This document shows, in pieces, positions 1 through 64,000 of a stretch of 64,000 nucleotides of DNA. Position 1 is the stretch's first letter; the number at the start of each line of letters is the position of its first letter. The stretch is taken from the IMG/VR virus record IMGVR_UViG_3300024255_000019; one strand, written 5' to 3'. Under the pieces are notes generated by a model, which was given only the letters and a program-made list of their open reading frames with translations, did no database searches and was not told the DNA's origin. The DNA is from an uncultured virus (IMG/VR IMGVR_UViG_3300024255_000019). Taxonomy: Duplodnaviria; Heunggongvirae; Uroviricota; Caudoviricetes. The translations under genes were made by a program, and so were the position numbers.

Positions 1-86
1 GGCCGTCGTGGGTCTTAAATGGTAGAGCTATTAACTCCGTGATTCCATCTCGCCGTCATGGTTTATCCCACCAATTTTTTTAACTT

Positions 87-377
87 TTACCTTCTAGCTT
101 TGTAGCTATATGTTAATCTTTCTTGTGATGCCTTTTTGAGCCATCTCTTTCTGCCCTCTGCAGCTTTACGCTTTCTTTTTGCAGTTGGCTTTTCATAAAA
201 TTCTCTAGCTCTTAGTTCTTTTACGATCCCAGCTTTTTCAATCTGTTTTCTAAATTTTCTAAGTGCTATATCAAAAGGCATATCACTTTGAGGCCTTCTA
301 TCTTTTGGATGTCTTGGCCCTGGTCTCAAATCAACGGTTCTACCGTTAATTGGTTTATTTTTATTATTGTATCTCAT
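87..377 (-). CDS. rpsU: 30S ribosomal protein S21 (phage-encoded bS21)
   Basis: [38 protein letters not shown] matches the bS21 signature. Start moved to ATG 377, directly below a promoter. Confidence 0.93.
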
Positions 378-384
378 AGGTATT

Positions 385-413
385 ATTATAACATAACAAA
401 AACGATTTGTCAA
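385..413 (-). promoter_or_regulatory. sigma70-type early promoter for rpsU
   Basis: TTGACA (413-408), 17 bp spacer, TATAAT (390-385), with TGn extension. Confidence 0.85.
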
Positions 414-473
414 CATGTTTTTGTAATTAATTTAAAATGTTTCTTATAATATATTTTGTATACTATAAGAAAC

Positions 474-501
474 AAAAAAGAGAGCCCTTGTGAGGCCCTC
501 T
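474..501 (-). terminator. Rho-independent terminator closing the large ncRNA
   Basis: Minus strand has a GAGGGCC...GGCTCTC stem (one G-U pair) followed by a T-tract. Confidence 0.85.
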
Positions 502-1037
502 TCGTAAATCAGTTTGGGGCGGTGAACCTTTATTAACGGGATTCGTCAAGTAGTGTAGAATCGTTAATCGTTGTTCTGCCGCTACCCCGAGCTTAAAGCC
601 CCTATTATTGAAACTTAAAGTCGACTGACTGGCCTAGGACTTACGTCTTACTTTGTTAATATCAGTATTCCAAGTAGGGGTAGCAATTAAGCCTCCTAAA
701 TTTCCTAAAGATAAAGACCCTTGACCGCTAAGTCATTGTGTCGTTATAAATCGCAAAATCTATAACCTGTCTCGTTTCAGCACTGCGGGGTTTCTCTCCC
801 ACTATGGTATCAAGCGTTTCCTCATACCCTGGCTCGTCTCAGTCTATATTGATTTGTTCTATCCCGCCATATTATCACTTTCCAGCGCGGTCTTCCTCAA
901 GCTACCGTACGGGGTGTCCACCTTTAATCTTGCCTCTGAACGATCGATAAAGTCGTCATCTCGTGCAAACTGTCTCCGCGGTATCTAACATACGTTTTGT
1001 TAGTTTCTCTTACCACCGGGGGTGTTTCCCTCAATAT
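474..1037 (-). ncRNA. candidate large structured non-coding RNA (~560 nt), family unassigned
   Basis: No ORF of 60 aa or more; more GC-rich than its flanks; bounded by a consensus promoter and a terminator; several visible helices (581-588/677-684, 743-766, 806-828, 985-1003). Confidence 0.75.
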
Positions 1038-1043
1038 AAGATA

Positions 1044-1072
1044 ATTATATCAAGTTGTTTCGTCTTTGTCAA
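1044..1072 (-). promoter_or_regulatory. sigma70-type promoter driving the large ncRNA
   Basis: TTGACA (1072-1067), 17 bp, TATAAT (1049-1044), upstream A-tract. Confidence 0.88.
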
Positions 1073-1143
1073 CCCTTTTTTGAAAATAATTTAAAAAAGT
1101 TTTGATTAGAATGTCCAATCATTGATGATTAATTATAAGAGTT

Positions 1144-1172
1144 ATTATAACACGCTATATTGTATTTGTCAA
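1144..1172 (-). promoter_or_regulatory. second sigma70-type promoter, 100 bp upstream of the first
   Basis: TTGACA (1172-1167), 17 bp, TATAAT (1149-1144). Confidence 0.85.
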
Positions 1173-1190
1173 CCCTTTTATGAAAAACAT

Positions 1191-1243
1191 TTTTATGTCC
1201 ACTAAAGTGCGAGACTTCTACACTTTTATGTCCACTAAAGTGC
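1191..1243. repeat. 20-bp perfect direct repeat, period 33
   Basis: TTTTATGTCCACTAAAGTGC at 1191-1210 and 1224-1243. Confidence 0.95.
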
Positions 1244-1244
1244 A

Positions 1245-1739
1245 TTAACTCTTCTTGTTTTGTTTTTCCATATAGGCTGAACACTTGTCATAAGCTTTTT
1301 GGTCAACAACACCTTCTGATAATAGCTTCTGTCTATTCTTTAAATGTGCTGATTGTGTATCTTCTTTGCTTCCACCAGTATATGGAACACAATGGCCTTC
1401 TTTTGCCATAATTTCTGTAGCCATACACCATCTATCTTCTTTGCCGTAATAAACACTAAAGTCACCAAGGATTCTACCAAACTTCCCTTTGGCATCTTCT
1501 CCACCTCGACCTTTAAATGTCTTTAATACAACATCTTTCTTTAATAATTCTTTTAATGCTTTCTTCGCTGCAAGTCCAAATAGTTTTTCAACCTTGTCAC
1601 GCGTACGAGACTCTGGTGTATCAATGCCCATAATACGAACACGCTCGTTACGAAGCCAAATACCAAAACCCAAGTCAATGTCGACATCAACTGTATCTCC
1701 ATCTACCACTTTAATTAATTTTGCTTTATACTCATACAT
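1245..1739 (-). CDS. thermonuclease (SNase-like) family nuclease
   Basis: VVDGDTVDV, RIMGIDTPE and GKFGRILG motifs; RBS AGGAG. Confidence 0.9.
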   Translation of the reverse strand: MYEYKAKLIKVVDGDTVDVDIDLGFGIWLRNERVRIMGIDTPESRTRDKVEKLFGLAAKKALKELLKKDVVLKTFKGRGGEDAKGKFGRILGDFSVYYGKEDRWCMATEIMAKEGHCVPYTGGSKEDTQSAHLKNRQKLLSEGVVDQKAYDKCSAYMEKQNKKS

Positions 1740-1847
1740 TATATGATTCTCCTGTTAGTTGAAGATATTTATCTTCTTTTGCACCAAACACGAATCCACC
1801 ATTTGAAGTACTTTCGTCCTTCACCATAAGCTGCCGACTCTAATCTA

Positions 1848-1973
1848 TTATATAACAAATTCAATAAAAGCTACTATTGAAATAGCTAACCACATTGCTA
1901 ATCCGATAACCAGAATTAACAAAATAGAAGCTTGTCCTATCTTGTCGAGGAAATGCTGTAGCCAATCCCACAT
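1848..1973 (-). CDS. small membrane protein (41 aa)
   Basis: Translated by hand: MWDWLQHFLDKIGQASILLILVIGLAMWLAISIVAFIEFVI; abuts neighbouring genes. Confidence 0.55.
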   Translation of the reverse strand: MWDWLQHFLDKIGQASILLILVIGLAMWLAISIVAFIEFVI

Positions 1974-1975
1974 AA

Positions 1976-2119
1976 TTATTTACCTTGTCCGCGATACTTT
2001 TTAAATCCACGCTTTTTGGACTTATTCATCGTTGACATACTTTTTGGTCTTTTACCAATGCTCGTACCTTTTTTCACCCCGTTGTGAGATGTAGAGAACG
2101 CGCTAGTCTTTACTGCCAT
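1976..2119 (-). CDS. small basic protein ending KKYRGQGK (47 aa)
   Basis: Translated by hand; C-terminal KKYRGQGK motif is typical of small proteins in marine T4-like phages. Confidence 0.75.
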   Translation of the reverse strand: MAVKTSAFSTSHNGVKKGTSIGKRPKSMSTMNKSKKRGFKKYRGQGK

Positions 2120-2363
2120 ATCTTTTTTCCTTTAAAAATTCTAATAGAGATGTATAATCTCCTATGTATTCATTATCAACAAAAATGTTTGGGATTACAT
2201 TAGTATTTGCTTTACCTTCAACACACTCTAAGTAATATTTACGAATAGAGCGATCGTAGTATTCATAATCAATACCAAATTTATCACATTCTTTTCTTGC
2301 TTTATCACATACGCCACAATCTCTTTGGCCGTATATTTTAATCTTTTGTTGGGGCTTTTGCAT
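2103..2363 (-). CDS. glutaredoxin-like protein
   Basis: IYGQRDCGVC (CxxC) and VIPNIFVDNEYIGDY; start moved to MQKPQQ. Confidence 0.85.
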   Translation of the reverse strand: MQKPQQKIKIYGQRDCGVCDKARKECDKFGIDYEYYDRSIRKYYLECVEGKANTNVIPNIFVDNEYIGDYTSLLEFLKEKRYGSKD

Positions 2364-2667
2364 TCCACTTAGATACGAATTGTAGTTTCTTTTCTCTATC
2401 CCAATCTTTTGCAAGCTCAGGATTCTCTTTGTCAAACCATCTAAGCATATGGTCTTCGTCGATAATATCAACTGATGCAATGGTTTCACCTAACCATCTT
2501 TGACTGAATTCGTTTACCTCTTCGCAAGTTACAACGTCACTGGCCCACTCTTCTGCGAGCTTATCAGTGAGTTTTACATCAGGATTGGTTTCTTGCAAAC
2601 CATCCATCGGAATCATATATGTTTGTCTAAAGCTAGACACACATTCCACTTTTACATACTTCTTCAT
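2338..2667 (-). CDS. hypothetical phage protein
   Basis: ORF with GAGG RBS in a minus-strand operon. Confidence 0.75.
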   Translation of the reverse strand: MKKYVKVECVSSFRQTYMIPMDGLQETNPDVKLTDKLAEEWASDVVTCEEVNEFSQRWLGETIASVDIIDEDHMLRWFDKENPELAKDWDREKKLQFVSKWNAKAPTKD

Positions 2668-2783
2668 AATATACCTCAATAAATTATATAAACAATAAAC
2701 CTATAAAAAATCCAATATTCAACCCAATCGAACATACCAAAACAAAATCCTTAGTAAAACTCTTTTGTTCGAACTCGTATATT

Positions 2784-2972
2784 TTAATCTTGTTCCATGC
2801 TCCAAGTCTTGCTGACTTTACGTGCTCTTTCCATCTCGGTATTACCCTCGATGCCCCTGCCATTTGTATTTGGCTTTTTAATTTCTACTCTAGAAGAATG
2901 TGGTGCTCCAAATTCTCTTTCGTAAACTGTTTGTCCCTTATCTGGGCTCTCATAAATTTTTGTCATTGCCAT
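2784..2972 (-). CDS. hypothetical protein (IYESPDKGQTVYER motif)
   Basis: Motif recurrent in phage small proteins; GGAG RBS. Confidence 0.75.
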   Translation of the reverse strand: MAMTKIYESPDKGQTVYEREFGAPHSSRVEIKKPNTNGRGIEGNTEMERARKVSKTWSMEQD

Positions 2973-3208
2973 AACTCCAATCCAAAAAGGTTGTTCTGTA
3001 GAGGTTTATCAAAAACTTCCATGTCTTTATAAGCCTCGTTTTCTACTTGCTTTTCGTAAAAAGCTCTAAGTTCTTTGTATACACTTCGTATCTGCACTGG
3101 CATTACACCACCTTGCATAATACAGCATTCAATCTCATTAGCAAGTTTTCTTGCCAATCTAATTTCTTCTGCGGTTCCACGATCGTGGGTTTCAAAATCA
3201 TTATTCAT
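2963..3208 (-). CDS. hypothetical protein
   Basis: ORF with GAGG RBS, operon-packed. Confidence 0.7.
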   Translation of the reverse strand: MNNDFETHDRGTAEEIRLARKLANEIECCIMQGGVMPVQIRSVYKELRAFYEKQVENEAYKDMEVFDKPLQNNLFGLELWQ

Positions 3209-3377
3209 TATATATTCCTCAAAATAATACTAGTTAAATATAACAGTAATAATACTGTTCCTAAAAAGCTTCCAGCCAATATAAATCCAAATAACAATAT
3301 TCTACCAAACGTTGGTTCGAAAGGTTTATTTGGTAATTTACCTACACCGACTAGTGCTTTTAAAACTTCTTTAATCA

Positions 3378-3560
3378 CTAAAATAAAATATCATTCAATG
3401 CAAATACAGCCAACATCATACCAAATACTGTGATTTGTATAATAGCTGGAATAACAACGAACATGACCATAGGGTCAAAGTCCATTCGCATCCAATAATC
3501 GTCTTTGTGCCAATCTTCTACTTGCTTTGGCGTAGCTTCTTTATAATTTAATTTTTCCAT
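3378..3560 (-). CDS. small membrane protein
   Basis: C-terminal hydrophobic helix; operon-packed. Confidence 0.65.
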   Translation of the reverse strand: MEKLNYKEATPKQVEDWHKDDYWMRMDFDPMVMFVVIPAIIQITVFGMMLAVFALNDILF

Positions 3561-3751
3561 AATCCATCTAATATTTCTTCGACTTCTGGGTAGGAATCCA
3601 TCTCGTCGACTATCATATCAATTTCATCTAAGCGATCGAGTTCTTCAGCTAACCGATATGCGTAATGTTGTCTATGTAATTCTTGCATAAACATGTTTAC
3701 TCTTAACCATCTTTGGTAATTAAAATCTTGGTCACCTGAATATTCGCTCAT
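3548..3751 (-). CDS. hypothetical protein
   Basis: Start overlaps the upstream stop codon. Confidence 0.65.
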   Translation of the reverse strand: MSEYSGDQDFNYQRWLRVNMFMQELHRQHYAYRLAEELDRLDEIDMIVDEMDSYPEVEEILDGLWKN

Positions 3752-4167
3752 TACTTAAATAATCCTATCTTCTCTCCGGCTTTAATTCTACGGTCATATT
3801 CCTCAGGTGAGTCTGGATATCTCCACCCCCATGCTGCTCCTAGTGCCATAAAGGTACCAGAATAAGCTACTGCTTTCCAGTTTCCTGTGAATACAATCAT
3901 ACACAATAAAGCAAATGCCATAAATCCTAACATCATGTACTTTGCTTTTCTTGGGAATACTTTCTTTGTTTCCCAATTTGTTAAGAATGGTCCAAATAAT
4001 TTATGGTTATATAACCAATTGTGCATTCTATCTGAACTCTTTGCAAAACAATATGCTGCAAATACTGCTGGAATACTAAATGGTATCCCTGGTAGAATCA
4101 CTCCTACGTAAGCAACTCCTAAACTTAAAAATCCTAATCCACCCCATGCTAACTTTTTCATGTTCAT
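3751..4167 (-). CDS. ybaN: YbaN/DUF454 family inner-membrane protein
   Basis: GVILPGIPFSIPAVFAAYCFAKSSDRMHNWLYNHKLFGPFL matches the DUF454 pattern. Confidence 0.85.
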   Translation of the reverse strand: MNMKKLAWGGLGFLSLGVAYVGVILPGIPFSIPAVFAAYCFAKSSDRMHNWLYNHKLFGPFLTNWETKKVFPRKAKYMMLGFMAFALLCMIVFTGNWKAVAYSGTFMALGAAWGWRYPDSPEEYDRRIKAGEKIGLFK

Positions 4168-4433
4168 GTTAATATCGCCTTGATGTGTTCTGCAGATACT
4201 ATAACTGCATCTTGTCCACCTATACGCACTGGCATAGCTTTATCCCAAGATAGATATACTGTATCACCTTTGTTTAAGTGTGCTGCACTTGTGGCAGGAC
4301 CTACTGCAATTACAACACCAGGTTCTGATGCTGTTGCTTTAACTTCAGATGATAATATAATACCACCTTCTGTTTTATTTTCTTTTGGAGCAGCTGCTAC
4401 TAACACTTGCTCACCTATCATTTGAATACTCAT
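4164..4433 (-). CDS. groES: co-chaperonin GroES (gp31-like)
   Basis: KTEGGIIL mobile loop; GVVIAVGP. Confidence 0.88.
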   Translation of the reverse strand: MSIQMIGEQVLVAAAPKENKTEGGIILSSEVKATASEPGVVIAVGPATSAAHLNKGDTVYLSWDKAMPVRIGGQDAVIVSAEHIKAILT

Positions 4434-5266
4434 ATTTTTCGTCTCGTTACCGCAGATTTAAGTCCACTACTTTTTTCACTACGTTGTTCTTCTATTTCCA
4501 TATTCATAATCTGTTTTTCGTCAATCAAAGGTTTAGCAGGAGCCTCACGTTCACGTTTAAATGCAGCTGTTGATACAATCAATAGCATTATTGCAAGTGG
4601 GTCAAATACGAATATAATTGTTAAAATAATCCAACGAACAGCATTATCGTAATATGATTCGGCATCATCACCGTATATCATATCAGCGATATATTTTACT
4701 GGTCCCAATTCTGCTTCTTGGTCCAATTGCTGTCTTAGTATTGGCATCTTTTGTTCGTTAAGCGATACAATCTCATCTACTAAAATATCAATATTAGCAT
4801 TGATTTCGTTACGCTCTGGTGTTTGTACTTTATTGACATAGTTTCTATCTTTCGGTTGACTTGTCTGAAGTACATAATCTAAACTCTCTAACCTACCAGT
4901 GAGATTGTCTAGTTGTAATTGTTTACCATCTAATCTTTTATCTACAATACTTGCTTCAAGGCTATAACTATCACCAGTAATTGATGCATCGATATGTGCT
5001 TTTGAAAGATATCCAAAGATACCCATGCTTGTTATAAGCATTAATACGACAACTGCTGTGGTAAAATAGGCTCGAACCATGTTATTGATTCTATCCCATT
5101 CGTAATGTAACCATGCAGCTGATACGATTTTTCCGAACTCTAAAACACTTGCCATAAAAGCAATGCTTAATGCAGCACCACTAAAAATAGTCATTAGTCC
5201 AATGATACTAAAGTATGCAGCAGTTGTTGCGAGAGTCAAAGATGTAAATAAGGTTAACCATTTCAT
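4430..5266 (-). CDS. membrane protein with central coiled coil
   Basis: Three N-terminal TM segments, coiled coil, and a C-terminal IIFVFDPLAI TM. Confidence 0.8.
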   Translation of the reverse strand: MKWLTLFTSLTLATTAAYFSIIGLMTIFSGAALSIAFMASVLEFGKIVSAAWLHYEWDRINNMVRAYFTTAVVVLMLITSMGIFGYLSKAHIDASITGDSYSLEASIVDKRLDGKQLQLDNLTGRLESLDYVLQTSQPKDRNYVNKVQTPERNEINANIDILVDEIVSLNEQKMPILRQQLDQEAELGPVKYIADMIYGDDAESYYDNAVRWIILTIIFVFDPLAIMLLIVSTAAFKREREAPAKPLIDEKQIMNMEIEEQRSEKSSGLKSAVTRRKI

Positions 5267-5294
5267 AATATTATTTATTTCTACAGAGAATATT

Positions 5295-6494
5295 TCATAT
5301 TTGTTGGAATGTATCCTCTAATGCTTCAACTAATTCGTACATCATAGTTGTTGTGTGAATCGGAGTTGGAGTAATCCTCAATCGTTCTGTTCCAACATCT
5401 ACTGTTGGACTATTAATTGGCTGAATATAAATTCCATGTTTGTTTAAAAGATAATCCGACATCTCTTTACATCGTTTTGCTTCACCAACCATTATTGGAA
5501 TAATATGAGTACAAGCTTCAGGATGTACTTCTAACCCAGCTTCAATTACCATATCTTTAATAATTTTACTATTTCGCTGATGAGTTTCTCTTACTTCATT
5601 ATGTTCCATTAAAAATCTTATTGATGCAATACTACCTGCGCACATTACTGGACTTAAACTTGTTGTGAATATAAATCCACTTGCTACACTTCGAATAGCA
5701 TCAAGAACAGTAGCACCACCAGCAATGTAACCTCCATGGCCACCAAACGCTTTTCCCAAGGTTCCATTTATAATATCTACCCTATCTGATAATCCTAATT
5801 TTTCACAATAACCTGCACCAGTATCACCGTATAATCCAACGGCATGAACTTCGTCAATATAAGTTATTGCATTGTACTTATCTGCTAAATCACAGATTTC
5901 TTTAATTGGTGCAACATCACCGTCCATACTATAAACACTTTCAAATACTATACATGGAGTTTGGAAATTCTCTTGACATGTTTTCAATGCCGATTCCAAT
6001 TCTTCCATATTATTATGTTCCCATATAATCTTATCTGCTCGACTATGTTTAATTCCCATAATCAATGAGGCATGATTTTTATTATCTGAAACAAAACAAA
6101 TATTTGGAATAATACGACTGAGAGCGATCATGCTCCATTCGTTAGCTACATAAGCTGAAGTGAATAATAAACCACGTTCTTTCTTATGTAATTGTGACAA
6201 TACATTTTCCAGTGTTACATGGTAATGGGAGGTACCCCCAATATTACGAGTACCTCCACTACCTGAACCTGTTTTATCCAACGCAGTTTGCATAGCGTCA
6301 ATAACATACTGATTTTGACCCATACCCAAATAGTCATTACTACACCAGTTAATAATATTCTTCGGTGAGTATTTACTATACCATGTTGCTCTTGGAAATT
6401 CTCCTCGAGTTCTTACAATATCATTAAAAACTCTATAATTTCCATCTGCTTTAAGTTTTTCAATTACATCTATAAAAGGTTTTTCATCAATCAT
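5295..6494 (-). CDS. hemA: 5-aminolevulinate synthase (Shemin pathway)
   Basis: [46 protein letters not shown] (PLP lysine), GFIFTTSL. Confidence 0.96.
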
Positions 6495-6503
6495 GTTCTA
6501 TCT

Positions 6504-7712
6504 CTATGCTGCGTAAGCGTCGTCCCAATCTCCTTTCAAACCAGCAACTTCATATTCAGTCACTCTGTTTTCAAAGAAGTTAGTATGGTCTGCACCGTTT
6601 AATACCCATTCCAACCAAGGAAGTGGATTGTCTTTTACTTTAAAGTTTGGCTTCATACCAAGTTGTAATAAGCGTCTGTCTGTAATATAACGAATATACT
6701 CTTTAACTTCTGCTGTATCCAATCCTTCAATGTTACCCATTTCATAAGCAAGGTCGATGAATTTATCTTCAAGGTCTACAATGTCTTTTGACATTTCATA
6801 GATTTCTTTCTTAAACTCATTATCGACAACACGACTATGTTCTTTAACAAATGCTTTAAAGAGTTTTGAGTTACCTTCAACGTGAATACTTTCATCACGA
6901 ATACTCCACTCTACAACTTTACCCATACCTTTCATTTTACCGAAACGTTGGAAGTTTAATAGCATTACGAAAGAAGCAAAGAGTGCAACACCTTCGTTAA
7001 ATACTGATTTGGCTAATGATAAACCAAGACCACGTAATGTTGCTGTATCAGCTTTTCTCATATAGTCAATCTTATCGGCCATTTCTGAATATTCTAAGAA
7101 CGCGTGGTACTCACTATCAGGTAGACCAAGGGTTTCATTTAATAGAGCATAAGCTCTTTGGTGAATACCTTCTCTTGCTGCAAATGACCCAAGCATATTA
7201 CGAATTTCATTATTCTTAAACTTAGGAATAAATTGGTCATAATAGTTTTGACCGACTGCAACATCGCTTTGAGTAAATAATCTTAAGATATTTGTAATGT
7301 ACTCTTTTTCAACTGCTGTAATCTTTCCACCTTTCCAATCAGCTACATCTTCTGATAAATCTAATTCATCTTCAATCCAATGTGCTTTTTCGTGTCTTGT
7401 TGTAATCTCTACAGCCCAAGGGTAATGGAATGGTTTATAAGTTTCTGAGAACTCTAATAATCCACCTTGTTTCTTAACAAGAGTATCTGCAATAGCCATC
7501 AGGTCATTATATGTTCCAATGTGCTTATCGTCGATAAAAATTTGTGGTACTGACCTTACCTCTTTACCATTACTTACTCTTTGGTAAAATGCTAATCTTT
7601 GCTCTTCATCATCGAGTACTATTTGTGTGTATGTAAATCCTCTTTGTTTAAACCATGCTTTGGCTTTTTCACAAAAAGGACAGTTTGATTTGGTATATAT
7701 TGTTATATCCAT
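6504..7712 (-). CDS. nrdB: ribonucleotide reductase class I beta subunit with N-terminal glutaredoxin domain
   Basis: CPFC Grx domain followed by REGIHQRAY, EGVALF and RDESIH diiron ligands; start moved to ATG 7712. Confidence 0.95.
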   Translation of the reverse strand: MDITIYTKSNCPFCEKAKAWFKQRGFTYTQIVLDDEEQRLAFYQRVSNGKEVRSVPQIFIDDKHIGTYNDLMAIADTLVKKQGGLLEFSETYKPFHYPWAVEITTRHEKAHWIEDELDLSEDVADWKGGKITAVEKEYITNILRLFTQSDVAVGQNYYDQFIPKFKNNEIRNMLGSFAAREGIHQRAYALLNETLGLPDSEYHAFLEYSEMADKIDYMRKADTATLRGLGLSLAKSVFNEGVALFASFVMLLNFQRFGKMKGMGKVVEWSIRDESIHVEGNSKLFKAFVKEHSRVVDNEFKKEIYEMSKDIVDLEDKFIDLAYEMGNIEGLDTAEVKEYIRYITDRRLLQLGMKPNFKVKDNPLPWLEWVLNGADHTNFFENRVTEYEVAGLKGDWDDAYAA

Positions 7713-7716
7713 CTTG

Positions 7717-9507
7717 CTATCCTTGACATGCTGCGCATTCATCTTGGTCTTCCTCTTGTCCGTGACTAAATCTAACTGCGTCTGGGTTAATAATGTCATC
7801 TAATTTTTCACGTTCGACTTTCTGCGATACGTTTTCGGCTTTGTTAGATGTTTCTGTTCTTAAATAATATAGTCCTTTTGTTCCTTGTCTCCAAGCTTCA
7901 TAATGGACTTTATGAAGAGTTGCTTTATCTGCTCCTGCAGGGAAGAATATGTTGAGAGATTGTCCTTGGCATAGGTACTTCTGTCTGTCTCCTGCTAGTC
8001 TGATAAGAGCTAACTGATTTAATTCAATTGCGGTTAAAAATACCTCTTTAACACGAGGGCTTAAAAAATCCAAATGTTGTACGCTGCCGCCATTTGTAAT
8101 GACTGACGACCAAACTTCATCGGTATTTTTATTAATAGCTTCCAATTCTCTTTCGAGGTATGGATTTTTATTTAAGTGACTTCCCACCCTTGTTCTTGAA
8201 GTAAATGCATTAGCTTTCCAAGGCTCGATGCTTGGTGAAGTATTTACAATCATAGAACTGTTTGCATTTGGAGCGATTGCTAACATATGAGCATTACGAC
8301 GGCCAGTTCCTACCATATCTGGAGCTTCACCTCGTTGTTTACCCATAGTCATAGTTGCTTCAAGTGACTTTGTTTTAATGTCTTTAAATATAATTTCGTT
8401 AATCGCTACAGCTTCATCACTATCAAAAGGTATTAAATGTTTTTGGAAGTATGAATGTAATCCCATAGCTCCTAAACCGAGTGACCTTTCCTGTGTTGCA
8501 CTATAACGAGCTTTACTAATCTCATCACCAGCATTATCAATAAAGAATTGTAATACATTATCTAAAAATACAATAAGGTCTTTTACCATACTTGTATCTT
8601 TCCATTCGTCATACATTTCTAAATTAACAGATGATAAACAACATACTGCTGTCCTATCTTCATCGGTGACAAGATGAATTTCGTTACATAGATTCGACCC
8701 CTTAATAGTCATTCCCATTGCTTTTTGAGCATCAGGTAATGCACGGTTTGCTGTGTCAATGAAATTTAAGTAAGGCTCACCTGTACGATATCTTGTTTCT
8801 AAAATGAGTTCCCATAACCTTCTTGCCTTAATCGTTTCTCTGACTGAACGATCATTAGGGTCTAGAAGGTTCCAGTCTGTACCAGCTTCAACGGCTTTCA
8901 TAAAGTCATCTGTTATATTGACAGCGTGATGTAGGTTCAGATTTTTACGGTTAACATCACCAGTAGGAATTCTCATATTAATAAATTCAATAATGTCTGG
9001 ATGGTCACAATCCATATAAGCTGCATAAGAACCTTTACGAGTTCGTCCTTGTCGGTATGCAACCATATCTGCGTCAACAGTATGTAGGAATGGCATAGGA
9101 CCTGGAGCTTTATTTGATACTGCTCTGATCGCTGACCAATGACCACCAACTCCACCACCTTTTACTGATAACCATCTTAACTCATTTGTATGCTCAATTA
9201 AACCATCAAGAGTATCTGGCACATAGCTTAGGAAACAAGAAATCGGTAATGCTTTTACTTTTTCACCTTTTATTATAGCATTTGACAATACTGGAGATGA
9301 GTACATAAAATATCCCTTAGAAACATACTCATATATTCGTTGTGCTAATTTATTATTACCACCACTAAAACAAGCTGCTGCACGAGCAAATGCTTGTTGA
9401 GGTGACTTCTCATCTTCTCTACAGTAATAGTCTTGTAATAATTTAAGTGATTGTTCTGATAATATTTTGTTACGTTTATTGTCGATTTCTATGCCACAAT
9501 ATTGCAT
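7717..9507 (-). CDS. nrdA: ribonucleotide reductase class I alpha subunit (no ATP cone)
   Basis: PISCF, SNLCNEI, IAPNANSS, LYYLRT and C-terminal CAAC. Confidence 0.96.
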   Translation of the reverse strand: MQYCGIEIDNKRNKILSEQSLKLLQDYYCREDEKSPQQAFARAAACFSGGNNKLAQRIYEYVSKGYFMYSSPVLSNAIIKGEKVKALPISCFLSYVPDTLDGLIEHTNELRWLSVKGGGVGGHWSAIRAVSNKAPGPMPFLHTVDADMVAYRQGRTRKGSYAAYMDCDHPDIIEFINMRIPTGDVNRKNLNLHHAVNITDDFMKAVEAGTDWNLLDPNDRSVRETIKARRLWELILETRYRTGEPYLNFIDTANRALPDAQKAMGMTIKGSNLCNEIHLVTDEDRTAVCCLSSVNLEMYDEWKDTSMVKDLIVFLDNVLQFFIDNAGDEISKARYSATQERSLGLGAMGLHSYFQKHLIPFDSDEAVAINEIIFKDIKTKSLEATMTMGKQRGEAPDMVGTGRRNAHMLAIAPNANSSMIVNTSPSIEPWKANAFTSRTRVGSHLNKNPYLERELEAINKNTDEVWSSVITNGGSVQHLDFLSPRVKEVFLTAIELNQLALIRLAGDRQKYLCQGQSLNIFFPAGADKATLHKVHYEAWRQGTKGLYYLRTETSNKAENVSQKVEREKLDDIINPDAVRFSHGQEEDQDECAACQG

Positions 9508-9570
9508 ACTACTCTCCTAGTTATATTTTTGTTTTCGCGAAGGAATTGAAAGGTGGATAAGAGAAGAGTG

Positions 9571-10593
9571 TCATGTCGATTTTTTCCAAAAAGTGAATTT
9601 CATCTTTGCTTCGAGTCCCTTATAAACGTTATTTCTAATTGTTTCTTCAATATTTTTATGGCCATTAAGGACCATCTCATTAATGTCTTTTCCTGGTAAA
9701 TCATTTGGCCATATACAGATTGAATATCCTTGGTCAATGATTTTTTCCATTCTTTTGTGAATCTCTTTATTACGAGGTTCAGCGTCAAAAACGAATACAG
9801 CGTTTTTGTTTGCATTGTCTAAAGCTTCGGTATTTCCATCTGCACCTGCCATGGCCACCGCATTCTTTAAAAACATACAATCTAGAGCTCCTTCAACCAC
9901 AAAGTATTGCTGGTTAAAGTCGACAACGTCAAGGCCGAAAACCTTCGGTCTATCCTCGAACATAATTGTAATGTATCGCAGACTAGAGTCTGGTTTAAAA
10001 CATCTAGCCGATACTCCAAATATTTTCTTCTGTTTATCGAAGAATGGAATTACCAAACGAGGTTCGTCCTTATCAGTATTAGCAAACTTATCGGGTATAA
10101 TAGTATTAACCCAAGTTTTAAATTTTGGGGTGTAAAATAGTCGATAATGTTGCTCTGAAGGAATTACCCTCTTTTGTATATATATTTTAGCAAAATGGTT
10201 GTAGTCCAACTGAGACACTTTTTTTATACTTTTTATTGCATCTTTACTTGAAAATTTTGGTGCCTCAAACTTAGTCTTTTCCAACACTGACTTGCCGTCA
10301 TCTTTCTTTGCTTTATTAATAAATTTATCTGATAGGTAATCTTTAAATGCAAGAGGGTCGACTAACTTAAGAAAGTAGGAAAAGGAATGACTTGCACCAC
10401 AATTGTGACAATAATAGTGTAAGTTGTTGTCTTTCTCAAGTAGCCAACCCCTTGCTTTTGTACGAGACTTTTGGCTGTCACCACATAATGGGCAACGGAA
10501 GTTGATACGGTATGGATTTGTACGTGTGACTTTGAATCTCTCCATGCGACCGGCAAGAGATTGTGCGTATTGTACGTCAACGAAATCTATCAT
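9571..10593 (-). CDS. gp61: DNA primase (gp61)
   Basis: RCPLCGDS...YYCHNC zinc ribbon; VVEGALDCMFL TOPRIM motif. Confidence 0.95.
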   Translation of the reverse strand: MIDFVDVQYAQSLAGRMERFKVTRTNPYRINFRCPLCGDSQKSRTKARGWLLEKDNNLHYYCHNCGASHSFSYFLKLVDPLAFKDYLSDKFINKAKKDDGKSVLEKTKFEAPKFSSKDAIKSIKKVSQLDYNHFAKIYIQKRVIPSEQHYRLFYTPKFKTWVNTIIPDKFANTDKDEPRLVIPFFDKQKKIFGVSARCFKPDSSLRYITIMFEDRPKVFGLDVVDFNQQYFVVEGALDCMFLKNAVAMAGADGNTEALDNANKNAVFVFDAEPRNKEIHKRMEKIIDQGYSICIWPNDLPGKDINEMVLNGHKNIEETIRNNVYKGLEAKMKFTFWKKST

Positions 10594-10632
10594 AATAAAA
10601 GTATAAGTCTGTCTGTTTAATTAATTAGGGAT

Positions 10633-10661
10633 ATTATAACAGGTTTGGTTGGATTTGTCAA
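10633..10661 (-). promoter_or_regulatory. sigma70-type promoter for gp61-nrdAB-hemA
   Basis: TTGACA (10661-10656), 17 bp, TATAAT (10638-10633). Confidence 0.85.
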
Positions 10662-10664
10662 CCA

Positions 10665-11192
10665 TTATTTACCAGACATCATGTCAATGAATAAGTTGGC
10701 TCCAGCTGTAACAATTGCTACGGCTCCTAATAACCAGTATTTTAGATTTTCTAGAGAACGAATTCTTTGGTCATTCTCATCTATCTTTAAAGACAATTCT
10801 TTGGTGAGCGTATTAATTGCAGTCATTGTACGGTCTGCTCGCTCTTCCATCCATTCTCTTTGTTTTAAATTATATTCTGTATGTGCCACCTGAGCACTTT
10901 TCATACCATCAGTCATAGCTCCTTGGAATTTTAACTTATGGTCATCTAATTCTTCTTTAAAAGCGAAACGAGCTTCTATATTAATGCGAGCTTGTGTATC
11001 TGCTTTATCTTCTATAGATACTAACTTAGAATCAAAAGTTTCTAAGACTTTTTGTTGCACAGCTATATCTTGAGCCAAAGAGACCATTTGGTCCATTGCT
11101 TCATCAACTTTATCAAAAAATCTTTCGATTTGCTTGATGTCGTTTTTAATTAATGCTATGTCTGTGTTTACACGATTGAGTTCGTCTGACAC
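10665..11192 (-). CDS. coiled-coil protein with C-terminal TM helix
   Basis: GTG start with GGAG RBS; heptad pattern; hydrophobic C-terminus. Confidence 0.75.
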   Translation of the reverse strand: MSDELNRVNTDIALIKNDIKQIERFFDKVDEAMDQMVSLAQDIAVQQKVLETFDSKLVSIEDKADTQARINIEARFAFKEELDDHKLKFQGAMTDGMKSAQVAHTEYNLKQREWMEERADRTMTAINTLTKELSLKIDENDQRIRSLENLKYWLLGAVAIVTAGANLFIDMMSGK

Positions 11193-11215
11193 CTGTCTGC
11201 TCCATTTAATTGGTT

Positions 11216-11256
11216 ATTATAACATAACAAAGAGGATTTGTCAAATATTATTTATA
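11216..11256 (-). promoter_or_regulatory. early promoter plus T4 late promoter
   Basis: TTGACA (11244-11239), 17 bp, TATAAT (11221-11216); TATAAATA at 11256-11249. Confidence 0.75.
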
Positions 11257-11320
11257 AGGTAATCGGTAAAATATCGAATTAAATAAAATATTTATTCGTG
11301 GGTCGGTGGTGAGAAGTGGT

Positions 11321-11854
11321 CTACTGGTCAACTGGTTTTGACTTGGTTGCCTTTTCTTCTTTGTCATTAGTGGTTACCTTACGATAATAAACAATGACTT
11401 CTCCTAACTCTCTGATATACCTACGGAGCTCTTGGAAATTTGCCGTCATTATTTCATAGTCTTTTACCGTAGTTGCTACGAAAACTATGTCACCACCTTG
11501 TGCGATCTTGTTCTCATCAAGGAATCTATCGAGATATGTATAGCCGACTGGCCATGTTGGATTCTCTCTATCCTCTAAATCACAAGCTTTAGGACGTTTG
11601 AGTTGCTCTTCGCCCTTATCGTTGAATCTTGGTGGTTCGTATTGTATTGACTTTTTACAAGGATTTGTAATTACAGCTTCAGATACAACTTTCATCTGAA
11701 CTTCTGATAAACCTATTGGTCTAGGCAGTTCAGGTTGGATAATATTGATAGGAACAGGTTTACTGACTATCTCTATTGGCTTTTGAGGTAATAACGAACA
11801 ACCACTAGCTACCGTCGTTATCAGTAGCGCTAACACTAAGGTTCTTGCTATCAT
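11321..11854 (-). CDS. putative outer-membrane spanin (lipoprotein)
   Basis: Lipobox VASGC, Pro-rich, overlaps the i-spanin-like gene, close to the lysozyme. Confidence 0.65.
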   Translation of the reverse strand: MIARTLVLALLITTVASGCSLLPQKPIEIVSKPVPINIIQPELPRPIGLSEVQMKVVSEAVITNPCKKSIQYEPPRFNDKGEEQLKRPKACDLEDRENPTWPVGYTYLDRFLDENKIAQGGDIVFVATTVKDYEIMTANFQELRRYIRELGEVIVYYRKVTTNDKEEKATKSKPVDQ

Positions 11855-12188
11855 TCTCTATCTCCTCAAATACTGCTGCTGTACCTTTATTAATGCGAAG
11901 TTCAATTAAACCAGGTTTTTTAATTGCTAATAAATTGAGATTATGTCTTTTAAATATCTCAAGATATCGCTCTTTTTCTGCTTCAATCACAGCGTTAGCT
12001 CTTGACATATTATTAAGAGCTTCACCTTGTTTTTCGTATGATTCTCTAATAGCTTCTATCGCTTGCTTTTGTTCTTCAACAGCAACCTCTAGTTTCGCAT
12101 TATTTCCTATTAGAGTTTGGTTTTGGTCAAATAAGTAATAGCATGAACCACCAAGCAGTAATAATGCGCCTAATAGTATCTGATACAT
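11805..12188 (-). CDS. putative inner-membrane spanin
   Basis: N-terminal TM followed by a long coiled coil. Confidence 0.65.
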   Translation of the reverse strand: MYQILLGALLLLGGSCYYLFDQNQTLIGNNAKLEVAVEEQKQAIEAIRESYEKQGEALNNMSRANAVIEAEKERYLEIFKRHNLNLLAIKKPGLIELRINKGTAAVFEEIENDSKNLSVSATDNDGS

Positions 12189-12401
12189 TTACTCTTCCTC
12201 AATTCTATAAAATAAACCACTAGCTGACCGTACAGATATCAGCTTCTTTTCTGCAGTTATAAAAACTAGTTCTTTCCAATTGCTTTTCTTAATTTTCCGT
12301 ACGCCATGGAAAGTTTTATCATCAAGGTTTCCAAACTTGGTGTCGTAAGATACCGTTACGGTATATCTCTTACTAAACCAAGATAGAATCCATTCCCGCA
12401 C
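12189..12401 (-). CDS. hypothetical protein
   Basis: GTG-start ORF, operon-packed. Confidence 0.65.
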   Translation of the reverse strand: MREWILSWFSKRYTVTVSYDTKFGNLDDKTFHGVRKIKKSNWKELVFITAEKKLISVRSASGLFYRIEEE

Positions 12402-12405
12402 GGTA

Positions 12406-12765
12406 TTAACCGCCGCAGTTAGATGCGTATAACTCGTTAGCTACTTTAGATGTGCAACCGTATTTTTCTTTAACAGCATTTACACAGTCAGCTTTTGACT
12501 CACCGTCTGCATGTCTTTTCTTTAATTCAGCAACACAAGCTTTTTCGTCAAACTCTTCTTCTTCTTCGCCGTCGTCATCTGAATCATCTTCATCTTCTTC
12601 GACTAAGTCAGTTTCTTCAGAAACAACTTCTTCTTCAGTAGTCATTTCTTTGTACTTTTCTTCAAGAGCTGTACGAATACGTGCATTCATTTCGTCTTCG
12701 AATGCTTCTTTCAGCTTAAGCGGATTGTTGTCAATTGCTTCAGCTATAATTTTCTCAATAGACAT
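12406..12765 (-). CDS. prohead core protein-like (gp67-like)
   Basis: IIAEAIDNNPLKLKEAFEDEMNARI plus an acidic tract resembles T4 gp67 architecture. Confidence 0.55.
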   Translation of the reverse strand: MSIEKIIAEAIDNNPLKLKEAFEDEMNARIRTALEEKYKEMTTEEEVVSEETDLVEEDEDDSDDDGEEEEEFDEKACVAELKKRHADGESKADCVNAVKEKYGCTSKVANELYASNCGG

Positions 12766-12805
12766 TTCTATTTTCTCCTTAAGGTTTAAATCTTAATTAT
12801 ATTTA

Positions 12806-13261
12806 TTAAACTTCTTCCATTCTAACCATCAAGCGCTCTGCTCGATTGGTCACTTGTTTATGCCATCTACTATCACGGCCTTCGACTGCAGCTTCAGCCC
12901 AGTCACCTTTTAGTAAAGCAGCATTAAATTTTTTGAACTTACTCAAACGAGTTCGTCCCATGTTAAACATCATATTAACAAGAATCTCTTGAACTTCACC
13001 AGGGAAATCATCAAATGATTCCTCAGTATATAGTGCATGACACTCGCTTATAGCGATTTCTAAATCCTTATCAAAACAATCTTTGACTCTGTCTTCGTTA
13101 ACTGGAGTACCAACTTCTTCACCATGCTCTGGGTCTGAATCTAATACTAAATGACCTACACCAAATGTAGGATAGCCGAGATGGTCTTTGTATACTTCAT
13201 ATACAACACCTTCGTCTATTTTCAGTTGTTCAAAAACGTTATCTTTATTTTCTTGTTTCAT
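12806..13261 (-). CDS. T4-type lysozyme (GH24 endolysin)
   Basis: DEG...YKDHLGYPTFGVGHL catalytic motif; NMMFNMG; SRWHKQVTNRA. Confidence 0.92.
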   Translation of the reverse strand: MKQENKDNVFEQLKIDEGVVYEVYKDHLGYPTFGVGHLVLDSDPEHGEEVGTPVNEDRVKDCFDKDLEIAISECHALYTEESFDDFPGEVQEILVNMMFNMGRTRLSKFKKFNAALLKGDWAEAAVEGRDSRWHKQVTNRAERLMVRMEEV

Positions 13262-13270
13262 ATTTTATTC

Positions 13271-13639
13271 CTATGCAGGGTTCGTACTAAAGTCGTAAAC
13301 AGCTGTACCTTGTGACAAATATAATGTTTCGTCTAGTTTGGTCTCAGCATAACTAATCATGTCTGCTGCTGCTTCATCTCCACCGAGATTAGTATGTGCC
13401 CAATTAATAATTTCTGTTTGTGTTGTCGTTCCGTCAATAGTAATATAGTTTTCTGCTGCTAAGTCTTCGGAACTTAAAACACTTTGTTGTAATAACTCTA
13501 CAACTGTATCTGGATTTTGCCCTATGACATCATCAAATACAATAATTTTATAATTTACTGACTTAACAACATTAGTATCGCTATTATAAGTTGGTAATAC
13601 TTTAATATCAATTAATTGCTTAGAGGTTGTCTTAGCCAT
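13271..13639 (-). CDS. hypothetical (possibly virion) protein
   Basis: Start moved to MAKTTSKQ. Confidence 0.65.
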   Translation of the reverse strand: MAKTTSKQLIDIKVLPTYNSDTNVVKSVNYKIIVFDDVIGQNPDTVVELLQQSVLSSEDLAAENYITIDGTTTQTEIINWAHTNLGGDEAAADMISYAETKLDETLYLSQGTAVYDFSTNPA

Positions 13640-14159
13640 TTTCTTTTGCAAAATCTTTAATAGTTTTACGCCTATGTTTCTTTTGAGCCTTTTTGGAAAC
13701 ACCTGGTTCCCCTTGAGCTCCAACACCAAGTCCTGCAATTGCTCCACCACCTACAGAAGTCATTTCGTCCTTCTCAGTAGCTTCAATAATATCAGCCCAC
13801 TCTTCAATGAATCGTGCTTCTGATTCTGCAATATACTCTTCAACTAACATATCATTACTTTCTGATAATAATGTATCAGACTCTAATGCGGTTTGTTCTT
13901 TGACTAACCATAATGCAGCTGCATAACTTGCAAGTTTTGTTTGACCGCCTGGTAGTTTTGCTAGTAACTTTTTAACATTACCAACTAATTGGTCGAATAC
14001 ACCAAAAGCGTTGCTCTGTTCTCTCTTAGTAAAATCTTTACGGCGAATAATAATGTCACCGTTTTTATCGATAATTCCTAATTTATAAGCTGGCCATTTT
14101 GTAAAAGGCGTAACGAGCTTTTTAATAAATTGAAATACTAAAAATAAGTCTACTACCAT
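13632..14159 (-). CDS. conserved T4-like hypothetical protein
   Basis: TPFTKWPAYKLGIIDKNG motif, recognised from T4-like phages. Confidence 0.75.
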   Translation of the reverse strand: MVVDLFLVFQFIKKLVTPFTKWPAYKLGIIDKNGDIIIRRKDFTKREQSNAFGVFDQLVGNVKKLLAKLPGGQTKLASYAAALWLVKEQTALESDTLLSESNDMLVEEYIAESEARFIEEWADIIEATEKDEMTSVGGGAIAGLGVGAQGEPGVSKKAQKKHRRKTIKDFAKENG

Positions 14160-14534
14160 TTAAATTTCCTTGAGCTTCTGTTCTATAAATATGTCACCAA
14201 CAATACTATTTTGATTTATAATCTTTTCATCATATTGTAATACATGTGGCATATAATTTAAATATTCCACAAAGGGTTTGAGATAACTGTGAAATTCATG
14301 CAGCTTTAAAAAGAGCATGTTCGTCGCATCTACCCCAAACACATTGTATATTACAATCATGTGGTTCAGTATCAACCTTTCCTTTAAATCATTATCTTGC
14401 CTATAACGACTGAAGAGTTTGCGGAGATATTGAAATCTCTTCATATCCTCTTCGAACTCTGACATATCCGTACATTGTGGATTGTCATAGTATTTCATCG
14501 CATAAAGCAGAAAGGTTGATTCCGTTAAATTCAT
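14160..14534 (-). CDS. conserved T4-like hypothetical protein
   Basis: YDNPQC...EFEEDMKRFQYLRKLF...LILNH motif. Confidence 0.8.
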   Translation of the reverse strand: MNLTESTFLLYAMKYYDNPQCTDMSEFEEDMKRFQYLRKLFSRYRQDNDLKERLILNHMIVIYNVFGVDATNMLFLKLHEFHSYLKPFVEYLNYMPHVLQYDEKIINQNSIVGDIFIEQKLKEI

Positions 14535-14571
14535 ATTATAAAAAATTATTTATTGTTAATAAAACTATTTA

Positions 14572-14883
14572 TTAGCTATCGGCTGCAACCGAGTCGTCAC
14601 CTGTTCCACTTACACCTAAGTCACCAGCAGCAACCGCAGTAACTTTCATTACGCATAAAGGTTCAGCAATGTGTCTTGTACGGCCATCGGCAGTAGTATA
14701 AGTGTTATAAAGATTCCAACCAGGCGTTTTAAGGCCCTTAGCTCTGTTAGCTGTAACACCTGCTTCTGTCAAGTCAACGAATACTCCGTTGTCTTTATCA
14801 TTAGACTTATTAGTGTTGTTAGCATCGGCAGATAGCCACGTAGGCGCGTCGGCCGCTGTGTCTGTTTTTCCCCATAGTGCCAT
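14572..14883 (-). CDS. small virion-type protein (MALWG N-terminus)
   Basis: MALWGKTD...GLKTPGW motif; strong RBS. Confidence 0.7.
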   Translation of the reverse strand: MALWGKTDTAADAPTWLSADANNTNKSNDKDNGVFVDLTEAGVTANRAKGLKTPGWNLYNTYTTADGRTRHIAEPLCVMKVTAVAAGDLGVSGTGDDSVAADS

Positions 14884-14950
14884 GTTATTCTCCTGTTATA
14901 TTTAACGTTAAGTTATAACAAAAATTGCATTCAATGTTTCTATTTAGAAA

Positions 14951-15217
14951 CTACTTAATGTGCGTATAGACTTCGTCTATTAAATCGGCTTTCTTCTTAC
15001 GCTTATCAAGCTCTAGCCCGATTTCACGTCCCTTCTCTTCCAACTGAGCTTTAGTTAATTTATTTAACTGAGCTTTTGTTGTCTTAGCAGGTTTAGAAAC
15101 TGCTTTTGCAGCTACTGTCTTTTTAGGACCTTTCGCAACTGCTGCCTTAAGGCTGTTTTGTTCAGCTGGTTTTTCAGCTCCAAATAGGCTCTTTAGCCAT
15201 TCGATTAATTTTCTCAT
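14951..15217 (-). CDS. basic protein with Rho-N/HeH-like C-terminal domain
   Basis: LNKLTKAQLEEKGREIGLELDKRKKKADLI. Confidence 0.7.
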   Translation of the reverse strand: MRKLIEWLKSLFGAEKPAEQNSLKAAVAKGPKKTVAAKAVSKPAKTTKAQLNKLTKAQLEEKGREIGLELDKRKKKADLIDEVYTHIK

Positions 15218-15268
15218 AATATCCTCCATAGATATATTTTTTCAATCATATTAATTATATATACAAAT

Positions 15269-15937
15269 TTATTGAGGTGTTGGCTTACGCAAAATACTGT
15301 CTTTCTCAGAGTTGCTAATATCTTTAGCTTTATCTCTGAAGCGTTGACCAATACCATAAGGCATTTTTTCATAAGCAGCTCTACCACCAGCTAATGCAAT
15401 TGCAATTCTGTGATAATCGTACGATGAATAACCATCGGCGCCTTTTGTTAATCCACCTTTAATATGTTCTTGTTTAGAAGCTTTTGCCATTTCTTTCAAT
15501 TTGTCTTTATTCATTGTCTTAGCAATAGCAGCTCTTTTCTTCTTAAGGTATTCATCAGAAGAATCTGAATCTCCATCATTGTCGATGTCGTCGTCTTCTT
15601 TACCGACAGCATCCATTTTATCTTCTTTTTTAGCTTCTTCTAAATCTGCTGATTCGAATTGACAACCAGGTCCACCAATCAAATCTGATTGGAAGTCACT
15701 GATTTTATCTCCTTCAGCTCCTAAATATTTCTTTGCGTAACTTACGATTGCTTTTTCATCGCCGGTTAAAACTACAGATGCTCCAGGATTACAATCCCCA
15801 ACCTTCTTCATTTTAAATCCAGCTTTATCAGCAATTTTACCTGTAAAGTTACTAACTTTTAATGAAGCTTCACTTAAACCTAAAGACTGGTCAACAGCTT
15901 CAGTAAGTTTTGCTTCAATAGTATTTCTAAATGACAT
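15269..15937 (-). CDS. putative internal head protein
   Basis: Repeated LxE-A sites; DIDNDGDSDSSDEYL EF-hand-like motif. Confidence 0.65.
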   Translation of the reverse strand: MSFRNTIEAKLTEAVDQSLGLSEASLKVSNFTGKIADKAGFKMKKVGDCNPGASVVLTGDEKAIVSYAKKYLGAEGDKISDFQSDLIGGPGCQFESADLEEAKKEDKMDAVGKEDDDIDNDGDSDSSDEYLKKKRAAIAKTMNKDKLKEMAKASKQEHIKGGLTKGADGYSSYDYHRIAIALAGGRAAYEKMPYGIGQRFRDKAKDISNSEKDSILRKPTPQ

Positions 15938-15960
15938 TTCAGTCTCCTTTAAAATTTATT

Positions 15961-16215
15961 CTATATGTTTCTATTTATTCTAATTTTTAAATCATTAATA
16001 CCTTTAATGATTCTGTGATACTCACCTGCTTTAATTTCAAAACTTAAACCAGGTTTTAATAAAAATGGTAAAGCATTATCAGCTTGAAATTGCCAACCAT
16101 CACCTTCAAGTATCTCTATAATTCTGTCTTCGTTATCTCTATGCCAAACGAACTCTTCGTCTAGTGCATTTATATCAAAGGTACGAATACCACCATCATC
16201 AATATATGGATTCAT
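15961..16215 (-). CDS. cupin-like protein
   Basis: WHRDNEDR...EGDGW...GEYHRIIKG. Confidence 0.7.
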   Translation of the reverse strand: MNPYIDDGGIRTFDINALDEEFVWHRDNEDRIIEILEGDGWQFQADNALPFLLKPGLSFEIKAGEYHRIIKGINDLKIRINRNI

Positions 16216-16218
16216 TTA

Positions 16219-16437
16219 TTAACTTAATAAACCAGCTACTGCTTTGATCGCATCAATAATTTTTTCAGCTTTAATCTTGTTATCTTCTAAAGTTAAATCA
16301 GATTCAATTTTAGATATATCAGCAATATCTTCAACTAATTCTTTAAATTCTTCTATTGTAATATCACCAGATTCTTTTAAAGAAGTTAATTGTTCTATTT
16401 GCTTTAAAGCATCCTTTTCAAAATTTTCTAAACTCAT
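16219..16437 (-). CDS. hypothetical protein (SHOCT-like)
   Basis: LTSLKESGDITIEEF. Confidence 0.65.
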   Translation of the reverse strand: MSLENFEKDALKQIEQLTSLKESGDITIEEFKELVEDIADISKIESDLTLEDNKIKAEKIIDAIKAVAGLLS

Positions 16438-16820
16438 TTACGGTCTCCAAAAACACTTAATACATCATCAGTTATATTATGTATATTAGTTCGTTTAATT
16501 CTACAATATGCTTGACTTGGTTCTTCTTTATTTACTAATTCTTCTGTAAGACCGTGTAATCCTTTATATATCTCTGTGATATTATCATTTAAACGATTTT
16601 CAGCATATGTAACTAAATATTTAGCTCTATAGTTCATTTGATTTACTGTTGATTTTTTGCACCAATCTTCTTGAGGCATATTAGAGATTACTTTTAATTC
16701 TACTAATTTACCATATTCAACGTTATCAAATTCACTTGGTAAATATTTACCAATAGATGAACAACCTGCTATTGCAAGTGCTAATATAATGATTAAAACT
16801 ATATCTTTAAATTTTACCAA
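16434..16820 (-). CDS. lipoprotein
   Basis: Signal peptide with lipobox IAGC. Confidence 0.7.
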   Translation of the reverse strand: MVKFKDIVLIIILALAIAGCSSIGKYLPSEFDNVEYGKLVELKVISNMPQEDWCKKSTVNQMNYRAKYLVTYAENRLNDNITEIYKGLHGLTEELVNKEEPSQAYCRIKRTNIHNITDDVLSVFGDRK

Positions 16821-17191
16821 AAGTAGTTTCCTCCACCTTTCAATCCGAGGCTCTTTGCATGTTTAGGTAATCTGCAAGCCCAATAACCAGCTTTTGTTTT
16901 ATCTTTTTTCATGTCACAGTTATGTCGTGCTGCAAAAGAATTAGCTGCATCTCTATCATTAATCTTAGAAGTAAGTCCACCTTTAACATCGCCAAAGTTT
17001 ATCTTTTTGACATTACCAGTTTTAGGGTCTTTAACATAGACCACATATTTAGTAGGACCACCTGATCGCTTAGGTTTATTAATTTCTGGGTCGGAGTCTT
17101 CCTCAAACTCAAGCATTGGTTGCTCGAGAGGTACTGTAACTCCTTCGTATAAACCGAAGTTCTCTTCTATATAATTATTAAACTTTTTCAA
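16814..17191 (-). CDS. putative internal head protein, conserved viral domain
   Basis: MKKFNNYIEE N-terminus; KINFGD...ARHNC...AGYWACR. Confidence 0.75.
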   Translation of the reverse strand: MKKFNNYIEENFGLYEGVTVPLEQPMLEFEEDSDPEINKPKRSGGPTKYVVYVKDPKTGNVKKINFGDVKGGLTSKINDRDAANSFAARHNCDMKKDKTKAGYWACRLPKHAKSLGLKGGGNYFW

Positions 17192-17193
17192 TA

Positions 17194-18372
17194 TTATTCC
17201 ATATCACTTAGTTTGTCTTTAAGTTCGTCGACCTTACGTCTAAAATCATCTGCTTTATCTTGGTAAGCTTGTTCTTCGTCTTGGTATTTTTCGAATGCCA
17301 TATCATCGTCATTCTCTTCAGCTTCCATAGCTTTTTCCATTGCTTTTTGAGCAAAGTTTTCATATTTTTGTACAACAGCTTGGTACTCTGAAATCTTAAT
17401 TTTGATTTTACCCTTTTCGGAAACAGTGTCTCCACCCTGACTTTTGTTTGGGTTGTCGATATAATATTGAGTCTTGTCTTTGTCTGACATTTTCCTCACT
17501 TTATCATTATCAGCTCTGACTTTATCAGCAAATGCTTTTTCTTTTTCAGTAGGAACTTTGGTATACTGTGAATTACCAGGTTTTTTCTCATATCCTAGTG
17601 CAACCATTTCTTTATCTAGTAAACGATCTTTTACGTCGCGGCCTAAACTATCCCATACTTTGCCTTGGTCGCGCGCTTTGGCTTTTGCATTTTGTAAAGC
17701 ATCATAAGAATCACCACCACCCTTTACATGTTCGTCCATTGCGTCGTCAAACATACCAGATGCTTTCATATCTCTCATAGCCATTCTCTTAACTTTTTCA
17801 AGATTTGCTCTGTTAAGTTTTTCAACAGCTTTCTTAATCATTATTAAACGCTTCTCTTTTTCTTTAGGAGATAGAGCTTCGTCAAGATTAGTTTCGTCTA
17901 ACATATTAAGTAGAGTATCCATTGACTGCTGTTCGTTAGTCTTTTTATATTTACCCATTTTTAAGCCTAGAACAAAGTTATCAAACTCATCAGGATCGTC
18001 TGTCTTAATAGCATCTGAACCTACATAGCCCATCATTGCCATTTTAGCACCGTGTGATAAATCACCGTCACCATCTTGGAAACGAATAATTTCTTTAGCA
18101 TATCTCTTTTTAATATCATCTAAAGACATATCATGGGACCCATCAGAATCTTCATTCTGAACTTTTTGTTTTGCCTTTTTCAATTTAGCCATCTTAAGGT
18201 CACGTTCGCCTTGTTCAACGTCGATATCAGTAACTCTATTTTTTTCGTTATAAGCATAACCCTTTAAGTTAGGGTCAACTTTAATTCCAGCTGGAGCCTT
18301 CTTCTTTTTACCAACAGAAATGTCATCGACTTCTATTTTGGCTTCACTAAATAATTTTTTAAAACGTCTCAT
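17194..18372 (-). CDS. putative internal head protein (modular)
   Basis: MRRFKKLFSEA N-terminus; charged modules. Confidence 0.7.
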   Translation of the reverse strand: MRRFKKLFSEAKIEVDDISVGKKKKAPAGIKVDPNLKGYAYNEKNRVTDIDVEQGERDLKMAKLKKAKQKVQNEDSDGSHDMSLDDIKKRYAKEIIRFQDGDGDLSHGAKMAMMGYVGSDAIKTDDPDEFDNFVLGLKMGKYKKTNEQQSMDTLLNMLDETNLDEALSPKEKEKRLIMIKKAVEKLNRANLEKVKRMAMRDMKASGMFDDAMDEHVKGGGDSYDALQNAKAKARDQGKVWDSLGRDVKDRLLDKEMVALGYEKKPGNSQYTKVPTEKEKAFADKVRADNDKVRKMSDKDKTQYYIDNPNKSQGGDTVSEKGKIKIKISEYQAVVQKYENFAQKAMEKAMEAEENDDDMAFEKYQDEEQAYQDKADDFRRKVDELKDKLSDME

Positions 18373-18377
18373 TCTTT

Positions 18378-19169
18378 TTATCCTCCGAACTCGTGTCCGG
18401 CGACACGTTTCATTTGTTTGTTAAATTCTGCCTGTGACGGCTTGTTTTTATAGAGCTTAATAGTAAGATGTGCTTTATCTTTACCTTTAATTCTCCAATT
18501 ATATCCTTTTTCTTTATGTTCTGGCTTGGTTGTTTTTACGACTCTACGATCATAACCGTCTTCCCAAGATTCAGAACCTTCTTTAACTGTTTGACGAATA
18601 TTACTACCAAGGTCATTTCTTCTAAGGTATTTAATAACCTCAGCATAATCACCGCCAACATGAACCAACCATAAGTTTTTACCTTCAATCTTTTCAGAAC
18701 TGACAGTTAATTTTTTCATTTGCTTAGCTTTACGTTCAGCTTTTGCAGAGTCTGCTACACTATTAAACTTGAATGATACTTTAATTCTTTTTGTTTCTTC
18801 AACAACGACAGGTTTACCATCAATATGTACAATAGGCTTACCATCTTTATTGACATTACCATCCCATGTTCCAGCAGCATGTGCTTTTTTAGCAGCTCTA
18901 ATTTTGTCATCGCCTTGAGGACGCTTTTCTGCTTGTTTCCAACCCATTTGTCTGTAAGTGTTTAATTCGTCTTTTGTAATATAACGAACTTTATCTTGTT
19001 TGACAACTTTAATAGTACCTTTTGGGTCAGCTGCTTCAGTAACTTCTTTGTCTTTTACAAGAGATTTAATGGTTTGACCAGGAGTATCTTTTTGCAATTT
19101 AGCGCGAGCCTTATCTGTACCCCACAGACCAGCTCCACTCTCGTTAATTAAATCTCTAAGGTTTTTCAT
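18378..19169 (-). CDS. putative internal head protein (modular)
   Basis: MKNLRDLINES N-terminus; modules separated by VxE sites. Confidence 0.7.
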   Translation of the reverse strand: MKNLRDLINESGAGLWGTDKARAKLQKDTPGQTIKSLVKDKEVTEAADPKGTIKVVKQDKVRYITKDELNTYRQMGWKQAEKRPQGDDKIRAAKKAHAAGTWDGNVNKDGKPIVHIDGKPVVVEETKRIKVSFKFNSVADSAKAERKAKQMKKLTVSSEKIEGKNLWLVHVGGDYAEVIKYLRRNDLGSNIRQTVKEGSESWEDGYDRRVVKTTKPEHKEKGYNWRIKGKDKAHLTIKLYKNKPSQAEFNKQMKRVAGHEFGG

Positions 19170-19495
19170 ACTGGTAATCCTGCAGCCTTTTTAACTGAAT
19201 GTATTCTGTCTTGTAGTTGTTTTATTTCTTCTCGTTTGCTAGCAACCTCTTTTCTAAGTCTTTCGATTTGTGCTTTATCACTATCACTTAGTTTTGGATT
19301 ACCATACTTATCTGTTTCTTCAGAGACCGAATGTTGTCCGCCACAATGTTCACAATCTGAATCACATCCACATTTACCGTCTGCGTCAATTTTATTATCG
19401 CAACACTTGCATATATCACCTGTTTTTGCTTCTTCTATTCCAAAACTTGCTACTTGTCTGAGTGCTTCGTTGATTGTACCTTTTGCTGCTTTCAC
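19166..19495 (-). CDS. hypothetical protein with Cys-rich module and coiled coil
   Basis: CKCC...CGCDSDCEHC. Confidence 0.65.
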   Translation of the reverse strand: MKAAKGTINEALRQVASFGIEEAKTGDICKCCDNKIDADGKCGCDSDCEHCGGQHSVSEETDKYGNPKLSDSDKAQIERLRKEVASKREEIKQLQDRIHSVKKAAGLPV

Positions 19496-22179
19496 TATTT
19501 AGAGCTCCTTACTTTATCGGCTAAGTCTTTATCTGCCTTACCCCATGTTCCTTTTGATTTAGTTGCAAATGAGTTTACTCTAGCTAATCCCCATTGTGTT
19601 GGAGTAGTTCCAGGTCTATGTCCTGTTCTCCATGCTGCAACTCCTCTGTCAAATACTTTCTTTAATATTCCGTATGAGATACCAGATTTTTCTGCTTTAT
19701 CTGTAAGAGCTTTCTTAGGATTACTTTCAAAGATAAATTCTACATCTTCTGCTACTTGCATCAATGCTGCTATTTTTCTTACTCTTTGAGCTTCTAACTC
19801 TTCTGGTCCATTACGGAATTGCTTAAATCTTTTGTCTACAACAGGTTTGCCGTTTCTTGCGATCAACATGTGAGGTCTTTTTGATTCTTTAAGTTCTTCG
19901 CCGAACATTTTCTTAAAGTTAGTTGTATGGCTAGATGTTTTTGTTTTCTTTAACTCACCTGTTTTTGGGTCTTTGTCACCAGGAGCTGGTGTATATGCTT
20001 TTGGATTGTCATCGTCCATTTTTGCTTTTGATTTAAAATGAGCATCACGGTCGTCTTTAGTATCTTTATTAACGCCCTTATAATATTTACTAGGTTGTGT
20101 ACCTTTTAAATCTTTAACATCTTTATCTTGTGATTGCATTCGAGCTTCTAAGGTATACTCTCCGTATGCCTCACCATCAAAGCTTTCATTAGCATTTTGT
20201 AATGCCTTTTTAACTTCTGGATGTTTACTCAAATTGCGCTTTAATTTTTCAATTTCTTTAATAGCGTAATTCATATTACCGCTTAAATCCAAAGCCAATT
20301 CAATTGCAAGTTTGATATTTTTATCTTTTGCAGCACGTTTAGCAGCTGGATTGTCGCGGTAATACTGTGCAACTTCTCTGCCGGTCAGTTTCTGTTTCCC
20401 CATAGGGCTATTCGGTACTACTTTACCATCCTTAACTCTTTCAGTTATAAAGGTTTCCCATAGAGAATCAAAGTTCTCTATTGCTTTAACCTTCTTTATT
20501 GACTTAGGCTTAGGAATGGAGGTAGCGTTTGGTTTTTTGATTTTCTTTGCTAATCGAGCTTTTTGAACAGCTTTAACTTTAGGTAAGAATCTTCTCATTA
20601 ATGTATCAATTCTATTTTTAGAAATCTTTCCAACTCTGTCATCAACTCTTTGTCTTGCTGAATAAGGCATATCAGCATATCGTCCTTTAGAGAATCTCTT
20701 CTTCAACATACGATATACTAACCTTCGTGACCTACTCAGTAATACTGAATTAGTAGCACGTCTTTTCAGAGCTCTGCGTCTACCCATCATAATCTTAGAC
20801 TTCATACGACGCATAGTCATTTTACGTCTTAGTCTTTGTTGACGAGTTAGTGCTTCACTTAAATAGTCTTGTTCTATTTCTTCAATACCTTCATTGATAC
20901 CCATACCTGCTCTGACTGCGCCATATACCGATTTGGCTTGTCTTTGTAATTTGCTAGGTAATCCTCTTTTAAAGGTACTTAAATCTCCGTCTTCAGCAGC
21001 TTTTCTCATTTTAGAGGCGGACATTCCTGCCACTCCCTCTGCATCTGGGTCACGTTCACCTGCTGAAATAACTTCAATATTATCAAATTTAAACTCTTTA
21101 CCATTATATTTGTTGAGTAGTGTTTCAAATTCCTTGACGCGGTCTGAGCCGACCACGAGGATTAGAGTTTTAAATGTTCGTTGTAATTCTTTTGCAACAT
21201 CAATAATTGTCTTTGCACTAGATTTTACAACGAGTCTACTACCAAAGGCTGCCTGAGCGAACATGAGTTTTTGGTTGTAGGGTAAAGGGTTCTTTTTCTT
21301 ATCTGTAGTATGAGTTAGATATACAAATGGTGTGGCCCTTTTTGTTCTTGCGGTCGTAATAACTTTATTAATAAGTTTCTCGTGACCGACTGTAACAGGA
21401 TTCATGCGTCCAAATGTAATAACTACTGTATCATTTACAGCTTCTTTTATTTCAGCGCTTTCACGTAGCTCGTCACGCAATAATTCTTTATCGATTTGAA
21501 TCCTACGATGGCGATCTTCTATTTGGTCAATTAATCGGTCAATCTTTTTAATAGCTATGCCTTTAGCATTGTTATCAATATCTTGTTGACGGATTCTCTT
21601 TTTTTCTTCTTGTTTTTGTTGAACTATAACATCTAAACGATCTTGCTCATCTTGCATTTTTTCAATTCTGTCTCGGATTGATTTTTTTGCAGAATCATTC
21701 ATAGCTTCTTTTATTTCTGGTTTAACGTTCACAAATCTTGTTGGATTAAATCTTTTCTTGTCTAGCTTATCAGCTGAATTTTTATCGTCTTTTTTCTGTT
21801 TAACTATGTTCTTTCCGGCTTCTTGGTCATCTTCATCGTCGTTATCGATGTCATCACCTTTTTCATTACCTTTATCACCATCTGAAGTAGATTTTGCTTT
21901 GACTTTTGGTTCTGACTCAGAATCGTCTTCGTCATCGTCATCTCTTGCAACTTTTTTCTTTGGCTCAGGCTTTGGCTCAGGTGTTTCTTCATCATCTGTT
22001 TCCGGTTTGGTATCGACTTCAGTTTCTTTCTCTGAGTCATCAGATGGTTTTTTACCACGGCGCTTTTTAAGGATTTTTCCGTCTTTATCGATGATGTTAC
22101 CGTCAGCATCTTTCTCGACTTCTTGTAATTCCTTTTCTTTAGCTTTAGCTGCCAAATATTCTTGAAATGTTTTGCTCAT
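19495..22179 (-). CDS. multidomain putative virion protein with HxGH-type nucleotidyltransferase domain
   Basis: FGRMNPVTVGHEKL, VVGSDR and MSASKMR motifs; Arg-rich module; C-terminal RGVAAWRTGHRPG module; late promoter upstream. Confidence 0.85.
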   Translation of the reverse strand: MSKTFQEYLAAKAKEKELQEVEKDADGNIIDKDGKILKKRRGKKPSDDSEKETEVDTKPETDDEETPEPKPEPKKKVARDDDDEDDSESEPKVKAKSTSDGDKGNEKGDDIDNDDEDDQEAGKNIVKQKKDDKNSADKLDKKRFNPTRFVNVKPEIKEAMNDSAKKSIRDRIEKMQDEQDRLDVIVQQKQEEKKRIRQQDIDNNAKGIAIKKIDRLIDQIEDRHRRIQIDKELLRDELRESAEIKEAVNDTVVITFGRMNPVTVGHEKLINKVITTARTKRATPFVYLTHTTDKKKNPLPYNQKLMFAQAAFGSRLVVKSSAKTIIDVAKELQRTFKTLILVVGSDRVKEFETLLNKYNGKEFKFDNIEVISAGERDPDAEGVAGMSASKMRKAAEDGDLSTFKRGLPSKLQRQAKSVYGAVRAGMGINEGIEEIEQDYLSEALTRQQRLRRKMTMRRMKSKIMMGRRRALKRRATNSVLLSRSRRLVYRMLKKRFSKGRYADMPYSARQRVDDRVGKISKNRIDTLMRRFLPKVKAVQKARLAKKIKKPNATSIPKPKSIKKVKAIENFDSLWETFITERVKDGKVVPNSPMGKQKLTGREVAQYYRDNPAAKRAAKDKNIKLAIELALDLSGNMNYAIKEIEKLKRNLSKHPEVKKALQNANESFDGEAYGEYTLEARMQSQDKDVKDLKGTQPSKYYKGVNKDTKDDRDAHFKSKAKMDDDNPKAYTPAPGDKDPKTGELKKTKTSSHTTNFKKMFGEELKESKRPHMLIARNGKPVVDKRFKQFRNGPEELEAQRVRKIAALMQVAEDVEFIFESNPKKALTDKAEKSGISYGILKKVFDRGVAAWRTGHRPGTTPTQWGLARVNSFATKSKGTWGKADKDLADKVRSSK

Positions 22180-22220
22180 AAGAGATGAACCCTAATTGTT
22201 AAATGTATATCTACTCTGTT

Positions 22221-22907
22221 TTATTTATAATATTTTACGAATGAAGGAATAAACTCATAATTAACATGAGCAGATTGACTCCATATTGTACTTTCTCTTA
22301 AATAACCTATTGCTGGAGTTGGTGACATAATCATTAAAGGTATTTTTGTTCTTCTTTGTCCTCTAATAAAATATGCATTATCAACAGCACCCAAAATTCC
22401 GTTTTCTTCAATTTCATGTACTAAATTTTGAGCAGTTCTTTTTGTCATCATATATGCATGAGCACCTTCATGCCCATCAATATGTATTAATTCTCTAGGC
22501 TCATTCTTTGCATCTAAAAATCTATACTCGTGATAGTTAGATAACTTATATCCTAAAGTAATTAAATAATTGTCTGGTACTTTAATATCTGGTTTATAAT
22601 ACATTAAAGCATCATGTTCCAATACTATACCAACTTCATCATCACCTTCTGCAATCTTTTTCCATATTGCACCATGTCCAGCACTACATGCATTTGCTTT
22701 CTGTGCAGGACTCATATTGTCTATAACTAAAGGTGGTTCGTAAAATTTCATCTTAATACCAGTTTGGCACCAAGCTGCACGACCTGTTATATCATACCAA
22801 CCATCAAAATATTCCCAATCTAAATCAATAGCATCACAAGTTTCTGCAGTTATCTTTGCATACTTATGTGACAACTCACTATTGATTCTCAGGATATAAG
22901 CTTTCAC
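22221..22907 (-). CDS. glycosyltransferase family 25-like
   Basis: ACSAGHGAIWKKI...IVLEHDA; GAHAYMMT. Confidence 0.8.
   Translation of the reverse strand: MKAYILRINSELSHKYAKITAETCDAIDLDWEYFDGWYDITGRAAWCQTGIKMKFYEPPLVIDNMSPAQKANACSAGHGAIWKKIAEGDDEVGIVLEHDALMYYKPDIKVPDNYLITLGYKLSNYHEYRFLDAKNEPRELIHIDGHEGAHAYMMTKRTAQNLVHEIEENGILGAVDNAYFIRGQRRTKIPLMIMSPTPAIGYLRESTIWSQSAHVNYEFIPSFVKYYK
22222..22229 (-). promoter_or_regulatory. T4 late promoter
   Basis: TATAAATA 43 bp upstream of the 894-aa gene. Confidence 0.75.
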
Positions 22908-23560
22908 TTTGCTAGTTCGTCGTATAATTTAAAATCTTCGCCAAATGTTTTCTTCATTTCATCAATATCTTTTTGCTCAAATTCAATCTCATTCTGTCTT
23001 GCTACTCTTGAATCTGTTTTATGTCTTGGTAATGGATGGTCAATACGCAACCTACGGTTAAACATAAAGTTACTTAATTCTTTTTCTAAATCTTCGTATA
23101 ACCAGAAACGACCAACAGATTTACTACCTAGTTTTAATAAGCTACTTTGAACAATACCACTATTTGGTTCACCTCTAAACACTCCATTGATTGTCCAATT
23201 ACGATATTGTTCTATAGAAGGGTCTATTTGTCGACCTTTCCATTTACGATAAAAGTAATAAAAACTTTTTGCTCTATCAACTGGATTTCTTAACAAAGCA
23301 AATATATCATATTCTAATGCTTGTTCTTTTGTTAATATACCTTCGTCAATTAATTGGTTTAATGTAAAATGGTAAAAAGCATAAGGTCTATATTTACTTA
23401 CGATCGCTTCATCTAATGTACCTGGTAGATTACTATCTTCTACTTCAGTATAGATTGCTTCATCGTCTTGTATATTTCTAATAAAGAAATCTGACAGACT
23501 ACTTGATGCTGTTTTGGGTGTGCGCAAAAATAAGAATTTATGTTTATGTGATAAGTACAT
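22904..23560 (-). CDS. sulfotransferase family protein
   Basis: FLRTPKTASSS 5'-PSB motif; LRNPVDRAKSFY 3'-PB motif. Confidence 0.85.
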   Translation of the reverse strand: MYLSHKHKFLFLRTPKTASSSLSDFFIRNIQDDEAIYTEVEDSNLPGTLDEAIVSKYRPYAFYHFTLNQLIDEGILTKEQALEYDIFALLRNPVDRAKSFYYFYRKWKGRQIDPSIEQYRNWTINGVFRGEPNSGIVQSSLLKLGSKSVGRFWLYEDLEKELSNFMFNRRLRIDHPLPRHKTDSRVARQNEIEFEQKDIDEMKKTFGEDFKLYDELAK

Positions 23561-24222
23561 TATAATACTCCTTGCGAATAATCTACACAGTTAAAGCCCA
23601 TACCTGTTGAGCCCCATTTATGGTCTGCGTAAACTTTATCTGGTCCATTATATCTTTGTGCACCATTAATATAAAATTGTGGTATAAAATAGTGTGATGG
23701 CCAAACTGTTAATTTATCTTTCCAATTTGGTATATGTTTTGCTAAGAAAGCATTACCTGTTGAGTTGTGAGGTTGATGATGTAAATCTTGTGGTCTAAGC
23801 TTTTTTAATTCATCTAAAATATGTTTAACAAACGGATTCTCTGGATTACAACCAAATATTGGCTGAACATTATCACCACGGCCTTTTTCATTCTCATAAC
23901 AAGTATAAGCATGGTCAGCTGGAGAGCTCCATAGCTCATCTGTATTTTCTAAACAAATCATATCAGCTTCTGCAATAAATCCACCTCGCTCATACAATAA
24001 CTCATAACGAATTAAATCTGAAACACCACAGAAAGCTCTAGCATTATAATAATGTTCTATCAATGCTTGATTTCTCCAAGCACGTTTTTTTAACATCTGG
24101 TCTGTAAATATCTTATATTCCCATTCTGGATGTTTATCGCGCCAAGTATACATCCATTTGAGTGGAGCCGGTCTTGGCCCTACCCAAATATGAGACATTT
24201 TCTTTGGTATGTTTACGTTCAT
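23560..24222 (-). CDS. glycosyltransferase (GT32/OCH1-like)
   Basis: IPKKMSHIWVG; SDLIRYELLYERGGFIAEAD (DxD-like). Confidence 0.85.
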   Translation of the reverse strand: MNVNIPKKMSHIWVGPRPAPLKWMYTWRDKHPEWEYKIFTDQMLKKRAWRNQALIEHYYNARAFCGVSDLIRYELLYERGGFIAEADMICLENTDELWSSPADHAYTCYENEKGRGDNVQPIFGCNPENPFVKHILDELKKLRPQDLHHQPHNSTGNAFLAKHIPNWKDKLTVWPSHYFIPQFYINGAQRYNGPDKVYADHKWGSTGMGFNCVDYSQGVL

Positions 24223-24407
24223 ATTTCTGCTATTGTATCTTTTCTGACTACAGAATTCATTAGTCTACCATATTTATCGTAAGTGTAAACTGTTTCTTGT
24301 TGATAGTCATTACTTACTTTAGTAGTTACTTTAACTGTTCTTAAGTCGTAATCAATCTTATTTGCAAAGGGTGGATTCAATACTGGGCTAATTGGTGTAA
24401 TTTCCAT
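24219..24407 (-). CDS. hypothetical protein
   Basis: Operon-packed ORF. Confidence 0.6.
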   Translation of the reverse strand: MEITPISPVLNPPFANKIDYDLRTVKVTTKVSNDYQQETVYTYDKYGRLMNSVVRKDTIAEI

Positions 24408-25546
24408 TATTGTAATAACTCCGTTATTCTTTCTGCTAATTTAATAAACCATGCTTCATCGTGGCCTCTTGTTGTTTCTGCTGCAGTACCTATACGAATA
24501 CCACTTGTTTCCATAAAGGGACGAGGGTCATTTGGTATTCCGTTTTTATTTACAGTAATACCATTCTCTTCTAATAAGTCTGCAAATTCCCTACCACTAT
24601 ATTTACTCTCACTCAAATCCATTAAAATAATATGTGAATCTGTTCCACTTGTTTGTACTTTAACTCCTCGTTCTTCAAATACCTTACACATTGCTTGTGC
24701 ATTTTTAATCACATTTTCAGCGTAATCAAAAAATTCTTTTGTATCTGCTTCAATAAAGGCTTGAGCTTTAGCTGCAATAATATTCATTAATGGTCCACCT
24801 TGTGTACCTGGGAATACAGCTGAATTAATCAGTTTAGAATATTTAGGGTTATTCCATAAGATGATTCCACCACGAGGGCCTCTTAATGTTTTATGAGTAG
24901 TTGAAGTAACCACATCTGCATAAGGGATTGGACTATCATAAGCACCACCGGCGATCAGGCCTGAATAGTGAGCCATATCTACCATTAATAATGCTCTACA
25001 TTCATCTGCAATCTCTCTAAACTTTTTCCAATCAATTTGGCGAGGATAAGCAGAAGCACCTGCAATAATCATTGAAGGCCTAAAGTCTAAAGCTATTCTA
25101 CGAACTTCTTCATAGTCAATTAAACCATTTTCGTCTACGCCATAATGAGCTGTTACATAGTTTTTACCTGAAATATTAACTGGAGCACCGTGGGATAAAT
25201 GTCCACCACTTGCTAAATCCATTCCAAGGATACGAGAACCAGGTTCTAAAAATGCTTGGAATACAGCTAGGTTTGCGTTAGCTCCACTATGAGGTTGAAC
25301 ATTTGCAAACTCACAATCATAGATATCTTTAAGTTTCTGTATTGCTAAGTTTTCAATCTCGTCCATTTGTTCGCAACCATTATAGTAACGACGACCAGGA
25401 TAACCTTCTGCATATTTGTTTGTAAATTCTGAACCACATAATTTCATTACGGAATCTGATGCAAAGTTTTCAGATGCAATTAGTTCAATTGTTGATTGTT
25501 GACGCTGTAGTTCGCGTTGGTAAATTTTGTCTATTTCAATGTGCAT
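24407..25546 (-). CDS. glyA: serine hydroxymethyltransferase
   Basis: LIASEN, NKYAEGYPG, GGHLSHG, TTHKTLRGPRGG. Confidence 0.97.
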   Translation of the reverse strand: MHIEIDKIYQRELQRQQSTIELIASENFASDSVMKLCGSEFTNKYAEGYPGRRYYNGCEQMDEIENLAIQKLKDIYDCEFANVQPHSGANANLAVFQAFLEPGSRILGMDLASGGHLSHGAPVNISGKNYVTAHYGVDENGLIDYEEVRRIALDFRPSMIIAGASAYPRQIDWKKFREIADECRALLMVDMAHYSGLIAGGAYDSPIPYADVVTSTTHKTLRGPRGGIILWNNPKYSKLINSAVFPGTQGGPLMNIIAAKAQAFIEADTKEFFDYAENVIKNAQAMCKVFEERGVKVQTSGTDSHIILMDLSESKYSGREFADLLEENGITVNKNGIPNDPRPFMETSGIRIGTAAETTRGHDEAWFIKLAERITELLQ

Positions 25547-26075
25547 GTTTTCTCACTATATAACGATAAGCGGCTGATGCATTATCATCGCTTTCTAATT
25601 GGGTAAATGGAATATCGAGTGCTTCAAACTGTTTTAATATATCTAAATCAATTTGAATACTTTGAACTTCATCTTGTGCTCTACCATCTTCTTCGTAATT
25701 TTCTCGAGTACGGCTTAGCATAAAATTGATATTATCGTACTTATTATAACACTCTAAAGCCATGGTGTCAATAGTATCTGAATACATTGGTTCACCATAT
25801 TTAGTACGATAAATAGGACTTAGCAATACTGGAGAGTCTGTTATAACATAATCTACCTTATCTGCTAATCTAAGTATTTTTCGATGTTGATGTGCTAATA
25901 TCCATAATTGGTCTTTTAGCATTGGGATGTTTTCTTCCCATACACATTCTTTAGCAAACTCATCTGTGAGTTCTACTTTATAACCTGCTAACTTCATCTT
26001 ATAAAACAAACCGGCCGCTGCTGTGCTTTTACCCGAGCAGGGTCCACCATAAAAATTAATCACTTTTGTTTTCAT
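25536..26075 (-). CDS. NadR/AAA_28-like P-loop kinase
   Basis: GGPCSGKST Walker A; EFAKE; ITDSP. Confidence 0.8.
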   Translation of the reverse strand: MKTKVINFYGGPCSGKSTAAAGLFYKMKLAGYKVELTDEFAKECVWEENIPMLKDQLWILAHQHRKILRLADKVDYVITDSPVLLSPIYRTKYGEPMYSDTIDTMALECYNKYDNINFMLSRTRENYEEDGRAQDEVQSIQIDLDILKQFEALDIPFTQLESDDNASAAYRYIVRKHAH

Positions 26076-26078
26076 TAT

Positions 26079-26645
26079 TTACTTCTTCTCAACAAACCAT
26101 AAAAAATCATCTTCAACAAAATAACCATCTTCACCATATAGTTCTACAACTGCTGTCTTAACAGTTGGAAAATGTATATCATGCCCGATAATCATTCCAC
26201 CTTTTCTTACTTTTGGTGCCCAAGCTTCTACATCTCTCATAACACCATTATAACTATGGTCAGCATCAATAAAGACAAAATCTAAACTTTCATCGTCTAC
26301 TTGTTTTGCTGCTTCAGTTGTGAAATCTTTTATAATCTCGGCACGACCAGGGTAACCCTGGCAAAATCTAACGAGGTCCTGATAATATGTCTCGTGGTCC
26401 CATGCATGGCCATTTTCGCCCCGCGTCCATTGTTCTGGTCCATCGTAGCCAGGTTGAGCTTCGTACAAATCAACACCAATGATGTGCAAATTGTGACATG
26501 TCTTAACCAAGTGCTTAAAGGTCTCTCCAACCCATACTCCAAGTTCTGCTCCTTTTGTCCAATTGTTTTTACGTACGTACTTCTCTATTGTTTGCCATCG
26601 CCAGATGTTTCCACCGTCATGGCCCCTATCGCGTATTCGTCCCAT
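26079..26645 (-). CDS. class I SAM methyltransferase (Methyltransf_24-like)
   Basis: ELGVWVG; FVFIDADHSY; GGMIIGHD. Confidence 0.9.
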   Translation of the reverse strand: MGRIRDRGHDGGNIWRWQTIEKYVRKNNWTKGAELGVWVGETFKHLVKTCHNLHIIGVDLYEAQPGYDGPEQWTRGENGHAWDHETYYQDLVRFCQGYPGRAEIIKDFTTEAAKQVDDESLDFVFIDADHSYNGVMRDVEAWAPKVRKGGMIIGHDIHFPTVKTAVVELYGEDGYFVEDDFLWFVEKK

Positions 26646-26672
26646 TTCATAAATCTCCTATGATAAAAAGTT

Positions 26673-26701
26673 ATTATAACACATTGTGTTGTGTTTGTCA
26701 A
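26673..26701 (-). promoter_or_regulatory. sigma70-type promoter for the MTase-glyA-GT operon
   Basis: TTGACA, 17 bp, TATAAT. Confidence 0.85.
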
Positions 26702-26738
26702 TTGTTATGGTCATTAAATTCATAATAAAAATGACTGA

Positions 26739-26954
26739 TTATTCTTTAGGGTCAACCCAAACAATATCGATTTTGCGTCTAGCTAACTCGTTCATACATT
26801 TCTGTTTGATTTTTGGTTTACCAGATTTGTTGTTAATATATTGAAACAATTCACCTTTAGGAGTTTGTTTCATATAAAAATGTGTTGTTTTTAGTTTGCC
26901 AGTATTTCTGTCTTTAACCATCTGACTCGGTTGTAATTTTGTAGGCATATACAA
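26739..26954 (-). CDS. hypothetical protein
   Basis: ORF with GAGG RBS. Confidence 0.65.
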   Translation of the reverse strand: MYMPTKLQPSQMVKDRNTGKLKTTHFYMKQTPKGELFQYINNKSGKPKIKQKCMNELARRKIDIVWVDPKE

Positions 26955-26975
26955 TCACCTCATGATATTATGTTA

Positions 26976-28211
26976 TTATTTTTGCCACCCTTTAATATAT
27001 TCTGTACTAAAGTTTGCTTTGCTGAAGTTTAATCTGTCAACAAGTTTTAAAGCATTACGACCAAGATGGTCAATAGCAACGAACCCTTCTTGTCCTGTTA
27101 CTTCAAATCCTGAAGTTGTTTTCAACAGAGTTCTTAAACCATCGCTGTAATTTAATTTAGCGATTACAATCATTTTTGCATCTACTAATAAATTATATAG
27201 TGTAAACACTTTGGTAACTTCTTTAAGATTACCTTTAGCAAAATATTTTAAGACACTGTCACGCACTGCAGCTTTTCTATCTTTTGCTGCTTGTGATTTG
27301 ACCTTGTCCATTTCTTTCTGATAATATTCATTAATAAATTTCTGCATATCGTTGATCGCTGCAGGAACGTTTTGAATACGAGAATTTTCTCGTACTTTCT
27401 TATTAATGAATGTATTAATTCTTTTATTGAGTTCTTCGTTATCTTTTAATTCGTTCAGTGCGTATGGCTTAATGGTTCTGAATATACGACCTGCATCTGA
27501 TAAGAGTTTATTAAATGACTTTGTTTCTGCAGCTGTAAATGTTGCTTTACCAGAGTGGTCTTGGAATACAGCATCTACGTGCCAGACTGTCGGGATTTTT
27601 TTAAGTTTTGTTGATATCTCCTTTCCAAAACTTGCTTGCATTGAGTCAAGAGTTGAGCCTCTGTACGTTGTGTGCCAAACCACACCGATTTTGGATTGTT
27701 CAATTTGTTTACCGAGGTCTGAAGATTTAGGTATCGCGTAAACAATGGTATTAGGATGGAAAGTAATATGCGGTTCTCCATCAATATTTTCTGTTTTAAG
27801 ATCGTCGTTCGTATATAGGAAATCACCTTGCACTACTCCTTCAATTCCTAGCTTAGAGAATTCTGCAAGAGCTACTTTAAATTTAGCTCCTAAATCTCCG
27901 CTTAGGTCATTATCTATTTCTGCATTTGTTTTATATAGTTTTGGAGTCTTGTTAAATACTCCCTTTTTAGCAACAAAGAATTTACCATCTGATGGGTCAG
28001 TACCTGCAAAGATAGCAGGAGCTCCGTCCCATTTAACTGATATTTTAACTGGTGCCTTTGTATTACCACCAAGCATATCACGAAGTGCTTGAAGATATTG
28101 GAATACATTTCGTGTTCCGTTAACTCCACCATCTAAGACAGCATCTTCTAAATGAGTCATGTGGAGATTAGCTCCAGCTGCTTCTGACAAATATGTCTTA
28201 AACCTTATCAT
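26976..28211 (-). CDS. conserved phage protein with KxDG ligase/nucleotidyltransferase-like motif
   Basis: HMTHLED, VKWDGAPA, VVQGDFLY, EGFV and LKLVDR line up with ligase motifs I, III, IV and V. Confidence 0.7.
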   Translation of the reverse strand: MIRFKTYLSEAAGANLHMTHLEDAVLDGGVNGTRNVFQYLQALRDMLGGNTKAPVKISVKWDGAPAIFAGTDPSDGKFFVAKKGVFNKTPKLYKTNAEIDNDLSGDLGAKFKVALAEFSKLGIEGVVQGDFLYTNDDLKTENIDGEPHITFHPNTIVYAIPKSSDLGKQIEQSKIGVVWHTTYRGSTLDSMQASFGKEISTKLKKIPTVWHVDAVFQDHSGKATFTAAETKSFNKLLSDAGRIFRTIKPYALNELKDNEELNKRINTFINKKVRENSRIQNVPAAINDMQKFINEYYQKEMDKVKSQAAKDRKAAVRDSVLKYFAKGNLKEVTKVFTLYNLLVDAKMIVIAKLNYSDGLRTLLKTTSGFEVTGQEGFVAIDHLGRNALKLVDRLNFSKANFSTEYIKGWQK

Positions 28212-29830
28212 GTTATTTTATCCTGGAATTCTGCTTTAAATTCGTCTGTCATTTTTGCTAGGAAACTCGGTGCTGACCTAAAGTTACCTTTATATCTTAA
28301 TTCGATGTGACATACTGGTAACTCACCAATCATTAAATCAAACTTTAACATAGCAGCCGTAGCACCTACATCAAATGCTTGAACTGCGCCTGGTGTTTTT
28401 CTAAATCCTACGCCTTGGTCTTTTAGTAATGTATTTAATTTAGTTGATGTCGTTTCAATGTCTTTGTATTCACCAGGTTTAACATCTACACCTTTACGAG
28501 GACCATAATCACCAATACCTGTAACAAGAGCAAAATCAAAGTTGACTTGCTTTAGTGTTCGTAAATCTGATTTAAATATCAAATTAATTAATTGGTTAGC
28601 CATTAAGTCTTTATTCTTCATAATGATAGTAAACATTTTTTGGAATAAATTACGATTACCTGCTGATTTTAATTCTGAATTAATTAAATCGTTTGGAATA
28701 CGTTGTACAAACTTTTTCCAATTGGTTTGACTTAACTTAACACCCTTTATAGCAGTAACTACGGCTGGAGGTACATTATATTGTTTAGGATTACGAGATG
28801 CTTTTCTGAGTACCTTAATATAAAATGCAGCTGCACTTCTATCAAGAGTTGTCATCATTGCATTAAATTTACTATCTTGGAAAAGTGTACTAAATGATTT
28901 GTTGATAAGTGTTGGGTCTGCTTCTGTGATTCTCTTTTTCTTTTTAAGAGATATACCAATAAAGTTAGCACCCCTTTTACAAATAAAATCAGAACTATTA
29001 AAGTCTTTCATTCCATATTTTGTAATTTGGAATTGTCTAACGTCTTTATCCCAAGCTTGTCCTGTTAAATAAACTTTATCAGCATTACCATAACCGTTAG
29101 CGTGAATAGCTAATGCAGCCGATACTGCTTGACAAAGGTTAACATAATCTTGTCCATCTAAACTTGCAATTTGACCTGCAGATGCACCTAGAACATTACG
29201 ACTGTTAGCTTCTTGCTTACAAAATTCAATAAGCTCGTCCATTTCTTCAACTGTACTTGGTGCAGTTAATTTAGATTTAAGACATAAAGCTGCGGTCATT
29301 AACTCATTAGGGTCATCACCTGCTTTACTTGCTTTTCCATCAGGTCTAGAGTTAACATAGATATATCTACTCATGTCCTTATGTTTAATGGTAAAATCTT
29401 TGTCGATTCTATCAGCTGGTGGCTCTGGGCCTTCTTCTAACTCTTCAGTATCAGCAATAATTTGTCTTGCTAATGAAGCAAATTTAACTCGTTTATCACC
29501 ATTCATAATGGCGAACATACCAATCTTTTTAGTATTAGATTTACCAGGTCTATTGTCGAGCTCGATCGCACTTTCAATAGTTGATATACCATCGTCGAGT
29601 TTACCTAGAACATCAATAGCAAATGATTCTTCATCTCCAGTAAAGTCTGGAACAGCAATAGGAGCTTCACCTAAAAATGCACTAAATCCTAAATCTACAC
29701 TTTCTTTAGGAACACAATTAGGAACAAGATTACCACCCTTCTTTTTCATTCCCACTTGTTTGTGAGATTTCCAACAAGGGCTGTCTTCCTTCTTCGTTTT
29801 GTCTTTAGCGAATGAACTAAAACTTTTCAT
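28208..29830 (-). CDS. putative virion protein with PD-(D/E)xK-like nuclease motif
   Basis: NELMTA...SSDFI...GISLKK; N-terminal CWKSHKQVGMKKKGGNLVPNCVP module. Confidence 0.6.
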   Translation of the reverse strand: MKSFSSFAKDKTKKEDSPCWKSHKQVGMKKKGGNLVPNCVPKESVDLGFSAFLGEAPIAVPDFTGDEESFAIDVLGKLDDGISTIESAIELDNRPGKSNTKKIGMFAIMNGDKRVKFASLARQIIADTEELEEGPEPPADRIDKDFTIKHKDMSRYIYVNSRPDGKASKAGDDPNELMTAALCLKSKLTAPSTVEEMDELIEFCKQEANSRNVLGASAGQIASLDGQDYVNLCQAVSAALAIHANGYGNADKVYLTGQAWDKDVRQFQITKYGMKDFNSSDFICKRGANFIGISLKKKKRITEADPTLINKSFSTLFQDSKFNAMMTTLDRSAAAFYIKVLRKASRNPKQYNVPPAVVTAIKGVKLSQTNWKKFVQRIPNDLINSELKSAGNRNLFQKMFTIIMKNKDLMANQLINLIFKSDLRTLKQVNFDFALVTGIGDYGPRKGVDVKPGEYKDIETTSTKLNTLLKDQGVGFRKTPGAVQAFDVGATAAMLKFDLMIGELPVCHIELRYKGNFRSAPSFLAKMTDEFKAEFQDKIT

Positions 29831-29862
29831 AATACCTTTAACTTAAAATGTGGTGTTTCAGT

Positions 29863-29870
29863 TATTTATA
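29863..29870 (-). promoter_or_regulatory. T4 late promoter
   Basis: Intergenic TATAAATA upstream of the 540-aa gene. Confidence 0.8.
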
Positions 29871-29874
29871 AAAA

Positions 29875-31320
29875 CTAAATTAGTTGAACGTTGTTGAAAA
29901 CACCTTTTCTTTTGCTCTTATTACCGAGTCGCTGACCTATGTCTGTTTTGTCGAACACTGGTCCGTCATCGTCATAGCTCTGCCTCTTTTTTCCAGAGTT
30001 ACCGCCGGAACTGTCGTCCATGTTAATATTGTTTTGAGCACTCTCTTCGAGTTCATAGATTTTCATCTTTGCTCTATCAATACCAACTAAGAATCTACGA
30101 TACCAACTGATATCACCCCAACGATTTTTCAATTGTTTGAGCATGAGTTGTCCGAGTTCGTCAAGCTGTTCAGATGTTACAAGACCAAGAATACAGTCAG
30201 CAGTATGAGTAATACCCATAGATTCAGATGTATTAGTAAGGTCAACATCAGAGTTGCCATAACCATCACGGTTAAACTGAGATGATGTTACAAGAGCACA
30301 GTTGAACTCCATTGCAAGACCACGTACCTCTTCAGCAATACTCTTAACAAGGTTATAACTACTTGCTGCTGCAGCACCTCTTACACGAGATGAAGCACAA
30401 ATGTTAAGATAGTCAAGGAATATCACATCAGGTTTAAAGTTTTTCTTCTGTTCAAGTTCATTTAGTAAGTGTCTAAAGTGACCAGAATGAACAGAACCAG
30501 TAGGGTACTCTTTAATAACAAGTTTACCTGTGGTTTTTGTTTTGTATCTGCTGAGTCTTTTTTCATAAACATCTCTTGGAATCTCATTCACTTCGTCCAT
30601 TGTAATATCCATAATGTTCGCATCAATACGACGGCCGATTTCTTCTTCAGCCATTTCCATAGTAATATAGAGAACATTTTTGCCATACATGAGATGATTA
30701 GCTGCCATGTGACATTTGAGTAGTGATTTACCACCCCCAGTCGTAGCAAGTAATACAGTCATTGATTTACGAGGTAAACCACCTTTAGTAATTTTGTTTA
30801 GAATATCGATGTCAAACGGAATACGCTCTTCTTTACGATGATAATGCTCATAACGATCTTCATAGTCATTTAAGAAGTCGTGACCAACACTTGAGTCAAA
30901 AGATATACCTAAGCTATCTTGTAATAGTTTTGGAATATTACCTTTATCGTTTTCACCATCTTGTCCGTCGAGTATAAGAATACTTTTACGAATACTATTA
31001 TACAAGTCTTTGTCTTGGCAAAACTTCTCAGTCTCGTCAAGCAAGAACTGTGCGTTAGTTGTTTTGTCAATCTCAAACTCACCCAACATATCTTGGATGG
31101 TATTATAAGTATCTTCGTTTAAGTCTTTACGCTTTTCGAGCGAGAGCTTAAGAGCCTCTATGGTGGGAGGCTCCTTGTATTGCTCTACATATTCAGTAAC
31201 AGAGTTAAAGATTTTGCGATAAGAGATATCTTCAAAGTAATCATCTTTCAGATAAGGAAAAACCTTTCGGCTATATGCCTCATTCAGTATCAGATTCGAT
31301 AAGATCGTCTTCTCTATCAT
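29875..31320 (-). CDS. gp41: replicative helicase (gp41)
   Basis: ATTGGGKS, LYITMEM, IKEYPT, DYLNIC, QLKNR; start moved to MIEKTIL. Confidence 0.95.
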   Translation of the reverse strand: MIEKTILSNLILNEAYSRKVFPYLKDDYFEDISYRKIFNSVTEYVEQYKEPPTIEALKLSLEKRKDLNEDTYNTIQDMLGEFEIDKTTNAQFLLDETEKFCQDKDLYNSIRKSILILDGQDGENDKGNIPKLLQDSLGISFDSSVGHDFLNDYEDRYEHYHRKEERIPFDIDILNKITKGGLPRKSMTVLLATTGGGKSLLKCHMAANHLMYGKNVLYITMEMAEEEIGRRIDANIMDITMDEVNEIPRDVYEKRLSRYKTKTTGKLVIKEYPTGSVHSGHFRHLLNELEQKKNFKPDVIFLDYLNICASSRVRGAAAASSYNLVKSIAEEVRGLAMEFNCALVTSSQFNRDGYGNSDVDLTNTSESMGITHTADCILGLVTSEQLDELGQLMLKQLKNRWGDISWYRRFLVGIDRAKMKIYELEESAQNNINMDDSSGGNSGKKRQSYDDDGPVFDKTDIGQRLGNKSKRKGVFNNVQLI

Positions 31321-32353
31321 CTTTAGCTTCTCCCATTTCAAGTGTAGTTAATTTGAATTTCTTTTCAACATACTCATTAAATCTTGGGTCGGCAATCAGT
31401 CCTTCAAAGAACTCATTGTCTTGTTCAATATCTTTTAGTCTACGCTTAGGTTCAATTACTTCACCCGTGTCCATATTAACTAAATTATACCACCCTTGAT
31501 TTGCTTTAGCCAAATGGCCAGATTCAAGTGCCAACTCAAATAAACTTGAGTACTTCTGAATACCTGTATCATATAACACAGTAAATGGTAGTTTGGCTTT
31601 CTCTTTAACATACCTGGATTTCTCAATATTAATTGTGAACTTAAACCCTTTCAGGTCAGTACCTTCTTTCTGTTGAGATTTACCAATGATAAAGATTTGG
31701 TTAGCCGAATAGTAAATACCTGTACCACCAGAAACAATGTTCTTAGGGAATAGACCAATCTCTTTATAAGTGTGGTTGATCGCTACCAATGGAATATCTT
31801 TACCTGTTAACTTAGGTGTAACAATTCTGAATAATGATTTGAGCTGTTTTGCTCTTGTCATATCAGCAACTGATTTTTCATCTAGGGCATCTTGTACTTC
31901 TTTACGAGAAGCTAAGTTACCAATAGAGTCAATCATTATAAAGACTTTATCTCCTTTGTCAATCTCGTCTAGTCGTTTAGTAGCATCAAACTTAAGTTGC
32001 TCTACGTCTTCGATTGGAACGTGAATAACACGGTCGGTATCAATGTTGTAGCTTTCAAGATATTCTGGAGTAATACCATACTCAGAATCATATAAGATTG
32101 CAACACCATCTGGATATTTGTTTAAATAAGCTTTCATGCAGTATAGGCCAAGTAGAGTTTTAAAACTCTTGGATTCACCTGCTACTACAGTTAAGCCTGG
32201 GAGTAAACCACCTTTCAGTGAGCCGCAGAAAGCGATATTCACAATGGGTAGTTCTGTTTGTATTGGGTCTTTGGTATTAAAGAAGGAACTCTTTGATAGG
32301 ACAGTCGACCCTTTGACTGACCCCGCCTTCAACATTTTGTCAAGTAGACTCAT
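31280..32353 (-). CDS. uvsX: RecA-like recombinase UvsX
   Basis: AGESKSFKT, YDSEYG, IDSIGNLAS, DMTRAK. Confidence 0.95.
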   Translation of the reverse strand: MSLLDKMLKAGSVKGSTVLSKSSFFNTKDPIQTELPIVNIAFCGSLKGGLLPGLTVVAGESKSFKTLLGLYCMKAYLNKYPDGVAILYDSEYGITPEYLESYNIDTDRVIHVPIEDVEQLKFDATKRLDEIDKGDKVFIMIDSIGNLASRKEVQDALDEKSVADMTRAKQLKSLFRIVTPKLTGKDIPLVAINHTYKEIGLFPKNIVSGGTGIYYSANQIFIIGKSQQKEGTDLKGFKFTINIEKSRYVKEKAKLPFTVLYDTGIQKYSSLFELALESGHLAKANQGWYNLVNMDTGEVIEPKRRLKDIEQDNEFFEGLIADPRFNEYVEKKFKLTTLEMGEAKDDREDDLIESDTE

Positions 32354-32356
32354 AAT

Positions 32357-32641
32357 TTATTCTCCGCTTAGAATTTGATGTAATTTATCTGCAAAAGCAT
32401 CAAGCTTCTCATAACGATTCGGCCAATAGATATAATCTTTTTCTGGATTCGCTTTGAGATTGTTTAACAATGGGATAATTGCTTCGTACATAATTTGAGC
32501 TCTTGCAGATGCGTCTTCAGCTGATGCTGTAGCAGATTCGGCTTGAGCTTTAGTTTCTTGTACGACTGATAACTCATCTTCTGTCATGGCTGTAAAGCCG
32601 AAGTCAAAATTGGTCATATCGATTGTTGTTTTAGTTGACAT
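32357..32641 (-). CDS. conserved phage hypothetical protein
   Basis: FDFGFTA...PLLNNLKANPEKDYIYWPNR. Confidence 0.8.
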   Translation of the reverse strand: MSTKTTIDMTNFDFGFTAMTEDELSVVQETKAQAESATASAEDASARAQIMYEAIIPLLNNLKANPEKDYIYWPNRYEKLDAFADKLHQILSGE

Positions 32642-32658
32642 ACTTTCTCCTGTAAATA

Positions 32659-32678
32659 TGGGGACCCGAGAGCCCCCA
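32659..32678 (-). terminator. hairpin after gp32
   Basis: TGGGGGCT-CTCG-GGTCCCCA; weak U-tail. Confidence 0.55.
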
Positions 32679-32685
32679 CCTTAGA

Positions 32686-33615
32686 TTAATTTCGAGCAAG
32701 GTCCTTGAAGATTGCAAGGTCATCGTCATCATCATCTACTACAGATGCAGTTTCTGCTGCAGCTGGTGCCGGAGTCGGCGCAGATGCAATAGTGCTTGAG
32801 ATATCAAATCCATCATCTTCTTTAGCCTCATACGGTGATGCAGCTGAAACTTCGTTAGTTTCATTAGCAAGGTCAAGTACTCTAAAGAGCTTGGTCTTGA
32901 GTTCATCATATGATTTAAAGTTAGATGGTTCTACGAGAGCTTGTAAAGAATGCTCTTGTTTCCAAACACCTTCAAGTGCTTCATCATCATCTAATAGCGG
33001 TGTTGGTGAGTCAAACTCTGACTTATCATAGTTTGGGTAACCCTCAAACTTACGAATTTTTAGTCTAAAGTTTGCACCTTCCCACAAATCGAATGGATTT
33101 ACTGGTTCTTCATCTTCAAAGGTAGGATTCATCAAGTCATTCAACTTGTCGAATATTTTCTTACCAAATGAGTACATGAAGACTTTACCTTCGTTATCTG
33201 GGTTTCCTGGGTCTTTGACAACATAGATATTTGAAGTGTACTTCAACCTACGTTTCTGTTTACGAGCTTGGTCTTTATCAGCATCGATACCAGAATTCCA
33301 CAACTTAGAGTTGTATTCAGATACTGGGTCATCGAGGTTAATAGTAGTCAAGCTGTTTTCAATATACCAAAGTCCTGTAGGGCCTTGGAAACCATGGTCC
33401 CAAATCCTTACGAAAGGCATCTCCTCGTTTTCACAAGCAGGTAGGAAACGAATAATCGCAAAGCCGTTACCAGCTTTATCTCTTGTTGGTTTCCAGAATT
33501 TACCCTCGTTTGGGTCTTGGTATGATTTAGTTGAAATCTTATCGAGTTGCGCATTGAGCGTATCGAGTGACTTCGTACGATTCTTCTTAAGCGAAGCAAA
33601 GTTTGTAGTTGCCAT
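32686..33615 (-). CDS. gp32: single-stranded DNA-binding protein (gp32)
   Basis: GNGFAIIRFLP, WYIENS, GANFRLKI; acidic tail. Confidence 0.96.
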   Translation of the reverse strand: MATTNFASLKKNRTKSLDTLNAQLDKISTKSYQDPNEGKFWKPTRDKAGNGFAIIRFLPACENEEMPFVRIWDHGFQGPTGLWYIENSLTTINLDDPVSEYNSKLWNSGIDADKDQARKQKRRLKYTSNIYVVKDPGNPDNEGKVFMYSFGKKIFDKLNDLMNPTFEDEEPVNPFDLWEGANFRLKIRKFEGYPNYDKSEFDSPTPLLDDDEALEGVWKQEHSLQALVEPSNFKSYDELKTKLFRVLDLANETNEVSAASPYEAKEDDGFDISSTIASAPTPAPAAAETASVVDDDDDDLAIFKDLARN

Positions 33616-33653
33616 AATAGTTTTCTCCTTGTATAGCGTTATATAGCGTAATA

Positions 33654-34235
33654 TTACAATTGAAAGTAGACACGAATTATGTCTTTAAACTTTCGTTCAT
33701 CATATACTAGAAAGGGTTTATACTTTCTAGATAGTCTTATTATATCATGTGAGATTATTTTGTCAACAATTTTTTCACCCCAATAATCAAAAATATTGGC
33801 TGTATGAGTCAGAATGGTGAAGGTCTCTAATGAAATCTTCTTCTGACTATACATAGTCATAATGTATGGATGTTGACCATCCCTTGATATAAAATTTGCT
33901 GTCCAATCTTCTTTGAGATTTTTCAGCTCGGATTTAAAAGTGTAAGTCAATGACTCTTGCTTTTTCCTCCAATCGTTGTATCTGTCTTGGGCCTCATAAT
34001 CGAGTAATTGCCTTATCCAGATATTTGGATTATTTATAAAATTTGCAAGCATAAAGTTAACAACATCATCTCTTTTTGCTAATTTTGCAAAACTGTATGC
34101 ATCTTTTCTAGTACGAAAAGTATCCATTGAAGCTCTGACTTTACCATTGTATTTGTGGTAGTCATAGCCATCAGATGTGAAGTGCTTTTTGAGTGCTAGA
34201 TATTTTATATATGTTTCAAATCCAGAATCTACCAT
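33654..34235 (-). CDS. gp59: helicase loader (gp59)
   Basis: YLALKKHF...YDYHKYNGK; synteny gp33-gp59-gp32. Confidence 0.9.
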   Translation of the reverse strand: MVDSGFETYIKYLALKKHFTSDGYDYHKYNGKVRASMDTFRTRKDAYSFAKLAKRDDVVNFMLANFINNPNIWIRQLLDYEAQDRYNDWRKKQESLTYTFKSELKNLKEDWTANFISRDGQHPYIMTMYSQKKISLETFTILTHTANIFDYWGEKIVDKIISHDIIRLSRKYKPFLVYDERKFKDIIRVYFQL

Positions 34236-34517
34236 TTAACAACCTTTAATAATGTCGTCTAAGTTGGGCTCTTCTGGTTTAACCATTCGTAAACTAATGG
34301 CTTCTGTTTTAATCTTTTCTTTTAGTATTGAGCTCTTCTTTACGATTTGAGCTATCGTTTCAATTTCTAAGTTGTTCTTTTCTGCAAAATCTACTAGAGC
34401 ATCAATATAAGGAACACCCTTAGATAAATTTGAAGAGATTTCGTGATGTATTCTATCTGGCGTCAGCGTAATCACACCCATTTTATCCTTCTCTCCTGCT
34501 TTCTGTTTCTTAGTCAT
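34236..34517 (-). CDS. gp33: late transcription coactivator (gp33)
   Basis: YIDALVDFAEKNNLEIE...LKEKIKTEA; synteny. Confidence 0.85.
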   Translation of the reverse strand: MTKKQKAGEKDKMGVITLTPDRIHHEISSNLSKGVPYIDALVDFAEKNNLEIETIAQIVKKSSILKEKIKTEAISLRMVKPEEPNLDDIIKGC

Positions 34518-34528
34518 AATATCCTGTT

Positions 34529-34677
34529 ATTATATACTATTATGTCCATGCTGTCAACATGTTTCGTTAATATGTTTAAAAAAGATGTTTTCTTCGACAT
34601 GTTAGTATATTCTGTAGGTAAAAGGCCTTATTGCCTTTATGAGAGTATATTATAACACGTTGTGATGGATTTGTCAA
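34529..34677 (-). promoter_or_regulatory. two tandem sigma70-type promoters
   Basis: TTGACA/17/TATAAT at 34677-34649 and TTGACA/17/TATAAT at 34557-34529. Confidence 0.8.
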
Positions 34678-34687
34678 CCTTTATTTG

Positions 34688-35386
34688 CTATACTTCTTCA
34701 AATAAAACTTTGTTGACATATTGGTCTTTGAGTTCTTCGGATATTCCCATCTTCAGAATAGAAGTATGTAGCATACGATTGAGCTTCTGATTACGGCAAT
34801 ACTTGTTCTGTGCTTCTATTGTATTGAGTTCCTTGTCTTGTCTATAGATAGGATTTCCCATTTCGATTGTATAAAATGAAGCAAGATTGATTGCCATTTG
34901 ACAAAGTTGTTCTGTCTCTTCGCCTTCTCTTATCGCTCCTGCTCCTACAATATTAGGACTAAATATTTCCATAGCCCAATCAGGCATGACCCTTGCACGG
35001 GTCCATGTTAACCCTTCAGTCTCGTACTTAAATTTATCTAGATAGGAGTGAGGGCCTTCAGTAATAGGAGAATAGTCACAGAAACATCCAGAGATTTTTT
35101 TAGGATTTGCAACTATATCCAAACCAAAAATTGGTAAGTTAACATGAGGCTGTGGAAATACATTGATATGCATTAGCCAAAGTTTGTTCTTACCAACTGG
35201 TTCTATTGTCTTTAAATGAGCTTTACGAATTGTATCGCTTTCCCAAAAATAATCTGACCATCCCGGCAAATCACCAGCGTGAATATGATTAGGGTTTTCA
35301 ACTCTTGTCATAGAGGAATCAAAGTCATCTATGAGTCTTGCTGCAAGTTTTCTTAATTGGTCAAATAATTCTGAGTCAACTATCAT
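34688..35386 (-). CDS. pcyX: ferredoxin-dependent bilin reductase, PcyX/PcyA-like
   Basis: MHINVFP...LPIFGLDIV carries the His/Asp pair of PcyA/PcyX; PDWAMEIFS; QNKYCRNQKLN; coupled to heme oxygenase. Confidence 0.82.
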   Translation of the reverse strand: MIVDSELFDQLRKLAARLIDDFDSSMTRVENPNHIHAGDLPGWSDYFWESDTIRKAHLKTIEPVGKNKLWLMHINVFPQPHVNLPIFGLDIVANPKKISGCFCDYSPITEGPHSYLDKFKYETEGLTWTRARVMPDWAMEIFSPNIVGAGAIREGEETEQLCQMAINLASFYTIEMGNPIYRQDKELNTIEAQNKYCRNQKLNRMLHTSILKMGISEELKDQYVNKVLFEEV

Positions 35387-35994
35387 TCGTCAAACTTTTG
35401 AAGTTCTGTTAATATTGTTTCACTGCTATCATAATCTTCTGGATTGTCGTGATAGAGTTCTATAAGTTCAAAGAACATGCGCTCTGCGAATTCAAAACAT
35501 ATTCTAGCTTCATCAGCCATATCATCATCAAGTAATGCTCTTACTCCAGTGATAAGTGCTTTCCTGTCGTCAAACTCATACATAGCTCCAGTACCAGGAA
35601 CATGTTTCTTAATAATTTGACCACCGTGAGCATCACCAAAATGTCTTACATATAAATGAGCTAATAAACCAGTATTGTTTCCGTCTTCGTAGAGTACGTC
35701 AATGTGTTTTTGATATTCAACTACGCTCTTTAAAGGTTCTTCAACTTCATCAAAATCATACATATTTTCGATTTCAACTAAATCATCTTCGATTTGTGTT
35801 GACCTAAAAATAGATTCTAATTCGATGGGTATTGTAACTGCACTTTCAAGTGCTGAATAGTTAGCTAATTGAGCTGCTAAATATTGTTGATATAGTCTTG
35901 GTGGAATATTTCCACTCAATAGCATATCTGCGAATTCTGTTCGTTCTGCGTTATCGTGATGCTCTTTGGTGAGAGCTTTAAGGTTGTTTGACAT
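35383..35994 (-). CDS. hemO: heme oxygenase
   Basis: LKALTKEHHDNAE proximal His; AHLYVRHFGDAHGGQII distal helix; start moved to MSNNLK. Confidence 0.93.
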   Translation of the reverse strand: MSNNLKALTKEHHDNAERTEFADMLLSGNIPPRLYQQYLAAQLANYSALESAVTIPIELESIFRSTQIEDDLVEIENMYDFDEVEEPLKSVVEYQKHIDVLYEDGNNTGLLAHLYVRHFGDAHGGQIIKKHVPGTGAMYEFDDRKALITGVRALLDDDMADEARICFEFAERMFFELIELYHDNPEDYDSSETILTELQKFDE

Positions 35995-36030
35995 TGATGA
36001 CTCCATTATATTGTTGGTTTTCACAAAGCT

Positions 36031-36042
36031 TATTTATAAATA
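36031..36042. promoter_or_regulatory. overlapping back-to-back T4 late promoters
   Basis: TATTTATAAATA reads TATAAATA on both strands. Confidence 0.75.
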
Positions 36043-36089
36043 GTTTCATAGTCATGCTAATTTGATAAAAATAACAACGGAGAAATTGT

Positions 36090-36293
36090 ATGTTAAATTT
36101 AGATAGTATAAAAGGAATTGTTAATCTTGGTAAAGATTGGATTCTTAACAGACTAGGAGAAAGAACATCGTGGGATGGCGGTTTAATTATTGCTGTTTGC
36201 GGTGGATATTTACTTTTCGGTGGAATCATCGAACTAGTAGCATGGGCCGGTTTATTATACGGTGCATGGACACTTTGGAAAACAGAGGCATAA
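36090..36293 (+). CDS. small membrane protein
   Basis: RLGERTSWDG followed by two TM segments. Confidence 0.75.
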   Translation: MLNLDSIKGIVNLGKDWILNRLGERTSWDGGLIIAVCGGYLLFGGIIELVAWAGLLYGAWTLWKTEA

Positions 36294-36297
36294 AATA

Positions 36298-36630
36298 ATG
36301 GCTGATGAAGATAAGAAAGTAGAATCAAAAGCATATCACCCTGCTGATACTAACGGAGACGGAAAAGTCACTAAAGTTGAGCATGATATGTTTCTTGAGT
36401 TCAAAAGAAAAGAGCTCGAAGATGCTGATGCGATGCGAGATGCACAGCGTCAAATGGCATGGTTTTCATTATATGGAATGTTAGCATATCCTGTTTTAGT
36501 AATTGGCTCTAATGTAGTCGGTTATGAAAAAGCAGCTGATATCTTGGGTGACATGGCAGGAGTATATTTTATTGCTGTTGCTGGTATTGTTGCCGCGTTC
36601 TTTGGTGCACAAGCTATGATGAAGAAGTAG
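36298..36630 (+). CDS. EF-hand-like membrane protein
   Basis: DTNGDGKVTKVE loop and two TM segments. Confidence 0.75.
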   Translation: MADEDKKVESKAYHPADTNGDGKVTKVEHDMFLEFKRKELEDADAMRDAQRQMAWFSLYGMLAYPVLVIGSNVVGYEKAADILGDMAGVYFIAVAGIVAAFFGAQAMMKK

Positions 36631-36646
36631 ATTCATTTTACTTTCT

Positions 36647-36669
36647 AAAGGGACCGCAATGGTCCCTTT
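36647..36669. terminator. bidirectional terminator between convergent genes
   Basis: AAAGGGACC-GCAAT-GGTCCCTTT. Confidence 0.85.
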
Positions 36670-36672
36670 GTT

Positions 36673-36936
36673 TTATTTTTCTACAGAATGTAATGTTTCG
36701 ATTTTGACAGTGTCGTGATAGTCACCATCTGAAAAATCTCTGATCGCTGTTTCTTTATATAGATATCCGTTATGTACTCTATATGAAATTGCTTCTTTTC
36801 TAAATACGCCATCCATTTTGTTTAACGAGTTTTTGAAAGGTCCTTCGTTAAATGCATCAAATGGTTTAGTAGCATCATCAATTATTTTCTTTTTAACTGA
36901 TGTAAGTGTTTCGACGTTGTGTCCTTTATAGTTCAT
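36673..36936 (-). CDS. hypothetical protein
   Basis: Operon-packed ORF. Confidence 0.7.
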   Translation of the reverse strand: MNYKGHNVETLTSVKKKIIDDATKPFDAFNEGPFKNSLNKMDGVFRKEAISYRVHNGYLYKETAIRDFSDGDYHDTVKIETLHSVEK

Positions 36937-36937
36937 A

Positions 36938-37210
36938 TTATAATTCCCAATTCACGTGGCCAGATGGCATAAATGATTTAGTGAATCCTGCATCTACCAT
37001 CTGTTGTTCGACATAGGAATCACGTTCTAAGTCTGAGATTAAATCCCATCCAAATTCTGTACTACCAGGATTTTCTGATAGCCATTGTTGTTTTGCTTTT
37101 TCTAAACATTCCAATACTGTATTTTCTTGTGGGTCGTTATCGGAAAGTGGTTGTACTTCAATACCTGATGGCATTGTTACTGTGTTTGGTGTCCAAATTT
37201 CTTCGCTCAT
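36938..37210 (-). CDS. hypothetical protein
   Basis: ATGA overlap with the upstream gene. Confidence 0.65.
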   Translation of the reverse strand: MSEEIWTPNTVTMPSGIEVQPLSDNDPQENTVLECLEKAKQQWLSENPGSTEFGWDLISDLERDSYVEQQMVDAGFTKSFMPSGHVNWEL

Positions 37211-37887
37211 CTTAATCCTAGCATTTTGTAGTTAACTTGATAATATCCATTAGAATTCATTACGATAGCTTCTGGCATATATTCCTTGACTTCTTGTGCA
37301 AGTACTCCAGATGATATTCCTCTTACTCCAAGAGAATTTGCTAATTCGTTCCATTCCCAAGTATATGTTCTGTGACCATTAACATCACCGACATATTTGA
37401 TATTTGTTTTAAGTCTTTGGTCAGACCAGATAATCCAATAATATCCAAGAGTTGTTCTGTATCCACTCACTCCGTTATGAGCTTGCATAAAGTAGTATCT
37501 TGTTCCACCAAACCATCTCATAACATTAGCCGTAGACCAAGCACTTGAAAATTGTGATGGATAACTTGTAGATGTAGTGTTACCGTAATAGTATGTTGAA
37601 GTTCCTATTGGTCTACCATAATCTGTTGTTGTATATGGTGGAAGTGTTGGATTAAAACGAATATACCATCCACTTGAGTAGAACCAATACGAAATACGTT
37701 CTGGGCCGGGTCTTTGATTAAATCTTGGTCGACCACGAACTCTATGAGAATTACTATCTGACATAGAACCCCAAGCCCACGAACCATCGCGGCTTCGGTA
37801 TTCTGAATTATAGATAGGATTTGTTCCACCATAGTATTGCTGAAGCTCTGAATAGTATTGTGGATTTCCTGACCTTGTTGATGGCAT
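37207..37887 (-). CDS. tail fibre/adhesin-like protein with C-terminal intramolecular chaperone (peptidase S74-like)
   Basis: WSDQRLKTNI...GVLAQEV...PEAI...YYQVNY. Confidence 0.85.
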   Translation of the reverse strand: MPSTRSGNPQYYSELQQYYGGTNPIYNSEYRSRDGSWAWGSMSDSNSHRVRGRPRFNQRPGPERISYWFYSSGWYIRFNPTLPPYTTTDYGRPIGTSTYYYGNTTSTSYPSQFSSAWSTANVMRWFGGTRYYFMQAHNGVSGYRTTLGYYWIIWSDQRLKTNIKYVGDVNGHRTYTWEWNELANSLGVRGISSGVLAQEVKEYMPEAIVMNSNGYYQVNYKMLGLR

Positions 37888-38426
37888 TAGCTTGACCTTA
37901 TTTCTATATCTTTACGATAGTGCTGGGGTGCATCAATCTCTACTATAGCAGGACAAGTCACTGTGATTGTCTCTGTAGTATTAACTAATTCGTTGTTAAC
38001 CCATATATAAGAGTCATCTGTTGGAATGTCTGAGATGGTCACTGATGTATTAGCAGGTACGGTAATTTCACTAAAGTCATTAAATAAAACTAATGTTGGT
38101 TCGTCTTCTGCGTCTGCTCTACCTATAGTTACAGGTAATCCAGTTTCTGGGTCTGCAATACCAGCGATTTCAGTATTAGAAAAGAAATCTTTATCTACTG
38201 CTGTATGCGAATAGGTTAAACTCACTTCAGTTTTATCCATTATTGTATTAGCAGAAAAATCCCACCATTTTGTTTCATTGGTAAGTTCATTACCATCTGG
38301 TATTCTAACAACATGAAAGTTGGTATTGGCAATAGACCAATCTCCAAATGCTTCAATGTTATCATCGTTCATGCCTTCGAGTGCACTGTCGATTCTACCT
38401 GATTGTGTGTTTGCTACAAAATACAT
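37887..38426 (-). CDS. putative tail-associated protein
   Basis: Acidic, beta-rich; coupled to the S74-type gene. Confidence 0.6.
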   Translation of the reverse strand: MYFVANTQSGRIDSALEGMNDDNIEAFGDWSIANTNFHVVRIPDGNELTNETKWWDFSANTIMDKTEVSLTYSHTAVDKDFFSNTEIAGIADPETGLPVTIGRADAEDEPTLVLFNDFSEITVPANTSVTISDIPTDDSYIWVNNELVNTTETITVTCPAIVEIDAPQHYRKDIEIRSS

Positions 38427-38599
38427 TATTCTTTATCAGACTCTTGTTGTATTAACTCTTTAACTTTATCGAGCTTATACCACAGTCCACTATACATGGT
38501 TTCTCTACCATCAGCATGAACTGCAATATATCTTTTATAGCCGTAAGGTCTTTCAGAAAATAATCTAATACCTTTATAACTATACTCGAATAATCTCAT
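38426..38599 (-). CDS. hypothetical protein (57 aa)
   Basis: Translated by hand (MRLFEYSYKGIRLFSERPYGYKRY...); fills the gap between ORFs. Confidence 0.6.
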   Translation of the reverse strand: MRLFEYSYKGIRLFSERPYGYKRYIAVHADGRETMYSGLWYKLDKVKELIQQESDKE

Positions 38600-38608
38600 A
38601 GCTATTTA

Positions 38609-38815
38609 TTAATCAATTAACAATTGAATTAAGCCTGAGTTCCAATTTTCTGCAACATCGTTTGCATAGGATTGACTTTTACCTGGTAACTTACGAGACT
38701 CTACGACTCTTCCGTTCTCAATTAAGTCAACTACATACATGGAATCTGGTCCACTGCTTCCACTTGCGTTATCGCCTTGAACTGTTTCTCTACGAATTGA
38801 ACTACTTCTACTCAC
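38609..38815 (-). CDS. hypothetical protein
   Basis: KSQSYANDVAENW motif; GTG start. Confidence 0.65.
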   Translation of the reverse strand: MSRSSSIRRETVQGDNASGSSGPDSMYVVDLIENGRVVESRKLPGKSQSYANDVAENWNSGLIQLLID

Positions 38816-39071
38816 CTAATACCTCCCAACCTTCTACGGTATCTAATCTAAATGATCGCCATGCGTCTTTATCTAATGCCCATACTGGAAACGCTTCAGT
38901 GTCTGTACCTTGTACATTGACTTTATTCGTTACTCCATTGGCTTCTAATACTACTGGGTTAAGAGTGCATGGCATTACTCTCAACTCACCAGTGTCAATT
39001 TTACGAAAAGATACAGTTACTGTTCCTTTCTTTAATGCTTCTAGCAAATTACCTTTTTCACTTTGGTTCAT
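38808..39071 (-). CDS. SH3/WYL_2-like small protein
   Basis: VTVSFRKIDTGELRVMPCTL...WRSFRLD; start moved to MNQSEK. Confidence 0.8.
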   Translation of the reverse strand: MNQSEKGNLLEALKKGTVTVSFRKIDTGELRVMPCTLNPVVLEANGVTNKVNVQGTDTEAFPVWALDKDAWRSFRLDTVEGWEVLGE

Positions 39072-39087
39072 AATATTTCCTCTAAAT

Positions 39088-39164
39088 TGGCCTCCCCTGA
39101 GAGATTCGAACTCCCGACCGCCTGGTTCGTAGCCAGGTACTCTATCCAGCTGAGCTAAGGAGAG
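39088..39164 (-). tRNA. tRNA-Arg(ACG)
   Basis: Full cloverleaf; anticodon arm CCTGG-CTACGAA-CCAGG; TTCGAAT T-loop; encoded CCA. Confidence 0.96.
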
Positions 39165-39179
39165 ATGTTGTAATATGTT

Positions 39180-39208
39180 ATTATAACACGTTTGCTTTAA
39201 TTTGTCAA
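39180..39208 (-). promoter_or_regulatory. sigma70-type promoter for tRNA-Arg
   Basis: TTGACA, 17 bp, TATAAT. Confidence 0.85.
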
Positions 39209-39493
39209 CCCCAAAAGAGATTGCCACCAGTTAAGCCAAAATAAGCCGTGGTCTTTCATAATACCCACAGCCAAAAATGACCATCCTACTCCGTTTAAAA
39301 GTATTAGTGCTCTGTCTTCCCATAAGATGGAAACCCACATCCACAATCCAATACCAATAAAACTAAAATATAAATCTAATAAATGGTAATCTTGACCAGA
39401 TGAGCGGAATATAATAGCAGATAAAACAAAGAAACTTGCTACCCACTTAATATACCAATCTAATTTCTTTTCACCACGTTCACTACGTATCAT
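39197..39493 (-). CDS. three-TM membrane protein (paralog of the next gene)
   Basis: WYIKWVAS...W.DRALILLN. Confidence 0.75.
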   Translation of the reverse strand: MIRSERGEKKLDWYIKWVASFFVLSAIIFRSSGQDYHLLDLYFSFIGIGLWMWVSILWEDRALILLNGVGWSFLAVGIMKDHGLFWLNWWQSLLGLTN

Positions 39494-39888
39494 TTTATAA
39501 GCTCCGCTAAATTCATCAGTACTGCTGTACCAGTGATTGCACTACCAATCATAATTGCTTTATCATTCCAACATTGACCAACATATACCCAAGCGATCGA
39601 GCTCAATGCATATGCTATTTTACCTTCTGTCATAAACCCTGCACTTTGTAGAAATACGCCAACGACAGCAAAAATTGTTGCTATCCATTTAACATAACTA
39701 TCTAATCCACCTGTTGGTGTACTAGGTGCAAATGTATCTACCTGTTCTTGAAGTTCTTCCATTTCAGCACGAAGGCGACTACGTTCAGCATTGAGCTCCA
39801 TAGCCAACTTTCCAGCTTTAGACATTGTACTTTCTTTGTACTGTTCTTTAACTTCTTTTTTCATAGCAAGGACCGGGTCAGAAACCAT
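39490..39888 (-). CDS. coiled coil plus three-TM membrane protein
   Basis: YVKWIAT...WNDKAIMIGS. Confidence 0.75.
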   Translation of the reverse strand: MVSDPVLAMKKEVKEQYKESTMSKAGKLAMELNAERSRLRAEMEELQEQVDTFAPSTPTGGLDSYVKWIATIFAVVGVFLQSAGFMTEGKIAYALSSIAWVYVGQCWNDKAIMIGSAITGTAVLMNLAELIK

Positions 39889-40073
39889 TAAGTTAATGAT
39901 TCCGTATTTGTAATATGTTCTGTTGGTATATCAACTATAATACCATCAAGTCTTCGCACGAATGTTGTCGAGTCACTGACTTCGTTTATTGTTCCAATTA
40001 CTTCTAATACAACACCTTCTTTAATTGGGTGATTGTAAGTAATCTTTTTTCTTCCTGCTGTTTCTGTACTCAT
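39888..40073 (-). CDS. hypothetical protein
   Basis: Start moved to MSTETAG; GAGG RBS. Confidence 0.65.
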   Translation of the reverse strand: MSTETAGRKKITYNHPIKEGVVLEVIGTINEVSDSTTFVRRLDGIIVDIPTEHITNTESLT

Positions 40074-40783
40074 TTTGTTTCCTCTTTTAAATATTCCATT
40101 GTTTCGTTCCAATCTTTTACATTGAATGTTTTACCATAATGACCGAGTTTAATCATCATTGCCAATGGATAATCGTTACCGCCGTGTTGACATTTATCTC
40201 CGTAGAAATATAATTCGTATTCTTCATTTAAATCATTAGCGATAATACTTTTGTTTAGCCCTTTCGGGTATATATCAATGGAAATTTGACCACCAATAGA
40301 TGTCTGTAAATCTTTAAACTGTTTCTCAATAAGGCCTGATAATGCTTTACGCTCATTGTGTACAGCGTCCCATTTAGCATATTCTTCTCTTTGATGTTGA
40401 GTACAATCACGACCAACAGTACTTAAATTAAGCATTCCTGTACGAACTTCAAGATGATTACCAGTTTTAATAGGATATCTTGAGTGGTGTATCATGTTTT
40501 CTAAATAATGTTTAATCTCGTATGATGGCTTCCAATCGTGATTTCTCACTCTTCGATTACCTTCCCATACTTCACCACCACTACATTGGTACACAGCTTT
40601 ACAAGCTTCGTAAATTTCAAAGCCTACTTGTTCAAATGTTTTTGGTCTATCAGAACCTGTTATGAGATAAACAGTATGCTCTTTTGCAAAAGCTAAAAAG
40701 AGTTCTTTAAATTCGGCATCCATAACACCTCTACTAGGAGTTAACGTACCATCTACATCAAATATATAAGCTTTTTCTTTCAT
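40070..40783 (-). CDS. HAD-IIB phosphomannomutase-like enzyme
   Basis: FDVDGTLT, ITGSD, GGQISIDI, YFYGDKCQHGGNDYP. Confidence 0.88.
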   Translation of the reverse strand: MKEKAYIFDVDGTLTPSRGVMDAEFKELFLAFAKEHTVYLITGSDRPKTFEQVGFEIYEACKAVYQCSGGEVWEGNRRVRNHDWKPSYEIKHYLENMIHHSRYPIKTGNHLEVRTGMLNLSTVGRDCTQHQREEYAKWDAVHNERKALSGLIEKQFKDLQTSIGGQISIDIYPKGLNKSIIANDLNEEYELYFYGDKCQHGGNDYPLAMMIKLGHYGKTFNVKDWNETMEYLKEETK

Positions 40784-40795
40784 AATCTATCTCAG

Positions 40796-40867
40796 TGGTG
40801 GAGCATGTAGGTTCTGCCCCTACAGAATCTTTTATTGCAAATAAGAGATTGGCCCTAGCCGTGCCCC
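40796..40867 (-). ncRNA. 72-nt tRNA-Ala-like / tmRNA tRNA-like-domain RNA
   Basis: GGGGCAC/ATGCTCC acceptor with G3-U70, A73 and CCA; T-arm GTAGG-GGCAGAA-CCTAC; long arm with TGC at the loop centre; no canonical D-arm. Confidence 0.8.
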
Positions 40868-40975
40868 ATGTTTTAAATATCCTTTTTTCATAGCCTTCTT
40901 GCGATCAGTATGCGTAGCAGGTTTATTGAACTTATTACAGTTCTTCGCTACTGGATTTAATTTGTTCCTTTCCAT
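40832..40975 (-). CDS. small basic protein (NPVAK...HTDRKK motif)
   Basis: Recurrent phage motif; its 3' end overlaps the tRNA-like RNA. Confidence 0.6.
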   Translation of the reverse strand: MERNKLNPVAKNCNKFNKPATHTDRKKAMKKGYLKHGARLGPISYLQ

Positions 40976-41114
40976 GTTTTCTAAACCTTTTGTTATATTG
41001 TCTTTTAATCTTCTTAACAACACCTGACCTATCTAGATATTTATAAAACTTACGAGCTGTTGTAAAGGCGTCATATTCGTCACCACCCTTCATTGGAATC
41101 TTTTTATCAGTCAT
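40935..41114 (-). CDS. small basic protein (59 aa)
   Basis: Translated by hand: MTDKKIPMKGGDEYDAFTTARKFYKYLDRSGVVKKIKRQYNKRFRK... Confidence 0.7.
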   Translation of the reverse strand: MTDKKIPMKGGDEYDAFTTARKFYKYLDRSGVVKKIKRQYNKRFRKHGKEQIKSSSEEL

Positions 41115-41316
41115 AAGCTTCTATACAAAGAGATTCTTTCTCACTAAAAGAATATCCCATTGCCTTCATGAAAGTTTCAAATATTTCAACCATGTCATCA
41201 CGTGATAAGTCTTTTTGCATCACATCAATAGTAACACGAGTATTAACAGAAGAGCTATGTTCGTAAGGATTACATATCAACTGAATGTATGGTTTTTCTG
41301 TAGCAGTTGCTTTCAA
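41107..41316 (-). CDS. hypothetical protein
   Basis: FETFMKAMGYSF motif; TTG start. Confidence 0.65.
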   Translation of the reverse strand: MKATATEKPYIQLICNPYEHSSSVNTRVTIDVMQKDLSRDDMVEIFETFMKAMGYSFSEKESLCIEAYD

Positions 41317-41339
41317 TGTTTCTTTCCTATCTCTAAAAG

Positions 41340-41426
41340 TGGTACCTCGAGCCGGACTTGAACCGGCAAGGCATTTCTGCCGAGGGATTTTAAGTCCCTT
41401 GTGTTTACCAATTTCACCACCGAGGC
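41340..41426 (-). tRNA. tRNA-Leu(TAA)
   Basis: AGGGA-CTTAAAA-TCCCT anticodon arm, long variable arm, CCA. Confidence 0.96.
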
Positions 41427-41432
41427 ATTAAT

Positions 41433-41508
41433 TGGCGCGCCTGGGAGGATTCGAACCTCCGACCAATAGCTTAGAAGGCTACTGCTCTATCCACTGAGCT
41501 ACAAGCGC
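41433..41508 (-). tRNA. tRNA-Arg(TCT)
   Basis: GTAGC-CTTCTAA-GCTAT anticodon arm, TTCGAAT, CCA. Confidence 0.96.
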
Positions 41509-41520
41509 GTTATTTGATAA

Positions 41521-41751
41521 CTAACTTAAGTAGTCTGCTAATTTTGGTCTATCTCTTCCGAACTCATCTTTAGGTGTAAACACAAAATTAGAGTAGTCCC
41601 TATACATTTCTAAGAATAAAGGAATCTCTTGAGCTATCGCTTGGATACGCTTAGATTCCTTACTACCCTTTTCCCACGCACGATGGTCGTCACTATAGTG
41701 ATAATACCAATCGTGCTTTTCCAACAATTTAAAAAATTCTGATGGTGACAT
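41521..41751 (-). CDS. hypothetical protein
   Basis: HDWYYHYSDDHRAWEKG motif, common in phage early proteins. Confidence 0.75.
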   Translation of the reverse strand: MSPSEFFKLLEKHDWYYHYSDDHRAWEKGSKESKRIQAIAQEIPLFLEMYRDYSNFVFTPKDEFGRDRPKLADYLS

Positions 41752-42170
41752 TAGCTATTTAAATCCTTCTCAAACTGTAGTACCATTTTGTTTTGTAAGC
41801 GTCGGGCTTCCTTTTCCCAAGGTTGGTCCCAATACTCTGTGTCTGTGTGGTCCCTACCTTTCCAATGCTGTAGTGAACTTGATAGTTCGCCACGAGCAAA
41901 TTGTTTGACGTGTACCATTTCGTGAGCAAGAGTTGATAACCAATTGCCATATAGACCAACATCGACAATAAAGTTACGAGTGTCGACAGATTCACAAAGA
42001 CCTTCAGAACTGTTTTCAACAAAAAGTTTATGGTGAAACTTTACGTGAATATTTGTTTTAAGCCTTGAGATTCCAAGCTGTTTTGAAAATGAATCAATAG
42101 CTATTAAAGCCATTGCATGAAGGTCATTTGGTACATTGCCACCACGAGGGCCGGTTATATCTACAATCAT
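41751..42170 (-). CDS. HExxH metallopeptidase-like protein
   Basis: TLAHEMVHVKQ...PWEKEA. Confidence 0.8.
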   Translation of the reverse strand: MIVDITGPRGGNVPNDLHAMALIAIDSFSKQLGISRLKTNIHVKFHHKLFVENSSEGLCESVDTRNFIVDVGLYGNWLSTLAHEMVHVKQFARGELSSSLQHWKGRDHTDTEYWDQPWEKEARRLQNKMVLQFEKDLNS

Positions 42171-42320
42171 TATATATTCCTAAGCAAATATTGCAATCAA
42201 AAGGATTAGTGTTAAAATAGTAAATGCATATTTGTACATTATTTCTAATCCTACTATAATAGTTTTTACAGCTAACACAGTAAAGAAAACTGTGATTAAG
42301 AAGTAAGCTATTAATTCCAT

Positions 42321-42560
42321 TTAGTATGTATCGCTAAAACCAGGTTTTTGCTCATACCCAATCTCAAGAGATGGATTGAACTTATCCTCAGCATAATACA
42401 AATCAAACGGTTGTTTGTCACGAGCTAAATTGTCTGCAGCTCGTTCGTTCTTAGCATTTTCTTTCATTGCTTGAAACTTTTCGTGAGAAGCTTCTCTATC
42501 CATTTGCTTCTTAATAGCTTTAAGCTCTTTCATTACAGCTTTATAAGATTTGTTTGACAT
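42321..42560 (-). CDS. hypothetical early protein
   Basis: GGAGG RBS; operon-packed. Confidence 0.7.
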   Translation of the reverse strand: MSNKSYKAVMKELKAIKKQMDREASHEKFQAMKENAKNERAADNLARDKQPFDLYYAEDKFNPSLEIGYEQKPGFSDTY

Positions 42561-42895
42561 TATGCTACCTCCCAGAGTCTTTCGTTAAATGCTTCTTTTA
42601 AGTAAACACTTGCAAGAACATTACGGCCACCAATGTGCCATTCATATCTTGGATTAGTTTTACATTCTAAGCCACCATCATAATCTTTCCAATTATAGAT
42701 TGTGACATCTTGCTCTTCGTTAAAGTCTGGCTCTGTGATTTTAAGATTCCACTCAACATCGACTTTTCCGTCGCCTGATGTTTCAGTGTATTGTGGTTCG
42801 CCGAAACAATCGACGAGGTCTTCGTAAGAAGCTGTGAGTTCGCCCTGTAAAGATGTTCCAGAGCTTGAGAAATTTTCTTTCACTTTATAATTCAT
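42560..42895 (-). CDS. hypothetical early protein
   Basis: GTSLQG...FGEP...DGKVDVEW...TIYNWK...WHIGG, a recurrent phage family. Confidence 0.8.
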   Translation of the reverse strand: MNYKVKENFSSSGTSLQGELTASYEDLVDCFGEPQYTETSGDGKVDVEWNLKITEPDFNEEQDVTIYNWKDYDGGLECKTNPRYEWHIGGRNVLASVYLKEAFNERLWEVA

Positions 42896-42930
42896 AATAT
42901 AGTTTCCTTTTCCATTAATTTATGAGTACT

Positions 42931-42959
42931 ATTATAACCTGTTTGTTTGCATTTGTCAA
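42931..42959 (-). promoter_or_regulatory. early promoter
   Basis: GGGTTGACAAA, 17 bp spacer, TATAAT. Confidence 0.85.
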
Positions 42960-42998
42960 CCCTTTTCGTTATAATAGTTTGTTATAAGGATATAACTT

Positions 42999-43211
42999 TT
43001 AATTCCTTTTGAGAATGTCTCGAGTCAATCCACCAAATGCCCAACAGAAATAGAGGAACAAAGGAGTAGCAATCATTAACCTGATGCTATCTTTTGTCAT
43101 GTTAACCAATTCCATAAAGTAAATTAGCCCAGCGAATGTAGCTGCAATTCCTGCTACAAGTGCAATTCCAAATCCAATGTCTTTCGACGCTTCAAATAGT
43201 TTGTTTTTCAT
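42999..43211 (-). CDS. small two-TM membrane protein
   Basis: Start moved to MKNKLF; GGAG RBS. Confidence 0.7.
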   Translation of the reverse strand: MKNKLFEASKDIGFGIALVAGIAATFAGLIYFMELVNMTKDSIRLMIATPLFLYFCWAFGGLTRDILKRN

Positions 43212-43212
43212 T

Positions 43213-43377
43213 TTAAACTCCGTGAGTAATGTGAGTGTATGCGTCCTCACAATCGTTTATTAATTCACCGCACATACAGGTGCTTTCTTCTTCAACTGAG
43301 GGTGCTCCAACTGCAGCTCTAATTTCTGCTTCTGTTGCACCTTCCTTTAAACCAAATTCTTTGTAATAATCAACCAT
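43213..43377 (-). CDS. small Cys/His protein
   Basis: CMCG...C..AYTHITHG; GGAGG RBS. Confidence 0.7.
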   Translation of the reverse strand: MVDYYKEFGLKEGATEAEIRAAVGAPSVEEESTCMCGELINDCEDAYTHITHGV

Positions 43378-43561
43378 GTAGCCCTCCTTGTAGCTCAAAC
43401 CTTTGTTGAACTAACTCTTCGATGAGTTGGTCCCTTGCATTGGTTCTAATTGCTAATGCTCTCCACGGCTGACCGAGTTCGTTTGCTATTTGAGCGTTTG
43501 ACATCTCGCAGACTTCATCTACAATTGACATCTTTGCCCATTCATTTGTTGTGTTGCTCAT
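43370..43561 (-). CDS. hypothetical early protein
   Basis: Start moved to MSNTTNE; AAGGAG RBS. Confidence 0.7.
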   Translation of the reverse strand: MSNTTNEWAKMSIVDEVCEMSNAQIANELGQPWRALAIRTNARDQLIEELVQQRFELQGGLHG

Positions 43562-43581
43562 AATATTCTCCTTTTCCTTTA

Positions 43582-43899
43582 TTAAGCTACTTGAGTAGAT
43601 TCTATCCACACCCATTTCCATGGTTCGTGGCATCCGCTCACTCCGATTGCAGAGTTGTCACATCCTCTGCCGTCTGACCAAATTTCCAAAGATATGTCGT
43701 CAAACATATTTTCAGTGAGTTTAACTTCTGGATAACGCTCATCTGAAAAGACGTCGCCTCCAGCATACTCGAAATCGATTGTTGATGGTCTTACAACCAT
43801 GTGGTCTTTGCTAAGCTTGTTAATTAAAGCTTGAACTCTTTGACCTTGTTCGTTCTTATAAAGAACTGTGTCACCGGTTTCTATCATGTCGTTTCTCAT
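43582..43899 (-). CDS. hypothetical early protein
   Basis: First gene below an early promoter. Confidence 0.7.
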   Translation of the reverse strand: MRNDMIETGDTVLYKNEQGQRVQALINKLSKDHMVVRPSTIDFEYAGGDVFSDERYPEVKLTENMFDDISLEIWSDGRGCDNSAIGVSGCHEPWKWVWIESTQVA

Positions 43900-43934
43900 A
43901 TTTTTTCCTTTTTCCATTTGGTTAATATAGGTCT

Positions 43935-43963
43935 ATTGTACACCGTTTTGTATCGTTTGTCAA
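43935..43963 (-). promoter_or_regulatory. early promoter
   Basis: GGGTTGACAAA, 17 bp spacer, TACAAT. Confidence 0.8.
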
Positions 43964-43982
43964 CCCTTTTTGTGAAAAAAGT

Positions 43983-44657
43983 TTAATTATTTTCAACAAA
44001 GTCATTAGCCATAGGAAAAATCGTTGAAATCACAGAGGCTACTTCTTTCGCGATATCCATGTGCTCAAGCTGAGTACCGTTACCAGAACGGAGCTCAATA
44101 AAATGAATCCAACTACGAAGGGTACCATTAACATACATACGAGAAATGGTGTTACCTTCTGGAAGTACTGCTCTAGCTTGTTCTTTTGCGATGCCATTGT
44201 CTATTGCCCACTTATATGCTGTTGTTGCTTCGTCGATAACTCTTTGTTGTACTTGATACCAACGATCTTGCAATCCACCTTGGTATTCATCAAGTCGGTC
44301 TATCTCAATAGAATTCTGTCTGTTCTTAAGGTCTTGTAAACGAGCATCTCGTACTTCAAATGCTAAATCAGTAGTAGGGTCTGCATAGCGTTGACTAAAC
44401 TCTTGGAATGAGAAAGAACGATGTCGTAGGATTTGGCGAGCAATATCACGAGTCGTTTCAATTTCAATACAAGCTGATACCATTTCTAAGGGTGACCAAT
44501 GCTTGTGTTTAATAAGGTACTTAACGAGCTTTTCATTTGTTTCCTTATTAGATTGATTAGATGGATTACTCACACGAGCACAATAGGCTATTAAATCAAG
44601 AGCTGAATCATTAGCTGCATGAGGAGCTTGAGAGTGAGAGATGAGTTTTACTTTCAT
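43983..44657 (-). CDS. thyX: flavin-dependent thymidylate synthase
   Basis: HWSPLE; RHRSFSFQEFSQRY ThyX motif. Confidence 0.96.
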   Translation of the reverse strand: MKVKLISHSQAPHAANDSALDLIAYCARVSNPSNQSNKETNEKLVKYLIKHKHWSPLEMVSACIEIETTRDIARQILRHRSFSFQEFSQRYADPTTDLAFEVRDARLQDLKNRQNSIEIDRLDEYQGGLQDRWYQVQQRVIDEATTAYKWAIDNGIAKEQARAVLPEGNTISRMYVNGTLRSWIHFIELRSGNGTQLEHMDIAKEVASVISTIFPMANDFVENN

Positions 44658-44666
44658 GTTGTTTCC

Positions 44667-44924
44667 TTATTTGGATTTAGTTTGGAATATCTCTGCAAAA
44701 TGGTCGAATACGCCAGGGTTATCCTGCATTACTTTTTCGAAGTTTCGCTTCATTGTTTCAAGGCCCTTTTTATTTCCTTCATCTCTCATTTTGGCTACTC
44801 TTGCTTTAATCTTATCGTAGTCAAACTTGTCAGCTGGATATATAGTGGGTTTCCATACTACAGTAGAATCCTTTGGGATTCCATAGTATCTTCCGTCGTC
44901 TTTATAGTTGTATTGTACTGTCAT
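44667..44924 (-). CDS. hypothetical early protein
   Basis: Below an early promoter; AGGA RBS. Confidence 0.7.
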   Translation of the reverse strand: MTVQYNYKDDGRYYGIPKDSTVVWKPTIYPADKFDYDKIKARVAKMRDEGNKKGLETMKRNFEKVMQDNPGVFDHFAEIFQTKSK

Positions 44925-44952
44925 AGTGTTTCCTGTTTAAAGTTGATGAGTC

Positions 44953-45085
44953 ATTCTAACATAGTTTTTAGTATTTGTCAACCCTTTTTTACAAATCATT
45001 TAGAACACGTAGTTATATGTATATTCCAAAAAGATATAAAGAAATGCAAAAACATGTTGACAATTCCCTCTTGTTGTGTTAGAAT
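44953..45085. promoter_or_regulatory. divergent early promoters at the strand switch
   Basis: Minus TTGACA (44981-44976)/TAGAAT; plus TTGACA (45057-45062)/TAGAAT (45080-45085). Confidence 0.8.
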
Positions 45086-45119
45086 AGTACTATTAAATCA
45101 AACAAGAAGGAAAATTGAG

Positions 45120-45302
45120 ATGAAAGCAGAAATTATAAAGATTGACATGAATACCTTTACCGGTACAATTCCATTTGGCTTCGACCTTGTGGAATACGCT
45201 CACGGGTTTGACCCAGTGAACGACGGATGTGTATTATATGGATTTGACGAGGTTGGAGCGTTTTTCTCTAACCCACAACATTGTTTCTTAAAAATCTCTT
45301 GA
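45120..45302 (+). CDS. hypothetical early protein (60 aa)
   Basis: True start MKAEII lies inside the 44619 track ORF, below a plus-strand promoter. Confidence 0.65.
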   Translation: MKAEIIKIDMNTFTGTIPFGFDLVEYAHGFDPVNDGCVLYGFDEVGAFFSNPQHCFLKIS

Positions 45303-45392
45303 AAATGAATGTACCTTTTATAACGCGTTACGTACATGCACACGAGGCAAGACAATTATTTGAAACAATTTCAACTTTTTTTACAAAAAGGG

Positions 45393-45421
45393 TTGACAAA
45401 TGCAAAAGAACGTGTTACAAT
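45393..45421 (+). promoter_or_regulatory. early promoter
   Basis: GGGTTGACAAA, 17 bp spacer, TACAAT. Confidence 0.85.
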
Positions 45422-45455
45422 AGTCTCATATTAAATTAATGGAAAAGGTGAAAAC

Positions 45456-45968
45456 ATGAAAAAACTCGTTATACAAACTCAATACAAAGAGAACTATGCA
45501 GCATGGGACTGGGATGGCCAGGGTGAATGCCCACAGGGCTGGAAGTTCAAAGGTGGCACGACTTACGTTATGCCTAATTGTGCTGAGGATATCGACGTTG
45601 ATAGCGTGGTTGAAGCCATTTCATCTCACATCACTGTGAGTAACGACCACACTGCTGAATATATAATTTCAGCGGATGTTGTTGACTACAACAAGAAAGT
45701 CTGCGAAGACTGGGAAACTATTACAGAGTTTACGCTCTTCAGTGGTAAGCCTGGACAAGTTACTTTTATGAAAGTGACTGACAATCGTGACATGGGTTAC
45801 ATGAGGTCTGAGATTCTCGAGAAAATCGAAACTTGGACTGCTGAACTCGGCGGTGGTTACTTAGACCGTGAGAATTACTCTGCTGAGTTTCTCATGGAAG
45901 ACGGAGATTTCTGCAGAGGAAATGCAGAGTTAACTGGGTGGTTTGAAGCTCAAAACGAGGTTGCTTAA
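45456..45968 (+). CDS. hypothetical early protein
   Basis: TQYKENYAA.DWDG.GECPQ.WKFKGG recurrent motif. Confidence 0.8.
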   Translation: MKKLVIQTQYKENYAAWDWDGQGECPQGWKFKGGTTYVMPNCAEDIDVDSVVEAISSHITVSNDHTAEYIISADVVDYNKKVCEDWETITEFTLFSGKPGQVTFMKVTDNRDMGYMRSEILEKIETWTAELGGGYLDRENYSAEFLMEDGDFCRGNAELTGWFEAQNEVA

Positions 45969-47806
45969 TGGCAAAACAAAAACAAGAAGAATTTAGAATA
46001 CTGACAGCTCGTCAACATGTTCGAGAGCGTATCGGCATGTACATGGGCTCAAGCTCTAAAGAATCTATTGAAAGATTTGTATTAGGCGAATGGAAAGCTG
46101 TAGAATACGTTCCTGCTCTCACTAAGATGATTGATGAGATTTTGGATAATGCTATTGATGAAGCCATTCGTACTAATTTTAAAAAGGCTAATAAAATTAA
46201 TGTTACTGTTAATGAAGCAACAAATACAATTACAGTAAATGATAATGGCCGTGGTATTCCTCACGACAAAATACATGACGAAGCATCTAATAAAAAGATA
46301 CAAAGACCAGTTGCAGCATGGACAAGAGTCAATGCAGGAACATCATTTGATGATGAACGAGTCACTATTGGAACAAACGGTGTTGGTTCAGCAGCAACCA
46401 ACTTCTTATCCACATCTTTCGAAGGTAAAACTTGGTCAGGTGGAAACTTACTTGAAGTAACTTGTACAGACGGGGGTAACAAAGTAAATGTTAAAGAAAA
46501 GAAAAGAGCGGGTAGTGGAACGGAAGTTTCTTTCACGCCAGACTTCAGCTTATTTGAGACAAATTCACTATCAACTTTGGGTACGCTGGACTTGCTTGAA
46601 GATAGACTTATATCTTTATCGATGTCGTTTCCGGAAATTCGTTTCTCGCTTAACAACAAAAGAATAGCGATCAATGATTTAAAGAAATATGCTTTACAAT
46701 ATAGTGAAGATACAGTTATTGACAAGAGCGATAATCTATCATTCTTCTTTGCACCATCTGAAGATGGATTCAGAACTACCTCTTATATAAACGGAGTTAA
46801 TACAAGACAAGGTGGAATCTATGTAGAGCATCTTGTTAACAATACTGTTGATGAACTCATTACTCTTATTAAGCGTAAACATAAAATTGAAGTTGCAAAG
46901 ACAACTATTAAAGGTGGACTGACTTTTGTAATGTTCGCAAGAAACTTTGTGAATCCAAAATTTGACTCACAAACAAAAGAGAGATTAACTAACTCTCTCG
47001 CAGAGGTAAGAGCTCACTTAGAAACATGTGATATTAAGGATTATAATTTCCTTGCTCGTAAGATACTCAATACACCAGTTATCATTGACCCAATTATTGA
47101 AGCTCAACTTGCTAAGAAGTTAGCTGCAGACAAACGTGCTGCAACAATGGCTCAAAAGAAATTACGTAAAGTCAAAGTTGCAAAACATATTTCTGCTAAC
47201 AAAGATGATGCTACTCTTAAAATTGTAGAGGGTGACTCAGCTATGGGATTCTTATTAAAAGTTCGTGACCCAAACAAGGTTGGAGCATTTCCATTGCGTG
47301 GTGTTATTATGAATACTTGGGATATGAAACCTGCAGATGTTCTGAAAAACAAAGAACTATCTGAATTGGTAGCTGTACTAGGACTTGACATCAACGACGA
47401 AGACAGTGTTGACAATATGACATATAAACATATTGCTACCTTAACAGATGCCGACCACGATGGTATTGGTCACATCAGTCCATTGTTAATTGCATTCTTT
47501 TATAAGTTCTGGCCACGACTACTTCTTGAGCATAGAGTTAAAATTACTCGTACTCCAATTATGATATCCACATTTAAGGATAGAGTTGAGTGGTTCTATA
47601 CTTACGAAGATGCATCTGAGTTCAAGCAAAAGAATTCAAATTGGAAACATCGTTACATTAAAGGACTCGGATCGTTGACAGAAGAGGAATATGATGTTAT
47701 AATTAACCAACCACGGTACGATACTGTTTCAGTAGACGATGCCGGTCTTTTCCAAATGATGTTTGGTAAGGATAGTAATTTACGAAAGGAGTTTATGTTC
47801 GCATGA
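45968..47806 (+). CDS. gp39: type II topoisomerase large subunit (gp39+gp60 fused)
   Basis: EILDNAIDE GHKL motif; GTNGVG; EGDSA; PLRG; DADHDG. Confidence 0.96.
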   Translation: MAKQKQEEFRILTARQHVRERIGMYMGSSSKESIERFVLGEWKAVEYVPALTKMIDEILDNAIDEAIRTNFKKANKINVTVNEATNTITVNDNGRGIPHDKIHDEASNKKIQRPVAAWTRVNAGTSFDDERVTIGTNGVGSAATNFLSTSFEGKTWSGGNLLEVTCTDGGNKVNVKEKKRAGSGTEVSFTPDFSLFETNSLSTLGTLDLLEDRLISLSMSFPEIRFSLNNKRIAINDLKKYALQYSEDTVIDKSDNLSFFFAPSEDGFRTTSYINGVNTRQGGIYVEHLVNNTVDELITLIKRKHKIEVAKTTIKGGLTFVMFARNFVNPKFDSQTKERLTNSLAEVRAHLETCDIKDYNFLARKILNTPVIIDPIIEAQLAKKLAADKRAATMAQKKLRKVKVAKHISANKDDATLKIVEGDSAMGFLLKVRDPNKVGAFPLRGVIMNTWDMKPADVLKNKELSELVAVLGLDINDEDSVDNMTYKHIATLTDADHDGIGHISPLLIAFFYKFWPRLLLEHRVKITRTPIMISTFKDRVEWFYTYEDASEFKQKNSNWKHRYIKGLGSLTEEEYDVIINQPRYDTVSVDDAGLFQMMFGKDSNLRKEFMFA

Positions 47807-49152
47807 GTGATTTAACAAACTATATTAATGACGACAATCAATATTACCCATTGTCAAATGTTGCCGCAAGAGAGTGGAAATCATTTGCAATGTACACTGT
47901 TGAAAATCGTGCGATACCAAATATGATTGACGGACTAAAACCCGTGCAAAGGTTTTACCTATACTCCAGTATTCAAAACACAAAAAGAGATTTCAAAAAA
48001 GTTTCCGCCGTATCTGGTATCATATCAGATTATGGTTACAATCATGGTGAGGGGAGCGCAGCCGGTTCTGGTCAGCTCATGGCCGCGACTTGGAATAACA
48101 ACATATGTTTAGTTGAAGGCCGAGGCTCCTTTGGTACAAGACTAATACAAGACGCCGGTGCCCCTCGTTATGTCTATACTCGACTACATGACAACTTTAC
48201 TAAGTATGTTAAAGATGTAGATTTGAGTCCAGTACATGAAGACCCAGAGCATGAGCCACCTGCACATTACTTACCAGTGATTCCATTAGTATTAGCAAAT
48301 GGCACTAAAGGTATTGCAACAGGGTTCGCTACAAATATTCTACCACATTGCCCAGATAGTTTAGCTGCTGCTTGTGAGGAATACTTACGAACAAAGAAAA
48401 TATCGCCCGATACAATTAAGATAAAATTCCCAGAGTTTAGTGGTACAGTTAAACAAGACCCACTCGAGCCTAAGCGATATACCGTAACTGGTGTTTATAA
48501 GAAGACATCTAAGACACAACTCACAATCACTGAAGTACCTTATGGACTAGACAGGGAAGGGTATGTAAAGGTATTAGATAAACTCGAAGATGACGGAGAT
48601 ATAGTATCTTACGAAGACCTTTGTGATAAGAGTGGTTTTAAGTTTAACGTTAAACTCAAACTTGCATCATCAGCAAAATGGAATGATGCTAAGACTATTA
48701 ACAAATTTAAATTATCAAAAGTACTTAGCCAAAACTGTACTGTGATTGACCAAGATGGTAAGTTACGAGAGTACGATGATGTGAGTATTCTTGTTAAAGA
48801 CTTTTGTGATTACCGTTTCGGTGTATTGCAGAAGCGTATTGACAAGAACCTTGCAACATTTGAAGCAGCAAAAATATGGCTACAAATTAAAATGGAATTT
48901 ATCCAACTTGTACTTGATGATAAAATCACATTTAAAAATAAGAACAAAAAGCAAATAGGCGATGATATTATATCACACATACCAGAAGCAAGTGTCTTGC
49001 TCGACCGACTATTAGCAATACCATTTTCTAACTTAACATCAGAAGAGATTCTGAATTTGGAAAAACAAATCAAGCAAGCTGAGAAGGACTTAGACTTTTG
49101 GAATAAGGCAACACCTAAAAAGCAATTCTTGAGTGACTTAAAACTTATATAA
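47803..49152 (+). CDS. gp52: type II topoisomerase medium subunit (gp52)
   Basis: RAIPNMIDGLKPVQR; YNHGE; APRY catalytic Tyr. Confidence 0.96.
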   Translation: MSDLTNYINDDNQYYPLSNVAAREWKSFAMYTVENRAIPNMIDGLKPVQRFYLYSSIQNTKRDFKKVSAVSGIISDYGYNHGEGSAAGSGQLMAATWNNNICLVEGRGSFGTRLIQDAGAPRYVYTRLHDNFTKYVKDVDLSPVHEDPEHEPPAHYLPVIPLVLANGTKGIATGFATNILPHCPDSLAAACEEYLRTKKISPDTIKIKFPEFSGTVKQDPLEPKRYTVTGVYKKTSKTQLTITEVPYGLDREGYVKVLDKLEDDGDIVSYEDLCDKSGFKFNVKLKLASSAKWNDAKTINKFKLSKVLSQNCTVIDQDGKLREYDDVSILVKDFCDYRFGVLQKRIDKNLATFEAAKIWLQIKMEFIQLVLDDKITFKNKNKKQIGDDIISHIPEASVLLDRLLAIPFSNLTSEEILNLEKQIKQAEKDLDFWNKATPKKQFLSDLKLI

Positions 49153-49162
49153 TGGAGATACT

Positions 49163-49876
49163 ATGAAATACACCGCTGAATTTATGAAAACACTTGGGTA
49201 CTACCAATACGGCTACTATCCTAATGGAAAATTTGATAACACTATAAACCCACAATACGATGGTAAAGGTGTTAAAATGAGATGCCTAGACCATCTTAAA
49301 GATAAACCTGTAGATGTCGACAATCTAATTATTATCGGCAGAAACTTAGAAAAGTTTACTGAAGGTCGAGATGCTGTTGAAGCTGTTCAAGCTGCAACTG
49401 AATCTATGCGAATCAATGTACTCGAACCAAAGCTTAATAAAATCAAAGGAATGTATGATGAACTATGGGTCAAAACTCCTATCAGTGTTCTTCGTGATGA
49501 GTGGTTAAAAACTCAAATTAATCCAGTTGCAGAATCACATAAATTTTGGAATGCTCATCCAGAGCTCGAAAGCGTTACTCAAGCAACTACAACAAACTCC
49601 TCTGGTTCTGTTTACCAAACACAAAGAATTAAAGGTACAGAATACAAGCTCTATGTTAACTATACTATTGACGGACCTGAAGTTACTATTAAGGTTAACT
49701 TTAGTAGGAAAGGAGTTGATGGCATGACAATGGACGAACTATTTGAAAAGTGGTCTACTCAATATGCAGAACTTGAAACAACTCCAGCAGGAGCTGATGG
49801 TGAATGGATTATTGCTGAAATAGGAAGCATTGAAGATACCATTGAATTTTTTGTTGAGGCAGCTACCTATGAATGA
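49163..49876 (+). CDS. protein with degenerate GIY-YIG (LEM-3-like) N-terminus
   Basis: LGYYQYGY...YDGKG...RCLDH. Confidence 0.5.
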   Translation: MKYTAEFMKTLGYYQYGYYPNGKFDNTINPQYDGKGVKMRCLDHLKDKPVDVDNLIIIGRNLEKFTEGRDAVEAVQAATESMRINVLEPKLNKIKGMYDELWVKTPISVLRDEWLKTQINPVAESHKFWNAHPELESVTQATTTNSSGSVYQTQRIKGTEYKLYVNYTIDGPEVTIKVNFSRKGVDGMTMDELFEKWSTQYAELETTPAGADGEWIIAEIGSIEDTIEFFVEAATYE

Positions 49877-50075
49877 TTTAAAATTTACAACAGCAGGTGA
49901 TTATATGAACCAAGAAAAAGACAAGTGCGGCATGTGTGGCATTGAAACAGAATACACTAAAGATACTCATGTTGATATGCGATATGGGTATGTAGAAGGT
50001 GCCGGTCAATTCTGCAGAGTATGCTATACAGCAGGTATTGATTCTGACAAAACTTTCGTGCACGAATATGAATAA
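49869..50075 (+). CDS. small zinc-finger protein
   Basis: CGMC...YVEGAGQFCRVC. Confidence 0.75.
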   Translation: MNDLKFTTAGDYMNQEKDKCGMCGIETEYTKDTHVDMRYGYVEGAGQFCRVCYTAGIDSDKTFVHEYE

Positions 50076-50229
50076 AGTTTGGAAAATTTGGCAATACAGC
50101 CTTGGCGGATATTCAGACGATAAGACTGAGCCCTATGATAAGTATATCACAATTGTAAGAAGTATTGTAGTGGGTGTTAACTTTATTACTTGCTTCTTTA
50201 TTATGGCAAACGCTATTCACCACTGGTAA
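50068..50229 (+). CDS. small membrane protein
   Basis: WKIWQYSLG.YSD.KT..YD motif followed by a TM segment. Confidence 0.7.
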   Translation: MNKVWKIWQYSLGGYSDDKTEPYDKYITIVRSIVVGVNFITCFFIMANAIHHW

Positions 50230-50231
50230 TT

Positions 50232-50948
50232 CTACCAATTCTTAATATACAACATAAAGCTTGATGGTAAAACATGTTTCCAATTCTCTTGGAACATTAC
50301 ATCAAGTGTTGCATCGCCTTGTGCATAAACACGACCCATATCTATAAATGGTTTAACAACAGTATCTCTCCAATTTTCAAAGCGTTGATCGCTTCCATAA
50401 AAAGATTGATAATTGACTCTTACTGCAATGAAGCGAACATTCTGCCCAAGAAAATCTAAATTATCTTCATGCAATATATTAAACTCTGCACCATTTGCTG
50501 ATACTTTTAAATAGTCAATATGTTGTATATCGTAATAGTCAGTTAATTCTCTTAGTGACATTAGTTTAGTATCTTCAGTTGCACCATATTCCATTGCAAT
50601 TGTTTTATCTAAATCTGTTCTACCCATAGCTGCATCAATAGGCATTAGTTTTGGTAGTTCATCTTGTTCCATACCAATATAAGCTTCGGCACAATTTTTA
50701 ATAGCTGTTTTGAGATGCTTACGGTTGGATTCAATCATGTAAACTTTCTTTGCACCAGCATCAAGTGCTTTAGCTGAGAACATTCCAATTTGAGCACCGA
50801 TATCAACTACAATATCACCAGGTAATACCTCGTGCCACCAGTCGTAATCTTTTCGTTGGAAAAAGGAATAATAAAGGGAATTGATATGATTAATGGATAA
50901 ATCAGCAGTATCCATCTCGAAATTTAGGTTCTTGGGTTTTGAAAACAT
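50232..50948 (-). CDS. FkbM-family methyltransferase
   Basis: VVDIGAQIGMFS; IDYLKVSANGAE. Confidence 0.8.
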   Translation of the reverse strand: MFSKPKNLNFEMDTADLSINHINSLYYSFFQRKDYDWWHEVLPGDIVVDIGAQIGMFSAKALDAGAKKVYMIESNRKHLKTAIKNCAEAYIGMEQDELPKLMPIDAAMGRTDLDKTIAMEYGATEDTKLMSLRELTDYYDIQHIDYLKVSANGAEFNILHEDNLDFLGQNVRFIAVRVNYQSFYGSDQRFENWRDTVVKPFIDMGRVYAQGDATLDVMFQENWKHVLPSSFMLYIKNW

Positions 50949-50964
50949 TATATAGTTCGCCTCG

Positions 50965-50972
50965 TATAAATA
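50965..50972 (+). promoter_or_regulatory. T4 late promoter
   Basis: TATAAATA upstream of gp3. Confidence 0.8.
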
Positions 50973-51002
50973 GTATAATAAACAATCATTGGAATTTATT
51001 GT

Positions 51003-51491
51003 ATGATTAATAACTATTTATCATCAGCTGGATTTAAAATAATCTTCAAAAGATTACCTCATGTAGAATTTTTCTCAAATAAAATTCTGCTGCCATCTAT
51101 TACTACAAACGCAGTTAAGAGCGATACTCCACTTCGTGCTTACTACTCTGTCGGTGACCATTTGGCTTATGCTGATTTAGATTTGACATTTATTATTGAT
51201 GAGAACATGAGCAACTACCGTGAAATTTTTGAATGGCTCAAAGGTATTGGTACTCCAGATAATTTAAATCAATACGACAAACTTAAAAATAGCCCAGACG
51301 GTGATACATCTGATGTTACTGTTTTAATTTTAGATAGTCATAAACAACCAAATTTAGAAGTAACATACATTAATGCAATGCCGATTGGTTTGACTCCAGT
51401 GAGTTTAGACTTATCTAACCAAGATGTTCTTTATCCTGAAGCTACGGTTACTATGAGATACGATGCATTTGATATTAAGAAATTAAGTTAA
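51003..51491 (+). CDS. gp3: tail completion/sheath stabiliser (gp3, tube-like fold)
   Basis: NYLS..GF...FIIDENMSNYREIFEWL; synteny gp3-uvsY-uvsW-gp55. Confidence 0.82.
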   Translation: MINNYLSSAGFKIIFKRLPHVEFFSNKILLPSITTNAVKSDTPLRAYYSVGDHLAYADLDLTFIIDENMSNYREIFEWLKGIGTPDNLNQYDKLKNSPDGDTSDVTVLILDSHKQPNLEVTYINAMPIGLTPVSLDLSNQDVLYPEATVTMRYDAFDIKKLS

Positions 51492-51494
51492 GGG

Positions 51495-51523
51495 TTGACA
51501 AATCACAGCAAACCTGATATAAT
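51495..51523 (+). promoter_or_regulatory. early-type promoter for uvsY
   Basis: TTGACA, 17 bp, TATAAT. Confidence 0.85.
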
Positions 51524-51555
51524 ATACTTTTATAGTTAACAACCGAGTTTACATT

Positions 51556-51993
51556 ATGGATACAAATGATATATCAGCCTTATGGGCAAAAGATTCAGTA
51601 ATCGACGAAACAAATCTTGTCGGAGAATCAAAACGAATCCCAGTGCTTCACAGCAAATATTACAATCTCTTTTATAGAGAAGTACTTCGGGTCAAAAAAT
51701 TAAAAGCAGAATATAAAGAACTCGAAGCTCGTAAGCGTGAATATTACGATGGCTCAATGGCTGAAGAAGATTTAAAAGACAATGGCTGGAAGCCTTATCA
51801 GAAGAAAGTATTGCGTAACGAAGTAGATAAATATATTCAAGCAGATAAGGATATTATCAAACTCAGTTTAACTATTGATTACCATTCTGCTAATGCAAAC
51901 TTTTTAGAAGACATTGTGCGAACTATTCATAGTCGCAATTTTATAGTAAAAAATATGATTGACATGTTAAAATTTCAAGCTGGTGATTATTAA
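51556..51993 (+). CDS. uvsY: recombination mediator UvsY
   Basis: WAKDSVID...IPVLHSKY...EYYDG...IHSRNFIVKNMI. Confidence 0.92.
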   Translation: MDTNDISALWAKDSVIDETNLVGESKRIPVLHSKYYNLFYREVLRVKKLKAEYKELEARKREYYDGSMAEEDLKDNGWKPYQKKVLRNEVDKYIQADKDIIKLSLTIDYHSANANFLEDIVRTIHSRNFIVKNMIDMLKFQAGDY

Positions 51994-52280
51994 TGAATTG
52001 GTGGGATAAATTTCTCGAGTGGGGCTTTCAACAAGAAGCCAATAAACAATTCGCTGAAACACAAAGAATTATAGATGATGTAAATAGCATCGGGGGTGAA
52101 CAAAAGCCTCAAAAGAAAGTCGTCGACATGATGGCTGACGATACTGACCCAGAAGAAATTACTATTGAAAACGCATATAAGACGAGATGGATTTGGTATC
52201 ATACGATATTAGCTATCGGAATCTTTTTTACTAACATTATTTTATTCGGCATTTTTATATTATTAGCAATTAAGCTATGA
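51993..52280 (+). CDS. membrane protein
   Basis: C-terminal TM segment; operon-packed. Confidence 0.7.
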   Translation: MNWWDKFLEWGFQQEANKQFAETQRIIDDVNSIGGEQKPQKKVVDMMADDTDPEEITIENAYKTRWIWYHTILAIGIFFTNIILFGIFILLAIKL

Positions 52281-53767
52281 GTGAACAGATAACCTTAGAA
52301 CCTATTAATTCAGTCCACATGAAAGTTGTTGCAGATAGCGGCACACTCATGGAATTGGCTGAGCAATTTAGTTTCAGACCAGAAGGTTATCAATTTGTTC
52401 CTGCTTATAAGAATAGAGTATGGGACGGAATTATAAGATTATTCCAACCAATGCGACCAATTATCTATGTTGGTTTATATCCACATATTAAAAAGTTTTG
52501 TGATGACCGTGGATATTTCTTATCCGCACCAGACCACATTGGAACAGACGAGGAATTTGATGACGATTATCCTACTCAGCTCTCTGAAGAAATCAATTGT
52601 AAGTTTATACCAAGAGATTATCAATCAGAATATGTACTTAACGCATTGCGTAAACGCCGATCTTTATCTCTATCACCGACATCATCTGGTAAGTCTTTAA
52701 TAATCTATTTAATACAACAACATTATTTTCAAGCATTCGGCCACAGAACATTAATTATTGTACCAACTATTTCTCTAGTCCACCAAATGAAAGGTGACTT
52801 TGTAGATTATGGTTGTGATGTGAATGATATCTATACTATTCAAGGCGGTGTTGATAAAAATACTAGCTCACCGATTGTTATATCTACATGGCAATCACTT
52901 ATTAAATTAAAGAAAGATTGGTTTGACCAATTCAAAGTTGTACTTGGAGATGAAGCACACACATTCCAAGCAAAAAGCTTAACAAAGATTATGGAATCAT
53001 TAACTGACTGTGAATACCGACATGGATTTACAGGTACATTAAAATCATCAGAAAGTAAAACTCATAGGTTAGTACTTGAAGGATGTTTTGGTGAGGTTAA
53101 ACGATTTGTGAATACAAAAGAACTAATGGATAAAGGAACTGTAGCTGATTTTAAAGTTAAAGCGATCGTGTTATCTCATAGTAATGAAACAAGAAAGAAA
53201 TTTAAAGATGCTCTCAAGAGTTTAGATGGAACAAAGAAATGGCCAGCTGAACGAGAGTTTATTGTGAACAATGAGAAACGAAATAACTTTATTAAGAATC
53301 TTGTTCATAGTTTAGAAGGCCAAAACAATTTAATTCTATTTGACCTTGTAGAGAAACATGGTAAAGTCTTAGAACCTTTGCTTCGCAAAGAAGGAAGAGA
53401 GCTTCACTTTATATATGGTGGAACCAAAGGTGAAGAACGTGAGAACATTCGACATCATGTTGAGAATGATTCTGAAAAGAGGCATGACATACTTGCTTCC
53501 TATGGAGTATTCTCTACTGGAGTGAACTTGAAACGTTTAGACAATGTGATATTTGCTACTGGTTCTAAGAGTGAAATTAAAGTACTACAATCTATCGGTA
53601 GAACATTGAGGAAGGCTGACGACTCTACCGAAGCTACCTTATATGATATTACTGATGATTTATCTGTTGGAAGTTTTGAGAACTATACCTTGAAACACTT
53701 TAAGAAAAGGATAGAAATATACGGAGCTGAAGAGTTCCCTTATAAGATTTATACTATCGAAATATAG
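52277..53767 (+). CDS. uvsW: SF2 helicase UvsW
   Basis: PRDYQ, SPTSSGKS, DEAH, QSIGRTLR. Confidence 0.96.
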   Translation: MSEQITLEPINSVHMKVVADSGTLMELAEQFSFRPEGYQFVPAYKNRVWDGIIRLFQPMRPIIYVGLYPHIKKFCDDRGYFLSAPDHIGTDEEFDDDYPTQLSEEINCKFIPRDYQSEYVLNALRKRRSLSLSPTSSGKSLIIYLIQQHYFQAFGHRTLIIVPTISLVHQMKGDFVDYGCDVNDIYTIQGGVDKNTSSPIVISTWQSLIKLKKDWFDQFKVVLGDEAHTFQAKSLTKIMESLTDCEYRHGFTGTLKSSESKTHRLVLEGCFGEVKRFVNTKELMDKGTVADFKVKAIVLSHSNETRKKFKDALKSLDGTKKWPAEREFIVNNEKRNNFIKNLVHSLEGQNNLILFDLVEKHGKVLEPLLRKEGRELHFIYGGTKGEERENIRHHVENDSEKRHDILASYGVFSTGVNLKRLDNVIFATGSKSEIKVLQSIGRTLRKADDSTEATLYDITDDLSVGSFENYTLKHFKKRIEIYGAEEFPYKIYTIEI

Positions 53768-53799
53768 TACTATAGTGGGCCTTAAAGGTTGATAACCTT

Positions 53800-53828
53800 A
53801 TTATAACAGAAGTTGCAACACTTGTCAA
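53800..53828 (-). promoter_or_regulatory. consensus promoter pointing antisense into uvsW
   Basis: GGGTTGACAA (-35 at 53828-53823), 17 bp, TATAAT (53805-53800). Confidence 0.75.
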
Positions 53829-53872
53829 CCCTTTTTTGAAAAACAATGCAAATAATTTCAAATCTCATCTTT

Positions 53873-53937
53873 AAAATCAACATAGTCAATATAATGATTG
53901 ACAAAAAATCAACATAGTCAATATAATGGTTGACAAA
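53873..53937. repeat. 32-bp-period tandem duplication in the gp55 promoter
   Basis: AAAATCAACATAGTCAATATAATG(A/G)TTGACAAA twice. Confidence 0.95.
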
Positions 53938-53958
53938 CCCCTCAGAATGTGTTATAAT
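53930..53958 (+). promoter_or_regulatory. promoter for gp55
   Basis: TTGACA (53930-53935), 17 bp, TATAAT (53953-53958). Confidence 0.85.
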
Positions 53959-53993
53959 TATATTTTAAAAAATTCCAACATAAGGAAACAATA

Positions 53994-54491
53994 ATGGCAA
54001 GAAAAAGAAATTATGTCAATAATCCTGACTTACTTGCTGCCTTGATAGATTACAAAGCTCTATGCAAGGAAGCTGAAGACGCAGGAGATAGAAACCCAAA
54101 GGTACCAGAATACATCGGAAAGTGCATATTGTTAATTGCAACAAGACTTGCTACTAAACCAAATTTCTCTGGTTACTCTTATAAAGAAGAAATGATATCA
54201 GATGGAATTGAGAATTGCTTAATGTATATTCACAACTTCGACCCAGAAAAATCGCAGAACCCTTTTGCATATTTCACACAAATTATCTGGTTTGCATTTC
54301 TAAGAAGAATTCAAAAAGAGAAGAAGCAGACTTATATCAAGTTTAAAGCTTCCCAAAACATGTTAACTCAGAGCATACTTCAAGATAGTGATGCACAAAC
54401 TATTCAAATGAATGAGCCACCTGAGTACATTTCCAGATTCATTGATGACTTTGAATCTAAATTTAAGAAAGGAGCCAAAGATAAGAAATGA
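53994..54491 (+). CDS. gp55: late sigma factor (gp55)
   Basis: YVNN; NFSGYSYKEEMISDGIENC; NPFAYFTQI. Confidence 0.96.
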   Translation: MARKRNYVNNPDLLAALIDYKALCKEAEDAGDRNPKVPEYIGKCILLIATRLATKPNFSGYSYKEEMISDGIENCLMYIHNFDPEKSQNPFAYFTQIIWFAFLRRIQKEKKQTYIKFKASQNMLTQSILQDSDAQTIQMNEPPEYISRFIDDFESKFKKGAKDKK

Positions 54492-54904
54492 AAAAAATCT
54501 TAATTTGCGGGCTTCCTGGTTCGGGTAAGAGCTATCTTGCAGAACCGTTGGCCGAGGAATTGGGCGGTGTTTGGATTAATGCTGACCAAGTACGTGAACA
54601 TTATGACGACTGGGATTTTAGTGACGAAGGTCGTATGAGACAAGCAATGAGAATGAAGTTTCTCGCAGATGGCGTAGTTCGAGCTGGAAAATATGCTATC
54701 ACAGATTTTGTTTGTCCTTTTGAAAGAGCTCGAAAAGATTTCAATGCAGATTATACAGTGTGGATGGATACAATTACAGAAGGCAGATTTGAAGATACTA
54801 ATAAAATCTTTGAGAAGCCAGAAGCTGTAGACCATATCATACACACGTGGCGACAAGACGTACATGTTACTCTTGCAGCTATCATTAGAGCGAGATATGA
54901 GTGA
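54488..54904 (+). CDS. cysC: adenylylsulfate kinase-like protein
   Basis: GLPGSGKS, NADQVR, DWDFSDEGRMRQ, DFVCP, FEKP. Confidence 0.8.
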   Translation: MKKILICGLPGSGKSYLAEPLAEELGGVWINADQVREHYDDWDFSDEGRMRQAMRMKFLADGVVRAGKYAITDFVCPFERARKDFNADYTVWMDTITEGRFEDTNKIFEKPEAVDHIIHTWRQDVHVTLAAIIRARYE

Positions 54905-55115
54905 AGTAACAAAAGCTAGACATTTAGCAAAAGCAGTTACATGGAGAATTATAGCAAGTATAACTACAGCATCAATTGCATTATATTTTGGTTTACCTCA
55001 AAAAGCAGTAGGCGCAGTATTTCTTGCTGATATAGTAATAAAATTTGTATTGTATTATGGGCATGAACGCTTATGGTACAATCATATAAAATTTGGAGTA
55101 AAGGAAAATGATTGA
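54897..55115 (+). CDS. DUF2061-like membrane protein
   Basis: RHLAKAVTWRIIAS...YYGHERLW. Confidence 0.85.
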   Translation: MSEVTKARHLAKAVTWRIIASITTASIALYFGLPQKAVGAVFLADIVIKFVLYYGHERLWYNHIKFGVKEND

Positions 55116-55533
55116 TATTGAGAAGATGTTCGATTATAAAAAGCCAACTGTGCAAATGTTAGGCAGATGGCAACCGTGGCATGATGGCCATACAGAATTA
55201 TTTAAAAAGTGTTTGACAATTACAGGACAAGTTGTTATAATGGTACGTGACGTGTTTAAATTCGAAGGTGATGCTGGAGCAGGTCGTACTGGAGTACAAG
55301 ACGACAATCCATTTGGTATGATACAAACCATTGAAGGTATTGAAAAAGGATTATCAGAGCATGGTTATTATAATGGCCAACAGTATCTGATTTTAGAAGT
55401 ACCAAACATTGTTGACATTAGCTATGGGCGTGGAGTAGGTTACACATTTACAGAGCATGATTTAGGAAAAGATATTCACGAGATATCTGCAACAAAAATT
55501 CGTAAAGAAATGAGAGAAGAAGGTAAATTATGA
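55108..55533 (+). CDS. HxGH cytidylyltransferase-like protein
   Basis: GRWQPWHDGH; YGRGVGY; ISATKIR. Confidence 0.85.
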   Translation: MIDIEKMFDYKKPTVQMLGRWQPWHDGHTELFKKCLTITGQVVIMVRDVFKFEGDAGAGRTGVQDDNPFGMIQTIEGIEKGLSEHGYYNGQQYLILEVPNIVDISYGRGVGYTFTEHDLGKDIHEISATKIRKEMREEGKL

Positions 55534-56141
55534 GATTAGTACCAAGTACTGACCCAATCCTTACTAAGGGACTGGAAGAGTTTGATTTTGAAAAAGTCAA
55601 AGAAATATTTGCAGATGCTGCAGACTTGAAAGAACAGATGGTTGACCTTATGGTAAAACATAAAGGTATTGGATTATCAGCTTGTCAAGTTGGATTAAAC
55701 ATGCGTTGTTTTGTAATTGGAGAAACAAGAGAATCTGCCATTATGGTAATCAATCCAAAAATACTTGGGTTTAGTGAAGAAACAGAATTAGCTCCAGAAG
55801 GTTGTCTAAGCTTTCCAGATATGTTTTTACAAATTGCTAGACCATCACAAGTATCAGCTGAATGGCTAGACGAACATGGTGAAAAACAAAGTGGAACTCT
55901 TGATGGATATGGTGCTCGATGCTTCTTGCATGAGTTTGACCATCTTAACGGAGTAGTATTTAGAAATAAAGTATCTCGTCTTAAATGGGAAAGAGCCCAA
56001 AAGAAAAAATCTAAAATTACAAAACAGCGTAACCAAGTAATGCAATACATGAAAATCTTAGAGCAAGCAGAAAAGAATAAAGCTGCAGTTGCTCAACAAG
56101 AAGAATCTGTAACGCTAGACTTGAGTACAGACAAGGACTAA
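55530..56141 (+). CDS. def: peptide deformylase
   Basis: GIGLSACQVG, EGCLS, HEFDHLNG. Confidence 0.95.
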   Translation: MRLVPSTDPILTKGLEEFDFEKVKEIFADAADLKEQMVDLMVKHKGIGLSACQVGLNMRCFVIGETRESAIMVINPKILGFSEETELAPEGCLSFPDMFLQIARPSQVSAEWLDEHGEKQSGTLDGYGARCFLHEFDHLNGVVFRNKVSRLKWERAQKKKSKITKQRNQVMQYMKILEQAEKNKAAVAQQEESVTLDLSTDKD

Positions 56142-56142
56142 A

Positions 56143-57204
56143 ATGAAGATTGCGATCGTAACAGACTTACACTTTGGCGCTCGAGGAGATAGCCGAGTAT
56201 TCCATGAAGTACAAAGAAAGTTTTTCCAAGAGGTATTCTTTCCTTATGTAGACGAACAAGGTATCACAACTGTGTTTGACCTTGGTGACACCTTTGATAG
56301 AAGAAAGTATGTTAACTTCGTAAGTTTAGACAGGTGTCGTGAGTTCTTCTTTGATGAGCTTAACAAACGTAAAATTGATTTTCATTGCTTAATTGGTAAT
56401 CACGATATCTATTATACCAATACAAATAGCATTAACAGCATGAATCTATTATTGCAAGACTATAAACACTTTAATCTATATGAAGATAAAGCTGAGCATA
56501 TTGAGATTGGTTCAACAACATTCTTGATGCTACCTTGGATTAATAAAGAAAATGCAGAATATAATTACAAGATGCTTGCCGAAAGTAAAGCTGATGTAGT
56601 TATGGGTCACCTTGAAGTCAAAGGATTTGAGATGTTAAAAGGTGTTCCATGTACTCACGGTACAGAAATGGAAGTATTTAAGAATTTTGAAGATGTTTAC
56701 TCTGGTCATTTCCATCACCCATCTCGCTATGGAAATGTAGAATATCTCGGAGCACCCTATGAAATGACTTGGTCAGATTATAATGGTAGCCGTGGATTCC
56801 ATGTCTTCGATACTGAAACAAGAGAGATGACCAAACACGAAAACCCTAACAAAGTCTTTTATAAAATAGATTATGATGATTCAGATTGGACAGTGGATAC
56901 TGTAGCCAATTTTGATGTTGACAAATATAAAGATACATTTGTAAAGGTAATTGTGAAAAACCGTACCAATGCTTATTTGTATGACCTCTTTATGAGTCGT
57001 ATGAGTGAGTCTGGTGCAGTTGATGTCAAGGCAATTGATGATAATCTTAACCTTGAACATGTCGGAGTCGATGAAGTACTTGACGAAACAAAAGACACTG
57101 GAGAAATCCTTCACCAGTATATAGATAGTATAGAGACCCAAGTCGATAAAGGAAGAGTAAAACAAGTTATCGACGACTTATATCATGAGGCCCTTAGTTT
57201 ATAA
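56143..57204 (+). CDS. gp47: recombination endonuclease subunit (gp47)
   Basis: DLHFG, GDTFD, GNHD, GHFH. Confidence 0.95.
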   Translation: MKIAIVTDLHFGARGDSRVFHEVQRKFFQEVFFPYVDEQGITTVFDLGDTFDRRKYVNFVSLDRCREFFFDELNKRKIDFHCLIGNHDIYYTNTNSINSMNLLLQDYKHFNLYEDKAEHIEIGSTTFLMLPWINKENAEYNYKMLAESKADVVMGHLEVKGFEMLKGVPCTHGTEMEVFKNFEDVYSGHFHHPSRYGNVEYLGAPYEMTWSDYNGSRGFHVFDTETREMTKHENPNKVFYKIDYDDSDWTVDTVANFDVDKYKDTFVKVIVKNRTNAYLYDLFMSRMSESGAVDVKAIDDNLNLEHVGVDEVLDETKDTGEILHQYIDSIETQVDKGRVKQVIDDLYHEALSL

Positions 57205-58916
57205 TGCGAATTCAATTTAAGAAAATTAAATACAAAAACATATTATCCACAGGAAACAACTTTACCACAATTGATTTTGATACCAAACCAACCACTCTAA
57301 TCAGTGGTACTAACGGTTCGGGTAAGAGCACATTGCTTGATGCGATCGTGTTCGGTCTATACGGAAAGCCATTTCGTAAAGTCAACAAAGGTCAGTTAAT
57401 CAATACAATTAATAACAAAGAGTTGTTGGTTGAGATTTACTTTCAAGTTGGTGGTAAGAACTATATGGTTAAACGAGGAATGAGACCCGTTGTATTTGAA
57501 ATCTATCAAGATGGTCAACTCATTAACCAAGACGCAGCAAAGAAAGATTACCAAGAGTATCTAGAAACATCTATTATTGGTATTAATTATAAATCTTTTA
57601 ATCAGATTGTTGTACTTGGTTCAGCTACCTATGTTCCCTTTATGGAATTACATGCTGGAGCAAGAAGAGATATCATTGAGGATTTACTAGACATTCAAGT
57701 ATTCAGTACAATGGGATGGTTAGCTAAAGACCAAATGAAAGAAACAACTGATGACATCAATGATAATGCTTATCAGATTGAGTTAACAGAATCTAAAATC
57801 GAAAGCGCTAAAGAGAATAACAACGAGATTCGTAAGATTAAAGAAGTTGAAGTATCTAAAATTAAAGAACGTATGGGTGTAGAAATAGATGCTGTAGAAT
57901 CTAAAAACGAAATCATCGATACACAAGATGAGATTATTAAAACTCTTTATGATGATATATCCGATAAAGCTGACGAGAAAGAAAAATTCCAAGAGGCTAC
58001 AGAAAAGAGAGCAGAACTTGAACGAATGCGTATTGCGTTTGATAAAGAGCTTAGTTTCTATGAGCACAATGATGATTGCCCAACCTGTAAACAAGGTATT
58101 GAGCACGACTTTAAACAAGAACAAATTAATAATAAGAACGAACAAAAAGAAGATATCGAAAGAGGATTAGCTGCAACAGCAAAAACAATTAAGACACACC
58201 AAGACAGACTCAACTCAATATCTAAAGTCGAAACACAAATACAAAATGTTAACTTCAAAATCTCAGAGTATCGTGCTGAAATCAAAATGTCTAAGAATGC
58301 TTTAGTAGCTATGAAGAAAGAATTAGATAATGCACAAAGAGAAGTAGATGAAGTTGATGTTAGTAAACTTTTAAAATTAGAAAAAGACTTAGCAAAGAAA
58401 CAAGAACAGAGAACAGAACTTCTTGATGAACGAGAAGTACTCAGTGTTGTTAGAACTATACTACAAGATGGTGGCATCAAAGCTCGTATTATCAGTCAGT
58501 ATATTCCAGTTATGAATAAGCTTATAAACAAATATTTAGCTGCATTCGACCTCTTCGTTGACTTCCAACTTGATGAGAACTTCAATGAGATTATCAAATC
58601 TCGTTTCAGAGATAAGTTCTCTTATGCTTCTTTTTCAGAAGGTGAGAAACTACGTATTACACTTGCGATCATGCTAACATGGCGATCAGTTGCTAAATTA
58701 CGTAACTCAGTATCTACAAATCTTCTTATACTTGATGAAACTCTAGATGGTGCACTTGATAGTGTAGGTATCGAAAGTTTAATTGAAACTCTGCACAGCT
58801 TGAATGCTGATGACAATGTATTCGTTATCTCACATAGAGGTGACCAATTCGCAGAGAAATTTGACACTAGTATCACGTTCCAAAAGGTGAAAAACTTTAG
58901 TGAGATTGCTGCATAA
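57204..58916 (+). CDS. gp46: recombination ATPase subunit (gp46)
   Basis: GTNGSGKS, CPTC zinc hook, FSEGEK, LILDE. Confidence 0.96.
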   Translation: MRIQFKKIKYKNILSTGNNFTTIDFDTKPTTLISGTNGSGKSTLLDAIVFGLYGKPFRKVNKGQLINTINNKELLVEIYFQVGGKNYMVKRGMRPVVFEIYQDGQLINQDAAKKDYQEYLETSIIGINYKSFNQIVVLGSATYVPFMELHAGARRDIIEDLLDIQVFSTMGWLAKDQMKETTDDINDNAYQIELTESKIESAKENNNEIRKIKEVEVSKIKERMGVEIDAVESKNEIIDTQDEIIKTLYDDISDKADEKEKFQEATEKRAELERMRIAFDKELSFYEHNDDCPTCKQGIEHDFKQEQINNKNEQKEDIERGLAATAKTIKTHQDRLNSISKVETQIQNVNFKISEYRAEIKMSKNALVAMKKELDNAQREVDEVDVSKLLKLEKDLAKKQEQRTELLDEREVLSVVRTILQDGGIKARIISQYIPVMNKLINKYLAAFDLFVDFQLDENFNEIIKSRFRDKFSYASFSEGEKLRITLAIMLTWRSVAKLRNSVSTNLLILDETLDGALDSVGIESLIETLHSLNADDNVFVISHRGDQFAEKFDTSITFQKVKNFSEIAA

Positions 58917-58921
58917 AGTAG

Positions 58922-58950
58922 TTGACAAATCTCTCAGAACGTGTTATAAT
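58922..58950 (+). promoter_or_regulatory. promoter for gp43
   Basis: TTGACA, 17 bp, TATAAT. Confidence 0.85.
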
Positions 58951-58973
58951 AGTCCCTTACAATATGGAATAAT

Positions 58974-61520
58974 ATGAGTATGACTTCATTCTACACTTCA
59001 GTCGAGCGTTACGGCAATAATATCTTGCATCGTGGTTACGAAAACGGTAAACGTTTTTCATATCGCGTTCCTTATAAGCCAACTCTCTACTTACATACAC
59101 CAAAATCCGGTGACGAGGGATATACTTCTCTTAAAGGTAATTTACCATTGAGTCCACAGCAGTTTGGCTCGATGCGTGAATCCAAAGAATTTACTGAAGA
59201 ATACAAAGGTGTTCACGGTATGAAAATCTTTGGTAACACAAACTATACTGCTCAATTTATCCAAGAAAATTATCCCGACGATGTACGTTATGACATTAAC
59301 CAAGTCAACATCGTCAGCTTCGACATCGAGGTCGATATCAGTGACGGGTATGCAAACACAGAATATGCTGACAAAGAAATCACATCTATTGCATACAAAT
59401 CTTCAAAATCAAATATCTATTATTTGCTTGGTCGTAAAGACTTTGACAAGACTCAAACTATCACTGGTATTGACCCCGATAATATTATGTTCATCAAGTT
59501 TGACTCAGAGGTACAATTACTGAGACGCTTTGTTGAGATATGGGTATCTGATTATCCTGATGTTGTAACAGGTTGGAACGTCCAATACTTTGACATTCAG
59601 TATATTGTGACTCGTATTACAAATCTATGTGGTGAAGAGTTATCAAAACGACTCAGCCCTTGGAATAATATTCGTAAATATTCGCGAGAAGTATTTGGTA
59701 AGGTACAATCATCTTACACAATTTCAGGTGTTGCTGTTATTGACTATATGGATGCATTCAAAAAGTTTGGTTACAAATACGGACCACAAGAATCTTACAG
59801 ACTTGACCATATTGCAAATGTTGTACTCGGTGAAAAGAAACTTGACTATTCTGAATATGGTAACTTGACTGCTCTTTACGAACAGAATCCACAACTCTAT
59901 CTCGACTATAACTTAAAAGATACACAGCTTATTGAAAGGCTCGAAGAGGAAACATCTCTACTTGCTCTTGTGATGACTGTTGCTTATGGTGGTGGAGTTA
60001 ACTATAACGATGCATTTGGTACTGTTGGTATCTGGGAATCTATTATCTATCGTAAACTTATGAAAGATAAAATTGTTCCACCAATTAAAGAATCACCAGG
60101 TCAACGAGGTTCTGGTCTTGTAGGTGGTTATGTTAAAGACCCTAAACCTGCAATGTACCCTTGGGTAGTATCATTTGACTTGAACTCACTATATCCTCAC
60201 TTGATGTTACAATACAATATGTCACCTGAAACTTATTCGCATGACGACCGTGAGTATGTAACTCAAGACATGGTACTCAAAGGTGAGTTTAAAAATACAA
60301 ACAAAGATTATTCAGTTGCAGCCAATGGTGCATGTTTCAGTAATAAAAAGATGGGTATCATTCCAGAGATTATTGATGAGTACTATAATAACCGTGCCAA
60401 AATCAAACAACAGATGCTTGCAGTTGAACAACAACTTGAAGTTGAAACTGACCCAGCTGAAAAGAAAAAGTTAAAGACAGAAGCTAACCAATTACATAAT
60501 TCTCAGATGTCCATAAAGATTTCTATGAACTCACTTTATGGTGCTACAGCAAACATATATTTCTTATACTATATTAATGATATGGCTGAAGCTATTACAA
60601 CATCTGGCCAGCTCAGTATTCGATATGCAGAAAAATCTGTAAACGATTATCTTAACAAAGTACTTAAAACAACTAACAAAGACTATGTTATCTATATTGA
60701 TACTGACTCAGTCTATGTTGACTTTGCTTCACTCATTGAACAAGTATATGGTACGACAGACATTGATCGCAAGACTGGAGAAGAGTTCTTAGATAAAGTC
60801 TGTAAATCAAAAATTGAAGAAATCATTGAAGCAGGTTACGAAACTCTTGCATCTGATATGGGTGCCTATCGTAATGCGATGGTAATGAAAAGAGAGAAAA
60901 TCAATGACCGTGCAATCTTCATTGCAAAGAAACGATACATACTGAATACTCTCAACTCAGAAGGTGTTCACTATGAAAAACCAAAAATCTCTGTTACAGG
61001 ACTTGAAAGTGTTCGTTCATCTACTCCAGAGATATGTCGTGACAAGATGCGAGAAATCTTCAACGTAATTCTAAACGAAGGTGAAGAGCAAACTCAAAAA
61101 TTCATTAGTGACTTTAAACAAGAATTCTTTAAACTACCTGCACAGGTTGTTGCTCGTAACTCAGGTACTGATAACATTGAGAAGTATATGACCAAGGGTG
61201 GTTACAAGAAAGGCTGTCCTATACATGTTCGTGGTTGTATCTTGTTTAACCATTATCTTAAAGAGAAAGGTCTCAGTAAACGATACGAGTCCGTTCAGTC
61301 AGGCGATAAGATTAAGTTCGTCTATCTCAGAGTACCAAACCCACTTCGTGAAAATGTAATATCATTTCCAAATGTTCTACCAAAAGAACTTGGACTCGAG
61401 CAATATATAGATTACGAAACACAATTTAACAAAGTTTTTCTCAGTCCCATAGAGCATATCATTGAAGCTCTCGGCTGGACTTCAGAAAAACAAGATAACC
61501 TTGACGACTTTTTTAGTTGA
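58974..61520 (+). CDS. gp43: family B DNA polymerase (gp43)
   Basis: FDIE, DLNSLYP, KISMNSLYG, YIDTDS; C-terminal LDDFF clamp-binding motif. Confidence 0.97.
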   Translation: MSMTSFYTSVERYGNNILHRGYENGKRFSYRVPYKPTLYLHTPKSGDEGYTSLKGNLPLSPQQFGSMRESKEFTEEYKGVHGMKIFGNTNYTAQFIQENYPDDVRYDINQVNIVSFDIEVDISDGYANTEYADKEITSIAYKSSKSNIYYLLGRKDFDKTQTITGIDPDNIMFIKFDSEVQLLRRFVEIWVSDYPDVVTGWNVQYFDIQYIVTRITNLCGEELSKRLSPWNNIRKYSREVFGKVQSSYTISGVAVIDYMDAFKKFGYKYGPQESYRLDHIANVVLGEKKLDYSEYGNLTALYEQNPQLYLDYNLKDTQLIERLEEETSLLALVMTVAYGGGVNYNDAFGTVGIWESIIYRKLMKDKIVPPIKESPGQRGSGLVGGYVKDPKPAMYPWVVSFDLNSLYPHLMLQYNMSPETYSHDDREYVTQDMVLKGEFKNTNKDYSVAANGACFSNKKMGIIPEIIDEYYNNRAKIKQQMLAVEQQLEVETDPAEKKKLKTEANQLHNSQMSIKISMNSLYGATANIYFLYYINDMAEAITTSGQLSIRYAEKSVNDYLNKVLKTTNKDYVIYIDTDSVYVDFASLIEQVYGTTDIDRKTGEEFLDKVCKSKIEEIIEAGYETLASDMGAYRNAMVMKREKINDRAIFIAKKRYILNTLNSEGVHYEKPKISVTGLESVRSSTPEICRDKMREIFNVILNEGEEQTQKFISDFKQEFFKLPAQVVARNSGTDNIEKYMTKGGYKKGCPIHVRGCILFNHYLKEKGLSKRYESVQSGDKIKFVYLRVPNPLRENVISFPNVLPKELGLEQYIDYETQFNKVFLSPIEHIIEALGWTSEKQDNLDDFFS

Positions 61521-61545
61521 CAAATACAAACAAACGTGTTATAAT
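61517..61545 (+). promoter_or_regulatory. early-type promoter
   Basis: TTGACA, 17 bp, TATAAT. Confidence 0.85.
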
Positions 61546-61556
61546 ATAACACAATT

Positions 61557-61856
61557 ATGGAGAACATTATGAAAGATGTACAATTAGTAAGACTAGTAAC
61601 AGGTGAAGAAGTTGTTGCAGAAGTTAGTTACGATAAGGGATTTTATACCCTAACAGACGCAATTCTGCTAGTCCCAGCAGGAGAAGGTAAAATTGGAATG
61701 GTTCCATTTGTACCTTATGCAAAACGTGAACCAGTCGTTATCGGCGAAGCTCATGTTATGTTCCAATTAACTCCTGCAGATGAGTTAAAAAGACAAGTGA
61801 TTGAAGCTACCACAGGTATTTTGATGCCAGGTAACGACGGACTTAAATTAGTATAA
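61557..61856 (+). CDS. conserved T4-like hypothetical protein (Sm-like)
   Basis: LVRLVTGEEVVAE motif. Confidence 0.8.
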   Translation: MENIMKDVQLVRLVTGEEVVAEVSYDKGFYTLTDAILLVPAGEGKIGMVPFVPYAKREPVVIGEAHVMFQLTPADELKRQVIEATTGILMPGNDGLKLV

Positions 61857-61865
61857 GGAGATAAA

Positions 61866-62093
61866 ATGGTAAAAATATATGGCAAACCATCATGTGGTTA
61901 TTGTGTAATGGCTGAATCGTTGTGTAAACAAAAGAGCGTTCCATATCAATATCTCAGTTTAGATAAAGATTATACAACTGAAGAATTTTTTGAAACTTTC
62001 CCTGGTGCAAGAACCTTCCCACAAATTCAAATCGAAGGTGAAAACATCGGTGGATATACTGAATTAGAAAAGAGGTTAAAGTTAAATACATGA
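61866..62093 (+). CDS. glutaredoxin
   Basis: CGYC; ARTFPQI; IGGYTEL. Confidence 0.92.
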   Translation: MVKIYGKPSCGYCVMAESLCKQKSVPYQYLSLDKDYTTEEFFETFPGARTFPQIQIEGENIGGYTELEKRLKLNT

Positions 62094-62413
62094 AATATAA
62101 AATCTTAACAGTAGCAACTTTATTTGCTATCGGTCTTACAGCACAAGCAGAAGAAAGGCTTGATAGTTATAAAGAAATCAGACCAGTGTGGAAAACCTGT
62201 GCAGCATGTCATGGCCCACAAGGTCAAGGTGGCATCGGTCCAAAACTCGCAGGACAAAGTACTGATGACATTATCAGTAAGCTTTTAAAATATAAAGCTG
62301 GTGAAACAGTTGGACCACAATCTATGTTGATGTGGGGAACAGCTAAAGGTTTAACTGATGGACAAATTGGTACCATCAGCGTATACATTACACAAGGATT
62401 TCCAAATGAGTAA
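62090..62413 (+). CDS. secreted class I cytochrome c (c553-like)
   Basis: Signal peptide; CAACHG; GPKLAGQ; distal Met. Confidence 0.9.
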   Translation: MKYKILTVATLFAIGLTAQAEERLDSYKEIRPVWKTCAACHGPQGQGGIGPKLAGQSTDDIISKLLKYKAGETVGPQSMLMWGTAKGLTDGQIGTISVYITQGFPNE

Positions 62414-62816
62414 AAATTGGGTAGAAGATATCCATGTCATGCAAGGTAAATATCTTACAAGACAATGGGTAGAAAAGAATCCAGAGAAACTACAAAAGTT
62501 TCTTGAGTTTCGTGTTGACTTTCTTAATGAAGAGTTAGAAGAAACTCGTAAAGCTGTATCTGAATATGATGCAGAAGAGATTGTAGATGGATTAATTGAC
62601 CTATGTGTTGTAGCTATTGGTACACTTGATGCATTTGGAGTTGACCCTTATAAAGCTTGGGACGAAGTACTTAAAGCGAACATGAACAAAGAGGTAGGTG
62701 AAAAGCCATCTAGGCCAAATCCACTCGGAGTACCAGACTTAATTAAACCAGATACATGGTACCCACCTTCGCATGAAGGTAACCATGGTAAATTTGCAAA
62801 CTTAAAAGGAGAATAA
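62406..62816 (+). CDS. MazG-like NTP pyrophosphohydrolase
   Basis: EELEE...EIVDGLID...VLKANMNK...DLIKP; start moved to MSKNW. Confidence 0.85.
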   Translation: MSKNWVEDIHVMQGKYLTRQWVEKNPEKLQKFLEFRVDFLNEELEETRKAVSEYDAEEIVDGLIDLCVVAIGTLDAFGVDPYKAWDEVLKANMNKEVGEKPSRPNPLGVPDLIKPDTWYPPSHEGNHGKFANLKGE

Positions 62817-62818
62817 AA

Positions 62819-63061
62819 ATGGCAATGAAAGAACTATCAATGAAAGAACTATTAGTGAATGCACTCATTTCTAAATATGAAGCAGCGATCGCAGAACACA
62901 CAGCAAACATAGCAGTAATGCTTGAGCAAGGTGTTGGAGTAGCTGAACATCCAGGTATTGTTGAAACATTGGATTTAGAAATGGCTAAACTTGCTGAAGC
63001 TGAAGATAAACTCAGTACAGCAAAACAATTTTGTGCACCAATTCCACCTAAAGTTGTATAA
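62819..63061 (+). CDS. conserved phage hypothetical protein
   Basis: GVGVAEHPGIVET motif. Confidence 0.8.
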   Translation: MAMKELSMKELLVNALISKYEAAIAEHTANIAVMLEQGVGVAEHPGIVETLDLEMAKLAEAEDKLSTAKQFCAPIPPKVV

Positions 63062-63075
63062 AATACAAATAATGG

Positions 63076-63104
63076 TTGACAAACACACATTAGTGTGTTA
63101 TAAT
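63076..63104 (+). promoter_or_regulatory. early-type promoter
   Basis: TTGACA, 17 bp, TATAAT. Confidence 0.85.
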
Positions 63105-63129
63105 AACATTTTATATTATGGAGTAAGCG

Positions 63130-63465
63130 ATGACTAAACAAGTCAACCCAGTTTCGGTTGATGTACTACAAGAGTGCGTTGACCTTCAGTTGAAAAAGTC
63201 AAGGGATTATCAAAATCCTAATTCGACAGTTCAACAAGCCGACTACTATCCTAACGGAATCACAACCATACATGACATCATGCATGCAAAAATGCTACGT
63301 ATGAAATCAGTTATGGAAGCGATGGCGTCGGACGATTATGACCCTAACTTTGAGTCCCTTGAAGATTCAGCAAAAGACCTTATAAACTATTCAAGTTTCT
63401 TTGTCTCTTATTGTCGTCAAGGTATTTCAGGTCAGGATAAAACTAAAGATGTATTTAACAAATAA
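63130..63465 (+). CDS. nucleotide-modification-associated helical protein (DUF1599-like)
   Basis: LQLKKSRDY...K..R...ESLEDSAKDLINY. Confidence 0.65.
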   Translation: MTKQVNPVSVDVLQECVDLQLKKSRDYQNPNSTVQQADYYPNGITTIHDIMHAKMLRMKSVMEAMASDDYDPNFESLEDSAKDLINYSSFFVSYCRQGISGQDKTKDVFNK

Positions 63466-63477
63466 CAGGACTATATT

Positions 63478-63732
63478 ATGAGTAACATTATTATACCTTC
63501 AAGCGAAGAAGATAAAAAACGCATACGTGGAGCATTTGAAGAAATCAGTAATTCATTTGTACGAATTGAAGCAGAAAGAGCATTTCAAAAAGATGCTATT
63601 GATGCACTAGCTGATGACGTTGATATCCCTAAAGGAACACTTCGTAAAGCTGCAAGACTATTTCACAAACAAAATATCAGCTCAGTCGTAACTGAAGTTG
63701 AAGACATGGAAGCATTGCTGGAGAGTATTTAA
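63478..63732 (+). CDS. dsDNA-binding protein (T4 DsbA/GapR-like)
   Basis: EISNSFVRIEAER...LRKAARLFHKQN. Confidence 0.7.
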   Translation: MSNIIIPSSEEDKKRIRGAFEEISNSFVRIEAERAFQKDAIDALADDVDIPKGTLRKAARLFHKQNISSVVTEVEDMEALLESI

Positions 63733-64000
63733 TGTTAACAGTTGGTAACATAAGACAACTAATCATTGATAAGTACCTTGACGAAGATTTTGTAATCGAC
63801 AGAACAGGTGCTAAAACAATTGAAATCATTGGTGCAACATTTGTTGCTGACCAAGATTATGTTATTCGTAAACCTGCTTATGCTTATATCGAGCGTGAAT
63901 TAGAGTGGTACAAATCTCAATCACTTAATGTAAACGATATCCCAGGAGAAACTCCTCAGATATGGAAAGACATTGCATCGACAGAGGGCCAGATTAATTC
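63732..64000 (+). CDS. thymidylate-synthase-fold protein, probable dNMP hydroxymethylase (runs off the window end)
   Basis: Translated by hand: MLTVGNIRQ...DRTGAKTIEIIGATFVAD...YIERELEWYKSQSLNV...PQIW...GQIN, resembling the T4 gp42 N-terminus. Confidence 0.75.
   Translation, partial: MLTVGNIRQLIIDKYLDEDFVIDRTGAKTIEIIGATFVADQDYVIRKPAYAYIERELEWYKSQSLNVNDIPGETPQIWKDIASTEGQIN

What the first reader, a model, noticed from the sequence alone, without database searches (positions are those of the whole stretch)
474..1037. ~560-nt ORF-free structured RNA with its own promoter and terminator
Seen: the only large non-coding block in a densely packed window. It starts just below a perfect TTGACA-17-TATAAT promoter and ends in a GC hairpin with a U-tract. 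Visible helices: GCTACCCC/GGGGTAGC (677-684 with 581-588), a 9-bp hairpin at 743-766, GGTAT/ATACC (806-828), CTAACA/TGTTAG (985-1003), GAC-GTAA-GTC (638-647), and possible 5'/3' pairing CGGTGG/TCACCG. A 15-nt motif recurs (CTGAGACGAGCCAGG at 828-842 and CTGAAACGAGACAGG at 766-780), as do G(A)GAAAC loops. Established: phages carry large ornate ncRNAs in this size range (ROOL, GOLLD). Inference: a member of such a class or a new one. It is flanked by a thermonuclease gene and rpsU, either of which could be a partner. I could not assign it to RNase P, tmRNA or an intron.
Basis: partly seen in the sequence, partly recalled or inferred. Interest (0 to 1): 0.85.

Follow-up and report, generated by a model that had tools for sequence, protein, structure and literature searches.

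The report
New large folded RNA, ocean phages
A marine T4-like phage carries a separate gene for a roughly 560-base, intricately folded RNA that makes no protein, matches no catalogued RNA family, and is kept by dozens of related uncultured ocean phages; its job is still unknown.

Summary
A perfect TTGACA-17-TGnTATAAT promoter sits at 1072..1044 and an 11-pair terminator at 503..477.

- **Non-coding block:** it lies in the largest stretch of the window free of ORFs of 60 aa or more, 417-1244.
- **Family:** pattern scans of IMG/VR and metagenomes plus nhmmer gave 31 distinct full-length relatives. All 31 keep the promoter at the same distance from an invariant 5' end.
- **Fold:** on three model-fitted alignments, 64 of 80 distinct base pairs change on both sides and stay paired. 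Paired cells are 89-98%, against 60-78% in shuffles and 29-49% in slid controls. This includes two helices joining RNA positions 194-209 to 401-415.
- **Known families:** no Rfam family matches, and two cultured relatives lack it.
- **Transcription hint:** RNA-library contigs from three studies cover it.
- **Neighbours:** S21 and SNase each lie next to it in only 7 of 31 variants.
three of six are confirmed, two are contradicted and one is unsupported.

Verdict: a real, uncatalogued class of large phage ncRNA. It is most like ROOL and GOLLD in kind but is not a member of either. Its function is unknown.

The parts
1044..1072 (-). Promoter P1 of the RNA gene: TTGACA, 17-nt spacer, TG-extended TATAAT. 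The transcript starts 6-7 nt downstream, at about 1037.
   Evidence: 12 of 12 consensus matches. A -35 TTGAC(A/T) and a -10 TATAAT stand at the same distance from the invariant ATATTGAGGG in 31 of 31 variants, while the spacers differ.
1144..1172 (-). Second perfect promoter P2, 100 nt upstream of P1. It may add a longer transcript.
   Evidence: 12 of 12 matches. RNA-library contigs 915-1124 (X3) and 911-1111 (X5) run across the P1 start.
474..1037 (-). The whole RNA gene, about 564 nt. RNA position p equals 1038 minus the window coordinate.
845..1037 (-). 5' domain (RNA 1-193).
- Invariant 5' end AUAUUGAGGGAAACACCCC.
- H1: 1019-1011 with 983-976.
- H2: 1003-998 with 990-985.
- H3: 969-965 with 933-929.
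- H4: 957-953 with 943-939, with a conserved UUAUC loop.
- Invariant AGGUGGA at 923-917.
- Three-way junction of H5 (913-909 with 867-863), H6 (907-904 with 891-888) and H7 (887-884 with 879-876, GGAA loop).
- Conserved joiner AUAGAACAAAUCAAUAUAG.
   Evidence: 19 of 23 pairs change on both sides, and 88.8% of cells are paired against 60.5% in shuffles. H5-H7 are 94-100% paired. Invariant columns are listed.
623..844 (-). Central domain (RNA 194-415), closed by two long-range helices.
- HA: 844-839 with 628-623.
- HB: 833-829 with 637-632.
- H10: 828-820 with 814-806.
- H11: 800-798 with 790-788.
- H12: 766-758 with 751-743.
- H13: 735-732 with 725-722.
- H14 (long-range): 713-710 with 663-660.
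- H15: 698-692 with 680-675.
   Evidence: 36 of 44 pairs change on both sides. 94.7% of cells are paired, against 69.8% in shuffles and 34-42% in slid controls. HA is 94% paired and H14 is 100% paired with 4 of 4 pairs covarying.
506..622 (-). Optional 3' domain (RNA 416-532). It consists of a small hairpin, then GGGGUAGCGGCAGAAC paired with GGUUCACCGCCCC around a conserved inner hairpin (UUAAC/GUUAA and GAUUC/GAAUC).
   Evidence: The GGGGTAG form is present in 9 of 31 variants. A shorter form occurs in others, and the domain is absent where a terminator or another element follows helix HA directly. For the outer stem, cognate strands give -12.4 kcal/mol against -5.4 for non-cognate strands (n=92). 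The inner stems hardly vary.
468..503 (-). Intrinsic terminator: 11-pair stem at 503-477, then a U run.
   Evidence: It is kept in the close relatives L150 and L343.

Best explanation
This is a free-standing gene for a large (about 430-nt core, 564 nt here), intricately folded non-coding RNA. The family is not in any catalogue searched, and it is carried by uncultured marine T4-like myoviruses whose nearest cultured relatives are Pelagibacter phage HTVC008M and Methylophilales phage Melnitz.

**Shown**
- It has its own consensus host-type promoter and its own terminator.
- It has a conserved multi-domain fold with long-range helices.
- It has no conserved reading frame.
- Its gene neighbours vary.
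- It is present in RNA libraries.

**Inferred**
- It is made early and abundantly by the host sigma-70 polymerase. It acts in trans as a stable folded RNA rather than as a leader of a neighbouring gene (about 0.85).
- The mechanism I think most likely (about 0.35-0.4) is that of the other phage-borne ornate RNAs, ROOL and GOLLD. That is an RNA-only or RNA-rich particle, possibly multimeric, that acts on the host's translation or tRNA machinery during takeover.
For: **Gene signals**
- Promoter and terminator are found.
- The promoter is kept in 31 of 31 variants with differing spacers.

**Family**
- 32 of 36 distinct IMG/VR candidates match by nhmmer.
- 17 of 120 metagenome loci match.
- 37 of 115 loci from a third motif scan match.

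**Fold**
- 13 of 20, 19 of 23 and 36 of 44 pairs change on both sides. That is 64 of 80 distinct pairs, because H10 is counted twice.
- Paired cells are 97.7%, 88.8% and 94.7%, against shuffled means of 77.7%, 60.5% and 69.8%. No shuffle in 500 reached the observed value.
- Slid controls give 29-49%.

**Not coding**
- The only recurrent frame (UUG at RNA position 4) is open in 21 of 31 variants with lengths of 30-58 aa, and closed in 10, including the near-identical L343.

**Not a leader**
- Downstream genes differ: S21 in 7 of 31, hemC in 13, a small membrane protein in 15.
- A terminator and a fresh promoter separate the RNA from S21.

**RNA libraries**
- Contigs identical to the window cover 517-1124 in runs of three studies. 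Per-contig word depths are up to 168 (X2), 30 (X3) and 16 (X5).

**Likeness in kind to ROOL and GOLLD**
- It is phage-borne.
- A tRNA-Glu gene lies just downstream on the same strand in 8 of 30 other variants.
- ROOL and GOLLD are described as phage or prophage RNAs often near tRNA islands (passages of 10.1101/2024.12.08.627333).
Against: - No function is shown by any search.
- Single-sequence folding is not better than shuffles (z = -1.47).
- The three alignments were fitted to my structure, and the sequences fall into a few clades, so the shuffle counts are not probabilities.
- All runs laid were contigs. Strand, ends and level cannot be read from them, and DNA can be present in RNA libraries.
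- No sequence or model similarity to ROOL or GOLLD was found, so the mechanistic analogy rests on size, carrier and context alone.
- tRNA adjacency holds in only 8 of 31 variants, and not in the window.
- The family was found only through exact motifs, so its true spread is unknown.
Confidence: 0.8

Rival explanations
1. The RNA is a binding partner of ribosomal protein bS21 (phage or host) or of the 30S subunit. It would present a look-alike of the 16S 3' tail and Shine-Dalgarno duplex, as OLE RNA does, and so retune translation initiation.
For: - S21 lies directly downstream in 7 of 31 variants.
- In the one 73%-complete genome, S21 lies 30 kb from the RNA.
- OLE RNA binds bS21 at a Shine-Dalgarno/anti-Shine-Dalgarno mimic formed by AGUAGG and CCUCCU (PMC12054373, abstract and section 6).
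- Here H15 has AGGAGG or AGUAGG as its 5' strand.
- H14 keeps a pyrimidine strand (CUCC in some variants) against a purine strand (GGAG) through all its changes.
- AGGUGGA is invariant in 31 of 31 variants.
- A second non-coding RNA follows the S21 gene.
Against: - Only 10 of 57 phage S21 loci carry the RNA.
- 5 of 5 longer S21-bearing fragments lack it, though they are only 18-49% complete.
- Three RNA-bearing fragments lack S21 in what is held.
- H14 and H15 covary freely, so their Shine-Dalgarno-like letters are not conserved.
- Short purine and pyrimidine matches arise easily by chance.
- An earlier, similar claim in this scan partly fell on later checking.
Confidence: 0.13
2. It is a ribozyme, for instance one that processes the phage's own tRNA or RNA precursors.
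For: - Its size, its many invariant unpaired stretches and its long-range helices are typical of large ribozymes.
- tRNA-Glu follows on the same strand in 8 of 30 other variants.
Against: - There is no match to RNase P, group I or II introns, or any other catalytic family in Rfam.
- The tRNA link is absent in 23 of 31 variants.
- In L141 a hairpin with a U run stands between the RNA and the tRNA.
Confidence: 0.1
3. It is a decoy or sponge that ties up a host factor early in infection, such as a defence nuclease, an RNase, or another RNA-binding protein.
For: - The early-type consensus promoter implies high output.
- It appears in RNA libraries.
- It moves between genomic contexts like an accessory cassette.
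Against: - No defence or counter-defence gene was seen beside it.
- A decoy rarely needs about 80 conserved pairs and long-range helices.
- Nothing in any call points to a target.
Confidence: 0.1
4. It is a cis-acting leader or attenuator of the downstream gene (rpsU in this window).
For: It lies upstream of and co-directional with S21 here.
Against: - A strong terminator (503..477) and a separate perfect promoter (413..385) lie between it and S21.
- The downstream gene differs in 24 of 31 variants.
Confidence: 0.03
5. It is not a functional RNA, but a decayed gene or a mobile-element remnant that is conserved only because the phages are close relatives.
For: - Single-sequence folding is unremarkable.
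- Variants fall into a few clades.
Against: - Compensatory changes occur in 64 of 80 pairs.
- The 5' end and the promoter position are invariant in 31 of 31 variants, while spacers and flanks differ.
- No frame is conserved.
Confidence: 0.02

Closest known systems
[quoted passage not shown]
   Same: It is a large ornate ncRNA carried by phages and prophages, often beside tRNA genes, of unknown function. A marine example lies downstream of a tRNA (passages of 10.1101/2024.12.08.627333). Like this family it has a conserved part and a variable part. Here a tRNA-Glu follows in 8 of 30 other variants.
   Different: The Rfam model gives no match even at E up to 10. This RNA is smaller (430-570 nt, against often more than 800). 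Here the 5' and central core is universal and the 3' domain is optional, whereas in GOLLD the 3' region is the universal part. Assembly into a cage is untested.
ROOL RNA (rumen-originating, ornate, large)
   Same: It is about the same size, is phage or prophage-borne and often near tRNA islands, has no known protein partner, and is highly structured with long-range pairings.
   Different: There is no model match. The hosts and habitat differ: marine T4-like myoviruses here. Whether it multimerises is unknown.
OLE RNA and its bS21 site
   Same: It is an ornate RNA of about 600 nt. OLE binds ribosomal protein bS21 at a Shine-Dalgarno/anti-Shine-Dalgarno-like helix (PMC12054373, abstract and section 6). 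Here an S21 gene is the next gene in 7 of 31 variants, and two helices have a purine strand against a pyrimidine strand.
   Different: There is no model match. OLE is a chromosomal RNA of Bacillota with membrane protein partners. Here the carrier is a phage, and the S21 link is loose (10 of 57 S21 loci).
Small stable RNAs of phage T4 (species 1 and 2) and promoter-plus-stem-loop cassettes of T4-type phages (both recalled, not read here; named in earlier findings)
   Same: These are non-coding genes or cassettes of T4-type phages that have early promoters and stem-loops and sit in plastic regions with shifting neighbours.
   Different: They are far smaller and simpler. No homology was tested.

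Membership tests
GOLLD / ROOL / OLE / raiA / HEARO and every other Rfam 15 family | A match to the family's covariance model | tested here: not met
   Over the whole window at gathering score, only 3 tRNAs match. Over 300-1300 at E up to 10, there are only six chance-level sRNA or miRNA rows. Over 15 homologous loci at E up to 0.1, only tRNA matches.
GOLLD / ROOL (as a kind) | Carried by phages or prophages, often beside tRNA genes | tested here: met
   The window encodes T4-type replication genes, and its nearest relatives are HTVC008M and Melnitz. tRNA-Glu(UUC) lies downstream on the same strand in 8 of 30 other variants, but not in the window.
GOLLD / ROOL (as a kind) | Self-assembly into closed multimeric RNA particles | not testable with these tools
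   This needs purified RNA with cryo-EM or mass photometry.
OLE-like bS21-binding RNA | A helix that mimics the Shine-Dalgarno/anti-Shine-Dalgarno duplex, with conserved G-C pairs, and that is bound by bS21 | tested here: inconclusive
   H14 and H15 pair a purine strand with a pyrimidine strand (AGGAGG or AGUAGG; CUCC/GGAG in some variants), but their letters covary. Binding cannot be tested here.
RNase P RNA, tmRNA, group I and II introns | A model match, or an ARAGORN tmRNA call | tested here: not met
   Rfam. ARAGORN found no tmRNA in 31 loci, including L156, which is identical to the window's region.
Cis-regulatory ribosomal-protein leader | Lies in the 5' UTR of the regulated gene and is linked to it across relatives | tested here: not met
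   A terminator and a new promoter lie before S21. S21 is downstream in only 7 of 31 variants.
Structured ncRNA gene (general) | Compensatory base-pair changes across relatives, its own transcription signals, and no conserved frame | tested here: met
   64 of 80 distinct pairs; 31 of 31 promoters; no frame in all variants.

The most novel reading that the evidence does not exclude
The RNA is a phage-made stand-in for part of the small ribosomal subunit's mRNA-binding platform. It would display a 16S-tail/Shine-Dalgarno-like helix and an invariant AGGUGGA. It would capture bS21 (the phage's own copy, encoded next door in some genomes) or whole 30S subunits, so that initiation is shifted toward phage messages. 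Together with the second RNA that follows the S21 gene, it would form a small phage 'translation takeover' island.
Probability: 0.12. Interest if true: 0.9.

Novelty: new variant of a known kind. Interest (0 to 1): 0.75.

Why it matters
Only a handful of bacterial or phage RNAs of this size and complexity are known: rRNAs, RNase P, tmRNA, introns, OLE, GOLLD, ROOL, raiA and HEARO. Each has proved to be a ribozyme, a ribonucleoprotein core or a self-assembling particle.

This family adds a well-supported new class. It has about 80 conserved pairs, long-range helices and many invariant unpaired stretches. It comes from abundant ocean phages of the pelagimyophage type, and it appears in marine RNA libraries.

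Because its promoter is a perfect sigma-70 consensus, the RNA can be made directly in E. coli or in vitro for SHAPE, cryo-EM and binding tests. That makes it possible to ask whether 'ornate' phage RNAs share a common job, and whether phage-encoded S21 has an RNA partner.

Tried and rejected
- **Cultured phages.** blastn ('distant') of 440-1080 against 50,697 phage records gave no match. Model R1 on HTVC008M found nothing. On Melnitz it gave two weak places (E 0.037 and 0.74). The better one lies inside annotated ribonucleotide-reductase genes and is not backed by R2 or R3, so I rejected it.\n- **Bacterial genomes.** 0 of the 120 loci returned by the 16-mer scan of species genomes are homologs by nhmmer. 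Single-pair covariation ranking was too noisy. mafft-qinsi is not installed. I therefore built three covariance models from in-register seed sets and realigned all variants.\n- **Parts of the lay-out without contig cover** (for example the SNase gene in X2, X3 and X5) are not evidence, since contigs cannot show absence or rank genes. The un-laid runs that hold about 0.1-0.2 of the words are not used as evidence either.\n- **S21 co-occurrence** is uninformative. Of four RNA-bearing records, one (73% complete) has S21 and three (21-29% complete) do not. Five S21-bearing fragments (18-49% complete) lack the RNA.\n- **Pairing of the core UUAAC with the 3' domain GUUAA** was considered and dropped in favour of a local continuous hairpin within the 3' domain.\n- **Formal pair counting on the 3' domain** was not done. 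MAFFT broke the outer stem, and the inner stems hardly vary. A cognate versus non-cognate strand test was used instead.\n- **Literature.** No description of this RNA was found in four full-text searches. The IMG/VR survey PMC10690425 reports only candidates of 29-151 bases (passages). Its searchable supplements hold none of six sample numbers of my contigs, but files 1, 2 and 4 were not searched. Fragments of this RNA could therefore be among its candidates.

Full report
**1. What is in the sequence**

All genes at this end of the window run on the minus strand. Read on that strand, the order is as follows:
- the SNase-family gene at 1245-1739 (PF00565);
- a perfect TTGACA-17-TATAAT promoter with a TG extension at 1172..1144;
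- a second perfect promoter at 1072..1044;
- about 560 nt without any long frame;
- an 11-pair GC-rich hairpin at 503..477 with a U run;
- a third perfect promoter at 413..385;
- the S21 gene at 87-377 (PF01165; promoters and terminator).

The stretch 417-1244 is the largest part of the window free of ORFs of 60 aa or more, at 828 nt against 356 nt for the next. The RNA runs from about 1037 down to about 474. Folding this one sequence is not better than shuffles (z = -1.47, with 9 of 100 shuffles as good; the plus strand gives +0.30). Anything said about structure must come from comparison.

**2. The carrier**

The window encodes T4-type replication and nucleotide-metabolism genes: DNA polymerase, primase, helicases, topoisomerase II, NrdA and NrdB. 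The best tblastn matches of one large protein are to Pelagibacter phage HTVC008M and Methylophilales phage Melnitz, at 44-50% identity over part of the protein. The window's own assembly is not held. An IMG/VR fragment, G001, is identical over the region.

**3. A family**

- The single sequence found relatives by nhmmer in 15 of 139 loci fetched around SNase and S21 relatives. That is 3 of 80 SNase loci, 10 of 57 S21 loci and 2 loci of G001.
- Two motifs that are invariant in those relatives were then used for exact scans of IMG/VR, giving 44 and 29 loci. These hold 36 distinct sequences, of which 32 match the query at E of 0.01 or better.
- The same 16-mer in metagenome contigs returned 120 loci, of which 17 are homologs. 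In one-genome-per-species bacterial contigs it returned 120 loci, of which none is.
- A third motif returned 115 IMG/VR loci, of which 37 are homologs. All of them start at model position 1, 2 or 9, so no clade without the 5' end turned up.
- After removing duplicates there are 31 distinct full-length cores, with mean column identity 60%.

No Rfam 15 family matches the window, the region at E up to 10, or 15 homologous loci at E up to 0.1. INPHARED phages give no blastn match. HTVC008M and Melnitz give no credible model match.

**4. Transcription signals are part of the family**

In 31 of 31 variants a -35 TTGAC(A/T) and a -10 TATAAT lie at the same distance (6-7 nt) upstream of the invariant ATATTGAGGGA(A/G)ACACCCC. 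The 17-nt spacers and the upstream DNA differ. This fixes the 5' end and suggests host sigma-70 transcription, that is, early expression. The latter is inference from the T4 paradigm.

The 3' ends differ between variants:
- The window and its close relatives end at a terminator after a 3' domain.
- L197, L192 and L165 have a terminator directly after the core.
- Others run into another conserved element.
- In 8 of 30 other variants the RNA is followed by a further conserved piece and a tRNA-Glu(UUC) gene on the same strand.

**5. The fold**

Plain MAFFT alignments misplace the variable hairpins. I therefore read helices from the alignments and wrote them onto seed alignments of sequences that were in register. 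I built three covariance models, R2 for RNA 1-114, R1 for 112-234 and R3 for 190-418. I then realigned all variants to them and counted pairs.

| Alignment (RNA region) | Pairs changed on both sides | Cells paired | Shuffled mean | Shuffles reaching observed | Slid controls |
|---|---|---|---|---|---|
| A6 (1-114) | 19 of 23 | 88.8% | 60.5% | 0 of 500 | 29-49% |
| A5 (112-234) | 13 of 20 | 97.7% | 77.7% | 0 of 500 | 29-43% |
| A8 (190-418) | 36 of 44 | 94.7% | 69.8% | 0 of 500 | 34-42% |

H10 (7 pairs, 4 of them with changes on both sides) is in both A5 and A8. The totals are therefore 80 distinct pairs, of which 64 show compensatory change.

The most telling helices are long-range:
- HA (RNA 194-199 with 410-415) reads GACUGA/UCAGUC in the window, GGUGGUAC/GUACCACC in another clade and GUGGGUA/UACCUAC in a third.
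- H14 (325-328 with 375-378) is paired in 100% of cells, with all four pairs covarying.

Two caveats apply. The alignments were fitted to my structure, and the sequences form a few clades, so the shuffle counts overstate significance. The slid controls and the multiplicity of pair types per column are the sturdier evidence.

**6. Architecture in the window** (coordinates are listed under 'parts')

- **5' domain.** It has two stem-loops and a three-way junction. Invariant unpaired stretches include AAGAGAAA, UUAUC, AGGUGGA and AUAGAACNAAUCAAUA(U/G)AG.
- **Central domain.** It is closed by HA and HB and contains five further helices.
- **Optional 3' domain.** Its outer stem changes as a unit between variants. 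Cognate strands give -12.4 kcal/mol and non-cognate strands -5.4 (n=92).
- **Terminator.**

**7.

- Three are confirmed: H2, H10 and H12.
- GCTACCCC/GGGGTAGC is not supported. Only 2 of 9 variants with GGGGTAG have the complement, and 3 variants have GCTACCCC without GGGGTAG.
- CGGTGG/TCACCG is contradicted, because CGGUGG belongs to H1.
- GAC-GUAA-GUC is not kept in the divergent clades. This was read by eye.
- The repeated 15-mer is peculiar to the window's clade.

**8. Not coding, not a leader**

The only frame that recurs starts at UUG at RNA position 4. It is open in 21 of 31 variants with lengths of 30-58 aa, and closed in 10, among them L343, which is nearly identical to the window. It has no room for a ribosome-binding site, since it begins 3 nt from the transcript start.

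The neighbours differ:
- Downstream: S21 in 7 of 31, porphobilinogen deaminase in 13, a small membrane protein in 15.
- Upstream: SNase in 7, and other small proteins in 12-14.

All of these neighbours are co-directional with the RNA. With its own promoter and terminator, the RNA behaves as a separate cassette that has been shuffled among phage genomes.

**9. Expression**

A search for runs holding window 1-2400 listed 20 rows that hold part of it, 11 on record as RNA, from 11 studies. I laid four RNA runs from four studies.

- **X2, X3 and X5.** Contigs identical to the window cover 634-811, 633-811, 791-854, 825-913, 915-1124, 517-811, 782-854, 825-940 and 911-1111. Per-contig word depths are up to 168 (X2), 30 (X3) and 16 (X5). 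A variant contig covering 782-940 has depth 233 in X2.
- **X6.** A 926-nt contig from a relative spans the RNA and runs into the SNase gene.
- **Limits.** These are contigs. They show that the sequence is present in RNA libraries of several studies, but not its strand, ends or level, and DNA may be present in such libraries.
- **Upstream promoter.** Two contigs cross the P1 start site, so some transcription from the upstream promoter P2 is possible.

**10. How it most likely works**

Shown: it is an independently promoted and terminated, conserved, elaborately folded, non-coding RNA gene of marine T4-like phages.

Inferred: it acts in trans (about 0.85). Among mechanisms, I rank them as follows:
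- **ROOL/GOLLD-like (about 0.35-0.4).** A stable RNA-only or RNA-rich particle acting on translation or tRNA metabolism. This rests on size, phage carriage, partial linkage to a tRNA gene, and what is written of ROOL and GOLLD. They are phage or prophage RNAs often near tRNA islands; both form cages; GOLLD binds ribosomes in pull-downs (passages).
- **bS21 or 30S binder (about 0.13).** The prompts are the OLE-bS21 result, the purine and pyrimidine strands of H14 and H15, and the invariant AGGUGGA.
- **Ribozyme (about 0.1).**
- **Decoy (about 0.1).**

Gene order does not support a dedicated S21 or SNase partnership.

**11. Novelty**

No catalogue or paper searched describes this RNA. The one IMG/VR-wide survey reports only motifs of 29-151 bases, and its supplements could be searched only in part.

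In kind it joins the few large ornate bacterial and phage RNAs. By homology it stands alone. I rate it a new variant of a known kind and of high interest, because the structure evidence is unusually strong and the RNA is directly testable.

Noticed in passing
window 1-86 (minus strand), read whole in L083:4292-4480: Directly after the S21 stop lies a further ORF-free stretch of about 190 nt. It is closed by UUGGUGG...CCACCAA plus a U run, has no Rfam match, and is followed by a fourth perfect promoter. It shares words with an earlier finding of a roughly 155-nt RNA after bS21 in another marine phage. S21 is thus flanked by non-coding RNA genes on both sides.
   Followed up: partly
window 385-413, 1044-1072, 1144-1172 (minus strand); L083:4486-4514: There are four perfect 12/12 TTGACA-17-TGnTATAAT promoters within 1.3 kb, each heading a short unit. 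This looks like the promoter-rich plastic early region of a T4-type phage.
   Followed up: partly
L141:2100-2250, and the same place in L142, L153, L160, L161, L163, L181, L412: Between the RNA's 3' domain and tRNA-Glu(UUC) lies another conserved piece of about 130 nt with apparently covarying hairpins (CCCUGAUUAGUCAUCAGG against CGCAGCUUAGUCGGCUG; GGUCCGGUAGACCGG against GGUCCUUUAGAAAGG). A long hairpin with a U run follows. There is no Rfam match.
   Followed up: no
window about 1191-1212 and about 1222-1243: A direct repeat of about 20 nt (two copies, 31 nt apart) lies between the SNase stop and promoter P2.
   Followed up: no
L143:2019-2861, and 12 further loci: A phage-borne porphobilinogen deaminase (hemC; PF01379 and PF03900) is the gene directly downstream of the RNA in 13 of 31 variants.
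   Followed up: partly
window 87-377 (minus strand): The phage S21 has a basic N-terminal extension of about 31 aa ahead of the Pfam S21 domain, which covers residues 32-78.
   Followed up: no
L155:1498-1619: One IMG/VR contig holds only the first 120 or so positions of the family (nhmmer 1-120; R2 gives 66.5 bits; R1 and R3 find nothing). This may be a truncated or recombined copy.
   Followed up: no

Follow-up and report, generated by a model that had tools for sequence, protein, structure and literature searches.

The locus and its genes

The window, that is the whole 64,000 nt stretch of DNA analysed here, belongs to an uncultured virus (IMG/VR IMGVR_UViG_3300024255_000019) whose setting is that of a marine T4-like phage, with marine myophage contigs as relatives. 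Every gene from about 38400 to 44650 lies on the minus strand. Within this block, a 72 nt element at 40796–40867 (minus strand) is identified below as a remodelled tRNA-Ala-derived RNA gene from its sequence, its fold, its match to a tRNA-Ala model and an alignment of three variants; its sequence and coordinates were as given in the original prediction. The element sits, as had been described, between canonical tRNA genes of the same strand, with tRNA-Arg(ACG) (39088–39164) downstream in the same cluster and tRNA-Leu(TAA) and tRNA-Arg(TCT) (41340–41508) on the other side, all of them identified with ARAGORN and Rfam. The cluster contains three canonical tRNAs in the window and up to seven in relatives.

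Two protein-coding genes adjoin the element on the same strand. A 47 aa ORF with a DUF7230 domain (40832–40975; Pfam E=9e-13, 48.6 bits against a cut-off of 27) runs into it, such that element positions 1–36 are codons 37–47 and the TAA stop of this ORF, with the stop (40832–40834) inside the 3' strand of the anticodon arm. This overlap went unremarked in the original prediction. Upstream, a 59 aa ORF in another frame (40935–41114, minus strand) overlaps the DUF7230 ORF and is conserved and syntenic in relatives. On the other side, a phosphomannomutase (PMM)-like HAD gene (40070–40783, minus strand; PF03332, E=1.5e-30), which anchored the synteny comparisons, starts 12 nt past the CCA of the element, which places element positions 44–72 at 13–41 nt upstream of the PMM-like start codon. 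Between 40500 and 41700, three sigma-70 promoter-like sites were detected against 3.4 expected, and none overlapped the element.

The arfA mRNA is rendered non-stop by RNA cleavage, and DUF7230 was considered as an ArfA-like rescue factor made non-stop by an RNase P cut at the element. This proposal was unsupported: a PDB profile search with DUF7230 gave a best E of 0.6 and no ArfA, hhalign of the DUF7230 alignment against Escherichia coli ArfA gave a probability of 0.24 %, and Pfam at E≤10 on 15 DUF7230 members returned DUF7230 and three stray single matches only. In a protein atlas, one DUF7230-matched cluster contained ArfA in 12 % of its members (score 0.82), which serves as a lead only; no literature was found under the name DUF7230. 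A general rule that DUF7230 tails run into RNA structure was likewise rejected, as 47 distinct 90 nt segments following the domain core were not significantly more structured than upstream controls (mean z -0.99 versus -0.65, Mann–Whitney P=0.20), with six segments below z -2 after the core and 10 among the controls. Long hairpins past the DUF7230 core were seen in L028, L031 and L037 only.

Sequence and fold of the element

The minimum free energy (MFE) fold of the element was cloverleaf-like, with a 6 bp acceptor stem and a nine-position anticodon helix of eight pairs and one C·A, and reproduced the shape originally described. The 5' acceptor strand (element nt 1–6, 40862–40867) forms six pairs, all six invariant across the three variants, in which G3 (40865) pairs with the T at 40802 to give G3·U70. 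The D region (40851–40860) has collapsed to a 4 nt loop on a 3 bp stem and is about 5 nt shorter than a canonical D arm in the tRNA-Ala model alignment. It is followed by an extended anticodon arm (40826–40850), with nine stacked positions including the C·A and a 7 nt loop that carries the anticodon TGC at 40837–40839. The T arm (40806–40824) consists of a 6 bp stem and the loop GGCAGAA (40812–40818). The 3' end (40796–40805) comprises the 3' acceptor strand (40800–40805), the discriminator A (40799) and an encoded CCA (40796–40798), and is unchanged across the three variants. All of these features are on the minus strand.

Acceptor and T stems together form a 12 bp stack, as in tRNAs, and the alanine-type acceptor (G3·U70), the discriminator A and the 3' CCA are all present. 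The 4 bp D stem and TTC-type T loop that make up the elbow are absent. The complete alanine identity set, encoded CCA, reduced D region and non-canonical T loop of the original prediction were all visible in the sequence and fold. The combination of G3·U70, A73 and CCA is, however, common to every tRNA-Ala and cannot separate a tmRNA from a tRNA-Ala.

The window element folded at -22.9 kcal/mol (z=-1.9), a value equalled by nine of 200 shuffles, and its fold is by itself unremarkable. The variant in L115 reached -26.4 (z=-3.5), with none of 200 shuffles as stable. When both strands of the window were scanned for a 12 bp acceptor/T stack followed by NCCA, three matches were obtained, namely two true tRNAs and the element; 20 shuffles of the window gave seven matches in total.

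On the plus strand, two terminator-like sites were also reported at 40806–40830, where a T-rich run comes after the T-arm hairpin, against a shuffle mean of 0.4. This would fit a reading with no minus-strand RNA gene, in which the hairpin is a plus-strand terminator or the fold arose by chance in the ORF tail. However, the surrounding genes are all on the minus strand, only three pairs of the stem are G-C and the run of T is broken; such a reading also does not account for the paired acceptor strands, the encoded CCA, the anticodon loop or the orthology with tRNA-Ala described below, and is highly improbable.

Recognition by RNA gene finders

ARAGORN called three tRNAs in the window, the element not among them, and Rfam at gathering thresholds returned only those same three, with no tRNA or tmRNA call on the element. 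This confirmed, for ARAGORN and Rfam, that tRNA scanners overlook it. The tRNA model RF00005 (threshold 29 bits) did not recognise the element, and neither program found another tRNA-Ala, or any phage tmRNA, in the window. When Rfam was relaxed to E≤10, the region 40600–41000 (401 nt) gave five matches, none of them to tRNA or tmRNA, and the region 40780–40880 (101 nt) gave a sole match, to alpha_tmRNA (RF01849; 8.8 bits, E=0.24, gathering score 50 bits), which covered the T arm and 3' end. Across the tmRNA models RF00023, RF01849, RF01850, RF01851, RF02544 and RF04321, the element came near no gathering score; the positive control, the DS6A RNA that consists of a tRNA-like domain (TLD) only, scored 43.2 bits against RF00023. 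A tmRNA search of record G002 gave no match.

Descent from tRNA-Ala(UGC)

The downstream PMM-like gene was shared by 34 loci, some of their contigs being present in both collections. In 15 of the 34, a canonical tRNA-Ala(UGC) separated the DUF7230 ORF from the PMM-like gene, whereas six had a window-type element and a further six a 53 nt mini form; of the remainder, one was empty, two had a tRNA-Thr and four had another neighbour. ARAGORN called a tRNA-Ala at 4 of 56 loci in one scan and at 10 of 26 in another.

The orthologous tRNA-Ala(UGC) genes (for example L117 613–688 and L019 1312–1387) occupy the same DUF7230/PMM slot on the same strand as the element. They share with it the first five acceptor pairs including G3·U70, A73, the CCA and the D-region motif UAGGG. 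The element differs from them by four additional pairs in the anticodon helix, a D arm that lacks about 5 nt and has a 3 bp stem, a 6+6 rather than 7+5 division of the acceptor/T stack, a T loop of GGCAGAA rather than TTCGATT, and a lower half that, unlike that of canonical tRNAs, is no longer invariant. Although its T stem departs in sequence from theirs, every position in it is paired. A survey of 172 sources yielded 49 acceptor/T elements, of which 45 had TTC-type T loops; the GGCAGAA loop type was unique in this set.

A model (R1) was built from nine orthologous tRNA-Ala genes. With filters off and on a 261 nt search space, R1 aligned to 40796–40867 (minus strand) from end to end (model positions 1–76, 16.1 bits, E=1.7e-4, R1 E-values being rough), and the alignment matched up the acceptor, the D-loop UAGGG, the anticodon loop and the 3' end. 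The window anticodon loop is the same as in six of the nine aligned genes. As judged from sequence, the shared locus position and the end-to-end R1 alignment showed the element to be the positional ortholog and descendant of a phage tRNA-Ala(UGC), remodelled in place. Set against the conditions named for rejecting the original prediction, the outcome was mixed: relatives had an ordinary tRNA-Ala at the site, whereas the stems of the remodelled form were conserved.

A blastn search with 121 nt found no close relative among named phages, and a 1.1 kb query matched only the two tRNAs in them. No description of the element was found in the literature, as judged from search listings.

Parallel reduction and loss in relatives

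The 53 nt form, found in another PMM clade, has kept the acceptor, G3·U70, a 6 bp T arm and ACCA, and has neither D arm nor anticodon loop. In the PMM tree, the window-type and 53 nt forms fell into separate clades (support 98/97 and 100/99), each adjoining lineages with a full tRNA. The tree indicates that reduction of the same tRNA to an anticodon-less minihelix took place independently in a second lineage. Against the mascRNA-type model RF01684, the 53 nt form gave a weak match (19.3 bits, E=0.03–0.05; gathering score 42.5). Elsewhere, the tRNA was cut off after about 22 nt in L017 and lost altogether in L128, indicating that at least one lineage can dispense with it.

Constraint across three variants

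Window-type elements comprised three distinct variants: that of the window, one shared by L086, L114 and L116, and that of L115. The adjoining 120 nt of PMM were also identical between the window and L086, which suggests a recent exchange, and for this reason only comparisons with L115 were taken as informative. Eight of the 72 sites were variable, all at element positions 9–43, in the lower half or linker. No variable site was found among the 35 of the acceptor/T/ACCA half, whereas 40 of 231 flanking sites (17 %) differed between the window and L115 (Fisher test, P=0.002). The lower half varied at 7 of 37 sites, the same rate as the flanks (P=0.82). The 12 nt spacer directly 3' of the CCA showed one to three differences per comparison, and synonymous divergence in PMM (pS) was 0.25–0.43. 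Part of the conservation could stem from the overlaps, because positions 1–36 are coding and positions 44–72 are near the PMM start. Protein constraint does not account for it, since the tail of the DUF7230 ORF tolerates amino-acid replacements among variants (P to S and L to S).

All six stem substitutions kept or improved pairing, and 97 % of stem cells were paired across the three variants. Pair 9–16 was G-C, G·U or A-U, pair 24–36 changed from U-A to C-G, and the C·A at 23–37 became C-G in L115. When seven random transitions were simulated in positions 7–43, no pair was broken 5.4 % of the time. Covariation in the three variants was not significant, with 100 of 500 shuffles reaching the observed score. 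The codon-reading half is shown by these comparisons to evolve about as fast as neighbouring coding DNA, apparently while staying base-paired.

These patterns bear on the possibility that the element is a functionless, decaying tRNA-Ala pseudogene, whose apparent conservation would reflect its overlap with the ORF tail, its place just ahead of the next gene and a short divergence time. Such decay would fit a lineage that is losing tRNAs, as the three canonical tRNAs of the window against up to seven in relatives, the truncation in L017 and the loss in L128 would imply, and it would also fit the failure of the element with ARAGORN and Rfam and a lower half that changes at the flank rate. The RNA-library data can be read in the same way. 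Part of the stretch was contained in 11 RNA-recorded runs, and four were examined as assembled contigs, from which neither RNA ends nor strand nor expression level can be read. Among these, a metatranscriptome contig (X2 record 18, 40752–40980) spans both ends of the element and another (X1 record 1) spans its 3' end. Contigs that run through the element in this way are compatible with unprocessed RNA or DNA carry-over. However, a pseudogene would not be expected to have an acceptor/T half without change next to flanks at 17 % and a 12 nt spacer with one to three differences, stem substitutions that all preserve or better pairing, or a T stem that is unlike the orthologous tRNAs and nevertheless fully paired. 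The non-synonymous changes in the ORF tail remove protein constraint as an explanation, and the same half was retained independently in a second lineage. Decay is therefore considered unlikely, although it is the foremost of the alternatives.

Constraint was also compared with that on true tRNAs of the same genomes. In the three genome variants, tRNA-Leu(TAA) and tRNA-Arg(TCT) showed 0 of 87 and 0 of 76 differences, so that the lower half of the element, with 8 of 37 sites variable, contrasts with 0 of 163 (P=7e-7). This bears on a second alternative, an odd but working tRNA-Ala that decodes GCA/GCN, in which the nine-position helix replaces the stack of D stem and anticodon stem. Mitochondrial tRNAs that lack a D arm offer a model for the missing stack. 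In agreement with decoding, the anticodon loop has the canonical 7 nt with T33, NGC and A37 in all three variants, the 12 bp acceptor/T stack is accompanied by G3·U70, A73 and CCA, and GCA is the commonest Ala codon in the window (46 %), where the other phage tRNAs match the favoured codons AGA, TTA and CGT. Against it, the anticodon in L115 has switched to CGC, which would read GCG, a codon that makes up 5 % of Ala codons in the window; the T loop is without the TTC-type sequence of 45 of the 49 related elements; no tRNA model matched at E≤10; the sister 53 nt form is incapable of decoding; and the lower half lacks the invariance of true tRNAs. A decoding tRNA is thus doubtful, and somewhat less probable than decay.

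Comparison with tmRNAs and other tRNA-like RNAs

The original prediction described the element as tmRNA-like. Taken as kinship, this was refuted by the positional orthology with tRNA-Ala, the R1 alignment, the anticodon loop, the missing D-loop words and the Rfam score of 8.8 bits. The fetched tmRNAs carry characteristic D-loop words, GGTTCGAC in Melnitz and Mosig and GGTCGAC in DS6A, whereas the D region of the element has no such word and forms a 3 bp hairpin. The element also retains an anticodon loop with TGC or CGC, against the capped or mRNA-linked helix expected of a tmRNA.

What the prediction had stated about the alpha-tmRNA T loop did hold, the loop being GGCAGTA in the Melnitz tmRNA and GGCgGUA in the Rfam alpha_tmRNA consensus. 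The loop GGCAGAA resembles the GGCRGUA kind and matches that of Melnitz, an alpha-type two-piece tmRNA of a marine myophage (L174; RF01849), at six of seven positions, a comparison that is short and post hoc. Over the last 28 nt (T arm, 3' acceptor strand and CCA), 20 bases are identical with Melnitz, against 15–17 of 28 for the orthologous tRNA-Ala genes. In overall organisation the two differ: the Melnitz gene is permuted, exceeds 400 nt and has a tag ORF and pseudoknots, whereas the element is a contiguous 72 nt.

The tag-less tmRNA of mycobacteriophage DS6A (L179 1501–1583) resembles the element in that it is small, borne by a phage and devoid of a tag reading frame, with an acceptor stem and T arm of alanine type, and it illustrates a possible way of acting without decoding. 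Two sources (PMC4131195, PMC11915505) describe DS6A as little more than a TLD and a similar molecule as a strong inhibitor of tmRNA, perhaps through titration of SmpB. DS6A is unlike the element in its score of 43.2 bits against RF00023, its D-loop GGTCGAC, its lack of an anticodon loop and its 3' ACTA, the CCA not being encoded.

A further alternative, put forward in the original prediction, is that the element is a tag-less mimic of the tmRNA TLD that is alanylated and titrates SmpB or enters stalled ribosomes, and in this way would block trans-translation in the host or take its place. The six of seven match in the T loop, the 20 of 28 identity, the sole Rfam match at E≤10 on 40780–40880 and a D arm reduced as in a TLD are all consistent with it, as are the DS6A precedent in those sources and the alpha-type two-piece tmRNAs that the nearest named phages, as found by one protein search, encode according to PMC9004378. 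However, 8.8 bits is non-significant and far under the gathering score of 50 bits, the element gave no match where the DS6A TLD did, and the D-loop words are absent from it. The tRNA anticodon loop and the descent from a tRNA gene also argue against mimicry. The T loop of the Mosig tmRNA differs, so that the GGCAGTA type is not universal in phage tmRNAs, and a scan of 87 distinct ORFs of the window, out of 96 non-overlapping ones (70 aa or longer) plus three shorter ones, found no SmpB gene. A TLD mimic is therefore improbable, more so than a decoding tRNA.

The same low standing applies to the evolutionary version of this idea, in which a tRNA-Ala would have been converted in place into a tag-less TLD look-alike with an alpha-type T loop, its alanyl-RNA competing with host tmRNA–SmpB for stalled ribosomes in the course of infection. 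If true, either gene conversion, with a phage or host tmRNA as donor, or convergence would account for the T loop; the element would represent a tRNA-to-TLD transition, the second to arise independently, seen partway with its anticodon loop not yet lost, and the anticodon-less 53 nt form would be a later stage on the same path.

Other small RNAs offer further comparisons. In T4 and T5, tRNA-like stable RNAs lie in the phage tRNA clusters and have alanine marks, CCA and an altered decoding half. The element differs from them in its visible ancestry, its two independent reductions, its intact anticodon loop and a T loop that resembles the tmRNA kind. The mascRNA-type RNAs (RF01684), which are cut by RNase P, likewise have a tRNA-shaped top half in a longer transcript; this family is eukaryotic, the likeness is one of shape only and the window element gave no RF01684 match.

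Proposed role of the element

The best reading is that the element is a maintained, processed and probably alanine-chargeable tRNA-like RNA in which decoding is weak or absent. Its phage tRNA-Ala(UGC) ancestor was reshaped in place: the D arm became a 3 bp hairpin, the anticodon helix lengthened to nine positions and GGCAGAA replaced a T loop of the TTCGATT type, while the acceptor/T-arm minihelix with G3·U70, A73 and CCA was retained intact. We infer that the element is co-transcribed, on the minus strand, with adjacent tRNAs and small ORFs. An acceptor/T minihelix plus CCA is the feature that RNase P and 3'-end enzymes recognise, and because the element offers exactly this, these enzymes would, by established tRNA biology, be expected to excise it. 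The acceptor-stem identity set is complete, so host AlaRS can probably load the RNA with alanine. Selection appears to act on the accepting half, with the decoding half drifting as long as it stays paired. Alternatively, the element may mark a processing site in the transcript, as a tRNA-shaped signal that separates the DUF7230 ORF from the gene that follows. Because the accepting half is constrained and the codon-reading half relaxed, a tRNA-Ala descendant that acts as a processed, alanine-accepting look-alike or as such a processing signal, rather than as an ordinary decoder, is the most likely explanation, to which we assign a probability of about one half.

Annotation of phage tRNA clusters with scanners reports canonical tRNAs only, and remodelled descendants such as this one go unseen. 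Natural sequences at this site hold a full path from a normal tRNA-Ala through the 72 nt form and the 53 nt minihelix to complete loss, and provide a concrete set of substrates for probing the minimal alanine minihelix in infected cells. A frozen accepting half combined with a drifting decoding half points to a use for an alanine-type minihelix that is independent of codon reading. Such a use could be to direct processing, to carry alanine or to act as a decoy for a factor that binds tRNA or tmRNA.

Structure and detectability of the element

Re-reading of the minus strand confirmed the sequence, position and strand first given for the 72-nt element (40796–40867), and its cloverleaf-like shape was reproduced by ViennaRNA. 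On this strand the fold consists of a 6 bp acceptor stem with G3·U70 (40865/40802), a 3 bp hairpin replacing the D arm, an anticodon helix of nine positions (eight pairs and one C·A) that ends in a 7-nt loop centred on TGC, and a T arm with a 6 bp stem and the loop GGCAGAA, followed by ACCA. By itself this fold is unremarkable (−22.9 kcal/mol, z −1.9; 9 of 200 shuffles equally stable). A script applied to both strands located a 12 bp acceptor/T stack followed by NCCA at three sites in the window, namely two true tRNAs and the element, and found seven matches altogether in 20 window shuffles. The element shares its strand with, and sits among, tRNA-Arg(ACG), tRNA-Leu(TAA) and tRNA-Arg(TCT). As the original prediction anticipated, it escapes scanners, being called neither by ARAGORN nor by Rfam at gathering thresholds; five Rfam matches were obtained at E≤10 for the 401 nt around it, with no tRNA or tmRNA among them.

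Origin from tRNA-Ala(UGC)

Loci were gathered via the DUF7230 protein (n=80), encoded by the overlapping upstream ORF, and via the downstream phosphomannomutase-like (PMM) neighbour (29 viral and 58 metagenome loci). Close inspection covered 34 of the PMM-linked loci, those whose PMM genes were closest; four contigs are present in both collections. Upstream of PMM, 15 of the 34 carried a canonical tRNA-Ala(UGC) with encoded CCA, placed between the DUF7230 ORF and PMM (a 45-aa ORF intervening in some), while six carried the window-type element, six a 53-nt form, two a tRNA-Thr in place of tRNA-Ala and four other neighbours; the tRNA was lost from one. ARAGORN called tRNA-Ala(TGC) in 4 of 56 loci of one scan and 10 of 26 of another.

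A covariance model made from nine orthologous tRNA-Ala genes, the E-values of which are rough, aligned to 40796–40867 (−) over model positions 1–76 (16.1 bits, E=1.7e-4; filters off, 261 nt). With default filters the element was missed and the 53-nt form was found at 18.5 and 16.0 bits. The acceptor, the D-loop UAGGG, the entire anticodon loop, the T stem and the 3′ end match up in the alignment; the D arm is short by about 5 nt and the T loop is unlike that of the model. The element thus descends from a tRNA-Ala(UGC) gene that has been remodelled, and it is no relative of tmRNA by descent. Among the related loci, tRNA-Ala was also broken off after about 22 nt with unrelated genes next to it (L017, about 1310–1335), or cleanly deleted (L128, about 660–700) where close relatives L129 and L130 retain it.

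Constraint on the two halves

Three distinct window-type variants were found: that of the window (identical in L085 and L166), that of L086, L114 and L116, and that of L115. Eight sites varied (9, 16, 21, 24, 29, 36, 37 and 43), every change being a transition. None of the 35 positions in the acceptor strands, T arm and ACCA was variable, compared with 40 of 231 sites differing between the window and L115 in the flanks (DUF7230 core and first 120 nt of PMM; P=0.002, Fisher test). Synonymous divergence of PMM between the variants was 0.25–0.43 (pS), and the 12-nt spacer directly 3′ of CCA had one to three differences per comparison. Divergence of the lower half equalled the flank rate (7/37 versus 40/231, P=0.82), and its 8 variable sites of 37 set it apart from the two canonical upstream tRNAs (P=7e-7), which were identical among the variant genomes (0/76 and 0/87 differences). 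The first 120 nt or more of PMM (40654–40783) are the same in the window and L086, against differences of 10 % gene-wide and 15 % in the DUF7230 core, a sign of recent mosaic exchange ending near the element.

All six stem substitutions retained or bettered pairing. Pair 9–16 was G-C, G·U or A-U, pair 24–36 changed from U-A to C-G, the C·A at 23–37 became C-G in L115 and pair 21–39 became U·G. Statistics from three sequences are weak: the observed covariation score was reached by 100 of 500 shuffles, and simulation of seven random transitions over positions 7–43 left zero broken pairs in 5.4 % of runs. The fold of the L115 variant is nevertheless clearly more stable than expected by chance (z −3.5; none of 200 shuffles as stable). 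The picture is of a frozen accepting half and a decoding half that is drifting yet still paired. Set beside the frozen positions and this paired drift, a functionless pseudogene with conservation that mirrors overlapping features is unlikely.

In one window-type variant the anticodon had changed from TGC to CGC. In the 20 longest ORFs of the window, alanine is encoded by GCA (46 %), GCT (43 %) and GCG (5 %). The switch makes little sense for a decoder because GCG is only 5 % of alanine codons, and this argues against an odd yet working tRNA-Ala, a reading that is distinctly unlikely.

A parallel 53-nt form

In another clade the same site is occupied by a 53-nt RNA (L124–L127, L091 and L092, about 639–691; also L014 and L015). 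It has a 6 bp acceptor with G3·U70, a 4 bp stub corresponding to the former anticodon stem but with a loop of 3 nt, then a linker of 7 nt, a 6 bp T stem whose loop is canonical (TTCAACT or TTCAATT), and ACCA; D arm and anticodon are missing. ARAGORN did not call this form, and its Rfam matches were weak (mascRNA 19.3 bits, permuted tmRNA 18.7, beta_tmRNA 15.6 and tmRNA 14.4).

A PMM tree was reconstructed from 23 rows, excluding L085, L087 and L090–L092 (same contigs as included rows), L114, L116, L126 and L134 (near-identical to included rows) and L166–L168 (gene cut short). Support was 98/97 for the 72-nt clade, with the full-tRNA locus L117 joining at the same unresolved fork, and 100/99 for the 53-nt clade, the sister of which was L128–L130 (full tRNA or none). 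If the element was inherited with its neighbour, in a region where mosaic exchange is visible, tRNA-Ala would have been reduced twice independently, and both reductions would have kept the acceptor/T minihelix (G3·U70, A73 and CCA) in a 6+6 register.

Relationship to tmRNA

The T-loop type first given for alphaproteobacterial tmRNA was verified: Melnitz phage tmRNA, detected with RF01849 (106.7 bits) and by ARAGORN, has GGCAGTA in its acceptor piece, and the Rfam alpha_tmRNA consensus is GGCgGUA. The element's loop is identical to that of Melnitz at six of seven positions, compared with one of seven for five orthologous tRNA-Ala genes; over the last 28 nt the values are 20 and 15–17. Among 49 distinct acceptor/T elements (script, 172 sources), 45 had TTC-type loops, three were of window type and one was seemingly a chance match.

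Passages of PMC4131195 and PMC11915505 describe the tmRNA sequence of mycobacteriophage DS6A as little beyond the tRNA-like domain (TLD), and a similar molecule as strongly inhibiting tmRNA, perhaps via SmpB titration; according to passages of PMC9004378, Melnitz and marine myophages related to it have tmRNAs in two pieces. These passages supply a precedent and a plausible T-loop donor for an SmpB/tmRNA mimic, to which the element would be linked here by a 7-nt resemblance. Against this, RF00023 and the other tmRNA models did not match the element at gathering thresholds or at E≤10 over 401 nt. RF00023 detects the tag-less DS6A tmRNA at 43.2 bits, so the test that the element fails does pick up a genuine TLD-only RNA. 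The sole Rfam match at E≤10 over 101 nt was alpha_tmRNA at the T arm and 3′ end (8.8 bits, E=0.24; gathering score 50). The D-loop words GGTTCGAC/GGTCGAC of the Melnitz, Mosig and DS6A tmRNAs are absent, the element's anticodon loop is canonical, and the Mosig T loop is unlike that of the element and Melnitz. A mimic is a very unlikely reading.

Overlapping ORF and genomic setting

Element nucleotides 1–36 double as coding sequence of the DUF7230 ORF (40832–40975 (−), 47 codons; Pfam DUF7230, E=9e-13, 48.6 bits with the cut-off at 27). Codon 37 begins at element base 1, and the TAA stop lies inside the 3′ strand of the anticodon helix. The protein is small and basic, and 14 database homologs have a common core and unrelated tails, so the tail arises from the frame running on into the RNA element rather than from conservation of a peptide. 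The ORF likewise ends inside the tRNA gene in all lineages that carry a full tRNA-Ala; its stop there is a TAG within the first quarter of the gene, located in the D loop in some lineages (tail RGAVAQ) and directly past the acceptor strand in others. With the stop inside a tRNA or tRNA-like RNA, an RNase P cut would leave a non-stop mRNA, as in arfA regulation. DUF7230 as an ArfA-like factor was not supported: PDB profile search, hhalign and Pfam gave no ArfA similarity, and a protein atlas lead was weak. Structure as a general sequel of DUF7230 tails was rejected, since tails are not generally followed by it. At L028, L031 and L037 (about 1290–1380) the DNA coding for the tail forms a long, almost perfectly paired hairpin with a further, small one after it (z about −5.6; the mean at other DUF7230 loci is −1). 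Terminators and small mobile repeats are possible identities of these hairpins. A 59–60-aa ORF and the DUF7230 ORF, both small and conserved, share about 40 nt that are read in different frames (40832–41114 (−); also L006 and L014–L019).

The PMM-like HAD gene (40070–40783 (−); PF03332, E=1.5e-30) starts 12 nt past CCA. The source is a marine T4-like myophage encoding UvsW, UvsX, UvsY, gp32, gp41-like and gp59-like proteins, a family B polymerase, topoisomerase II, RNR and ThyX. By tblastn with one 894-aa ORF, its closest named relatives were Pelagibacter phage HTVC008M and the Methylophilales phage Melnitz group. Translation and folding genes besides tRNAs are bS21 (87–413 (−)), peptide deformylase (55530–56138 (+)) and the Cpn10 co-chaperonin (4164–4430 (−)). 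Heme oxygenase adjoins a ferredoxin-dependent bilin reductase (34688–36021 (−)), a pigment-pathway pair familiar from marine phages.

Proposed role

The best explanation, with a probability of roughly 0.5, is that the element is a maintained tRNA-Ala-derived RNA with the acceptor/T minihelix as its working part. Because this minihelix is the part read by RNase P, 3′-end processing enzymes, AlaRS and EF-Tu, the RNA is probably excised from a polycistronic tRNA/ORF transcript and probably alanylatable, and decoding would be vestigial or lost. Candidate selected roles are a processing signal between DUF7230 and PMM, an alanine-carrying RNA or a decoy. A plus-strand terminator or chance fold can be given hardly any weight. 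RNA-library contigs span the element (X2 record 18 across both ends, X1 record 1 across the 3′ end); they show at most unprocessed RNA or carried-over DNA and are silent on processed species.

Phage tRNA clusters are already known to contain non-canonical and tRNA-like RNAs, and forms of tmRNA that lack the tag are likewise known. Added here are a locus at which an evolutionary series can be read, a measured difference in constraint between the element's two halves, and a T loop of tmRNA type set on a body derived from a tRNA.
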